A DNA stretch of 64,000 nucleotides from Oculina patagonica (Eukaryota), in contig NC_135760.1 of assembly GCF_052425735.1 (NCBI RefSeq), positions 14,322,001 to 14,386,000 on the forward strand, written 5' to 3'. The position numbers and the translations under genes are program-made. Below the pieces are notes generated by a model, which was given only the letters and a program-made list of their open reading frames with translations, did not search any database and was not told the origin of the DNA. This document shows, in pieces, positions 1-64,000 of the stretch. Positions within the stretch are counted from its first letter, which is position 1. Each line of letters starts with the position of its first letter.

Positions 1-57
1 ATTTTTGAGATTTTTTCTTGTTTACTATAAAGGTATTAAAATCGAACTCTATCTTAC

Positions 58-3000
58 CCTGATTTATCAGGAGCTGACTCTGTAACATAAACATTAAAAC
101 GCTTCTTTTGTTCCGTGGCCCTTTTAAGAATTTCCAACACAACTCTGGATCGCGAGTGGGTAAGAATTGTCTGAAAAAACACATATGTAGAGTTGGACAG
201 TTGTTTACTACAATGAACAGAATGAACAGAGAATTTGTCAATATTTCCATTGAAATGTTGTGGTTGCTTTTTACATGCAGTTTTCGAGCCTTATAAGCCT
301 TATTGTTGTTTATTTTTACTTGTCTATGTTTTTCAAGCCACTTGGATTATCAACATATCAACCTAGTAAATGGCCCAGCTCACCACGAGTCTCTCGTAGC
401 TCAATTGGTTAGAGCACCCAACTGGGAGGCTATGGGTTCGATTCCCATGAAGGACTCAGATTTTTTTCTTTGTCCCACGCTCCTGTCATTGTTGAACAAT
501 TCACTTCATTATTATCACTGAACTTAAAATTTACCATCTTTCTTATTTCAGCTATAACTTAACCACCACACAATGTAGCCCAGTGCAACTCTATTTTACC
601 ACTGAAAATAAAAATAAAACACAGGACAAAATAAATTTGTTATGGTCACAGAGTAATATCAAACTTACCGCTCCATCCTTAATAAATGAGTCACAAAGTT
701 TGGCAATTTTCTGTCTGGCTGAGGCAGCTCTCTTAAGATACAACTGGCCTAATCAAAACAAAATAGTTCCAAATAAATGAACTTATCATTTGATGTATTT
801 TTTAGTTCCTTTTTATTGGCCAACTGCTTACAAGTAATAGTCTGCTCATGCAAATTGCATCTGACGGTGATTTTGCTGCAAATAATATTCTGCTTGTTTG
901 AGGAATAAAAAGTATGTTGCGTCTACTTCTAAGAAAAATGGCAACTTGCTTTCCAGAGTTGTCTGAGAGTGATGTTTTATTTCTACTAGACCAAAGACAA
1001 TATAAGTGATGAAATAATAAAACAATTCAACTTGGTTATCGCAAAATATCATGATTTGTCAGTGTTTCGCACATCAATTATTATTATTTGCCTCAGCCTT
1101 TGGCTTGAACAAACAATTGATCAGCTCGCCACTGACAAATCCAGATATTTTGCTCAACCTTATTTATAATTTGTTAAATGGTTGAAAATTTTGTTGGTTG
1201 ATTGAAAATTTTGCTTAACCTCACTTGATAACTCTTAAATGGTTAAAAAATATTGAAAGAGTCAGAAAACATGAGAAAAAGTTTTATTGGTTGCTTAGTA
1301 CCTCTCTCGACCAAAACTCTCTTGCATTCTTGAAAGTCCTAGGAAAGAAATAGTGACTGTCAGAACAATGTATATGACAATAAAAGTTCTTAAAAACAAT
1401 ATTTCCAGAAGGTATGGTTAATTTCATGTCACATGACCATAACAACAAATTGAAGGATACTTATTAGGAGTCTCCAACCAGTAAAAATTAAAAATATTTT
1501 TTGCACAAGGTGATGCTGAAAGATGGTGTTCTACTGTTACACAAAAGAAGGGGGATTCGATAATTATAAAGATGAAAGCATGTTTAAAAGGATATAAACT
1601 GGAAGGATTACAAACATATACAAATGTAACAATTAAAAGACATACCGGGTTGTCCAGAGCAGCAAGAGTTATAAATCTAAGAAACAGTTCACAGCCAGAT
1701 GATATTGAAGTAACTGAGCCTTCTGTTTTGGTTAGCACTTCAATGACTTCTTTCAGATTCTCCCTCAGTTCAGACAATGTTTCAGCTACCAAAAAAAAAA
1801 AATAATTGGAAGTCTGTCTTGATATGATTTTCTTTCAATATATTGATAATTTGTTAAGTTTCTGATGTACTTTGTAGGCAATTGTTTTTTGTCGCAGACT
1901 GTCAGGGTGGATAATTCTGTCCACTGATCAAATAAATCATTATCCAACCAAGTGGATAATACAGTTTGTTTTGTTCACACTTATTCGTCCAATGGATAGT
2001 GGTTTATTATCTGGTGGTTGATAACCACTTTTTTAAAACAACCATGTCCCGGCATTTAAACCCATGATTACATAACTTGCCACCCGACTTTATTCTTATC
2101 TAATATGACCATTAACGCCATTACCAGAAATAAATGGGTGACCCTATTCGGCGGAATGGCGGAATGACGGAACGGCACAGCGGAATGGCGGAATGGCGGA
2201 ATATCCTAAAACGCGGAATGACGGAATATCCTAAAACGCGGAATGACGGAATATTCTAAAACGCGGAATTGTGAAACATTAAAAAAAGAAGCAACAAAAA
2301 CAAACAAACAAAAGGAAAATTATAACTGCTAACTTTCTCAGACAGCGATTAAGGCTAAGAATGTCGCTAAGAATGATTCAGGTACTTTAACTTGTGGATA
2401 TTCGTCGCTGTGACAGAAAAGCCAAATTGTTTACAGCGGCTGCTAGCAGTAGAAAACCAGTAAACAGTAAGTATACCCCATAAACGAAGGGTTCTTTATA
2501 TATCTTCTTAATCCTTCGAAGGATACTCGAGTGATCGAGGGAGGATTTCGTTATTTTACAGAGTTCTCGACCCGCTCGAGACAATGAAACGTATAAAGCC
2601 GAAGTACGCTAACGAAGCCGTTAGAAAGAAAACGAAAGGGCCTGAAATTAACTGAGTTTGTACTGAAAAAATTAAAAAAAGGAAACCCACAACAAGGGTT
2701 TTCCAGATGGTCACCCATCCAAGTACTAACCCCGCCCAACAGGGCTTAACTTTGGCGATCAGACGAGAACCAATGCTTTCCTTGTGGTATCAGTCCCAGA
2801 GGAAGCAAAGACTTACAAGAGTCATGCAAATTAAGAACAGAAATACCTGGTTATAACGGATCTTTTGAATGATGCTTTAACTGGACTTACACAGTTATGA
2901 GCTGATTTACGCGCTCTTTCTGATATCACATGGAAAGCAACGGTTCACATCCGATCGCCAAAGTTAAGCCCTGTTGGGCGGGGTTAGTACTTGGATGGGT

Positions 3001-3960
3001 GACCATCTGGAAAACCCTTGTTGTGGGTTTCTTTTTTTTAATTTCTCAGTACAAACTCAGTTAATTTCAGGCCCTTTCGTTTTCTTTCTAACGGCTTCGT
3101 TAGCGTACTTCGGCTTTATACGTTTCATTGTCTCGAGCGGGTCGAGAACTCTGTAAAATAACGAATTCCTCCCTCGATCACTCGAGTATCCTTCGAAGGA
3201 TTAAGAAGATATAAAAAGGACCCTTCGTTTATGGGGTATACTTACTGTTTACTGGTTTTCTACTGCTAGCAGCCGCTGTAAACAATTTGGCTTTTCTGTC
3301 ACAGTGACGAATATCCACAAGTTAAAGTACCTGAATCATTCTTAGCGACATTCTTAGCCTTAAATCGCTGTCTGAGAAAGTCAGCAGTTATAATTTTCCT
3401 TTTGTTTGTTTGTTTTTGTTGCTGTTGTTGCTTCTTTTTTTAATGTTTAACAATTCCGCGTTTTAGAATATTCCGTCATTCCGCGTTTTAGGATATTCCG
3501 TCATTCCGCGTTTTAGGATATTCCGCCATTCCGCCTTGCCGTTCCATCATTCCGCCATTCCGCCGCATAGGGTCACCCAAATAAATAAAGACAGAAAAAA
3601 GAAACATGGAAATGTTGAGCCATTAAATACACTGGCCTTTCTTCAACTAATTAAATGTGTGCTTGTTATAGTATCTTTAAAGTGCGATCTGCTGGTGATA
3701 AATATCGTTTCTTTCAAAGCAGAAATAAATATACGAAAGCTTACATGCAGTAGGTACTGTAGCTTACCCGAGTTTTGATTCATGAATTCTAGCAGCGTTT
3801 GAATAGCGGCAACAGCCGTCGACATGCCAGGATCGTCCACCATACACTTTTGAAAGAACGTTACAGCCTCTGGGAATAGAAACCGTAGAAAAATTGATTA
3901 ACATTAACGCGTTTAGCTTTAAAAAAGTGAAAATTTTAGCCAGCTACCTTCGTTGTCCAT
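58..3960 (-). CDS. EIF2B1: Translation initiation factor eIF2B subunit alpha (5' part; continues beyond left edge). Exons 3948-3960, 3768-3869, 1646-1785, 1302-1338, 669-748, 58-170
   Basis: Spliced translation [33 protein letters not shown]...[15 protein letters not shown]...[13 protein letters not shown]...[25 protein letters not shown]...[12 protein letters not shown]; all junctions are GT-AG and phase-consistent. Confidence 0.93.
392..545 (+). mobile_element. tRNA-derived SINE-like repeat in EIF2B1 intron
   Basis: A box TAGCTCAATTGGTTAGAGC and B box GGTTCGATTCC with no full cloverleaf; the tail GGACTCAGA..TTTGTCCCACGCTC recurs at ~21985-22060. Confidence 0.6.
2681..2792 (-). pseudogene. 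5S rRNA-derived sequence, left arm of foldback element
   Basis: Minus strand GATACCAC..GGTTCTCGTCTGATCGCCAAAGTTAAGC..GGTTAGTACTTGGATGGGTGACC follows invertebrate 5S rRNA, including box A and box C; followed by a T-run. Confidence 0.75.
2921..3039 (+). pseudogene. 5S rRNA-derived sequence, right arm of foldback element
   Basis: CCGATCGCCAAAGTTAAGCCCTGTTGGGCGGGGTTAGTACTTGGATGGGTGACC followed by a T8 Pol III terminator-like run at 3032-3039. Confidence 0.75.
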
Positions 3961-4996
3961 GTTGTCTCGTTCGCTTTTGGGTAGAGTTCGGTACACAATA
4001 TGCCCCCATACATAACATAGCTACCCGCTTTTGGAGGTATGCCGCTGACAATCTCGCTGGCTCAAGAATTTCCTTGCAACGGGACGGGAGACCCTCGGGA
4101 TCAGGTGCATTTCTTTTGCTTGTGCGCAAAAACTCCAATAGATCTTTTTCGCTTGGGCGTTTTGTTGCCCCATTACAGACCATGTGATGTTACTCTTGAG
4201 AGTTCTTGCTTTCAAATTTTCAAATAGTCGCGTGTATGTGAATGAATAAATTTTATGTGGATAAAAGAAAAATTCTCTAGAGAACATCACGTACGTCTGT
4301 AAATGGGAAAACAAACCGCCCAAGCGAAAAAGGTCTATCGCCGGACAAGGAAATGTTGGACCTCTTTACACGGAATCAGGTATAACAGGTCATTTACGCG
4401 TCACAGGAAACCCTGACAATGAACAAACTTTACATTTTCTATCCAGCGTAGGGAGTTTCACAAGTCGGATGATCAAAATCGGATCAGGTCGGCGCGGCGC
4501 GGCCTGGTGCGAAAATGAACAGTCTAGCTCCCATTTTGCTTTGTCACTTGCTAGCTTGCTTACTAGCTCTCCTTGCTTGTTACCGTCCAGACGTCCGTCC
4601 GTCTGTTTTCTATTTTATCCCGTTTCATTCTTTCATTCCTTCCTTCCTAATTCCTTTCTTCTTTCACGAGTCCTTCCATGTTCCCTTTATTCTCCAATGA
4701 CTCCAATCCTTTCTCAACTGTAATTATTTCCTTCTTTTCTGGATCAAATGATCTAACAGATCAAAGAACATAATTATTATCATTCCTTGTCATGACACAT
4801 CACTAAGGTAATCTTTGTAACTGATATTCTTTTCAAGGTCAGTCAAAGCGCATTTGCATATGTCATACATATTGAGCAGTTGAGTTGTTTACACGAACTC
4901 AAATTGTCACACAAAACTGCTTTCCAACGGCTGCACAAGATCTTACAATCAAGACAATCAAGGTTTTCTGTTGTCGGTCCAAAGGTGTGATCAGAG

Positions 4997-7900
4997 ATGT
5001 CAGCTACGAAGGGAGATTCTTTTGATTCGGGAATGGAGAAATCAAAATCGAAGAAATCGTACGAATTTGACGATATTTTAGAGATGGTTGGTGGATTTGG
5101 TCGGTATACCTTCGCACTGTATGCATTCATGTGTGTCATGTCTCTGCCGATCGGCCTGCAACAACTCGTTCAAGTTTTCTACGGTGCAACACCAAAATAT
5201 TCCTGCGCATCGCCGAGCAACGTCACTTGTTCAAATACTACAAAATGTTGTGACAACTGCGTGAAATACGAGTTCCAACCGGGTCTGACAAGCGCAGTCA
5301 CCGAGGTAATGATAATTTTATAAAACAATTGTCTTTCAATTTCACAATCAGGACAATTAACAATGGGACTATTTTATGCCAAATTTTACTTCTTCTGAAA
5401 GGCTTCGTTTTAGAATTATGTGAAATATAACACTCTATAAAAGCTGTAAACTTGATATACGGCATTTCTAGGATACCAAAAGGAATTATTTTTGCCGACA
5501 CATGGGTACCCAGATTCCCGCACATCTAACTCAATTATATTACAATTTTAAATCAGATTTTAACGGATTTGTACTGCATTGATGAGATTGATTGTTTCAA
5601 ACAGTCAGTTAACTTAATTTACATAGTTCTAAGTGAATTTTGCGATAAGGTTGTTGAACATGCTGAATGTGATCACAAAGAAAACTTTATTTCAGTCAGT
5701 AAGCATCTCAAAGGTTAATCCCGGGGGTTAATTCATTTATTCCATCAAATTAGCTATTTCTTTATAATTCCCTCTTTACCAGAAATTGGTCATCGTCGGC
5801 TTTACACGCATGATAAGCCAAAGATCAAGAAATAAAAAAACGTTTTCCAAATTCAAGTTGACTTTTTAAAAATACTTTCGAAAGTAAATATTAACTTCAA
5901 ACAAAGAATGGCATTCCTCGACCATAAGGAGAGATGAGGGTCGTACAGGGGTATTCTCGTGACGCGTGATTAGCTGACTTTATTTTCCGTGAAACGTGAA
6001 TTTTATAAATTTATTCTTCGTGACCCGTGACCGGAAGGTTTTGCGTGGCACGTGAAGAGCTTGAATTAATAGCCGATATTCGTGATTTCACCGCTTTATT
6101 TTGCTTATTTGAGACGCGGGACTTCAAATGGTTTCAAATGTGACCTCCGTATAATTATCGTAACGTCTCGTAAGGCATCGGGAACTGCCAAGTAGCCGAG
6201 AGCTTCCCTTGCTGATCTTCGCTTATTCTTCTTTGACAGATTTCTGTAGCGTAAGAACAGGATAAAAGAGTACTTATTTTCCTGATTCGGGAAAACGAAA
6301 TTTCAATATCCGTGATTCGTTATCATTTTCGCCCGTGAATCGTGCCAGAGAACCCCCTGCTCGACCCTGTTAGTCTTTGATCACCTCTCTTTATGAGACA
6401 CTGTGTGACTTGGCCATACACGAGCTCCGCCCTTGATAAATCTGGCCCGTTTATGTTAACTAATAATTCCATGACATGCTGGAGTTACGTATCCCGTCCG
6501 CCGGCTCATATCAATTTTCTTTTCTCCCTGTCTGTCTCCCTGGTAATCTTGTTACAGTGGGATTTGATATGCGACAGAAGTCATCTAAAGGCCATTACGC
6601 AATCTGTTTACATGGGAGGCCTGTTGCTAGGATCCATTGTCTTCAGTACCTTGTCCGATCACTTTGGTCGAAAGCTTGGTGTTTTTCTCAGCATATTTAT
6701 CATGGTGAGTACTATTTAGGTTTCTACGCACACCTGTAAGGACAAATCAGAAAGGTTTGAGCGCACAGCCTCATTTTTCCAGGCGTACTCTCACTTTTAC
6801 AGCAATTTTCAAACAAGTGTCGTAAAACCAAAGTACCAAACTAAAGTAATCACTCTGGCCAATAAAAAAGGACGCAGACAATCCAGTGAACCAATCAAAA
6901 CTTGAAGCAAATACATGAGCCCCTATTGATTTTAGTTTTATTTCTGATTGGTCGAGAAAGTGGCGCGGGATTTTTTCAAGTTAAACCAGTTACTAAGCAT
7001 AGTAATGCAAACCAAAGCAAATGCGAATTACTTTCGACTCAAGTGAAACCCATCTAGCACCAACTGAACTGTATTATCCATTATGGTGGGCGCAGTAGCC
7101 TAATGGTTAGTGCGCTGGACTCCGTATCGAGCGGTCCGGGTTAGCGCCCTGGCCGGGGTCACTGTGTTGTGCTCTTGGGCAAGACACCTTACTCTCATAG
7201 TGCCTCTCTTCACCCAGGTGTATAAATGGGTACCGACGAATTTAATGCTGGGGGGTAACCCTACGATGGACTAGCATCCCATCCAGGGGGGGGGGGGTAG
7301 ATACTCCCAGACGCTTTATGCTACAGAAACCGGGATAAGCTCCGACCTGATGGGCAACTAGGCTTTTATGCAGACTTGACCTTACTTCCGTTATGTTATT
7401 TTTCAGGCGGCTGGTGGAACAGTATCCGCTGTGTCGGATTGCCTCTCACTGTTCTCGTTGTTTCGTTTCGTGACGGGTGCGGCCACAGCCGGGTGTCTTC
7501 TCGTTCGATTTGTCTACTGCATGGAGATCATCCACATAAACAGTCGAACTGCAGCAGGAATGGTTAATAACATCTTTGTTAGCATTGGTTTTTCCACACT
7601 GTCTCTATTGGGTTATCTAATTCGTGACTGGAGATATTTAATGTTAGCTGTATCATTACCAGGTTTGCCACTGGTGTTTTGCTGGTGGTAAGTAGATTTT
7701 GTTCTTCTGTTGTACCGTTCGTTGCGTCGTTCATTGCCTCAAAACTGTATACCATTGAATTCGAATTTGAATTGTAGTTTTGGCCTAAAAATGTCCGCTA
7801 ATGGTTATCGTGCAATCTTTACAGTTGAAGTACTAGATGCGAGAAGTGGAAAGTTCTTGTTACGTTCTTAGCGCATCATGCCGACCCAGCTAAGAGGGTC

Positions 7901-10900
7901 TCAATGGGGTGTTGGCTCTTACAGTTGACGGTTAAAATTTTGGCTTTTTTCGGTTAATCGTTATGGAAATAACGATTAACATAAGTTAAAAGTTAATTTT
8001 CATTGTTTTAAAAGGTTAAAAATTTATTTCCATTATTGAAAAACATATTGTAGGTCTCAGGGCCATTCTGGGACGATGTAGTGAACTAGTTTGGTTTATT
8101 TATAATTACTGACCGATTTTTTACGGTTTACATATTTTACGGCTAACGATTAAAATTTTCCAATTTTTACGCCTAACGACTACATTTTTGACCGTTTTCG
8201 GCTAACGGTTAACCCCATTGAGACCCTCTGCTAACGGACCTTCATTACACTCTTTGTGGGCTTGAGTCCACAAAAAGAGCTCAAAGAATCGACCTGACCT
8301 GACGAAATTTCTATTGACATTTTGACAAGAAGTTGGATAAAGTACTTACAGATTAGGGTACTTGTCCGCCATAAAACTGTAACAAATTGGAAGAATATGT
8401 CCTTATTATCGAACATGAAACGAGTTCTTTGGCTTGAAATCATTACGTGTAAATTGTCCTTTGTTTTAACCAGTAGTAGCTCTATAGGCAACCCACCTCA
8501 ATGTTTAATTTTGTCGGATCGAAAGACTAACACCGCTGAAACCGACAGCAGTTTATTTACTTCTTCAAACAAGTAAGTTATGTATTTTTCATTTGCAAGG
8601 TTAATTCCCGAATCTCCTCGCTGGTTGATTGCTAAAGATCGTCTTGACGAGGCTCACGAACTGCTCATGAAATACGCCAAGAGAAACCGTGTTGCTGTCG
8701 AATCCACTCAACTCAAACACGTGATACAGGAGTTCAAAAAGGAAGAGGTTCGAAATCGCAACGAGAACAGGAAAACCTACGGAATTCTGGACATGTTTAG
8801 AACTCCAAAGCTCAGGAAAAGAACTATCATCTGTGGATTTAACTGGTGAGTGGAAATTTTGGAAACAAAAATGATTATTTGGCTGGGTGGCGCTGGCCTC
8901 TGGGAGGCGCGGTGGCCTAGTGGTTATATGTGGTCGTTAATGCTGGTACGTTGCTCACTGGAATGCCCAATTGTGCTCAAAAATTGCCAAAAATGCAAGA
9001 AGTTGCTACTTTAAAAATTCCAAAAAGTTGCTACCTAAATTTCTTAATATTTTTATATAATCTTTAATTAAAATCTTTATTTTTCGTTCTTCACAATAAT
9101 TGCTCAAATCGGTCAAGAAAAATTGCTTGAAACTTAGCTTTAAAGAGGCGCTCGCAAATATGGGCGGAATAAGCCTAACTCAACTAAAAAACGTTGTCAG
9201 GTGGCAGGTTATGTTATCATGAGGTTGACAAACATTAAAGAAATTCGCATAAATTGAAGTTTTCTTTTATATGATCGTTGACTTTTTCGTGCTTTATAGG
9301 TGCTCTAAACCTATATTTTGCTCAAAAATTGCTCAGAAAGACAAAACTCGCTCGAGGTTGTTCGTATCGCAGAACGTTGCTCCAAACGCCAAAAGTTGCT
9401 GAAAAGTTGTCAAGCACATTCGCAACAGGCCTGCAACGGACTCCGGAACAAGCGGTCCGGGTTGAAGCCCTGGCAGGGGCAATTGCCTTGTTTTCCTGGG
9501 TAAGACACTTAATTTTCACACTGCCTATTCCCAAAACGGGTAGTGCTCGTCTGAATTGACAACCTTTTCACTTATCGATTCTATTGTTTGCAGGTTCGTG
9601 AACGCTTTAGTTTACTTTGGAATTAATTTGAACGTTGGAAATCTGGCAGGAGACATGTACCTGAATTTCTTCATCCTATGTATTGTAGAAATTCCAGGAG
9701 CTTTACTTCTCTGGTATTTCCTGTCTAGGTATTCCTTAAATTATCACCTGTTATTCAAGTATTAGTTTGGTAGGAGTGCTATTTTCCACACTTAAATTTC
9801 AAGAAGCTGCGAAAGGTTTTCCGTGGCCGCATTGCCACAAACTATGGTATCTTCAGTTTAAAGCATTGGAACCCGTTCTCAAAGCTAGCCGCAAATAAAA
9901 TAGAACCGTCGTCAAATAAATTAAATAAAATTCACACTTGATAAATTGTTTTGCCTGAGGCAAACAGAAGCTTGGCCAGTTAGCGCCGTTTATCAGGAAT
10001 AAGTACCTTGGGGGTAATAGCCAACTTAAGCAACGCCCCAAAAATGGATTCTGGTATCTTTACGGGTGTTCCTACGAAAACCATTGTCATTTCTATTTGA
10101 AAAACCCCCGGGACCGCTTCAAGTCAGTAAATACGAGAATTCATTAAACTATTGCGCTCTTTTTTAGATTTGGCCGTCGTATTCCGTACGCTACATTCAT
10201 GATCACTGGAGGTGTGGCGGAAATGTTGGTACTTGCTGTCCCTGCTGATAAAGGTCAGTTAGCTGAAAATACTTATTCTTTTCAGATAACACGCAGACGT
10301 TGAACCTAACCATCCCTTAATTTACCTTATTAAAGACCCTCTGTCTACCAGGATGCAACGCGCGCGCGTTTATTTACGTTTTGGTTTAGTCAGAGTTATC
10401 AGTAATGGTCTCCGAGGACTTCCGAGGACGCCATACAGTGGCCATACTCACTTTACATCGTTCAAAGGCTCAACCGCTTGGCTGTACACAATCTTTTAGA
10501 ATTTGAACCAACGACCAAACATCTTTTTTCAAGTAAAGATCGACAACACCACTATCACAAACGCTTACAGTGAAAGAATGGAGGTTTCATAACGTACGAA
10601 ACCTCGGTGAGGTTTCATAACGTACGAAACCTCGGTGCACTCGCGCGGTGCATTATGGTCGACAGAGAGTCTTCAAAATGCTCCGAGCAGACAAGTGAAA
10701 AGAATATTAAAAGAGGTCACTTCATCCTGGAAATGTCGTCTTGATTAAGAACCGAATTATAATGGTAAATCTTTTAATTCGTTTTATTATATGGCTACAA
10801 TAGTACGCGCGCTCTGATTGGCTGCTGAGTGGGCATTATTTTCTTGTAATGACCGGGATTATGAAAAATTTTCTCGGCTCGCGGTTTTTTTTTTTGGAAA

Positions 10901-13038
10901 AAAAGTATGGGCAATTGGAAAAAAAAAAAAAAAAAAAAAAAAAATATTTTTTTTTTAATAAAAAAAAAAAAAATATTTTTTTGGGGGAGAGAGGAACAAG
11001 GAGGAGAGGGGGTTTTTTTTTTTTTTTTTTTTTTTTAGGAAAAAAAATTTTTTCCCTCTCCCCTTTATTGCTGACATGAGGTAAGTTATCGATTAGAATA
11101 AGCAGTCAGTCAGTAACTGACCCTTTTTGTTGCCTCTTAGAGTATCAGGTCATAGTTACGATCCTGGCTGTTATTGGAAAAACTTGCATCCTGGCTACCT
11201 TCCTGGGAATATATATATTCACCGTGGAACTGTACCCTACAATTATCAGGTTAGTAGACTGGAAGTGTAACGATAAGAGAGAACGACAATTACTATAACT
11301 ACGGGGGGTTACCCTTAAGCAGAAGACAGTAAGTAAGTAAGTAAGTAACGTCTTTATTTATAGAGGGTAGCACTTAAAGCTGATTTCCAGTCCGTACTGC
11401 GCAGACTCGGGGTTTGTTTTAGTTTTTGTTTTGAATTCGTTGAAACGTTACACTTCGGTGACAGCATACATGAAGTTTTTTAGTCCGCCATTACAGTTCG
11501 TTTCGTTTAAGAATTTCCGATAAGCTGAAACGTCGGTTTGAAATAGCGTCAAGGTTCTTCTACTCGTTATTATCTGTTCTGCAAGGATATCTGGCGTTAA
11601 TGATGAAGAAAAATGTAAGTTTGTCGCGGAATTTTTAGTTTTGCTTGTAAACATTCGTTCGTGTGAGGCTCACATAAACATTGCAGCCGAGATTGCGCAG
11701 TACGGACTGGAATTCATCTTTAATAGCTATAAAGCTAACAAACTCGTGGCCCTCCTATTTACAAGTATTAAAAAATCTAAGATACACAATAAAAAACCTA
11801 CGATATACAATAAAAAACCTACGATATACAATAATATATAAGAAACGAATTATCAATTAAAAAACTACTTATTAAAAACTAATTAAAAAACAATCTGTAT
11901 TCGGAATAAGATCTTAAATTAAAAAATGGTCAATAAAGTGACTGACTGACCAGAGTTAACTCTGGACTGACTGACTGACTAACTGACTGACTGGCTGACT
12001 GACTGACTGTTNNNNNNNNNNNNNNNNNNNNNNNNNNNNNNNNNNNNNNNNNNNNNNNNNNNNNNNNNNNNNNNNNNNNNNNNNNNNNNNNNNNNNNNNN
12101 NNNNNNNNNNNNNNNNNNNNNNNNNNNNNNNNNNNNNNNNNNNNNNNNNNNNNNNCTAACTGACCGACCTATCGACCGATCAAATGACTGACTGACTGAT
12201 TGACTGACTGATTGACGGACGGACGGACGGGCTGACTCACGATTGCATTTGTTAGTTTAAAGAGGCGTTTTCTGATATCATAATCTTTACGCACGAGCGC
12301 GTACGCGCGTCCGTTTATTCTCCTTACCTCCCCCAGTTACGTTTTGACTTGCTGCACTTTTTTTGATTTAGAAAGTAGCTTTTCCAAAAAACCGCTTTAT
12401 CGAGCTATGATTTGTGTTTAAAAAAAATAGGAAATAAACATCTAATAGTATGACGCATTTTTCGTCACAGGAATACTGGAATCGGAGTATGTTCCATGAT
12501 GGCTCGTTTTGGGAGCATTATAACGCCATACATCGTGTTACTGGTTTGTATCATTAATTATTTCATTGACCAGCAGTCTTGATAATTCATTGACCAGTAG
12601 TCTTGATAATTAATGTTTCTAGTCTAGTACCCAGATCTTCTCTAACTCTGGGTCTCATGGGGAAAACTGGGTGTTATTTCTATCATTTTTTTTCCAATAT
12701 TCCATCTAATATTTTTAAACGACTATTTTTCTTTTTAGGCTGATCTTCCTAACATGAGCAAAACGCTTCCGCTGGTCATATTTGGCATTTTCGGTATTAT
12801 CGCGGGCGTCATGGCCCTCTGGCTCCCAGAGACCCGTTACAGTCCCATGGCCCAGACCGTGGAACAAGCGGAGGCCTGGAAAGAAGACTACAGAATCTAC
12901 TGCTGTCAACGTCACAGTGCCGCAAAGGAAGATGGCAGTATTGGTTTGATGGACAGGCAAGATGGAGACGAGGCTGAGCCAAGCCCAATACATAAAGAGA
13001 GTCCAGATCACGAAGAGAAATTGAACACTGTTGTTTAA
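4997..13038 (+). CDS. SLC22 / organic cation transporter family MFS protein. Exons 4997-5305, 6558-6704, 7407-7687, 8600-8845, 9594-9728, 10168-10253, 11141-11249, 12471-12543, 12739-13038
   Basis: Family motifs FDDILEMVGGFGRY, SAVTEWDLIC, LSDHFGRK, IPESPRWL, FGRR, ELYPTIIR, LPETR; consistent GT-AG phases. Confidence 0.92.
5936..6368. mobile_element. MITE with (G/C)AGGGTC termini
   Basis: GAGGGTCGTACAGGGG ... CCCCTGCTCGACCCTG imperfect TIRs; internal CGTGA repeats. Confidence 0.55.
7085..7390 (+). mobile_element. tRNA-derived CORE-like SINE immediately upstream of SLC22 exon 3
   Basis: tRNA-like head (TAGCCTAATGGTTAG...), CORE-like TGTGCTCTTGGGCAAGACAC; a second copy, split by an insertion, lies at ~8902-8926 plus ~9438-9530. 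Confidence 0.65.
7894..8228. mobile_element. MITE, TIR GAGGGTCTCAATGGGG
   Basis: Perfect 16-bp TIR; flanks AGCTAA / TGCTAA (near 6-bp TSD). Confidence 0.75.
11940..12240. repeat. (GACT)n microsatellite flanking an assembly gap (N 12011-12155)
   Basis: Seen directly. Confidence 0.9.
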
Positions 13039-16000
13039 AAGAAAACCGGGTAACAGGAAGCCTCCTATGCAGACGTTCTTTGGGCTGGTCACGCAATCTT
13101 TCCTCTCCACGTTGTAAAACTTAAGATAGAGGCTTGTCACGTTCGTGACAAGCCCGCTAGTAGTGTATGGTAGGAGACAGCGCTACCTGAAAAGTTTCTT
13201 TGCAATGTTTTCAGATATGTTTTACTGATAAGCTGGCGTTTTAATAGCAAGGAATCGAATTTACTTCGGAATGATCAGTTTTACCGAGATCTTCCAATTC
13301 AAAGATCCCGTTATGTTTATAAAGCTTAAGTTATACGTTACCTTTGGAAACCACTATGACTGTATGTTCCAGTGTTATTGCTTTATTCACGTCGACATAT
13401 ACAGAATATATAAAAGTACTGGCAAAATACAGACATAACACCTACACCTATATATATATATACCTTAGCAATTTCGTTATATTAGTCGTTTTTCTTATAA
13501 GCTTCTCCTCCCCTGGTAAAAAAAGTTTTTATTCAGTTGTTTTACTCATGTGACATTTTTCAAGATTCTGTAATTAAGTTATACTTTTAACGCACATTTT
13601 TTCTGATTTTATTTTGTATTTAATTTCATCGCACTAGTTTACAGTTTAGCCATATAGTTTTAGCATTCTTATTTTATTGTATATAAAGTAGGAGGGCCAC
13701 TGGTTGGTTTGTATTTTGATACTATTTTTGTGCTAACCTCGTTAAATTAAGTCTTTACTTACTTTACTTATTAATCCCGTTGAAGCCCTGAATTTTTTTC
13801 AGGCTTCTTTATTCCAATTGCTTAAATTGGAAATTCACTGCGACGATCATTTATCACTTTCAGTAATCTTATTGGCAGATAAATACAATCACAGTTTTGT
13901 TTAGCAAAAACATTTTTATGTGGGTTGCTTAATGAGTTCCATACATAGTTTTTAAACTGCGACGTTCAAAATATCATTAGCTTGTTCAGACCTGTTCAAA
14001 ATGTTCAGTTCTATCCAATTAATTATTTAATTTTTGCTCAGGATGAGAACTAACCGTACGAACGTAAGACGCAAAGTTCGAAAACTGGGGAATATTACCT
14101 GATATTTCCCAGTTCTAGCTGTATCATGTGTTTAGACCAATCACGCACGCGAAAAATATTTGATGGATTGTAATTGTAGATATAGGTCATACCCCCTAAC
14201 TGGGGATTAGTTTTTTTAGGGGCTAAAACAAGCCGGCTAAGTAAACATTATGCGTTCCTTCTCTTGCTTCAGTATCTATCTAGAGGGTGGGGTGTGCAGT
14301 CAAACCACTGAAGCCGCCATTCAGCCTTCTCCAACCCCTATCCGTAAGTTAGTAGTTTCACTGTCCTTTCAGCCCGTTAGAATGTCTGGCAGTGCAATGC
14401 ATTATCCACAAGTGGTGGAGACTAATTTTCTTTTGGCTTGTAATTTTAACAAAAGAACTGAAGGCATTCAAAGGTTGCGCCAATTAAACAACAGTTGCAT
14501 GTCAGAGCCGTCTGATGAGTACGCAGACAGAAATTTCACATCAAATACATAATTGTGACCGTTTTACATATTAATTTTTATGTAAAATGTCGTCTGCCCT
14601 TATTTTTTTCGCAGCCGTTCCCTTTACATATCGCTTTTGCAAACAATTTATTTTGTCTTTCCAGGCCCGCAAACAATTTTTTCAATATTTTTCATCCCCC
14701 CCCCCCCTCCAAAAAAATAATGGTCCGTCCCTAAGTGCCATATAGAGTTCTTCACTCCACCCCCACCCCCCAGAAACGCTTTCAAGTCGCTATTATATAT
14801 ACACAGAAGACACACAAGTACAAGTGCGGAAGTAATGTATGCAGTTCGGAAGCAGTCATGTCATGTTGGCGCTCGCGGAATGGGATCCTGTCATTTCTAG
14901 TCAGAACTTCATTGTTCAATAGCCTGAGAAGTTGAATCAACAATAAAAAAATATCCGCTAAAACAAAACACAATTTCCGCATGCATTCCACATTGTAAAT
15001 ATCATATAGTGTTTCGTTGTATCATGCTTCGCATGCGGCGAAGGTCGAGAAAAACAAACTCAGACGCTCGTATTAAGTGTTTTCGTTTTCAGTTATGAGG
15101 ATAGTGTGTAGTATCTAGCCGACTCATTAGGGTCTGATTTATTATTTGAAACAATTTCAAGACTTATCAACAGCAAGAGTGTGACGGTAGCAAATTCTAC
15201 TCAATATTAAACCTTTAAACATGATGCCAGATTAGAGTCGTTCTGATAAAATACTTGAGGTTGAAGCCTAAAACTCCGCGGACCTGGAACTAGAGGATAT
15301 AGGGGAGAGGTAAGGGAAGGGGGGGGGGGGGGCGTTCTATGCATAATTCCCTAAATACTGTTACAAACAGCCTACAGCCAATGGGAATATAAAGAGATTC
15401 TCGATCGTCTCTAGCCCGATGCTCGTTTGAAAAGCTTTCCGTAACTCTGACTGGCTTCAGAGGGTGACACAAAGCATCAAAGACATTAAAGATCGCCGAA
15501 ACAATACGATAGCATCCTTGCAAATTTGATGTGGCATCCTCTCTAAATATAGCCATTTATTTATTTTTTGGGAAAAATGTTTAAAACGCGTACACTAAGA
15601 AGTCAGTAGTACACAACCATCGATGCCTTGAAAAAGCGGGAAAAAGGTCAGTAAAGACTTACAGTATTGACAAAAAGTGTTGCAGATTTTTTACTCCATA
15701 TCTATACGAAGTAAAATAAAAATGTTCCTTGGTTCTCTCTAACTTCATTTCAATTTCTTCGAGACGTAAAGTAAACTGCAAAATACAGCTATTTAGACAC
15801 GAGTACAAAATTCCACTGTCTGACTCGTTCCAGTCCCTTTTCGCGTTACAAATGTTATTAAACTGCTCATATTTCAAGTCCCTTGGACTCTGCCTCGAGG
15901 GTTGTTACGGTTTGAGGGGGCGATCGCCAAGCGTTGGAGGAATAGCTCTTAATTACTTGGAATAACTGCTCATAAACATTGTGTTCTGTGTAACAGGTAT

Positions 16001-18019
16001 GTACAATACTATAGTTTTACAATTCTATCTTGCTAAAGATGCCAGTCGCCAGAAAATACCGCGGATGCAGCGTGGCATGCAATAAAGTCAATATTGTGAC
16101 CTCGTGCTTTCGCTAGCTTGTACACAATTGCACCTACAAAGAATTGTGGTTTTCCGATTTGCTTTCTTTACCGGTAAGCCTTGATACACCTTTTGGTCAT
16201 GTTCGGAAAGCGAAAAACAATGAAATCGATTGTTCATGTCCAAAGGAACCCCCCTTCGCGAGAAACACGAGCAGACACATTCATTCTCGCTCTATGAAAT
16301 TCATTCAATTTAAAATTGAAATTTCTAGAATAAAGAGGACTGTATTTTTGGTGGTGGATGAAACACATGTGGTAAGCTTAGCTCCGATCAATAAGTTGCA
16401 CTGTGTAGCAATTACACTGGTTCTCGGTGCGCACACTGCGTAGACAATAAGAGACCGTGAACAGTGCAGCTCGCTGGATGGAGTATACGTATAGCGGGTA
16501 TAGACGTATGTTGTCGTGACTTGGTTCCATTCAGAAATCGTTTCATCGCGTGTTAGAAGTGATGTTTTGTTTTGACGCTTTTGAGAAACAGAGGTTGTGT
16601 CAAATGCCAGAATTTAATACTTGGTATATTTTCAATCGCCTTCCTGCATTGGCGCGAAGAGAAAAGAAGTGAAAATCGACAATTTGAGGGAAGGTATATT
16701 TCAGTGTTTATATGAATCGAGAACGTTCGTTGTTTTCGTTTCAACGATTTTAGATTGATCGTTATCGGGGTTTTTTTATATGTATTTGCATTTACGGCTG
16801 ATTCGAAAGATTCACAAACCTTGCCTTCGCAAAGCTCGGAACATCTGTGTAATTTCTGTTAAATGTTTTTCTTTCGGTTCGGTTTGATTCGATAAAACAA
16901 ATCTCTTAGCCATCCAGGAGTTTACAAAATGCAAATTTCCGTTTGGAATTCATATTAGCCATTGTTAATAACCTTAGAAACATCATGCTCAGTTTACACA
17001 GAAAGCTCTATCGTGACATTTGTCTGACATGTGTCTGCCCAGCCCCCAATACTCCCACTCAACGCCCCTATATTCTGCATAAATAGGAAAATACATAAAC
17101 AAGGCCGCTGTATTTCACTTGTACATAGGATAACTCATATTTGGCAAAATAAGCAGCCACACAGACAATATTGTTTTCATGGTTGAGCTGCATCGAATTC
17201 GAACTGCAACATTCCGAATTGCTTCGTTGCACAAGAAACTTGCTTCTAAAATGCGTCTAAATCTATCTGCACAATGTTCAAACGGAAAAGCTTCTGTTTT
17301 TCTTATAAAAAAAAAAGACTGTTTAGGCGGATAGCTTGAATTTCTTGCGAAATTGTTAAAAACAAGGATTCAACCTTTTGACCTGGATATAAATTGCAGT
17401 TGTCATGCCGGCGGCAAGTCTACCGTATCTGCTGTAAATGTAAATACAAAGTGAAGCTGCAATTACAACGTTATGATGTCGCGTTGGCTGCAATAATGAT
17501 GTATGTGTAAACTAGATTGCTTGTGGATTAGCCTGCCAAACCCAATACGAAGAAAGGCTGTGAACAGTCTGACTTTAATTAAGGGATAGATGCACTTTGG
17601 AGGTTTGTCAAGCAAGAACGACGCGTTAAAGTCACTCGATTCTAGGCTCTTGATTGCTAAGCGAACCTCCCAAGTGCATCCATAACTTTGGCGTTTACTA
17701 TGATTTGTATTACAGTATGTCAGAGTTGAAGGCATTTGTCCGGAAATCATAAACTCTTAAACTAACCAATCAGAGCGCGTGCTATAGTAAAAGATAAAAT
17801 ATAATATAATAAAATGTTGCCGATTCCGTTACTTACTGGATAGAAAGGAGTTTGTCGAGCATGCATCTTTCTCAAAAACTACTAAAAAAAAACCTCTATG
17901 GTAGAAAATTCATCTCGAAGGTCCTTTCTGTTGGAATCGTTTTGCAAAGCTTGCCCTTGAAAATTTAACTTAACCGCTGACGTAGTTTTACTTTTTTAAC
18001 AGTTTGAAGTCACGAAACA

Positions 18020-21000
18020 ATGACAGAGCAAGACGATACTAGAGCAAGCGCTAAGAATCTAGTTGCGAATGACGACAAGGAAGAAGCAGAGCAACTGACA
18101 CCCGCGCAACGAAAGAAAGAGAAGCGAAAGATCACCAAGAATGTGTACATCATTAGCTTGGGTTTCCTGTTCCTCTTCACCGCCTTTCAATCGCTTCAAA
18201 ATCTGCAGAGCAGTTTGAACAAAGTAGAGGGCTTGGGTCTATGGTCACTGAGTATAATTTATGCCGCACTGATCCTGTCGTGTATTTTCGTCCCGCCGTT
18301 TGTGATCGGACGACTTGGCTGCAAATGGACGCTGGTGCTATCCATGACAGGCTACGTTCTGTACACAGTGGCTAATTACTACGCTAGGTGGGGAACTCTT
18401 ATCCCTGCTTCTATAATAATCGGTAAGTGCATAAAGGAAAAGTGAATTAAGGAATGCTTATAGTTTTATGAAAAACAAACTACTATGGGGCCACAGAGCC
18501 ACAGGTTTGTTACCTCTGTGACACCCTCAGACTGACTGACTGACTGACTGACTGACTGTCTCTGACTGACTGACTGACTGTCTGACTGACTCTGACTTAC
18601 TTACTGACTGTCTGACTGACTCTGACTTACTTACTGACTGTCTGACTGACTCTGACTTACTGACTGGCTCTGACTTACTGACTGACTGTCTGACTGATTG
18701 ACAGACGGACTGGCTGACTGCTGATGATTGACGGACGGACTGAAGAGACGATGATCATTTGCGATTTTTGGAGCGAACGCATTTTGATTGGGTAAACGCA
18801 ATATGCTAACAAATTACTTAATAACAAACAATGAAATTACAATGACGACTGTCTGACTGATTGACGGACGGACTGTCTGAATGATTGACGGACGGACTGG
18901 AGAGGCGTTATGATCATTTGCGTATTTTTGCGAGCGAACGCATTTTGATTGGGCAAACGCAACTATGCTAACAAATTACTTAATAACAAACAATGAAATT
19001 ACAATGACTGACTGTCTGACTGATTGACAGACGGACTGACTGTCTGACTGATTGACTGACTGACTGTCTGAATGATTGACGGACGGACTGGAGAGGCGTT
19101 ATGATCATTTGCGTATTTTTGCGAGCGAACGCATTTTGATTGGGCGAACGCCATCTTGGATTCGCACTCGGGAGAAGATCGGGGAGAGAGGAGAAAACGC
19201 GTCTCAGGGAGTAGAAGTTGAGCTGAATCCAAGCCTCTCTCCGCCCTCATCCAACATGGCGGCGAATCTACTCGATTGCGCGAGCTACTACTGAGAACTG
19301 GAGCGCCCACGGAAAACGCCCGCACTGCAGGCTACACACACCACGACGATTTGAACGTTGGCCCTGCGTCGGAACAAAGAGATCATTTGCAACGCAGGCT
19401 ACCCCTTTAGCTAATCGAAAAAGCTCGTACCTCCACGTGTTAAAGGGTGATAACTAGAAACGATTCGCCCGTCAAAGGTTCAAGGATGCAATAATTGAAC
19501 AACTATTGCGGTTTCTCCTAGATACTCAAAAGGGCACACGAGACTCTGGAAAGTGGCAACTCGGAGGTAGATATCCGTTGCTTTAGCAGCTAAGATTTAA
19601 TTTCTTTTTTTCTTTTTTTCAGGTATTTGTGCAGCACCTCTTTGGTCGTCCAAATGTGCCTATTTGACCACTACAGGAATTCGCTACTCGCAGCTGAGCC
19701 GTGAGACGCAAGACGCAGTCGTAACTCGATACTTCGGCATTTTTTTCCTGATCTTCCAGAGCGGCCAGATCTGGGGAAATCTCATCTCGTCTCTTGTCCT
19801 TCAGCAGGGAATGAAGGACACCTTCCGTGAGAACGCTGCCGAAGTGTGTGGCGCGCGCTACTGTTCCGCGCCCCCTAAACTGACCAACGCGACCGACGAG
19901 TACGACCATAAGCTGGTTATCAGACTGTTGAGTATATACGTGGGGACGGGCGTGTTCGCTGTGCTGTTAGTGATCGTGTTGCTGGACCGACTCACCGGGG
20001 CACTGGACCGAAGAAAGGAGCAAGAGTCTGGCGTGAGTCTGCTGATCGCCACTTTAAAACACTTGAAGGACAAGCGCATGCTTCTGGTGTTACCGCTGAC
20101 CATGTTTAGTGGACTGGAACAGGCCTTCACGTTTGGCGATTATACCGCGGTAATTCATTCATTCCTTTCATTCATTCCTTCCTTCCTTCCTTCATTCAAA
20201 CATTCCTTCCTTTCTTTTCTTCTTCCTTCGTTCCTTCCTTCATTCCTTCCTAATATCAGTCAATGTATTTAAAGATTCATTCTCTATTTCTAAATCTCAT
20301 TTTAGTCTATATACAGGAGTTTCAAAAGTTCCGAGACAATTTTAGGGGCTCAAGTTGTTTCGCACATGAGCGTAGCCTTCACAAAACACCAGCGTGCTAA
20401 CACTCTCTTCACTTCTAAAAGATTTGACGCGGAAGATTGCCTTTAGTTAGCAGTATCATACGTAAAGAAATTAAAAACCCTGCATCGCCGAATACTTTTT
20501 CCGTACCCATAAGATTTGACGCTGACCAATAGAATCAAAATTATTTTGTTTAAATAATTCAGATGCTATGCGTGTTAAGATTCGCCGTTTAGTACCTTGT
20601 GACAATATTGTCATGCTTTCAGTGGAATAAATATAAAATATCTATAAAATACAGACACCAAATACTCGCTATGAAACTTAATGTTTGCAAAGAAATTACT
20701 TCTATGGATCAACCAAATGTGTCTCCCGGGCGTAATAAATTAAAGCTACAAGCAAACAAGATTAACTTTAAAAATTGTTCAGCCCAACAATATTTCAAAA
20801 AATCATATCGCAATCCGTTGCAATCTTTGTCGCTTTTGGCCATCCGTACATTCTTTTGTATTAGGTGTGTTACTGAAATGTTCCTTCGCTGTTTTAAGAG
20901 GTTCTTTTTTATATTTTAACGAATTTGATGGTCTTTTCCCATTCCTAAATTTAGCAAAAATCCGTGACAAAGTCCGCTTTAAAGAGGCTTGACAGTATTT

Positions 21001-22556
21001 TTAATTCGTTGTACTCAGGCGTTCGTGACGTGTTCGCTCGGGATCCACCGAGTTGGTTTCGTGATGATATGCTTCGGGGCCACAGACGCGTTCTTTTCTC
21101 TCACACTGGGACGCCTGACCAAGTACACCGGGAGAATTCCTGTGTTCATCAGCGGGGCGGTGATTCATATAGCTGCCATTATTGTCATGCTGATCTGGAG
21201 GCCTGACTATCACCTGGTCTGGGTGTTTTATGTTATTGCTGCTCTGCTGGGATACTGTGATGCAGTTTGGCAAACTCAGATTAACGGTAAGACATAGTAA
21301 TTAGTGTACTGAGGTTACAGGAATTGAGACCTTACATGGGCATTTAAGAGAAAAAAAGAAAAATTTAAGTTTCATTGAACAGAAACCCCAAAACATAGCT
21401 AGGAACCATCTCTAAATTAAAAAGTCTTACTCCAGGTAATATAGATCCCATTAATAAATTATTTTAAATCTTAAGAAAAGACAACTTAGGACTTATACTC
21501 ATTCTGATGATAAAGACGGTAAGGATAGATAGACCAAAAGGAAAAAACGATAGGTCAACATGCTCGTCTTTGACAGGCCTTGCTGCAAAGAAAAGTTGCC
21601 ATGAGTGTTAATGTGCGCGCGCTGCTTCGCGCGAAATTATGCACAGTAAAATGTGCAGTGTTACCTCAAGTGGCATAGAAAATACCAATAGAAAGAGGCA
21701 GACAAGTGAGTTTTGACGCCATTCCATGACCGTCATTTCATGTAGCCGCATGAGAGGCCGGATCGGAAGAAGAGATTGAAACCTTTGCAACCCTCAAAGT
21801 GATCAACATCTCATCTCTCCTAAAAGTTATCACTGTAGAATTAAGTATGAAAGTTATGAGAATATAGACACTCTTATATATATTTCGAAATTCTCCAACC
21901 CCATAAGTAGGGTGTACAGACCTGTAAGGAGTATTTGCGTGTTAATATTAGAGAGATAAATAAAGAAAGATGTTAAATTTTTTGGGAAGTCATGGGTTCG
22001 ATTCCCCTCGAGGGACTCAGATCTTTTAATTTGTCCCACGCTCTTGACATGATGAATATCATATCTTCTCTTAAGCCTGGTTTTCACTAGCGACGCAAGC
22101 AGAAGCGCAAGCACAAGCGCGATCACGCAAAAAAAAAAATTTTTTTTTTTTGTGCAGAGCCCAAAAACGGCCGCGTTTTTTCGGGAAGCCGGCCGCGGAA
22201 AAAAAAAAGTCCCGCGGGCGGCGGGCGGCGGAGAAAAACCAATATTAGAAAGTTTGTTCAAGTTGAATTTTTTTTTCTCCCTAGCCATGTACGGAGTGTT
22301 TTTCCATGACAACCAAGAGGCAGCGTTCTCCAACTACCGACTGTGGGAATCACTTGGCTTTGTGATCGCCTTTGCGTACGCCAATTACCTGTGCATCACG
22401 ACCAAACTGATCATACTCCTGGTGGTGTTGATTATCAGTTTAGCCGGTTATTTCACCGCCGAGTGGGTCAATAAGTCGCAGATCGACCAGGAATACTCCC
22501 TTGCAGATGGCATGGCGCTGGATGATGCGAGCAAGAAAAAAGAGGTCACAGCTTGA
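18020..22556 (+). CDS. UNC93A: UNC93A-like MFS membrane protein. Exons 18020-18422, 19623-20149, 21019-21286, 22285-22556
   Basis: Motifs FLFLFTAFQSLQNLQSSLN, APLWSSKCAYLT, FQSGQIWGNLISSLV, DAVWQTQINAMYG, EAAFSNYRLWESLGF. Confidence 0.9.
18530..19150. repeat. (GACT)n microsatellite plus about three copies of a ~185-bp tandem unit (TGATCATTTGCG..GAGCGAACGCATTTTGATTGGG)
   Basis: Seen directly in UNC93A intron 1. Confidence 0.8.
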
Positions 22557-23461
22557 AGATGGCCATGTTTCGGTATTCGCAGCTTCGTAATAGAAAGTAG
22601 CTGATTTTTAAACGATCTATGTCACGGGGATTTCGCAGATTTTTGGTCTTAACTGTTCTGAAATTAGTGATAGGCCATTAAAAACATTATCTTTACTTTA
22701 ACATCTTAAGGAAGATATAAGCTTAATTTGCGGATAGAAATCAAGCTACGGCTATATTTTTTTTGAAGACGCGCGGAAACTACTTGAAAAAGTAAGCCTT
22801 ACTTTTTCAAGTTGCAATCCGTTTCCATCCGACCCATCCGCAGCCAAAGATGCTCGTTAACAGTTTCAATATAAATTTTGGCTGTTCAAAAATATTGTAA
22901 AATCCGTGACATAGTTCCTTTGAGAGAAACTCTAAGGCTTTTTGGTAAAATAGTGAATGGTAAGGATCCAGGAGCAGTAGTAGTAAAAAAAAAAAAAAAA
23001 AAAAAAAGTAGCCTGTTCCAGGCGTTCGATTGGGGGATAAGCGCGAAAATCGGGATAAGCGCGAAGAACAGCTAGTAAAAAAATGGCGGGGGGAGGGGGG
23101 GGGGGTTGACACCTCTCCTCTTATTTTTCTCTGGCCATTTGTCGCGCTGCTTCCCAACTAACCAAACGCCTGGAACTGCGCGAGTAGATCATAGATCGTT
23201 TAGTGTTATCGTCCGTGTGTGGGCTGGTGACCAGTCATTTTCAGGGCAACTCTCACCCGGATGTTAACACTAAACAAATTGCTTTTAGATGATTGCTTTT
23301 AATTTTGTCAAGAAGAATCTGTTAAAAATCGCCTTAATCCTCGTTTGATTCTTATCGAAGACCACGCTTTTGTCAAAGCATTGATTCTGTGAATGATTGA
23401 CGGACGTCGAGTGCATGACAAAGGCTTTGATTCACCGCCAGGAGTGTGCACTTTTGATGTA

Positions 23462-23648
23462 CGGGTGAACCCCGCTAATTCGAACTCGGTTATTTCGAAT
23501 TCCCCGTTATTTCGAACTTAAACCCATTTCCCTTGGATTTGCCTTTCAGTCATTTGGTCTCATTTACTATCGGCTATTTCGGACTCCCGCATTTTCGAAC
23601 TGTTTTTTGTTTCCCCTGACGGTTCGAAAAAGCGGGGCGCAACTGTAG
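23462..23648. mobile_element. Degenerate Tc1/pogo-like MITE with TTCGAA repeats
   Basis: Ends in ...CAACTGTA; internal GTTATTTCGAA repeats. Confidence 0.45.
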
Positions 23649-25454
23649 ATATTAACTCACCTCGTACCGTATGAAAGGTTCTTTAATGGTATACCGTTCG
23701 AGAACCATAAAATTTGACCTTTGATCAAGTAATACATATTTGAAAGCCGGCACATTGTGCTCTTACTCATTGTTCTTAACTGGATGGTATGTAAAGCCCT
23801 TCTTTGCCAGATTGAACAAAGTTTTGCAATAGCGACGTCTGTGACCTTTGATTTATAGCAAAGGTGACTTTTACTCATCCAGCAAACTACAAAAGTGACG
23901 TTCGGGGCCCATAATGATCCATAATGTAGAATAGATAGATATTTCTTGGAAAAAAAATAATTTATTTCCTTAGGTAAATTTTAGGGATACGTCCACTCAG
24001 ACAGATTTTAACTGGGTTATGTAATATTAAAAAATTAATTAAAATAATTGCAAATTATTTACCTTCTCCCAAAATAGGGTCGCATTTTAGTTGTTGAGGG
24101 ACGCGTACAGAACAAATCTCGCGCATGGGTAATCAAAAAAATTATATCTACATGAGGGTCATTTCATTTTTTGTTCTTGTACTTGAACTGTAGCTTGCGA
24201 TGGATGCTTGTGCGCGGAATCTCGTCAAATTCAAATGCATGAATCTGTTTCCAGTTCTGCTCACAAGTGTTTATTGGAAAGCTAAGTTTTATATCGCCTA
24301 CTTGCTTTGGCGTTTTAGAAAAAAGTGTGTTGTGTAGACTTGTTTTTGCTTTGCTGGGTATTTTTTTTTTTAATTGTGAAAAGTTTTTGTCCTGAGGCAG
24401 CATAAAAAAATATACAACATAGGGGGGGTAACATATATATAATCTTTGTATGTAACTATAACTTAATTATTCTTTGGGATAATTATTAAAGATGTGATAA
24501 ACATCGGAGCATGATAAATTGAGCATTATTAATTTTGCTCAGTAAGCAATTGTAAAGTTAAGCGTTATGGGATAAGAGGCCTTTTAACACGTGACAAAGA
24601 AGGCATCTCTGTTAAAAGTCTATAATTATCTCGAACGTTTCATAATTACGCTGTTTAAAAAGCTAAATTAAATTAATGTTGACGAAGGTGATTGCCCCAT
24701 TAAGCGTTCAATCACTTAATGATTATAGCTGATATTAGCAGTGTGAATTTAAAATTTAACAAGCATGCGTTTGTGACACGATCATTTAATAGCTAAGGTG
24801 TCAGCGGTGTGAATTTTAAAGAAATGTGTGAAAAATGTAGATTTTGTTATTTCTGTTGGTAGATTGCGGTCTTAGAGCAATTTTCGATTCAGTGTTGAGA
24901 TCTAGAGTAATCCGTGATTGAATTGGTTTTGCGTTTCTTGCGAAAACAAAACCAGTGACGACGTTGTCAAGCGTTTAGCGCAGGTCACGTGTATTTGCTT
25001 CGCGTTCTCATTGGTTCATTTGTTTACAATTCTTGTGATTGGCAACTGTGATTGCTTTGAATTGGTTTTATGACACTCATTTGGAAATCGCTCATAAGTC
25101 AAAACCTATAGTGTGGGTCGTTTGAAGTCAACTGCAGTCAATTGCATCAGAATGCTGGAAATATAATATGTAAAGAGCAAGTCTGTAGGAAGGTAGATAT
25201 TACTACCTTCAAATGTATATATACAAATAAAAGTTAACTGAATTTCACTGGGTGTTATGCATGTTGTATAGCTGCGTGTGAAGTACGACTGTTGGGCTTT
25301 TAAACAGGACTTTAAAATTTCAGTACATGCAGTCCCTCCTTTAAAAAGGAGTTATTTCTATACTACATGACTGCATAAAAACGAGTCTATGGTGCACAAA
25401 TTTCAAGTTCAGAAATCTACATGGCGACTAGCTTGGGACCGTTAAGGGAGAAAA

Positions 25455-26083
25455 TCGCCCTCGGTCTATCCTGAACGAAACTCGCTTCGCTCAGTCCCTA
25501 ATGACTATCAGAAAGACCTCGGACGATCTTCCAGTATGGCCCTAATGACTATCAGAAAGACTTCGGACGATCTTCCAGTATGGCCCTCGTGTTCGGTGAA
25601 TAAAAAGTAAATATCACACCCCAAGGCATCAACACAATCACCAACACTATTCAATAAGCGATTTAAAAAGATGACAAGGCCAAATAAAGGTTCCAAGAGT
25701 ACACCAATACTAGTGGCAGAATCTCAAATGCGACTTATAACGAACTTGACTCAAGATAGCTTTCTCCAAGCGTCTTGTTTTGTACAGCACCACTGCGCTA
25801 TGTTCGTTCTTGATCTTGGTTAATAGACTTTGTCTGTGGCGATCGGTAGACTTAATATAACTAGAATGATATTTTGGTCACTACTACCATTACTTGTATC
25901 AGCCTGAAATGTCGGTCATCTGGCGCCCTCGTAAATTTTATAATTTAAAGGGTGTAAATTGCCCTCGGTCTATCCTGAACGGAGCTCGCTTCGCTCTGTC
26001 CCTATCAAAAAGACCTTGGACGATATTCTAGCTACTAGTATGGCCCTCGTGTTCGGTGAGTAAAAAGTAAATATCACACCCCA
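25455..26083. repeat. Direct repeat pair (~25455-25622 and ~25959-26083) downstream of the PX-SH3 gene
   Basis: Shared GCCCTCGGTCTATCCTGAACG...GTATGGCCCTCGTGTTCGGTGA.TAAAAAGTAAATATCACACCCCAA. Confidence 0.7.
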
Positions 26084-26198
26084 AATTTTATAACCTAGCT
26101 TAGATTTATGTAAAACGACTCATTTTGGAGCCATAGCTTCCAAGAGTCTTTGCTTCTGGGAAATTTTACAGGTATTTGCTGCATTGTTCCTCCTGCGT

Positions 26199-39043: not shown

Positions 39044-39547
39044 TACCTTATTATAGGAAATTAACGCTTGTGTTAATTAAGGTATTGGAAATTAACGCGA
39101 CTTAAATTAACGCGAATTGAAGGGAAAATTACTTCCTAATAAAGAAAATTAACGCGAGAGAGGGGGTAACATTTCAAAATGAAGGAAATTAACGCGACGT
39201 ACACAACAGGAACAAGTTTATTTCAACACTTGTTGGCGTATAATCTTAAACGAAAACAATGTTCGTGGTACTTTTCCCACTTCGAGCGTTCTTCGCAGTA
39301 TCAGTGATAGCGGCAGATGTCCACCCTGATAAAATAAATTATAATGATTTTTTCTTTGAGTCAAGAACGTCTGGACTGTAACGAAAAATTGGGGCTAAAT
39401 AATGGAAATTAAGGTCATGGAAATTAACGTTCCACTTAATTAACGGTGCGGAAATTAACGTTAACAAAAATTAACGCGACTTAAATTAACGCGAATTTTT
39501 GAAATTCGCGTTAATTTCATGACGCGTTAATTTCCTATAATAAGGTA
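39044..39547. mobile_element. TA-flanked MITE with AAATTAACGCG internal repeats
   Basis: TIR TACCTTATTATAGGAAATTAACGC ... GCGTTAATTTCCTATAATAAGGTA. Confidence 0.85.
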
Positions 39548-41760
39548 GGCGAATCGAAACAAAGAGCTTTTCAAGACAAGTTTAAGGCACACGGATTAAA
39601 AATGTTTAGAACCATTATAAACTCTCGAGGTTCAGGATGAGATCAGACAAGTAAGATTACTTCATCAAGGATGAATTAACTTGCAATTTTATGGAATAAA
39701 GAAATGGTTTTCATTACAATTGTTTGTTCGGTTTCTTTGGCGCAAAGTTTCAGATCAATGCATACAATCGCCTCGCCTGTGGCTGGTCGTATCCATTCTA
39801 AAGACTGGAATCGACTATACTTAATTCATGAAAAAGCCTTACAATTTTGACCTTGTGATACAAGAGGCTTCAGATACTTTTAATGCATGTTATGAACACA
39901 CTTTACCTTGTAGCTACGTCAAAGGACAACACAAAATGGAAAAATTGGCAAACTTTTTCAAGTTTGGCGTTTCTAATCCGTCTTAATCTTCGTCAGTCGA
40001 AACCGTTTTCAATTATTTTGGTTTTCTTATTACTCCGGTGTTATTACTCCGGTGTACACCAGAAAGCTATTTTTTTTAGGTTTCCTTGAATTTGAAAGTA
40101 ATCAGAAGAAATGGTAAAAATATTGTGACATTGCTCTTTTAATTAACACTCAATTAGCTTTCAGTTTACGGTTCGAGTTTCGCTTCTGAATACAAAGACC
40201 ATCAAAATATGCTTTTCCCAAGGGTTATTATCGGAGTGAAAAATTCACATTCAAACCTCGCAGCAGCTCATCTTATATTCGTTTTTTACAGATTTAAGAA
40301 AACTTTCTTTCTTTCGAACGGTCCGAACGAGTTTGATATGTTTCCATGTTTATTAGAATTTAAGTTCTTAGATGTACTTATTTCAGTTAAAGAGTAAAAA
40401 GCGACAAACAAATTAAAACAAGCGCTTTTAACTCGTAGATTACAATTGGGCCTAAAATAAGCTGATCATGTCGATTTTTTTCTGTCCTGATTAAACAAAT
40501 CTTCTCATACCTTTAAAAATGTGCTGTGTTCCCTTTTCTTCAAGCGTAAAGTAACCCACACATCAAAAAATTCCAAAACCTCTCACTTGTGCGAATACCT
40601 CTATATCGCTTTGGGGTACTGTATATTCTGTTATTTTTTCGTTGAAGGACAACCATTCATAGTATAAACTGAAAGAATCTCAACTCGCGATTTTGAAAGA
40701 CAATTTTCGGCAGTACAGTGCGTCTACATGTATTTGAAAGTACAGTAACAAAGCTTTTGTTTAAACTCGCAAACACGGTTTCTCAAAGAACGTCAAACAA
40801 TAAGACGGTAAATATATTCAGATGCGCTTCAATGATTTGGCACAAGTTTAATAGATTAAACGTTCTAGGGTGGAAATTATGCTATTTATTTTCAAAAAAC
40901 ATTATACGATATTTTGCCCCTCAATTAGTGACTGGACAATCACAACACACTCGCATTCTCACCTTCAAATGATCTTTTATTTGTGTGAATGACTCTTAGA
41001 GAAATACTTTCCGCTTCCTATGTTAAAAATTAAGTACATTTCCAGGACATTACATGTAAGGACTTTTCCAGAACCATAAGTACTAGCAGGACAATTTTTC
41101 TTTTTTTTTAGCGTCGGTGATGACAGAAGCGACGCGCGCGGCACACATTTGCGCATGGGGTGTTTCGACTAAAACAAATGACGTAATATCACGGATAAGA
41201 CTCTTATGTTGGTCTGTTGTGGAACGCAGCGCTTATTAAATTTTTTCGCGTTTCAAATGCAACGCTTATTCGAGGGCGGCGTTTATTAAAAAGTTGGACG
41301 CGCGGTAAAGAAATCTTTTCTTTAATTTAAAAACGAAGAAAACGCTGAGAACAGGCTACTTATACAAGTAACTGGAAAAAGGAAGAGAGAAGTTGGGCGT
41401 GTAATGTCGCCAAAGCTCAGGGCCTTCACAACAAATATAATCATTTTGAATTGAAGAACATCGCTTTTGATGTTAAGAAATTTCCAATGTTGTTTAAGAG
41501 TACGGAATTCCTCGAATAAGCGTCGCATCGGGTCTGCGGCGCTTCGAGTTCTTGTCTCCTGGTTCTTTGAGCTAATCTTATCGGTTACGAAGGCGAGCCA
41601 ACATCTGATGCCGGATCAAATTCAAATGGAACTCATTTTTGCTAGCTCTTAGTTGTCTCGCTTTTTTGTTATCGGGAGCCGGGCCGAATATTGACGAACT
41701 CGACTCTTTTCACAAGGCAACGATAAGACGTTGCTATAAACAGATTAATATACAGTACTT

Positions 41761-41833
41761 GCCCGGCTAGCTCAGTCGGTAGAGCATGAGACTCTTAATC
41801 TCAGGGTCGTGGGTTCGAGCCCCACGTTGGGCG
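41761..41833 (+). tRNA. tRNA-Lys(CTT)
   Basis: Canonical sequence with downstream T-run. Confidence 0.97.
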
Positions 41834-42135
41834 CATTTACCTACTTTTTTCCACAAGCTACTTTTCTTTTATGAGGCTCGTTTAATCCTTTCACTGCTGA
41901 ATTGTGTCAAAAAGCGCGTTTTTAACCGATAAACTGTTTTTTGTTGATGTTGGTACAATGCAAAATTTTCCTTAACGTTGCTAAGCAGTTTTTTACACTG
42001 CAGCAAGATTTTGATGAAGATTCCATGTAAAAATGTACAATACAGAGGAACCTCGATTTAACGAACCTCGATATACTCGCCTAACTTGGGCTTTGCGAAT
42101 ATTGCATAGCATTGCTGACCATTGCTGTCAATAAA

Positions 42136-42229
42136 CAACCTTATCCCCAGGTATTCTCGGCGAGGAGTTTTTAAAATAGCGGTCTCGTCGTGCATCTTGA
42201 TAGCGGAGTAGACCCTGGCAACGAGGTTG
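42136..42229. mobile_element. Mini element with 9-bp TSD
   Basis: CAACCTTATCCCCAGG ... CCTGGCAACGAGGTTG; TSD GTCAATAAA. Confidence 0.7.
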
Positions 42230-42484
42230 GTCAATAAAATCAGAAGTCTACTTCATCATGAAATTTAAAGCCAAAATGTTATTTTTTTACGTAGGTTTTC
42301 TGGACCTATCTGGTATCGTATTTTTACAAATAGCATCTAGTTAGAGTGTGTCAGCGGTAGAAAACCGTAGCCTTTAATAAAAGGTTTTTGACGCTTTTCC
42401 GATCAGTTCCACACTGAGACAGTGCCTGAAATGGATCGGAGATATATTTAAGTGCCATTGCTGTTCCAGCAATTGTAACAACGC

Positions 42485-42557
42485 GCCCGGCTAGCTCAGT
42501 CGGTAGAGCATGAGACTCTTAATCTCAGGGTCGTGGGTTCGAGCCCCACGTTGGGCG
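42485..42557 (+). tRNA. tRNA-Lys(CTT)
   Basis: Canonical sequence. Confidence 0.97.
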
Positions 42558-42966
42558 ATAGCATCTCTTTTGTAACTGACGAACAAAACTTCCGGTTGGT
42601 TTCCACGAATAATCAAAATGACAGCACCCAAGCACCTCTTTCAAATATTGCAAAAATCACATTTTCCCTATAGAGCCCAACTCATTCTCCTCTTCCTAAG
42701 TTGGTTAACTCAACACGACAACAGCAAATCCATTTACAACAATAGCAACAAATACGGGACGCAATGCCGTAATCCACTCCAGATTTGAAGAAAAGGCACC
42801 AACAAAACTACTATCGTTTTGCCGGCAGGCAGAAACTATAGAATAAAGGCGACCTCTAGAAGCGAGACGACGAGCAAACCCACCCCTTTTCATGTGGCAG
42901 TCTCCCCCCCCCCCCCCCCCCGGGTAGTGTTTATATAGTAGTCGCGTGCCAGAAGGAGACCTGGTG

Positions 42967-43484
42967 GAGGGTCTGAATGGGGTTTAGTGTTAAGTGTTAT
43001 TTGCCCATATTTTTTCGTGTTTGCTGTTAAATTGGCCAATTTTTTAATGTTTACTGTTTCTGGAGAAAATACTGTTAAGTGTTTTGAGGGTTTATAGTGA
43101 AAAATTTTAGCATTGTAAATTCTTATCTGCTCTTCAAAACTCGAATAAAATCACTCTTGAACTTAGAGAAAATTTTCGGATTTCTCCTCGGACATCTTCG
43201 GGGGTCTTCGGAAATCTTTGGCAGTCTTTGGGAATACTCGGTAGTCTTCGTAAATCTTCCGAACTAATCCAAAATCGTCGGAAAATTACCGAAAACTTTT
43301 TCATATACTGAACAAAATAATATTGGCCTTTTTGGAGCCGTTTTTGTTCCTTTTTGGATAAAATTTACTGTTACAGTGAATTTTTTATTGTTAGTGTTAA
43401 AATGCCTAAAATTTTACTGTTTCATGTTACAGAGCCAAAAAATTAAGTGTTTAGTGTTATCGAGGTATTCCCATTCAGACCCTC
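42967..43484. mobile_element. MITE, TIR GAGGGTCTGAATGGG
   Basis: Perfect TIR with CTGGTG duplicated on both flanks. Confidence 0.8.
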
Positions 43485-46400
43485 CTGGTGGTCACCTCGA
43501 TAGTGAACACTGTTGAACGATTAAACAGAGATATGCAGCAGTTATGAACAGTTGCTGTTGTAAAAGTCTCTCAAAACCGAAAAGATATTTTCACAAATCC
43601 TGGCTATTCCAAACAACCTATGAACCAACCAGTATTTAATATTGTGCTTACTTCCTGTAAAAGGAAATCGTGATTTTGTTACCGGAACTCTCACGAACTT
43701 TTTCCTTGGTAATTAACCTATGCCTAGTTAACCTTGGTAACTAACCTATGCCTAGTTAACCAGTATTTAATGTTATACAAACTTCCTATAAAAGAAAATC
43801 GTAATTTCATTACAGGAACTCTGAGAACTTTTTTCTTGTGCCAAGTTTGCGACTTTATGCCTGTTTTTTTTTTCCCATCATTGCAACCTTGATACAAATA
43901 TGATATTATGGTAATAAACGTTAAATATTTCGAAGACACAAACGTTGCATTTCAATCCAGCCAGTGAAGTGACACATCGTGCTAACACAAGACAAACTTA
44001 GAACAAACTCACTTTTTCTGTACTGTAGACTGAGAGTTGTTTATACAACTTTTTAGTAGAACGGCTGATGTTACGAACGAACGTTACGATAAGCAATTTG
44101 ATTAACAAACATCTCGCTTAAAATGTAAAACATTTAGGAGTGTCTGACTCATACCGAACAAATCGAACAAATGTACTGCAGCTGAGCCTGTTTATTTTGT
44201 AGGAGCTACAATGAATCCAAAAAACAACTTTGCGTCGACTTTTGCCTGACACATTCAGTCTTCAAACGTTAAAATTAAAAAGGTTTACACAAATACTAAA
44301 ACACATGATGAGCCAGCGAGTTAAGCTCGTCGACACTTTAAAATCTTTTAAAACAAACAAAAACTTACCTAAATGCTGAAAACAAGCCAGGAGCTATACA
44401 ATAATTCTCAGGCCATCCCTGCGGAGTAAATTTCATGTATTTCTAAAGGTAAGAGATTTTCGCAAGACAGAACTGTAAAGGCGAGGTTATAGCTCGTCCA
44501 AGATCCTGTCGCTTTAATCGTTGAAAAGTAAACGAATAAGTTTTTTTGAATATTTAAATTACGGTCAAATGTCTGAAAGTGTTATGTTTGAACGGTTTGA
44601 CGTAATCAATTTGTTTTCAAACATGTAACAACCGATCTTTGAAAAGAAAGTCTTCAAAAGAAAGTTTTCAAGAGTTGAGGTTGTTTTAACAAAAGGCGTC
44701 AGTAGATAGCTTTTCCGCATTAGTCCGTCTCCTTTATTAACTTTATGACTTTTAGCACTTTCATGTCTGTATCTTATTGACAAGACGTCAGGATTGAGAC
44801 GCACGAGTTTAATTACATTCCTTTGTAACTACATGTTGCATTGAACAGCAAAGCAGAGCCTTCTACAATTTTGCTCAGCAGTTAGTTCGGGTGCTTAGCT
44901 CATTTCCCAGCCTGCGCATCGCCTCACGTCAGCTACACAAGCTGCTATTTGTATTTTTTGAATTGTATCATTTTCACATTGTTTAGGTTTGTTACAATCA
45001 CTTTTTAAAGAAAGTAAAAAAAAAAAAACAGGAATGATAGAAACGAACGGAGTAAGGTTTATTAAAATCTTAGGGAGGGTAGGTTCTCCAGACAGGGTCG
45101 GCCAGGGTTTTAGGTTTACAGTATCAGTACAGGGTGAATTTAAATTGGGTATTCAGTATTTACGCTAAAATTGGGCCTTTTATGGGTATAAAGTATACTG
45201 TGTTTTTCAGTTTCAAATTTTAGTATTTCGCATGATTTTGAGGAGACATTTTGGGTATACTGGGTACATGCTTTTCAGGTATATTGATATACCCCCATTC
45301 CTCCTGGTCGACCCAGTCCAGTGTGAGTCGCTCTTTTGGATCACGTGACAGTAAGGGGGGCGGCAGCCGTTTCATCTCCAAAGGGAGAAAACTTTGATTT
45401 CACTAATGATCGACGAACGTATGATTTTCATCTTTACCCCTTTTTATACACTCAACGGAGTCTTCCGACATCAAGCTCGACATTTGTTCTCCATCAAACT
45501 TCCTTTCTGTTGAAGAGTCGTAATTGCAACAGGACTACTTAAACAGGTGTCCGCTTATGGGAGGTTGAAAATGTGGGACTGTGGTGGCTTGAGCCGAGAT
45601 CCAGTGCCCGCTTCCGCGAAGTTTTCATTTTATATTTGGGTCACTTCTTGATTTTTGAGTTTAGTGCACAAGTGAAATTCATTTAAAAAGAGGAGTGGAA
45701 AGCCAATTGACGCTAGCCAATGACTAAAAGTTAACCCTGCTTTTATTTCTTTCAGTTGGCATCCAAATTTTTACTGGATTATTATTTTTATTTATTTATT
45801 GGAAGTTAATCCAGCTTTGAACAGCCAATATGATCCAAATGTTAACCCATAGGCTGCTAAAAGCAATTTCTTCTGATTACAAGGCCTCTACTGTAGAGTT
45901 GGGGCCTAACTGTATTTTGGAGTACATGTTCTGACCATTAATCTTTGCTTGATTGCGCTGTTTCAAATCACCATACCATGTCTATAGTGTTTGATTCTTT
46001 TGTGCATCTCAAATCTTTCTCACGCAAAAACTCTGCTCCCAAGCCTAATCATTTTTTTTAACGCAAAATTCGTTGCGAAAACGAGCAAGCCGGAAATGGG
46101 ATGTTTTGTACACTTCCTGCCAACAAGGGTTTAATATTTGTCTTTGCAATTCACTAAATTTTTAAACATGACAAGCAAATATAGGAATGGAAGGAAGGGT
46201 AGAAAATGCACAGTTAAGAATCTTTTTCAGTGAGATACTGAGTTCAAAGAGAAGTAACACTTATGCTGTAAATTGTAAAACGGTACCTATTTTTTTTTAA
46301 TAAAAACACATAAAATCAAACATACCGGTATCTTAAATGAAAGTTTTACTTTTTTCCTGCAGTCTCAAGCCCAAATGGCTACATTCTTCTTACACTAGTC

Positions 46401-47054
46401 GATCTAAAACAGTGTTTTGGAGAAGAGAAGGGCTGACAAATGGTCCTTCAAAAATGCAGGTCTTGCAGAATTTTAGCCAAATTTCAGGGTTCTCGTCTTG
46501 AATTTTTTGAATTTTTCTGGGACACATTCTCACAGTCTTAATTTCCTTTTCAAGGCTAAAAGGATCTTGGGCTTGCATGAAAAATATCAGTCTCACTGTC
46601 TTGCAAAGTCTCGAATTTTCCATTTGACACTCATAAGAGAGGGGTCATGGGTCAAAACTCGACAAGGTGCAGCTACCTGACCCAACATTCAAATACTGTC
46701 AGAAGCTTGATAAAGACAAAAGTTGTAACAAAAGACTAAATTCAAAAGTAGCATAGAAAAAAGAGTATAGAACTACAAAATGTAAGGAATAAAAAAGTTA
46801 ATTACATTAATACCCTGTACAAAACAGATTTGTGGTAAAACTAATAACACATTATACTCACTAGTAATAAAACAAAGAAGCTAAAGAAACACCAAAAAGT
46901 GTTCCAAGTAATCAGTGTTGTTTCATGTCTCAGAGAAGCTTTTTATGCCACTTGCTTTACAAAAGTCTTATTTACACATGTGGTTTGATGTAGAGTACAG
47001 TATTGAACTATGGATTTGAGTCTATTTCTGTTCACTAAACCTCCGAGGTTTAAA

Positions 47055-47704
47055 CTATCTTCTTCTCTGGAAGACATTTCCTCCTCTGCCACCCCGGGGT
47101 GGACCGCCTCTTCCTCTAGCAGCAGCTACAGAAAAATCAAAAGAATGTGTTATTTTATCATTCATATCGCTGCTTGCATCTGAGCGTGAACATGTGCTGC
47201 CGAAACATGATCTAATTGGATATTGAACGTGGCATGATTGATCATCAAACATTTAAAGTTTGGCAGACCGTAATGGCAACTTTCGAGCCAAAAGATCAAC
47301 ACATTCCGGTTTTGAAATGGCGGAAAGATTGGCTATATAGACTTCTTCCGAAAAAATGATCCAGACCTGTGTCAATATGCATTTGCAGGTTCACTCGAAT
47401 CACTTCTAGTAAAAAGTTTTGCTCATACTCAGTGGTTATTGTGAGCATTTTGAGTGCGAAAGTTTGTGTAACGGTCAGCGAACGTCAAATGTTTTACAAC
47501 CAATTATGCCACGTTTAATTCCCAATTAGATCATGTTTCGGTGACACGCATAGATGCAAGGGACATTAATTTGTATGCTTTAGTATGTATGTTGTGATTG
47601 GTTGATTTTACGGTTACCCAACTTTGGGTACACTTGACTTGAATTGGGGGGTTGTTTTTTTTGTTTTCCTTTCTTCAGAGTGAGAAATATAATAAGCATA
47701 TAAT

Positions 47705-47742
<38 letters not shown>

Positions 47743-49045
47743 CTTGTTTTAGAGGATTGTACTCGTTAAGAACCGTGTTTTGTCCAGTCATTTTTGGCCT
47801 GTGTGCTTTGCGCTTGGGCTTTAGATCGACAGAGAAAAAAAGATCCACATCTGACAGTATGGCCATTAAACTTGATTAATAAGGGTGCTCATGGTACTTC
47901 TTTAGTTTCAAAATGGTACTGACTAGTTGTTTTGCCAATGGTCAGTTTGATATATTAACTGCAGCATATTGCAAATAAGTCTACCAGACTCAAACGTCAG
48001 TATTACTGACACTAAATAAATAAATCAACTCTGTTTTACTAGGGTTGCACATACACAGTCTTTTGACTGACAAACCTGTGGCCCGCGGATTCCCGATCGA
48101 ATTGGAATTTAGAAGTGTTGATTTTTCTAGAGGGAGAAAACCGAAAAACCCGGAGAAAAACCCTTGGAGCAGGGACGAGAACCAACAACAAACTCAATCC
48201 ACATATGACGCCGGGTCCAGGAATCGAACCCTGGCCACACTGGTGAGAAGCGAGCGCTCTCACCACTGGCGCTATCCCAGCTCCCCTACTAGAAGGTAAA
48301 AGCACTGAACATTTTTCATTCTTCAAGCGTTAGCAATGTGACTACGTCTGGGAACTGCCCATTGGTGAAACCACTCGTTGGCAAAAGGACCGGTAACTAT
48401 TAACACCAAATAGTTTGTTGCTATGTAGCACTTTAGATTGTAGTCATTATAAACAAAGTTTTCAAAAAGTGCTTATGTTCCTAACTCAAATGGTTGCTTT
48501 TTAACCACCATTTTCAGCTAGTGAAGGGGTTCCCCCCAAAAGAGGCCGTCTAATTTAAGAGCATAAGCACTTTTTAAAAAACTTTGCTTACCATAACCTC
48601 TAAAACTATATTGTTGTAGTTCTACTTTACCACTGACAGTCCCTGACTCCTGTCATTCGTAGCCCTTTGTAGCAATGAATAACACAGAGAGCTATTACTG
48701 TTAGAGAGGCTCTACTATACCTTGTGCTCTTAAAATAGCAGATTTGCCTCTTCCCGCTGCTCCACTGCCTCCAGAACCCTTCTGTGTCATTTTCTTGAAC
48801 ATTGGAGCATTTTTCAACATGTCTGGAAGAATCAGAAAGCGAATCTTGCTACCACGAATAAACACTTGTTCCAGCTGTGAAACTCTGCCATCTCTTGCGG
48901 TAACCGTGATGTTTGACATTTGACAATTCATGTTGTCCTCGGCTTCGACGAGCTTTCCTCTGTATACTTCGCCAGTCATAGTTTCTAGCGTGACAATATG
49001 TCCTTCGGCCTCGTGTAGAATCTTTATAGGCACACCTATCGACAT
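47055..49045 (-). CDS. SNRPD3: Small nuclear ribonucleoprotein Sm D3. Exons 48721-49045, 47055-47125
   Basis: [22 protein letters not shown]...[22 protein letters not shown]...[11 protein letters not shown], plus RG-rich tail ..[10 protein letters not shown]. Confidence 0.97.
47174..47560. mobile_element. MITE in SNRPD3 intron
   Basis: TTGCATCT..CCGAAACATGATCTAATTGG / CCAATTAGATCATGTTTCGG..AGATGCAA inverted ends. Confidence 0.6.
48050..48288 (-). mobile_element. tRNA-derived V-domain-like SINE
   Basis: tRNA head (CAGTGGTGAGAGCG..GGTTCGATTCC) plus GGGTTTTTCTCCGGGTTTTTCGGTTTTCTCCC V-like core. Confidence 0.65.
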
Positions 49046-50221
49046 TTTTGGTTAGTATAAATATCCGTTCTTCTTTACAACTAACTTGCAGTCAAGATAA
49101 AGCTCTCAAAAAGCGTAGATGGATTGGATTCTAGAAGGCTTTCCAACAAACATCGACAACCTCGTTTTTCCAAAGCGACGTTTGGAAACGTTACCGTCCG
49201 AGGAGGATTGGGAGTGAATATCGGTTCTCCAGCTTAGTGGCCGAGCCTTGTAGCAGATAGGCAAAAATATCAACGAAGATTGAAACAACTTTGTCTAAAC
49301 ACCCGAAATGATCATACTAAGTCAGTTGCATGGTGATAAAATGCACAAATATATCTTAATTGAAGAACACTGCTAACATTTAAAAGCAGAAAAGTGTGGA
49401 CGCCGAAAATCGAAACTCTTAAATGCCAGGGTGGTGCAAGATCAACATGGCCAATAAACGAAAGATGAAAGGGAAAAAGCTCAAGGTATATAATATGCAA
49501 TCAACTTGTATATTTGGACATCTACATATAAAAGTTTCTATTATACTGTAGCAGGAACTTTGCTAACTATGCTTAACTATTTTGAGTCGCCCCAGAATAT
49601 GTGGGATTGTTAAACCCTACCCTTGCTAGATTTGTTAATTAAATAGAGTATTAGTCACCACTCTTCACATAAAAAATTATATGCATCATCTGAAAGCTGT
49701 TCGGCACTACACTCTTAGAAAGAATCAGCTTTATAACAAAAAGGAAATAGGTTTAAAGTATTAGAAATTAAGTCAGCCAACACGAGAATTCCTGAAATTT
49801 TACAGTAAAATACCACCTCACAAATTTGTCATCATATTTTGTTCACTTTTCAATAAGCTCATTATTATTTCTATACTTTTTTGCTATTTAAAAAATGTGC
49901 ACTGTGTATAAAAATGAGGTTTCATCTTTTTTTTATTTTTATTTTTTTAAGATATCCTTTTCAGTCACTCCAATAATTGCGTGACATTTGTGTCAAAGCA
50001 AGCTGTGGACGCCCATACGCTGGGGGTGGGGGTTAGGCAATATTTTGTTTGTAAACAACAAGTTCAAAACCGGACGAACTCGCTCACTTCCCGCTCTTCC
50101 GGATTAAGTGTGTTTTGGTACAACCTCGACTACTACAGTAACACCTCTCTCATAGAAGCCGGAAAACTATACAAAGGGTCGATTCAACGGGATATATGGA
50201 AGAAACGTTTATTTTCTTCAA

Positions 50222-52973
50222 ATGTTTCGTCTACAGATCGAATTGCCTCATGTAAGACAGAAAACAGAGTGGGACTGCGGATTGGCATGTTCCCTAATGG
50301 TGCTTCAGAAACTTCTAGGGAACAAGTTCGACAACGCCGAATACGAAGAAATTTGTGCTGGGAAGAATTTTGGAACCAGCGTTTGGACCATAGACATTGC
50401 CAGCATATTAACGGAATATAAAGCAGACTACGTTTTCTGTACAAAAACTCTGGGCGTAGATCCGAGCTATGGACAAAATGCGTTTTACGAAGGGACGTTC
50501 AGTCTTGACGAAACTAGAGTGAATCGCTTGTTTACACTCGCACCAACTTTAGGACTGAAAGTCGAGAATCGGTAAGTTCTTGTCATTGGGTGAATACAAT
50601 GTTGCTATACTTAATTTTTTTTTACAGAGTTTTACACAGTCAGCTCTCGAACGTAAGATTTCTTCGCGTGACAAAGCAAAAACTGCAGCGTAATTTTTCA
50701 TTGACCGGTTTGACGTCTTTTGACGTGTACATATTTTTATTTTTTACTACAGTATATATTTACGTTGGGTTCTTCGTAAGAGGTTACAAAATCTCAATCC
50801 TGAATTATTTTCAGTCAGCTATTCAGTTTTTGACTATGAACGGGCTTATGCTTGTCCAAAATTTTTCAATCTGGAGGGAAAATAAAACTACGTGACTGAG
50901 TGCAGGCCGATGGACGTGTTGTGGCTTATGTACATTATCAGTCATTGACCTCAGTGTTAAACAAACTACATGCATTATTACGAGGGGTCATGAATTAGCC
51001 TGCGTAGCTGGCGGTAGTTCCCTCTCAAAGCAAGCACTCGCACTCGAATCCCGCAAGTTACGCAGGCTAGTCATGAATGGTCCCTCAAAATGTCGCAGTG
51101 CTCGCAATGCTCGCAAATGCTCGCCAAATTTTAGTGGGTGCTCGTTTGCTCTTGCTCGCACAATTTTACAAGTGCTCGCATGCTCGGTTTTTAGTGAAGG
51201 TAGGTTTTTGAAAAGTGCTCGTTGCTCGCAAGGCTTGTCAATGCTCGCTCGCAAAGAAAAACGCTGTGCTCGCATGCTCGCAAAGACCATTTGATACCCC
51301 TTATACGTATATACCCGGCGCATATCCATCGAAATAAAGTGGCAAGGGTCAATACAAGATAAATTGAGAAAAAATCTAAGGGGTTTGCCTATTCACATGA
51401 TTCAGCTTCAAGGGTGGTGAGGACACGGTGGTCTTACTAAATTGTTGTTGTATTTTCAATTGATAGTTTGATCAAGGATTAGCTTTAACAGAATGAAACC
51501 AGGGGGGGGGGGAAGCAACTTCCCATACATTCTCTTATATGAAATCTGAGCGATGCTCTCACAACTTGCAAAGCAATCATCGGGGCGGTAGTCAGCGGAT
51601 GTCTCTAAGGCGCATGAGCAGCTCCTTTCTTTGTGAACTTGCCAAAACAAAAACAACATGGGACCAGTGAGAGAGTTCGATTTTTTTATATATGTAGTAA
51701 TAAAAAAGAATTTCTAAGTTTTGTCTTTAAAGCAGCGAAAATTTCTCCGGAAAGGTTCTTGGTGTCAATATGTGGTGTTTGTTATGAAATAAAACCATCA
51801 CGGGAATGGTAATGAAAACGTGTCGATCGAATATTCCCGCGCTGGTCGGAGCTATTGTTCTTGCTCTATTGTTTGAGGTTGTTTGTTGACTTGGTCTTTC
51901 TTTGTTTTACTTCATTTACAATCCCCATGTGGGCCAGTTGAAAATCGTGGTACAAACATGTCAAACATTTGCATTTCAGCACTGAAAAGTAGCACGGCAT
52001 CACAAAATTCTGCAACGATGACGAAATTTTCGGATTTAAACACGCTGCTTTTAGATTTTTAGTTAAGAGAATTGAACCCCTTTATAATAAGTGATTCCAC
52101 GACAGCAGCTTCCATTTCGCGGGAAAAGATTGCCTGTTGCATCATCGTCCAAAAACCGCTGACTACATCGTGAATTGATCGCTTTGCAAGTTGTGAGAGC
52201 ATCGCTACTCGGTCCCAGACCTCGTTTCTTCCCCCCCCCCTGGAATGAAACATTACATGCCTGAAAGCAAATTCAGGATAATTTAGATTTTTCTCTTTAT
52301 ACGGCGCTAAACTTATGTCTCCAATAAATTTGTGTCATCCCAAAAACAGATTTTTAAAATGTTTTGGGGGTACTTTGGTCTAAAATATGGGGTAAAGAAT
52401 TTGACAATTTTGGTTTGTAAAGGGTATGGTTTTTGCACTCTGTTTTTGCACACTATTTTATTCAGTTTCTAGCATGTTCATCTCAAAAGATTGAATAGAG
52501 CGGTTTATTTAACTTGAGGAATTTGAAGCCTTCTCAAGTGTTTAACCTTAGAAAAAGGTCATGTGAGCTTATCTGTTGTTTTCATTTCTTTCAGGAGTGT
52601 TTCATTAGAGGAGATCATTTCAAGATTATCAAAGGGCTATGTTGCCATAGTACTGGTCAATTCAAATGCGTTGATCTGCAACTGGTGTGAAGTCTTTTCT
52701 CCAATTAAACTGCGGATGTTTACCAACTGTATATGTCCATCAAATGGGGATGATTACTGTGGTCATTATATAGTGCTGTGTGGATTTGACGCTGACAAAC
52801 GATGTGTTTATTACAAGAATCCTTCATTCAATGAAGGTCTTTGCTGTGCAAAGTTTGATATGTTTGAAACAGCGAGGCACAGTTATGGAACAGATGATGA
52901 CATTGTATTTGTTAAATTGGAAGAACCTGAACTTATGAAGGAGACATTTATCAGTACTGATAACAAAATATGA
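50222..52973 (+). CDS. GUCD1: GUCD1 (Guanylyl cyclase domain-containing 1 / C22orf13 family). Exons 50237-50571 and 52595-52973; start is either the ATG at 50222 or an upstream exon at 49423-49485
   Basis: Motifs LPHVRQKTEWDCGLAC, SVWTIDIA, YCGHYIVLCGFD, YKNPS, ARHSYGTDDDI. Confidence 0.88.
50996..51069. mobile_element. 74-bp TAGCCTG mini element with 9-bp TSD, nested in the end of a CTCGC-repeat MITE (~50983-51301)
   Basis: TAGCCTGCGTA ... TACGCAGGCTA; TSD GTCATGAAT. Confidence 0.8.
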
Positions 52974-53245
52974 TTGTTGGTTGTAAAGTTCCAATTAAAT
53001 TATTTTTATTTCTTTAATGCGACCAAAGAATTCTGCTGAAAACCTAACCAAATTTGCAGCAGAAGATCCTCTTTTTGTTGGTAATTTACAAACATGGGTA
53101 TTTCACTACTTTGAATTACCGTACCCAAATTCGAAGTGCCATGAGGCGTTTTTTTTTCTGTTTTTCTTTTCCCTTGTCTTTATTAAATGTTTCGTTTTGA
53201 ATTGAAAAGAGGTTTTACCAATAAAAAAGAATTTTTTTGGTGAAA

Positions 53246-53375
53246 NNNNNNNNNNNNNNNNNNNNNNNNNNNNNNNNNNNNNNNNNNNNNNNNNNNNNNN
53301 NNNNNNNNNNNNNNNNNNNNNNNNNNNNNNNNNNNNNNNNNNNNNNNNNNNNNNNNNNNNNNNNNNNNNNNNNNN
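53246..53375. other. Assembly gap (N run)
   Basis: Seen directly. Confidence 1.
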
Positions 53376-54935
53376 TTTGAATGTAGTCTAGTAGGTATTC
53401 ACCCCAACCCCTCTCTTTCCTCAAATCTGCTTTTTTTTCTAAAATATTTTAGAACTTTTACCAGCATTTCAAATTATTCCTTAACGTTTAGTTAGTGTTA
53501 GGTTTTTTGTTTAAATGTGTTATGTACCAAAACTAACTTATGATAATTTATGATGTATTGCAAGAGCATACATTTTGTAGCCTAGTGTAAAAAATAACAG
53601 ACTAATTATTAATAATTTATTTTTCCAATAGTTTTTTAGTGCTGTAAATATTGTAAAGCACCTAATCATAATGATAACAGTTTTTTGTAAAAAATAATGT
53701 ACTAAGTATTTTAAACTAAAATAATTATGATCTATTTGGAAATTCTAACTGGTTAAATTAATCAGCTGAGAGCAGTAAGAATAACACAATGATGGTTGAC
53801 TCAATCCTTGCATAATTTCCCATTGGGTACACAAGACCTAATTTTGTACATAGATTTAAATGTTTATTTTATGGGTAATTGTGCAAATTATTTGGGTGAA
53901 AATGTAAATTATTTTAATATGTAAATACTAATTGGGAGTTCAAACTGAACAGCTATTTGCATTGTTGTTAAGTAGTTAATGAAGTTAAGTTTTTGCAAGT
54001 TATTTAAAATATATTGAAATTGAAATCTGTGGTGAATTTAATAAAATATACGGTGGTGATTTTGTTGCAGAGTGCTTTTTATGCCCTACTTGCGATCAAA
54101 AGTTAGCAAGATCAAGTTCATGTTCATAGAACATGTTCTTTGTGCAGAGGAGTACCGGTACTTAAATATTTAAACTTTTTTTGTGCAATGAATAAAATTG
54201 ATTAATTGGTATGGCCTAAACATTCCATGAGTCACTACTTTTTTTATTTGATTTTTTTTCCTTTACTACGTTACTTTTTAATTTCTAAGTCATTTGTTTT
54301 TTTCAGTCCCAAATTTTTTCAGCATTGTCTAGTGATGATGTATATCTACTCAACAGTGTAACAAGTAATAATAATTCAATTATAGCTTTCATAGCGCTGC
54401 CATGCTTGATGACCGGATGGTCGTGTGTGTGTTGTACAAGTAGATACATATACTTGAGCACTTGATAAAATCTAATGTCAATACTGCATGTTGCAGATGA
54501 AACCTGAGGGAGGGGACAGTACTTTTTGGGAAGTTTTAAGAAGCAGCAATATCCAGACAATGTTCTGTCACCTTTGTTTGTTTTATTTCAATCAATAATT
54601 CACTGCTGGCAGATAAACAGTGTACTGCCCTTCAACTTAATTACATGTGTAATTCATTACCTAGCTGTTATTTGTATTATGTTTCTTGTTGTAACAATGT
54701 TCATTTAGAGGGCCCAAAATTAGCAACATTTTTTACATGACTGTTGTACATCAATAGAAGTATTTTACGTGGCATGTTTGCAGTTCAGCTAATCTTTTTA
54801 ACACATCTCTTGCCCTGAGGACAATAGGGAAACACTGGGTAATTTCTTCATACTATTTTTAGACCATAAACCCAATACAGAGAAGTGGAGCTTGCATGGT
54901 ACATTGCCTTGAGGCATGCACTAGGGAACAATCCT

Positions 54936-57600
54936 TTACAGCTTAGCTGAGGGGTTATCCAGCAACTCATATGCTGGAAGTGTAAGAAACTCTTCAAACT
55001 CCTCAGACAGAACCAACTTATCTAAAAGTTGTGAAGCCTGTCCAAACCGAGCTTTGTTTGCTCCTCCTAGTTTATCAAGCTCTGCTTTGTGCATTGTCTT
55101 GTACAGCTCAGAAGTGAATGGACGACCATCCTCAAGCTGCACACCATGGCGCAGCCACTGCCACAGCTGAGCTCGTGAAATTTCAGCTGTGGCTGCATCT
55201 TCCATCAAGTTGTTAATAGCTGCTGCTCCAACACCCTGTTAGAGGGAAGAGAAATATGACAAAGGTCAGGAATTGACTAACATACTGGTGTGTTACAGTC
55301 AATACTCAGCGTGTGCCGCCTAGAATCAATACTCAGCGAACGGATTGCATTTTTCGTTTCAGATATTCAAATATAATTTTAAATATTGTAGAGCATCCAA
55401 CCGAGAACATGTGAACACGTGAACCTGTCAAAAATTAACCAATTTGATTGGTTAATTTTTGACAGGTTCATGTGTTTATGGTTGGATGACCTACAGTATT
55501 TAAATTAAATTTGAATGTTTGAAACAAATAATGCAATCCGTTCGCCGTTAATCAAAACTAGTCCGGATTCTAGGCGGCACACGCTGAGTATTTTGACTGT
55601 AAAGTGAAGAGACTTTTGATGATGATCATATAATTTTTGGTAGCCCCTTGGTATCAGCCACACCCCCTTCCATTTAAAAATCCAGGTTCTGCCCCTGTCA
55701 TAAAAACTTTGTCACAATCATCTCTTTTGCACCTCTTTGAATTTATGCGACTAGCCTATTGTAGTTTTCCCGATGGCTCTTCCAGTTGACAACAGATACA
55801 GTAATCGGAAATGCAATATACAATGCATAGCACAAAAATCAGTTTAGGCAAAAAGGTCATTCTCTCTAGCTTTGTCAGTAGACCCTTTTGCCCCCAGATT
55901 TCCCTTGGCTGTTTTTCCACTCAAATATTTGGTATCAGATATTGGCCTATCCTGATTCACAGGTTGGAAAAAAGCTGTCACTGGTAGGTGAAAATGAACT
56001 ACTGTAAACAAAAGAAATGGTCATCTTAAAACATTACCAACAGCCAGCTGTTCATATACTGAAGTGCCACGCTGATGTTGACTCGCACTCCATCCTCTGT
56101 GATGGTACCTCCTGGTACTGAAACTGAAAGGATTTCTTCTACCTTGACGTTCACTTCCTCACGCAGACGATGTTTTTGATGACAAGCTCCCTGCATACCC
56201 TACAATAACAAGACCAAAAGGTGGTTAATAAATATGTGGACCTACAGACCCATTCTAAATGGTTCAGTGTTTGCCTGCGCTAACTTATCTTCATTTGATA
56301 AATATGCCAACTTGATCCAAATATTTGAGAAAAAAAAATCTTTTATTGTGAGGGAAACATTGTTGTCTTTGGCTGATTAAAACAAATCACAGGTCGGAAT
56401 ATGACTTCAGATCATCAGAAATGTTTTGAAGTCTTGGGAAATCTTTGACATCATCAGAAATAATATTGTCAGGCCATCTTCACTTTCAGGATAAAAATCT
56501 CACGCATGTGACTCACAGCAACTTGGTGGGTACGTACTAGTGTCTTCAAAAAAAAATTGGCGAGGGGAATTTTTTATTAATAAATTTTAAAAATCTGAAC
56601 ATTTCATACCTTCACGAAGATCTCCTTTGCAAAAGGTACAAGGTCAGGGTGTGCCACCCAAGTGCCGTCAAATCCATCAGCCACCTCTCGCTCTTTGTCT
56701 TGACGAACCTTTTCAAAAGCCATCTTATTAACATTCTCGTCTTTTCGACTTGGAATAAAAGCAGCCATTCCGCCCATTGCATGAGCACCATGTTGATGGC
56801 ATACTTGGATAAGGCGTTCTGTGTAAGATCGCATGAACGGTACCATCATTGATACCTGCCAAAGGAAAAGAAATAGAATTCGCATATTGTTTCCATAATA
56901 TAATAAATGATTAATTCAAAAGAAAAAATAGTTCACTAACTTAAGGTAGAGTAACATTGATAAAGCTGATAATAAACCCCAACAAATAATAACCCCAAAA
57001 ATGGTTACAAATAAGGAAGATTGATACAGATTCCAAACACACAACATGAAAAATTTACCCTAGGCTAAATTTTGTAAAAATATTATGCGCCGTCATTGAA
57101 ATCTCTTTTGGAAAAGCCAGAAGAAAGCAAAAAGTAAAGGTTGCGGAGTGGTGCAGAACTTAAGCGTGCATTTTTATTATCTATAAAATAAGCCTTGTTA
57201 TCTTAATATAACTTAACCAGCACTATATGCATGTTTGTAGTCATGCCACTCTCGGACATTGTAAATGGCACAACTTGATATGACCATTCCATACAATACC
57301 TGCTTACGATCTGGTAAAACACAATCAGATTTTCTTGAGAATCTTTTAATTGCTGAAAATATGTAATCCCATCTTCCTGCATTCATTCCACAGCAGTGCT
57401 CCCTTATCTCGTAGAGCATTTCTTCCAAGTTAACTCCTGCAAGCAGGGTTTCCACCATAACAGTAGCACGGATGGTTCCTAAAAAAATAAAACAAGTACA
57501 GTAATTTATTATGTTATGAATTGCCTACCTGTTAGCATGCCTAGGCTTTAAATATTTTAAAAATCTATAGCAAAAAGGGTTACACCAAAGAGTAAACTAC

Positions 57601-57645
<45 letters not shown>

Positions 57646-59874
57646 CCATCATTATTTATTTGCCACTTTTGAAATGACATAAATTTTACAACAGTTACTA
57701 TGGTAAGTAGGGAGAGGAGACCTCTTAGGAAACCAACAGGCTTTAATATAGGGGATGCCACCTTGGTTTGCAAAATGGTACTGGTATTGGTAACATACCA
57801 ACTGTCCTGTAAGTGAAGTAAATGAAGAAGCGTTCTCAAGTTGAATTCTCGGAAAAAAGATTTTCCGAGTTCCCCCAACGGGAGTTGAACCCATGACCTT
57901 CCAAGATGGGTTCGACTCCCATTGGGGGAACTCGGAAAATCTTTTTTCCGAGAATTCAACTTGAGAACGCTTCTTTATAATTTTACTTCACTTTATCCAA
58001 GTTGCCATTTCACTTAACATGTCCTGTAAGTATTGTTATATTTCAAGTAACTTCAATCTACAACGAAACTAACTCCCTCTTCAGATCATTTTGCAATGCT
58101 TGCAAATAAAAGTCACAGGAAACATTCCCCCCCCCCCCCCGTCCCTTCCCATGAGCTTGCTTGATCTCTTGAATAAGCACAACCAGCTAATAAAAGAAAC
58201 TTACCTTGAGGTACTTTCATGTAATCCTGTGCTGATTTAAACACATCATTCCACAGCCTTGTTTCCTGGTGAGTTTCCATTTTAGGAAGGTAATAGTAAG
58301 GAGCAGAACCACTGGCAAGCCTTATATGGACATTGTGAAAAAAGTACAGTCCAAAGTCTACCAGCGCTCCACTCATGGGTTCTCCATCACACAGGATATG
58401 TTTCTCATCAAGATGCAAGCCACGTACACGAACTAACAGACATGCTGTCTTGTCCTTCAAACGACGCTCTGATCCTAATGATTTAATAATTGAATTTAAT
58501 ATATACAAGGGCTCATGTAGCATGCATTAGATTAAATGCTATTGTTGGTTTTTCTCTACATTCTCTGGATTCCCTCCCTCCACAAAAACCAACACTTTAC
58601 TTATAACAAATTCTAATTTGAACTGAAAACAGTGGATGAAGAGCAACTCTGTGTACATATGTCACTGCAAATTTTCCATTTTATCTATTTATTTATTTAT
58701 TAATGGTTGATCTGAACATTTAAAGTCTATGTCACAAAAAAAGAAAAATGTTCTGCTTTGAGATGAAATTTAACTAATGTTAATGCAATTTATTGTGGCC
58801 CAGATTTCACTTTTTAAAAAGCTTTTTAGAAGCAGTAAACACAATATTTTCCACGCCCAGGCTGTTAAAAGTGTGGATAATGCAACAGGCCACTGAAAAA
58901 ATCAAGATAGTGTCAATAAAAAATGAAGGTAGTGATTTATCCAACCATTGCCCACCCTTCAAATAGCAGGGGCCAATCTACTGTGTCTTCTGAATACGGA
59001 CTTGCACCATAGTTAGTAACTATGCTTGCACCTACCATCAGCATTAGTGAAACTAATCGTCTTCTTGTTTGCGTCTAACAAGTTGATTTGTCCCTCAACA
59101 ATATTCTTCCAAGAGGGAGTGAGTGAATCTTCAAAATCAGCCATGTACATGTCGGCGCCACTGTTCAAAGCATTGATAACCATCTTACGATCCGTTGGCC
59201 CAGTGATCTCAACGTGTCGCATCTGCAAGTCATGAGGAACCGCTGCAACCTTCCACTCTTTCTCATGATGTGCTTCGGGGTATCTGATTGGCTGGCCACT
59301 ATTGATTGCTTCTTGAAATTCTACCCGTTTTTTGAGCAGCTTCTTCCTCTGGTAGTTAAAACTCCGATGCAGATCGGCTAAAAACTCCAAAGCTTCATAG
59401 GACAGAATCTGAGCATACTCAGGCTTAACTTCACCAGTGATTTCAATTCCTGGTGATAAAGGTAAGAAATTAAAATATTATAACAAAGTTTAAAACAATT
59501 TCAGGAATTTCTAGAAAAAAAAAATACATGACTTTTTGGCTGTTTGCCTGGCCTGTTCCAGGCTCTCGGTTTGTGGGGAAAGAGCGAAAAAGCGGGGCGA
59601 GCGAGCGCTCGTCTTTTCTGCGCTCGCCCGCTTTTTCGCTCTTTCCCCACAAACCGGGAGCCTGGAACAGGCTACTGTTTGCCAGACCAAGTTAATTAAT
59701 AACTACAAAACGATAATAAAAACCTATAACAAAACATTATAACAAAAGTAGTAAAATAGCTATCAATGAAAGTTTTTTCTCTCAGTAATATTTATTTAAT
59801 TTCCTGGCAATCCATCATTAAAAAAATATCAAAATGTGTTTAAACTCTATTAGCTCACCTTTAGGACACCTCAT
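54936..59874 (-). CDS. Malate synthase (MSA/aceB type) with C-terminal PTS1 (AKL). Exons 59859-59874, 59036-59449, 58205-58474, 57300-57478, 56610-56855, 56038-56199, 54936-55235
   Basis: Motifs [90 protein letters not shown]; ends ..PSAKL*. Confidence 0.96.
55294..55601. mobile_element. TA-flanked palindromic MITE in malate synthase intron 6
   Basis: TACAGTCAATACTCAGCGTGTGCCGCCTAGAATC ... GATTCTAGGCGGCACACGCTGAGTATTTTGACTGTA; near-perfect central palindrome at ~55444. Confidence 0.85.
57600..57652. repeat. (ATC)n microsatellite
   Basis: Seen directly. Confidence 0.95.
57827..57973. repeat. Inverted repeat made of tRNA/SINE B-box fragments
   Basis: GAAGCGTTCTCAAGTTGAATTCTCGGAAAAAAGATTTTCCGAGTTCCCCCAA and its reverse complement surround GGTTCGACTCCC. 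Confidence 0.75.
59549..59674. mobile_element. (T)AGCCTG mini element with 9-bp TSD in malate synthase intron
   Basis: GCCTGTTCCAGGCTC ... GAGCCTGGAACAGGCTA; TSD CTGTTTGCC. Confidence 0.8.
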
Positions 59875-61147
59875 TGTTTCTTTTCTTGGAAACTATGGGG
59901 AAATAACAATATTATGAACACAATTTTAGTACAAATTAGTGCAGTTATTGTGTAAGTACAGCGATAGTGTAACAAAGAAAATGTCAGCAAGTTACATGCC
60001 TTTTGTATGTAATTATATTGTCAGTTCTTAAATCTTGGATACATTTTCATCAGAAACATCTCAAATTGCCTTCAATAAGGTGGATTTTAAAGTGGAACTT
60101 TAAAGTGAGAAAGAAACGTTTAAATTAAAATCAAATACTAGAAAATTCAGTGTCACTTTTTTGGGGGGAGGAGGGGGGAGGTGGGGTCAGGAGGTCTGTA
60201 CTTCTTAAACAACATTTTGAAAATCTTCCGAAATCTTTGGAAAATGTTAAAAACATAGTAGGTTTATATAATAAACAGAATGATACATGGTTGCTTTGAG
60301 ATATGAAATTTATCTTCTTCCTGTGTTCAAATCGATATCTCCCTCATTCGCTGTGTCATTCGTGAGATATCGATTTGAACACTCCAAGATAAATTTCATA
60401 TCTTTGTGCAACCATGTATTATCCTCTACGTATGTGTTGTTGTAAAGGTGCAATACTGAAAACCGGAACTTATAAGTCATGATAACTTTAATATTTGAAC
60501 AAGGGGTTGGGCAATCAATATCCAAAAAGTTAATATCCCAGGGATGACACGGCAAAATCAAACAAACTACCATGCAAAGCTAAAAAGCTGCAAGAATGAC
60601 AAGAGGAAGAAAAATTCGTGATCATTCCTTTCTAAAAACATAGAATGGTCCCTAAAAGCACTACCTTTGGCAAGTAAGCTTACATGAAATTTATATACAA
60701 CTCAACAATCGTAGTGTCCCCGATTAGTAAGCTTAAGGCTAGCTAGAAGACTAGACACTTAAATTATTATTATTATGTCGTGACTTGTCATGTACAGCTC
60801 ACTGACTTCCAATTAGTTTTAGTGCGCTAGCTTGAATTTATTCACGTAGTAAAAATCAAAACTTGTTCAGTTTTCCAACATGAACGTGGAGGGTTTCTCA
60901 GTGGGTGGACTGTTTTGATTTTGGAGATAAAAAGTAAAGAATAAATTCGAGCTTGTATGACACGTGACAGTCTGTAACACGTTGAAAACAAAGATGCCGC
61001 AGCAAAATCAAAGATGAAGGAAACATAAACAGACCATTTAGACAAATCCTAACTTTTCTTCGTTACTTACGGACAGTTGCAGAGTTCTGTGGAGGAGGAA
61101 ACTTGCGTTTAACCCCAGCTTTTTTCGACAAGAGAGGCTGATTTAGG

Positions 61148-61755
61148 TGAAAAGATCGTCCGACTTGAAATTGCCTCGTTTTTGTGTAAAGTACAAGGTC
61201 CACTGGGGTGACACGGTGGGGGGCGGGTACTAGGGTAACGCTGGTGGTGTGACTAGGGGTGTGTGTGTGTGTAGCGATACAAAGCACAATATAACAAGAA
61301 TAGTTCTCTTTCAGTCTTTGACAGTGTTAAGGACTTCATTTTGTAAATATATTCAGAAAGAAGTTCTCTACGTGCAGTTATGCACAGTCCCTTAGGAACC
61401 AAGCCATTAATTTTGCTACCCGTCAAGATATTGGCAGAGTTTGATTTGGATAAAAAGATCGCCCAATTGGAAAATTGCCTCGATTTTGTGTAAAGTACAA
61501 GGTCCACTCAGGTGACTTGGTGTGGCAGAAACTAGGGTAACGCTGGGGGTGTGACTGGGGGTGTTTGTAGCCGGCGGCTTGGCCGCTATAAATCGCGAAT
61601 AAAACAAGAAATATCGTTCTCTTTCAGTCTTTGACAGTGTTTAACATTTCATTTTGTGATTTTTTTCAGTAAACGTTCTGTAAATCTCTACATGTGCAGT
61701 CTGGCACGTTCCCTTAGCAACCAAACTATTTGCAACCCGCCAAGATATTGCATCA
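61148..61755. repeat. Diverged ~300-bp tandem duplication in the MS-ICL intergenic region
   Basis: Both units carry AAATTGCCTCG..TGTGTAAAGTACAAGGTCCACT..CTAGGGTAACGCTGG..GTTCTCTTTCAGTCTTTGACAGTGTT..CAAGATATTG. Confidence 0.85.
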
Positions 61756-61986
61756 GATTCAGGCAGAATAAACAATCGTTCGAAACTTTCGGCTAAAACT
61801 TTTCTGGAACTCCAGTGGATCTTGACTTTTAAATTTTTACAAATGGAAATTTTTGAAGCGTTAAATTGTTCTTTAAATTCGAACAATAAGTTTTAGAGTA
61901 TTCCCAAAGTTCGTGATTTGATTCATGTTCGCAAAAAAAATGAATGAAAGAAAAATTCGTGTTGTTTATTTGGATTTTAGCGTGCT

Positions 61987-62075
61987 CCAATGAAAACTGC
62001 CAATAGGACAAAAGATTGTCTTTTCCACCAATAGAAACGCCGCTTAGACAAGTGTTCAAAGTCCACGGGCATAAA
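61987..62075 (+). promoter_or_regulatory. Putative ICL-proximal promoter: three CCAAT boxes, HNF4-like DR1 site, CATAAA TATA-like element
   Basis: CCAAT at 61987, 62000 and 62028; GTGTTCAAAGTCCA at 62052-62065; CATAAAT at ~62070. Confidence 0.4.
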
Positions 62076-62200
62076 TTTACAAAACATTTGTAAATCTGAA
62101 GTTTGTTCTTCTTTAGTATTTTTACGGAGAAGCGTCTCCCTGAGTAAGGATTTCCAAGTCTACTAGAGTCGAGTTTTAAGTTTTTTCGATCTTTTTCACA

Positions 62201-64000
62201 ATGTATTCCAAACATCAGCGATTCGAAGGAATCAAGAGGAACTATAGCCCAGAGACTGTCGAAAAGCTCCGCGGTTCTTTAAAGATCGAGTACACTTTGG
62301 CGAGGCGAGGCACAACAAAACTCTGGAATTACTTGACTCGTGGAGGAAATTCTTACATAAACGCTATGGGAGCCCTAACAGGTAAGAAAACGTCGTTTTT
62401 ATCGGAATTCCCAGTCCGTATCCTCGATGTCTATTTTGACGCAGGGCCGAGTTTTTGCTCCACGTGAAAGCCACTCTCTTCCCAAATATGGTGAATGTTA
62501 CGATGTGGCGCGCAATTTGCTTGGGATTTTTCCGCGAGCGAGTTTGACAAGCTCGATCTCTTGAATTTAAATGCCTTTTCATCTTTTTTCACTAGTTTAT
62601 TGAAAATAACTCTAAAAAAAATTTACGATACGATTTTTTCACGGCCACGTCAACCCAAGAAAATCGAATGACGTGGAAATTTAGCGGAACGGCAAATGAA
62701 CTTTGGACTGAGATGTGAAAACCGGTGAAGACTGATGTGACTCGACAATTTTCCACTCGATTTCCTTTCAAAAACTTAAATGCCGACTTCAAAACAAAAC
62801 CGCAAAAAAATATTTTTAGATCGGATGAACGGACTAACGTTCAATGATCATCTTTACGGGAGGCGAATGACGCATTTTGACTCGATGGAATTCGACTCGA
62901 TCACCCTCTTAGATCGCATCGCATCAGGAAAAAAAAAAAAAAATAAGCTTAATTATAATGAAAGAAGACTTAACTTATCAAATCTAACACGATTTTTTGA
63001 TCTAATATTCTGGCAAAGTAGAAGGAAAAAAACTGAATAACTTTTTATTTATTTTTTTTTGTTAAAAAGAAATATATTGATTAAACATGTTTGTGATTTC
63101 AGGCGGCCAGGCGGTACAGATGGCCAAAGCAGGCCTAAAAGCCATCTACCTGAGTGGCTGGCAAGTTGCCGGGGATAACAATCTTGCTGCACAGACATAT
63201 CCTGATCAGAGCTTGTATCCCGCTAACTCTGCACCTAAGCTAGTGGAGCGTATCAATAATGCCTTCATCAGGGCAGACCAGATTGCGCACATGGAAGGAA
63301 CTGAAAAGCACATTGATTACTTTTTGCCCATTGTTGCCGACTGTGAAGCTGGATTTGGGGGACCACTGAATGCATTTGAACTCACTAAGTCCATGGTAAG
63401 TTCCTGGCTTTTAAAACTTTTATTGACCTACATGTACCTTAAGATTAAATTTTTATCTCCAAATATACCCTCATTTCTACTTCAACAGCTTTTTCTCAGC
63501 AATTAAAATTGGGTCACCAAATGCCAAGTGAAATGATCTGTGAAAGTTTAGCTTACTCTATTAATGATCACTAAATATTATGTTGACCGAAGAACCCTAT
63601 CAAGTTGTTGGTTGACGAATAAACAGGGGTGAAGATTAGGGTTAAGTCAAGTCAGTACCCTTAGTGCCAGCCGTTTTTGTTTGCTATGATCTTTCACACC
63701 TCTGGTATTTTATCAGTCAAGTACATTACTTACAGGTTAAAAAATAATTTTTGGCTAACAACTCATGACTTCTTTTGTCAACAGATTGCAGCAGGTGCTG
63801 CCGCCGTTCATTTTGAAGACCAACTGGCCTCAGAAAAGAAATGTGGCCACATGGGAGGAAAAGTTCTTGTGCCGACTCAGCAGTTCATCAAGGTGTTGAA
63901 TGCAGCTCGATTGGCTGGCGATGTTTTGGATGTCCCTATTGTCATTGTTGGCCGCACTGATGCTAACTCTGCCGCCCTGGTCACGTCAGATATTGACCCG
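62201..64000 (+). CDS. Isocitrate lyase (5' part; continues beyond right edge). Exons 62201-62381, 63103-63395, 63785->64000
   Basis: Motifs [83 protein letters not shown]. Confidence 0.96.

What the first reader, a model, noticed from the sequence alone, without database searches (positions are those of the whole stretch)
2136..3578. Foldback transposon whose long inverted arms each carry an outward-facing 5S rRNA-derived Pol III cassette
Seen: a 1443-bp element with an exact 8-bp TSD, GGGTGACCCT termini and ~655-bp near-identical arms. At the inner end of each arm is a 5S-like sequence with recognisable box A (AAGTTAAGC) and box C (TTGGATGGGTGACC), followed by a T-run. The terminal TIR motif GGGTGACC also occurs within the 5S box C. 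Established: 5S capture is known in SINE3 and plant Cassandra TRIMs; I do not know of it in a TIR foldback element. Inference: the element may be transcribed by Pol III, recruit TFIIIA, disperse 5S-like copies, and form a ~650-bp dsRNA hairpin in EIF2B1 pre-mRNA (ADAR or Dicer substrate).
Basis: partly seen in the sequence, partly recalled or inferred. Interest (0 to 1): 0.72.

Follow-up and report, generated by a model that had tools for sequence, protein, structure and literature searches.

The report
Coral Mutator foldback transposon carrying 5S units
This is a real, recently inserted, non-coding "foldback" jumping gene of the Mutator type in a stony-coral genome; each of its two arms carries a copied 5S ribosomal RNA gene that keeps its RNA polymerase III promoter, which the papers I could search report only for retroelements, and whether the units are transcribed is untested.

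Summary
Window 2136-3578 is a 1443-bp palindromic element with an exact 8-bp target duplication (AAATAAAT), GGGTGACCC termini, about 660-bp arms and two outward-facing 5S-like units (Rfam 74 and 67 bits), each followed by a T-run.

It belongs to a dispersed family. The terminal 23-mer occurs about 349 times, and more than 20 copies have different perfect 8-bp duplications. Contigs from two related coral taxa show the precise empty site, so it is a true insertion and not a misassembly. It lies in intron 1 of EIF2B1.

I found the likely autonomous partner: a 9.8-kb element with the same termini and subterminal repeats, its own 8-bp duplication, and an 812-aa transposase whose homologues carry the Pfam MULE domain. 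A second such element exists in another assembly. Neither carries 5S.

The units derive from the host's major 5S gene plus its terminator. They are degraded as rRNA. Their internal promoter shows fewer lineage-shared substitutions than the arms (p=0.003), while private mutations are equal. This suggests selection on propagating copies. Pol III transcription, TFIIIA binding and dsRNA effects remain untested.

Earlier notes of this scan described the same family on other DNA of this genome. A 2024 review lists 5S capture only in SINEs and LTR/TRIM elements.

The parts
2128..2135 (.). Left copy of the 8-bp target-site duplication AAATAAAT
   Evidence: Contigs of X5 and X8 carry a single copy of these 8 bp at the empty site (joint 2127->3579, 8 letters fit either side).
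2136..2290 (+). Left terminal inverted repeat (GGGTGACCCTATTCGG...) plus subterminal arrays of 8-bp (GCGGAATG) and 25-bp repeats. These are probable transposase-binding sites.
   Evidence: families D1, D2. This is the only part shared with the autonomous element. Conservation across copies is 0.83-0.98.
2291..2665 (.). Left mid-arm, of unknown origin and not present in the autonomous element
   Evidence: Inverted repeats I1 and I7; no match to the autonomous element; the least conserved part of the arm.
2666..2680 (-). T-run terminator of 5S unit A (T7 AA T6 read on the minus strand)
   Evidence: Homologous to the TCC + T-run just downstream of the native 5S gene.
2681..2797 (-). 5S rRNA-derived unit A, pointing outward toward the left end
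   Evidence: RF00001 74.1 bits, model positions 1-120. Positions 45-97 are almost identical to the native gene.
2798..2912 (.). Central spacer between the two 5S 5' ends. It contains a conserved ATGCAAAT octamer / AT-rich box at 2824-2831, which is -27 to -34 of unit A.
   Evidence: octamer intact in 16 of 19 oriented copies. No homology to the native 5S upstream region.
2913..3031 (+). 5S rRNA-derived unit B, pointing outward toward the right end. Helix I is degraded.
   Evidence: RF00001 66.9 bits. The B-type 5' part differs from the A type at 10 of 41 consensus positions. The predicted fold is no better than shuffled sequence, z = -0.31.
3032..3039 (+). T8 terminator of unit B
3046..3424 (.). 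Right mid-arm, the inverted copy of the left mid-arm
   Evidence: I1, I7.
3425..3578 (-). Right subterminal repeat arrays and terminal inverted repeat (...AGGGTCACCC)
   Evidence: (D3, D4).
3579..3586 (.). Right copy of the target-site duplication AAATAAAT
1645..1769 (-). EIF2B1 exon (eIF2B-alpha residues about 39-82), downstream of the element in gene sense
   Evidence: PDB eIF2B-alpha hits at E=2.7e-5. A spliced contig in X13 joins 1337 to 1645, with GT..AG on the minus strand.
3643..3843 (-). Open frame holding the probable first coding exon of EIF2B1 (N-terminus). This places the element in intron 1.
   Evidence: ORF list. The assignment is an inference: the next exon starts at residue about 39, and the sequence resembles the eIF2B-alpha N-terminus from my own knowledge. 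There was no Pfam hit.

Best explanation
Shown. The element is a non-autonomous, foldback-type member of a Mutator-like (MULE) cut-and-paste transposon family of a stony coral, probably Oculina patagonica.
- It shares only its roughly 150-bp ends (terminal inverted repeat plus arrays of 8- and 25-bp subterminal repeats) with a 9.8-kb autonomous element that encodes a MULE-type DDE transposase.
- It makes 8-bp target duplications.
- It entered intron 1 of EIF2B1 after this lineage split from two related taxa, or it is still polymorphic.
- Between the ends it carries foreign DNA. This includes a head-to-head pair of units copied from the host's major 5S rRNA gene, each with the gene's internal control region (box A, intermediate element, box C) and its T-run terminator.

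Inferred.
- The transposase binds the subterminal repeats and moves the element in trans.
- The 5S gene was picked up at the DNA level, as Pack-MULEs pick up host fragments, and was then mirrored.
- The units no longer make usable ribosomal 5S RNA.
- Their internal promoter is kept by selection among propagating copies. Most likely (about 35-45%) this is because it recruits TFIIIA/TFIIIC/Pol III, giving short 5S-like transcripts and/or open, boundary-like chromatin that favours further transposition.
- Within EIF2B1 pre-mRNA the element can fold into a hairpin of about 650 bp.
For: Structure and significance of the 5S units.

A real family:
- About 349 termini against 0 in the control.
- 151 matches on all large contigs.
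- At least 23 copies with different perfect 8-bp TSDs.
- 97 TE-type box C signatures against 0 in the control.

A real insertion:
- X5 and X8 contigs join 2127 to 3579, skipping 1451 bp, with 8 shared letters.
- X1 has both filled-site junctions.

Autonomous partner:
- C12:2438405-2448249 has the same TIR and 25-bp repeats and the TSD AAAAATTG.
- Its 812-aa ORF has homologues to E=0. It matches P0013, which carries PF10551, at E=5e-76.
- 10 of 22 homologues match Pfam MULE, best E=9e-8.
- Conserved D334, D403, C424, H427, N536 and E539 fit the MULE DDE and CxxH pattern (the pattern is from my own knowledge).
- A second collinear element with the same ends lies in another assembly, L073:5130-13402.
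- 8-10 bp TSDs and long TIRs are MULE features (PMC5225508).

Origin of the 5S units:
- Positions 45-97 are nearly identical to the 117-bit native gene. Homology runs about 9 bp into the native terminator and not upstream.

Constraint on the promoter:
- Lineage-shared substitutions are 9/106 in the internal promoter against 149/750 in the mid-arms (Fisher p=0.003).
- Singletons are 13/106 against 83/750 (p=0.74).
- In a divergent copy, L047, one 5S unit is identical to the A consensus over 130 bp while its arm differs by 18%.

Hairpin.
Against: - The partner's own ORF misses the Pfam MULE threshold (E=0.23). Its classification rests on homologues.
- No experiment or read data show that this transposase moves these elements.
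- No evidence of Pol III transcripts. RNA-run contigs over the element are low depth and do not match 5S unit boundaries.
- No upstream promoter homology was captured, and unit B lacks an AT-rich box near -30.
- The constraint test uses only 20 copies, one alignment and several regions. Recombination between copies could mimic it.
Confidence: 0.8

Rival explanations
1. The 5S units are inert passengers. A MULE picked up a 5S gene by chance, as Pack-MULEs pick up gene fragments. The family amplified recently, and the apparent conservation of the promoter is sampling noise, hitch-hiking or copy-to-copy recombination.
For: - The units are degraded as rRNA: 67-74 bits against 117 for the native gene, and unit B does not fold better than shuffles.
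- No upstream promoter was captured.
- No Pol III-like transcripts were seen.
- Copies are young, 1-4% from the consensus, so overall conservation proves little.
- Termini (about 349) outnumber TE-type box C signatures (97), although that signature misses the divergent subfamily.
Against: - Shared substitutions are depleted specifically in the internal promoter, as in the TIRs, while private ones are not.
- The pair of units is kept in nearly all sampled copies and in all subfamilies, including one that is about 27% divergent.
- Terminators are retained on both sides.
Confidence: 0.45
2. The element belongs to another 8-bp-TSD superfamily (hAT, Merlin or P), and the co-occurrence with a MULE transposase is coincidental nesting.
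For: An 8-bp TSD is also typical of hAT. The ORF itself does not reach the Pfam MULE cut-off.
Against: - Two independent long elements in two assemblies have the same TIR and subterminal arrays at both ends, enclose the same transposase, and are collinear with each other.
- The C12 copy has a perfect 8-bp TSD around the whole 9.8 kb.
- No hAT, Merlin or P domain was found in that ORF.
Confidence: 0.04
3. The units are working variant 5S rRNA genes that a transposon has dispersed, so the host uses them.
For: Full-length Rfam matches above threshold, with promoter and terminator present.
Against: - Helix I and the 3' region are altered. Scores are about 45 bits below the native arrays.
- The predicted folds lack the native three-way junction.
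- The native gene is kept in large homogeneous arrays.
Confidence: 0.03
4. It is an assembly artefact (a false palindrome).
For: Palindromes are a known long-read artefact.
Against: - Dozens of copies have distinct TSDs.
- Short-read contigs of an organism-A run (possibly the sample the window was assembled from, so not independent support) cover both junctions.
- Contigs of other taxa carry the family and the exact empty site.
Confidence: 0.01

Closest known systems
Tm1, the Mutator/Foldback family of root-knot nematodes (PMC3169594)
   Same: Foldback-like composite inverted arms with internal short repeats. A MULE-type transposase in the autonomous members. Many non-autonomous members, some carrying a captured small-RNA-related motif (a histone hairpin).
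   Different: Tm1 makes 9-bp TSDs and has a Phantom/FLYWCH-type transposase. Its cargo is a histone 3' hairpin, not a Pol III gene. The family here has 8-bp TSDs and a mirrored pair of complete 5S units.
Pack-MULEs (plant MULEs carrying host gene fragments; e.g. PMC5861414)
   Same: MULE ends flanking DNA captured from the host. The element is non-autonomous and amplified.
   Different: Pack-MULEs carry fragments of protein-coding genes. Here the cargo is a whole Pol III-transcribed RNA gene with its internal promoter and terminator, duplicated in inverted orientation, in an animal.
5S-derived retroelements: SINE3/AmnSINE1 and other 5S SINEs, and the Cassandra (plants) and Ajax (ribbon worms) TRIMs (PMC10946416 Table 2; PMC10886601)
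   Same: A mobile element that has taken over the 5S internal Pol III promoter and keeps it conserved. Cassandra likewise carries one unit in each terminal repeat.
   Different: All of those are retrotransposons, which need an RNA intermediate, so a promoter is directly useful to them. This is a cut-and-paste DNA transposon with TIRs, 8-bp TSDs and a DDE transposase partner, for which a Pol III promoter has no obvious role.
Drosophila Foldback/Galileo-type elements
   Same: Very long inverted arms with tandem subrepeats near the ends, a short centre, and recombination-prone palindromes.
   Different: Galileo uses a P-type transposase. None of these elements is reported to carry 5S units.

Membership tests
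Mutator-like elements (MULE superfamily) | An autonomous member encodes a MULE/MuDR DDE transposase | tested here: met
   The partner ORF (L052:6982-9420) matches PF10551 only at E=0.23. It is, however, homologous at E=5e-76 to P0013, which carries PF10551. 10 of 22 aligned homologues hit PF10551, best E=9e-8, and single members hit Transposase_mut and SWIM. Conserved D334/D403/E539 and C424xxH427 are present. Membership is met by transitive homology, not by the ORF's own score.
Mutator-like elements (MULE superfamily) | Target-site duplication of 8-10 bp | tested here: met
   Perfect 8-bp TSDs in the window copy, in at least 22 other copies and in the 9.8-kb element. The range for MULEs is taken from PMC5225508.
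Mutator-like elements (MULE superfamily) | Non-autonomous and autonomous members share terminal inverted repeats | tested here: met
   The terminal 150 bp or so match at 86-96% between the window element and the C12 element. Nothing else is shared. The same ends occur in L073.
Mutator-like elements (MULE superfamily) | Mobilised by that transposase | not testable with these tools
   This needs a transposition assay.
Foldback-type elements (a structural class) | Long inverted arms that make up most of the element, with tandem subrepeats | tested here: met
   Arms of about 660 bp out of 1443 bp; 8- and 25-bp repeat arrays; predicted stem with MFE -1197.6 kcal/mol.
5S rRNA (Rfam RF00001) | Covariance-model score above the gathering threshold, full length | tested here: met
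   74.1 and 66.9 bits against a threshold of 38; model positions 1-120.
5S rRNA (Rfam RF00001) | Intact helix I and three-way junction, as in the host's working genes | tested here: not met
   Native genes score 117 bits. The 5' and 3' ends are replaced or degraded. The MFE folds differ from the native fold, and unit B has z = -0.31. I therefore file the units as 5S-derived, not as 5S rRNA genes.
5S rRNA (Rfam RF00001) | Transcribed by Pol III from the internal control region | not testable with these tools
   Boxes A and C and the terminator are present. The only RNA contigs available are uninformative.
5S-derived SINEs / Cassandra-Ajax TRIMs | Retrotransposon hallmarks: a LINE-like or poly(A) tail, or LTRs with PBS/PPT, and variable or 4-6-bp TSDs | tested here: not met
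   The element has terminal inverted repeats, uniform 8-bp TSDs, precise empty sites and a DDE transposase partner.
Pack-MULE | MULE TIRs enclosing DNA captured from host genes | tested here: met
   The 5S gene plus its terminator derive from the host's major 5S type, lie between MULE ends, and are absent from the autonomous elements.
Pack-MULE | The cargo is fragments of protein-coding genes | tested here: not met
   The cargo is a Pol III RNA gene. No coding similarity was sought in the mid-arm.
hAT superfamily | A hAT transposase partner | tested here: not met
   The elements that share these termini encode a MULE-type protein, and no hAT domain was found. The 8-bp TSD alone would also fit hAT.

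The most novel reading that the evidence does not exclude
A cut-and-paste DNA transposon has co-opted the 5S internal promoter as a working module. TFIIIA/TFIIIC/Pol III loading on the two outward-facing units would keep the element in open, boundary-like chromatin, or supply a small RNA, and so raise its chance of being mobilised. That would be why propagating lineages preserve the promoter as strictly as the transposase-binding ends. It would be the first Pol III-dependent DNA transposon. It would also be a source of about 100 dispersed TFIIIC/Pol III sites, plus long intronic hairpins, in a coral genome.
Probability: 0.3. Interest if true: 0.8.

Novelty: new variant of a known kind. Interest (0 to 1): 0.6.

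Why it matters
5S promoter capture is a textbook route for retroelements, which need transcription to copy themselves. A DNA transposon does not need it. A conserved, mirrored pair of 5S units in a MULE therefore either shows that Pack-MULE-like capture extends to Pol III genes in animals, or points to a new use of Pol III factors by transposons (chromatin access, insulation, small RNAs).

Practical consequences:
- The family scatters about 100 5S-like sites that can be mistaken for 5S rDNA loci in FISH or annotation.
- It places hairpin-forming sequences of about 650 bp in introns of housekeeping genes such as EIF2B1.
- An apparently intact transposase and presence/absence differences between close taxa make it a candidate active element and a population marker in corals.

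Tried and rejected
- Direct Pfam scan of the partner ORF gave no hit at the default threshold and only E=0.23 for MULE. I resolved this through its homologues.
- A profile search of solved structures with the transposase alignment gave nothing.
- An exact-pattern scan of JGI metagenome contigs with a TE-specific box C signature gave 0 hits. It says nothing about distribution.
- My first conservation profile suggested a poorly conserved spacer. That was an artefact of aligning A-side and B-side halves together. In properly oriented copies the spacer is well conserved. I therefore replaced the simple profile with the shared-versus-singleton substitution test.
- I tested whether the arms derive from the native 5S spacer. 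They do not: homology stops about 9 bp past the gene.
- I tested whether the element is a deletion derivative of the autonomous element. It is not: only the ends are shared.
- I tried to fetch the right halves of the larger palindromes and the second transposase locus (C13:21493763-21496197).
- Literature searches for a 5S-carrying DNA transposon found none. The library lacks most subscription journals and Repbase, so this absence is weak.
- A first-pass lookup of earlier findings near the window found nothing.
Full report
**1. The observation**

Reading window 1900-3800 shows the element exactly as described.
- GGGTGACCCT begins at 2136 and AGGGTCACCC ends at 3578.
- The element is flanked on both sides by AAATAAAT (2128-2135 and 3579-3586).
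- The repeat finder gives inverted blocks of 339 nt at 97%, 156 nt at 90% and 125 nt at 94%. Near each end it finds tandem arrays of an 8-bp unit (GCGGAATG) and a 25-bp unit.
- Aligned to its own reverse complement, the whole element is 90.4% identical.
- Rfam finds two full-length 5S matches: 2681-2797 on the minus strand (74.1 bits) and 2913-3031 on the plus strand (66.9 bits). The gathering score is 38.
- The units are head to head, point outward, and are each followed at once by a T-run.

**2. It is a transposon family, not a one-off or an artefact**

- In the window's own assembly (529 Mb, 14 large contigs) the element has 151 scored matches on all large contigs. Many are full length at 80-95% identity.
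- The terminal 23-mer occurs 170 + 179 times with up to 2 mismatches, against 0 for the reversed control.
- Flanks of 29 sampled copies show perfect 8-bp direct duplications of different sequence in at least 23 of them.
- Contigs of public runs laid on window 1300-4500 settle the locus:
  - The run labelled with the assembly's organism has both filled junctions (1300-2161 and 3445-4166).
  - Runs of two other organism labels each have one contig that joins 2127 directly to 3579. It skips 1451 bp, which is the 1443-bp element plus one 8-bp copy, and 8 letters fit either side.
  - Their flanks differ from the window at a few sites per hundred bases or fewer.
- This is a precise empty site. The insertion is therefore younger than the split of these close taxa, or is polymorphic, or was precisely excised. 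MULEs with donor-site TSDs are known to excise precisely (PMC5225508).
- Contigs of those two runs also cover parts of the element (for example 2744-2922) with only a few differences, so the family appears to be present in those taxa too.
- The window copy is 3.8% from its subfamily consensus.

**3. The autonomous partner is Mutator-like**

- Among the terminus hits, one inverted pair lies 9845 bp apart (C12:2438405-2448249).
- It has the same terminus, longer arrays of the same 25-bp repeats at both ends, and a perfect TSD, AAAAATTG.
- It contains an uninterrupted 812-codon frame (L052:6982-9420).
- That protein has no Pfam hit at default settings and only E=0.23 to PF10551 MULE.
- The word-based protein search finds 25 relatives. 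One is from Oculina patagonica, and P0013 (E=5e-76) and P0025 carry PF10551. Scanning the 22 aligned sequences one by one gives PF10551 in 10 of them (best E=9e-8), plus single hits to Transposase_mut and SWIM.
- Invariant or nearly invariant columns D334, D403, C424, H427, N536 and E539 fit the DDE triad and CxxH motif of MULE transposases. That pattern comes from my own knowledge.
- A 92%-identical protein (P0001) sits in a contig of a different public assembly. There the same terminus and repeat arrays again bracket it at L073:5130 and 13402. The two long elements are collinear at 80-87% identity.
- The own genome also has a second, broken copy of the gene on C13 and many more distant MULE genes.
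- Neither long element contains a 5S match.
- The window element shares only its terminal 150 bp or so with them. It is therefore not a deletion derivative. It is a pair of MULE ends around foreign DNA.

**4. Where the 5S units come from and what state they are in**

- The genome's working 5S genes form arrays with a 2005-bp period on C1 and C1187 (117 bits). A second type with a 518-bp period lies on C10 (94 bits).
- The element's units align to the major type. Positions 45-97, which hold box A, the intermediate element and box C, differ at only about five positions, two of them in the 3' part of box C.
- Homology continues about 9 bp past the gene into the native TCC + T-run. It does not extend upstream.
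- The 5' and 3' ends that form helix I are replaced or degraded, especially in unit B.
- Folded alone, the native sequence gives the expected fold (z = -2.4). Unit A folds differently (z = -1.6), and unit B folds no better than shuffles (z = -0.3).
- I conclude that the units are 5S-derived promoter-plus-terminator cassettes, not ribosomal 5S genes.
- A TE-specific box C signature occurs 97 times in the genome, against 0 for the control.

**5. Internal anatomy of the family**

- Clustering of 48 arms shows that in the window's subfamily every element has one A-type and one B-type arm.
- The A and B mid-arms differ by 3% and their internal promoters by 0 of 53. The first 44 nt of the two 5S units differ at 10 of 41 positions, and the spacer is asymmetric.
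- A second subfamily, about 14% diverged in the arms, has A-type 5' ends on both sides.
- A copy about 27% diverged (L047) again has one A and one B unit. Its A unit is identical to the A consensus over 130 bp, although its arm differs by 18%.
- So the head-to-head 5S pair is an old, stable core, and the mirror symmetry is imperfect at the centre.
- In correctly oriented copies the spacer is well conserved. It holds an ATGCAAAT / AT-rich box 27-34 bp upstream of unit A, about where the native gene has TTTAAAT. Unit B has nothing similar.

**6. Is the promoter under constraint?**

Copies decay neutrally after insertion. Substitutions shared by several copies arose in propagating lineages. I used 20 full-length copies.

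| Region | Shared-variant sites | Singleton sites |
|---|---|---|
| Two internal promoters | 9/106 | 13/106 |
| Mid-arms | 149/750 | 83/750 |
| Fisher p | 0.003 | 0.74 |

- Within the AB subfamily alone, shared-variant sites are 1/106 against 53/751 (p=0.0095).
- The terminal repeats show the same deficit of shared changes (p=0.0003).
- This is the pattern expected if elements must keep the 5S promoter to spread, as they must keep their ends.
- The sample is small, several regions were compared, and recombination among copies could mimic the pattern. I treat it as suggestive.

**7. Context**

- On the minus strand, 54-182 matches eIF2B-alpha residues 124-161 (Pfam IF-2B E=1e-10; PDB E=7e-10). 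1645-1769 matches residues 39-82.
- A contig of X13 splices 1337 to 1645 with GT..AG on the minus strand. This also shows that the run contains RNA.
- The N-terminal exon most likely lies in the open frame at 3643-3843 (inference). The element therefore sits in intron 1.
- The pre-mRNA-sense strand folds into an almost continuous stem of about 650 bp, with MFE -1197.6 kcal/mol.
- X13 contigs touch parts of the element at low depth, with boundaries that do not follow the 5S units. They are compatible with intron or read-through RNA, or with other copies, and give no evidence for Pol III transcripts.

**8. Comparison with what is known**

- The 2024 review of rDNA-TE relations lists 5S-derived mobile elements only as SINEs and as the LTR/TRIM families Cassandra and Ajax (PMC10946416 Table 2).
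- The Ajax paper does not mention DNA transposons. My other searches found none.
- The structurally closest described system is Tm1 of root-knot nematodes. It is a Mutator/Foldback family with transposase-encoding, MITE-like and histone-hairpin-bearing members (PMC3169594).
- Gene capture by MULE ends is the Pack-MULE phenomenon.
- I therefore class this as a new variant of known kinds: a Mutator/Foldback non-autonomous element whose cargo is a mirrored Pol III gene.
- Earlier notes of this same scan describe the same family in other windows of this genome. One calls it Mutator-like and another describes a nested form. My results agree. They add the empty site at this locus, the partner in a second assembly, the A/B asymmetry and the substitution test.

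**9. Limits**

- The organism name rests only on one contig length equal to that recorded for an Oculina patagonica protein.
- Copy counts are lower bounds.
- Mobilisation by the identified transposase, Pol III activity, factor binding and any effect on EIF2B1 are untested.
- The shared GGGTGACC between the terminus and box C is unexplained.

Noticed in passing
L003:1078-3360, L006:1072-3408, L008:1041-3347, L010:1070-3409: In four copies the palindrome runs about 425 bp beyond the GGGTGACCC termini on both sides, and the immediate flanks are inverted, not direct. It ends at a second set of termini (GGAGTTTGATCGTAGCACGAGTCAA...) with their own, different 8-bp TSDs. This makes a 2.3-kb composite foldback element that moved as a unit. 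Arm-to-arm conversion may have erased the inner TSD.
   Followed up: partly
G000:C6:38483374-38490408: Three or more partial copies of the element (query positions about 411-1430) recur with a period of about 2522 bp. This is a short tandem array derived from the transposon, similar to what is described for Cassandra.
   Followed up: no
window:2824-2831: An ATGCAAAT octamer inside an AT-rich box in the spacer, 27-34 bp upstream of 5S unit A. It is intact in 16 of 19 oriented copies and lies where the native 5S gene has a TTTAAAT box. It may be an upstream promoter element.
   Followed up: partly
window:2136-2143 and 2997-3004 (also 2707-2714 on the minus strand): The terminal 8-mer GGGTGACC of the transposon is identical to the core of 5S box C. 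The autonomous element has the same terminus but no 5S. Chance is roughly 0.003-0.01, and the meaning is unknown.
   Followed up: partly
window:34817-42558: A cluster of seven tRNA-Lys(CTT) genes in both orientations, five of them with the same Rfam score (65.1 bits).
   Followed up: no
window:397-448: A partial tRNA-like match (34 bits, model positions 8-63) inside an EIF2B1 intron. It may be a tRNA-derived repeat.
   Followed up: no
window:4082-4400: Another high-copy repeat, with contig depth in the thousands in all four runs, just beyond the probable first exon of EIF2B1.
   Followed up: no
window:4997-8849 (+): Exon-like open frames of a sugar/MFS-type transporter gene on the plus strand (Sugar_tr E=1.3e-7 for 8580-8849). 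It is oriented divergently from EIF2B1.
   Followed up: no
G000:C10:9461610-9469043: A second 5S rDNA type (94-96 bits) in a 518-bp-period array. It is distinct from the major 2005-bp-period arrays on C1 and C1187 (117 bits). The transposon's units derive from the major type.
   Followed up: partly
G000:C13:21493763-21496197 (-): A second copy of the family's transposase gene, 94-98% identical, interrupted by two stops or a frame break. A family terminus lies about 12 kb away, at C13:21508068.
   Followed up: no

Follow-up and report, generated by a model that had tools for sequence, protein, structure and literature searches.

A spliced, divergent malate synthase and isocitrate lyase gene pair of bacterial type in the coral Oculina patagonica

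The genes at the locus

The window, by which we mean the whole 64,000-nucleotide stretch of Oculina patagonica contig NC_135760.1 that was analysed, carries a malate synthase (MS) gene on the minus strand and an isocitrate lyase (ICL) gene on the plus strand, which point away from each other. An earlier reading made from the letters alone (the sequence-only reading) put the ATGs of the two genes at 59874 and 62201, about 2.3 kb apart; the measured distance is 2,327 bp. The features of the locus are as follows.

52563..52970, plus strand: exon of a Guanylate_cyc_2 (PF09778) gene, adjoining the 3' end of MS
54936..59874, minus strand: coding region of an MS1-type malate synthase, 7 coding exons, 528 aa, C-terminal -AKL
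59874-59858, 59448-59035, 58473-58205, 57478-57300, 56855-56610, 56199-56038 and 55235-54936, minus strand: the MS coding exons
61071..61270, minus strand: 5' leader exon of MS, non-coding and joined in the mRNA to 59892, from an RNA joint and the depth table
61271..62097, no strand: region between the observed transcript 5' ends, 827 bp, GC 37%, CpG o/e 0.94
61287..61294, minus strand: putative TATA-like element of MS, TTATATTG, with the MS RNA contig beginning 23 nt downstream of it
61987..62078, plus strand: putative ICL core promoter with three CCAAT motifs (61987, 62000, 62028) and CATAAATTT (62070-62078)
62201-62381, 63103-63395 and 63785-64000, plus strand: first three coding exons of an ICL of the bacterial short type, the third running past the window end

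The spliced coding sequence of MS is 1,587 nt long and has one stop, the terminal one. The Pfam domains MS_N, MS_TIM-barrel and MS_C were found on minus-strand ORF pieces covering six exons, with E values down to 9.5e-33. RNA contigs from four runs back the introns 58474-59034 and 59449-59857, and the other introns of the coding region are placed by GT-AG sites and homology. The start codons of the sequence-only reading stand, but it had missed the leader exon at 61071-61270. The joint 59892/61071 has CT..AC ends and a depth of 754 in run X1, a near-identical joint is found in run X2, and the transcript starts at or beyond 61270, where the RNA contig ends. A scan of the leader sequence found no ATG within it and there are stops in frame upstream of 59874, which rules out a longer N-terminus encoded by an upstream exon. 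The donor region of the leader exon is conserved in Acropora (L015), where the 5' end of the NCBI model for MS lies elsewhere, and in a close relative (L004).

In most animals the members of this protein family belong to the ureidoglycolate-lyase 'UGL' group, which is distinct from the true MS group. Over its full length the 528-aa model can be aligned with the 530-aa bacterial MS A at 55-58% identity, compared to 45% for nematode MS, and the top match among solved structures is the Bacillus-type MS 3CUX. In alignments to 3CUX and 3CUZ the E in VET, the D in RWDY (GRWDY) and the D in MEDAATAE are conserved; going by the E. coli MSA structures, these positions would comprise the Mg ligands (E and D) along with the catalytic Asp. 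A profile search with the window exons scaffolded on nematode MS gave bacterial MS A for all of its best 120 matches, with no named cnidarian or other eukaryotic MS among them. By synteny the gene is orthologous to the Nematostella MS beside ICL (XP_001639526.2), to which it is ~60-80% identical. A Nematostella MS, which may differ from XP_001639526.2, falls in the MS group of the family tree, and recombinant Nematostella MS was found to be active in 2023, activity having been shown for Nematostella only (PMC10120013).

ICL was recognized by Pfam on plus-strand ORF pieces, and RNA contigs back both joints, 62381/63103 and 63395/63785. The end of the window cuts the gene, so that only residues 1-230 of about 425 fall within it; the "complete" pair of shunt enzymes described earlier is thus whole for the MS coding region and partial for ICL. 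The catalytic loop KKCGH at 63836-63850 aligns with solved ICLs and is intact, as had been noted. Exon 3 matches solved bacterial ICLs at ~100 bits against ~60 for fungal-type ICLs, and the orthologues, 420-430 aa long, are without the insert of plant and fungal ICLs. The window protein is 91-92% identical to Acropora ICL; the closest named bacterial ICLs are those of Bacillaceae at about 73%. In the tree the cnidarian-type ICLs fall into a single clade (SH-aLRT 100) placed among bacterial sequences, with the nematode ICL outside it. Judged from its sequence the enzyme is a bacterial-type isocitrate lyase with an intact catalytic motif.

An animal locus

Such proteins might suggest that the locus is a bacterial contamination or an assembly chimera: the identity to Bacillaceae enzymes is 70-74% for ICL and 55-58% for MS, and on L005 and L006, both bacterial contigs, ICL comes after MS. 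However, eight GT-AG introns lie within or between the coding exons of the two genes, and spliced RNA confirms four of these and also a fifth intron, which lies upstream of the MS ATG. The locus resembles the remainder of the window in GC content (38%); animal genes (UNC-93, an SH3 protein and Guanylate_cyc_2) are found on the same contig; and the same arrangement recurs in at least six other species, assembled independently. Splicing, composition, neighbours and multi-species synteny rule this explanation out, and we give it practically no weight. The window therefore does hold a multi-exon head-to-head pair in an animal genome on a non-chimeric contig, as the sequence-only reading had it, and synteny with Nematostella points the same way.

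Conservation of the pair

The sequence-only reading proposed to check adjacency and orientation in relatives, and the pair is kept in those examined. MS(-)/ICL(+) is head-to-head in every anthozoan genome tested, that is Acropora, Nematostella, Xenia and the close relative L004, and also on two further contigs, L010 and L011 (ERZ25067901 and ERZ25067906). The composition of these two contigs is animal-like, not dinoflagellate, and in the tree their ICL is sister to all anthozoan ICLs. The survey covered contigs long enough for adjacency to be read; exon-sized matches on Logan/JGI/ENA contigs (L001-L003) are too short for this. The distance between the annotated genes is 1.19 kb in Nematostella, 1.0 kb in the octocoral Xenia and 2.4 kb in Acropora digitifera, and about 6.7 kb separate the two genes in L011.

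The ICL introns at residues ~61 and ~159 are present in all lineages compared. MS introns at ~144 and ~234 are common to the window, L004 and Nematostella, and are likely to be present in Xenia, L010 and L011, where the alignment breaks at the same junctions. Guanylate_cyc_2 is the neighbour on the MS side in Nematostella too. The ICL side had to be compared via relatives because the window ends inside ICL: YdjC adjoins ICL in Nematostella, Xenia and L004, and PIG-S comes next in Nematostella, Xenia and Acropora. Neither YdjC nor PIG-S was found beside ICL in L010 and L011. The head-to-head arrangement of MS and ICL is a real and very old feature of cnidarians.

The sequence-only reading was not aware of any description of the physical linkage. 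This is at odds with the literature, as Kondrashov et al. (2006; PMC1630690) reported the 5'-5' arrangement of ICL and MS in Nematostella and Shinzato et al. (2014; PMC4083563) the ICL-MS1 pair in Acropora digitifera. The existence, orientation, synteny and bacterial affinity of the pair have all been published before, and the window therefore adds confirmation and detail rather than discovery. What the present analysis adds is the MS leader exon, the TATA-like box for each start, the Xenia pair, the L010/L011 pair and the PTS1-like ends.

Comparison with known systems

The A. digitifera pair (L015) is head-to-head as in the window, with the same intron positions, ICL 91% identical and MS 75-91% identical per exon. 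Its MS ends in -AKL, as in the window, and its ICL in -SKL. It belongs to a different species or genus, and the window has an extra intergenic tandem duplication of ~305 bp. The Nematostella vectensis pair shares the 5'-5' orientation, Guanylate_cyc_2 on the MS side, the ICL introns and PTS1-like ends, whereas its genes, as annotated, lie ~1.19 kb apart and its MS has fewer introns and ends in -PKL, a non-canonical PTS1.

The bacterial aceB-aceA (aceBA) operon, known from Bacillaceae and carried by the metagenomic contigs L005 and L006, also has the two enzymes adjacent; it provides the closest sequences and its catalytic motifs are identical. It is co-directional and co-transcribed and lacks introns and PTS1, while the coral genes are divergent, monocistronic and spliced, with putative C-terminal targeting extensions. 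The nematode ICL-MS (ICL-1/GEI-7 of C. elegans; P0152 of Strongyloides) is likewise an animal-encoded shunt of bacterial type in which the activities are physically linked. It differs in being one fused polypeptide of ~970 aa instead of two genes, with an MS domain 45% identical to that of the coral.

C-terminal ends and ICL paralogues

The MS C-terminus -AKL fits the PTS1 pattern (S/A/C)-(K/R/H)-(L/M). The window ICL ends beyond the window; its MS-linked orthologues end in -SKL, -AKL or -HKL. All MS-linked ICLs have PTS1-like ends and the unlinked ICL paralogues do not. On the basis of these C-terminal tripeptides, both enzymes are probably peroxisomal. No MS was found near the N-extended ICL paralogues, within ~9 kb in L007-L009 and within 8.5 kb in L017.

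The region between the genes

The RNA contigs end at 61270 and 62098, which gives a gap of at most 827 bp (~0.83 kb), contig ends not being mapped TSSs. With a GC content of 37% the region between the transcripts is not a CpG island. A tandem duplication of ~305 bp occupies 61133-61760, and most of it lies between the two transcript 5' ends. CATAAATTT stands 27 nt upstream of 62098, the earliest ICL RNA contig start (the run X8 contig 62098-62343), and L004 shows 73% conservation across the block 61981-62300. Provisionally, the two transcripts appear to start back to back, at most ~0.83 kb apart, from two separate putative core promoters; both this distance and the assigned TATA-like elements are provisional, as the starts are ends of assembled RNA contigs and not CAGE data.

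Regulation and maintenance of the pair

The sequence-only reading postulated an operon-like unit co-regulated from one shared bidirectional promoter. The transcripts are divergent with 5' ends at most ~0.83 kb apart, which is within the usual definition of <1 kb, and the annotated genes of Nematostella and Xenia are 1.0-1.2 kb apart. The pair also persists in L010 and L011, whose loci lack YdjC and PIG-S, and transcripts of both genes are present in all four RNA runs. These observations would fit one promoter, but each 5' end has a TATA-like box of its own (at -23 and -27), a lineage-specific duplication of 305 bp sits between the starts, there is no CpG island, and the genes of L011 are ~6.7 kb apart. 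The ICL/MS ratio of contig depth, a poor measure, differs ~20-fold among the four runs. In published expression data from Aiptasia, Porites and Acropora millepora ICL is induced while MS stays unchanged, and in A. hyacinthus MS is listed among the induced genes and ICL is not; paralogues may confound these data. Given that ICL and MS respond differently in the published work, we find no support for one bidirectional promoter that co-regulates both genes, and consider it unlikely. Enhancers common to both genes are possible.

One may also hypothesize that the adjacency is neutral synteny left over from the original insertion, with wholly independent regulation and no selection on the arrangement. 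Anthozoan genomes keep microsynteny well in general, and for this reason conserved adjacency need not mean functional coupling; the block from Guanylate_cyc_2 to PIG-S is conserved too, expression of ICL and MS is decoupled in several studies, and the intergenic length varies from 1 to 6.7 kb. It is harder to reconcile with the survival of the pair in L010 and L011 without YdjC and PIG-S beside ICL, with the loss of PTS1 from ICL duplicates outside the locus, and with the conservation of part of the intergenic region between acroporid-like corals. We find wholly neutral linkage somewhat doubtful.

A tentative alternative, to which we give a minor share of our belief, is that selection has maintained the divergent pair as a unit since before the origin of Anthozoa. 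The pair would persist with a PTS1-tagged ICL in a sister lineage (L010 and L011, possibly Medusozoa) where the neighbours on the ICL side differ, while every departed ICL duplicate would have lost PTS1 and gained a mitochondrial-looking N-terminal extension. If so, the two genes would share a regulatory region, its two TATA promoters <1 kb apart, that is tied specifically to the peroxisomal shunt, and many corals would have a second, undescribed ICL function at another location.

Origin and role

The glyoxylate shunt turns stored fat into sugars and C4 acids, a conversion that most animals cannot make, and in corals it has repeatedly been invoked for larvae, starvation, bleaching and disease. 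The explanation which we prefer, and consider highly probable, is that this coral has here its copy of the anthozoan MS1-ICL locus: aceB-like and aceA-like genes of bacterial type would have been domesticated before the hexacoral-octocoral split, and would have been divergent neighbours since then. The spliceosomal introns at shared positions, the short C-terminal extensions with PTS1-like ends and the promoters of eukaryotic TATA/CCAAT type would be the signs of this domestication. The products are most likely peroxisomal; ICL would split isocitrate into succinate and glyoxylate, MS would join glyoxylate and acetyl-CoA to malate, and the outcome would be net C4 carbon from lipid-derived acetyl-CoA. 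With two core promoters the genes may share upstream elements, yet would not be strictly co-regulated.

If the genes arrived together, an operon of the aceBA kind would be the candidate source. Earlier trees, in which the anemone ICL and MS group with different bacteria (PMC1630690), count against operon transfer, and the authors of the PNAS 2023 study prefer ancient eukaryotic presence to late transfer.

A stable, spliced pair with predicted peroxisomal tags is an aid to annotation and to the reading of expression studies; awareness of a UGL-type 'MS2' and of a second ICL type that is unlinked serves the same purpose.

The malate synthase and isocitrate lyase genes

The sequence-only reading had claimed genes for malate synthase (MS) as well as for isocitrate lyase (ICL) with start codons at 59874 and 62201. 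Pfam matches, spliced models and RNA contigs show that both genes are real and expressed, and that the start codons are divergent and 2,327 bp apart. On the minus strand MS_N, MS_TIM-barrel and MS_C were matched by six ORF pieces (54939-59390, E down to 9.5e-33), and on the plus strand the ICL domain was found on pieces from 62201 onward. The MS coding sequence was pieced together from GT-AG junctions, which gave a model of 1,587 nt and 528 residues with a single terminal stop and -AKL at the C-terminus. The ICL gene is cut at the window end (64000), with ~230 of ~425 residues inside and the KKCGH motif at 63836-63850.

Coding exons of the pair and exons of neighbouring genes
18020-20269, plus strand, exons of an UNC-93-like gene
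26202-27392, minus strand, exons of an SH3-domain protein gene
52563-52970, plus strand, exon of a Guanylate_cyc_2 gene, adjoining the MS 3' end
59874-59858, 59448-59035, 58473-58205, 57478-57300, 56855-56610, 56199-56038 and 55235-54936, minus strand, MS coding exons (GT-AG junctions)
62201-62381, 63103-63395 and 63785 onward, plus strand, ICL coding exons

The locus is animal, because its composition is that of the remaining window, its neighbours are animal genes, the MS-side neighbour in Nematostella is likewise Guanylate_cyc_2, and the ICL is 91-92% identical to that of Acropora. At 57600-57650 one of the MS introns contains a long stretch of GAT/ATC trinucleotides; a single frame of it translates as poly-Asp, and the repeat is non-coding.

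Conservation of the gene pair

ICL exon 2 was searched against a representative library and a long ICL exon against 90% clusters, after which genomic contexts were inspected. The head-to-head arrangement, MS on the minus and ICL on the plus strand, was found in Nematostella vectensis (two assemblies, 1.19 kb between annotated genes), the octocoral Xenia (1.0 kb apart), Acropora digitifera (2.4 kb apart), a close relative of the window species (L004) and two further contigs, L010 (1405-12090) and L011 (1-11601); in these genomes the proposed check of adjacency and orientation came out in favour of the pair. Of the neighbours on the ICL side, both YdjC and PIG-S are present in Nematostella and Xenia; YdjC is also seen in L004 and PIG-S in Acropora.

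L010 and L011 are animal-like (GC 36-39%, CpG o/e about 0.5, GT-AG introns). Identity between their ICL and those of anthozoans is only about 70%, and the tree places this ICL in the group that is sister to the anthozoan ICLs as a whole, the enclosing clade having an SH-aLRT of 100; the host may be a medusozoan. L011 also has an ORF with Galaxin repeats.

The ICL introns lie after residues ~61 and ~159 in all lineages compared. For MS, the window, L004 and Nematostella have introns in common at ~144 and ~234, and the exon translations of the Xenia, L010 and L011 MS break at those same protein junctions.

Transcripts and promoters

RNA contigs assembled from four public runs (three coded organisms) were compared with window 58000-63999. 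They support the MS introns 58474-59034 and 59449-59857 and the ICL introns 62382-63102 and 63396-63784, all with canonical ends on the expected strand. An additional MS joint, 59892 to 61071 (CT..AC), is contained in the same high-depth contig of run X1, a contig with 0 mismatches to the window, and run X2 has a near-identical counterpart of the joint. The joint leads to an MS leader exon of 200 nt (61071-61270), consistent with the RNA depth table. A search of the leader for ATG found none, and upstream of 59874 the reading frame is closed; the MS mRNA therefore has its first ATG at 59874.

ICL contigs start at 62098 (run X8, the earliest) and 62182 (run X4). With contig ends at 61270 and 62098, the observed 5' ends of the two transcripts are at most 827 bp apart, and the interval between them is AT-rich (GC 37%). 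A TATA-like element is placed upstream of each, and three CCAAT motifs precede the putative ICL element. These promoter assignments we infer from where the RNA contigs end, which need not be where transcription starts.

Putative promoter elements
61294-61287, minus strand, MS TATA-like element TTATATTG, 23 nt upstream of 61270
62070-62078, plus strand, ICL TATA-like element CATAAATTT, 27 nt upstream of 62098

A low-depth spliced contig from X1 (depth 13, GT..AG) joins 60571-60673 to 61670-61826 on the ICL strand and spans the region of the MS leader exon. This may be an alternative ICL exon lying upstream, or else a non-coding transcript.

Regulation

The sequence-only reading had also proposed that the two genes are co-regulated from one bidirectional promoter, and published expression data bear on this. 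In symbiotic Aiptasia ICL is up 3.9-fold with MS unchanged (Lehnert et al.), ICL rises without MS in Porites transcripts and A. millepora protein (Petrou et al.), and the list of strongly induced genes in diseased A. hyacinthus includes MS and omits ICL (Wright et al.). These data argue against tight co-regulation, a comparison which paralogues may confound.

Targeting signals and ICL paralogues

The MS proteins run about seven residues beyond the bacterial C-terminus, ending in -AKL in the window, Acropora and Xenia and in -PKL in Nematostella. In the other genomes every ICL adjoining MS ends in a tripeptide resembling the peroxisomal signal PTS1: -SKL in Acropora, Nematostella, L010 and L011, -AKL in L004 and -HKL in Xenia.

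A second stony-coral ICL lineage, found in Pocillopora, Stylophora (two copies), Oculina and Montipora (proteins P0182, P0184, P0189, P0201 and P0208), has a basic N-terminal extension and is without PTS1; the enzyme may belong to mitochondria or to the cytosol. Two loci of the same layout, L007 (9203-17395) and L008, each carry it as a pair of duplicates in convergent orientation, and no MS was found there within about 9 kb. A further N-extended group without PTS1 (P0238-P0304) comes from AT-rich (GC 33%) animal-like genomes and transcriptomes and has the same two intron positions; in its genomic example (L017:8571-11814) no MS was found within 8.5 kb upstream.

Origin

The nearest named non-cnidarian ICLs in the 90% clusters search are those of Bacillaceae (about 73% identity), and solved bacterial ICLs outscore fungal-type ICLs by far. 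The full-length window MS is 55-58% identical to bacterial MS A and 45% to nematode MS, its best solved match being the Bacillus-type structure 3CUX. Two high-GC bacterial metagenome contigs, L005 (8608-11408) and L006 (8873-11521), have an MS gene with a co-directional ICL gene after it; that ICL is 70% identical to the coral protein. It is plausible, given the Bacillaceae-like ICL, the bacterial-type MS and this gene order, that an aceBA-like unit would have been transferred from bacteria and then inverted. Published opinions on the origin of the cnidarian genes disagree; Bhattacharya et al. (2016) have both MS and ICL among their anthozoan transfer candidates. Apparent long-read frameshifts break both genes in L005 and L006.

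Relation to earlier descriptions

The linkage, which the sequence-only reading thought possibly undescribed, was already reported by Kondrashov et al. (PMC1630690), who wanted more cnidarian genomes to exclude an assembly artefact, and by Shinzato et al. (PMC4083563). Orientation, synteny and bacterial affinity are likewise published. Dembech et al. (2023; PMC10120013) found recombinant Nematostella MS to be active and Mg-dependent, and the other "MS" found in animals to be a ureidoglycolate lyase. What is added here are increments: retention of the pair in an octocoral and in the sister lineage, the MS leader exon, transcript starts about 0.83 kb or less apart as judged from RNA contig ends, separate putative TATA-like promoters, and PTS1 consistently with the MS-linked ICL only.

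Repeats at the locus

A ~305-bp tandem duplication (61133-61760; about 2.3 units, 76-91% identical) lies mostly within the interval between the transcript 5' ends, its first unit overlapping the MS leader exon; the matching L004 interval is about 260-300 bp shorter. A nested foldback element at 60277-60425 (inverted arms of 40 nt and 26 nt) has very high RNA-contig depth (805-1955) in all four runs, with many loose ends, and looks like a multicopy transcribed repeat belonging to neither gene. Inside MS intron 1, at 59551-59672, there is a near-perfect MITE-like hairpin (46-nt arms, 98% complementary, 30-nt loop), which is present at low depth in the RNA contigs.
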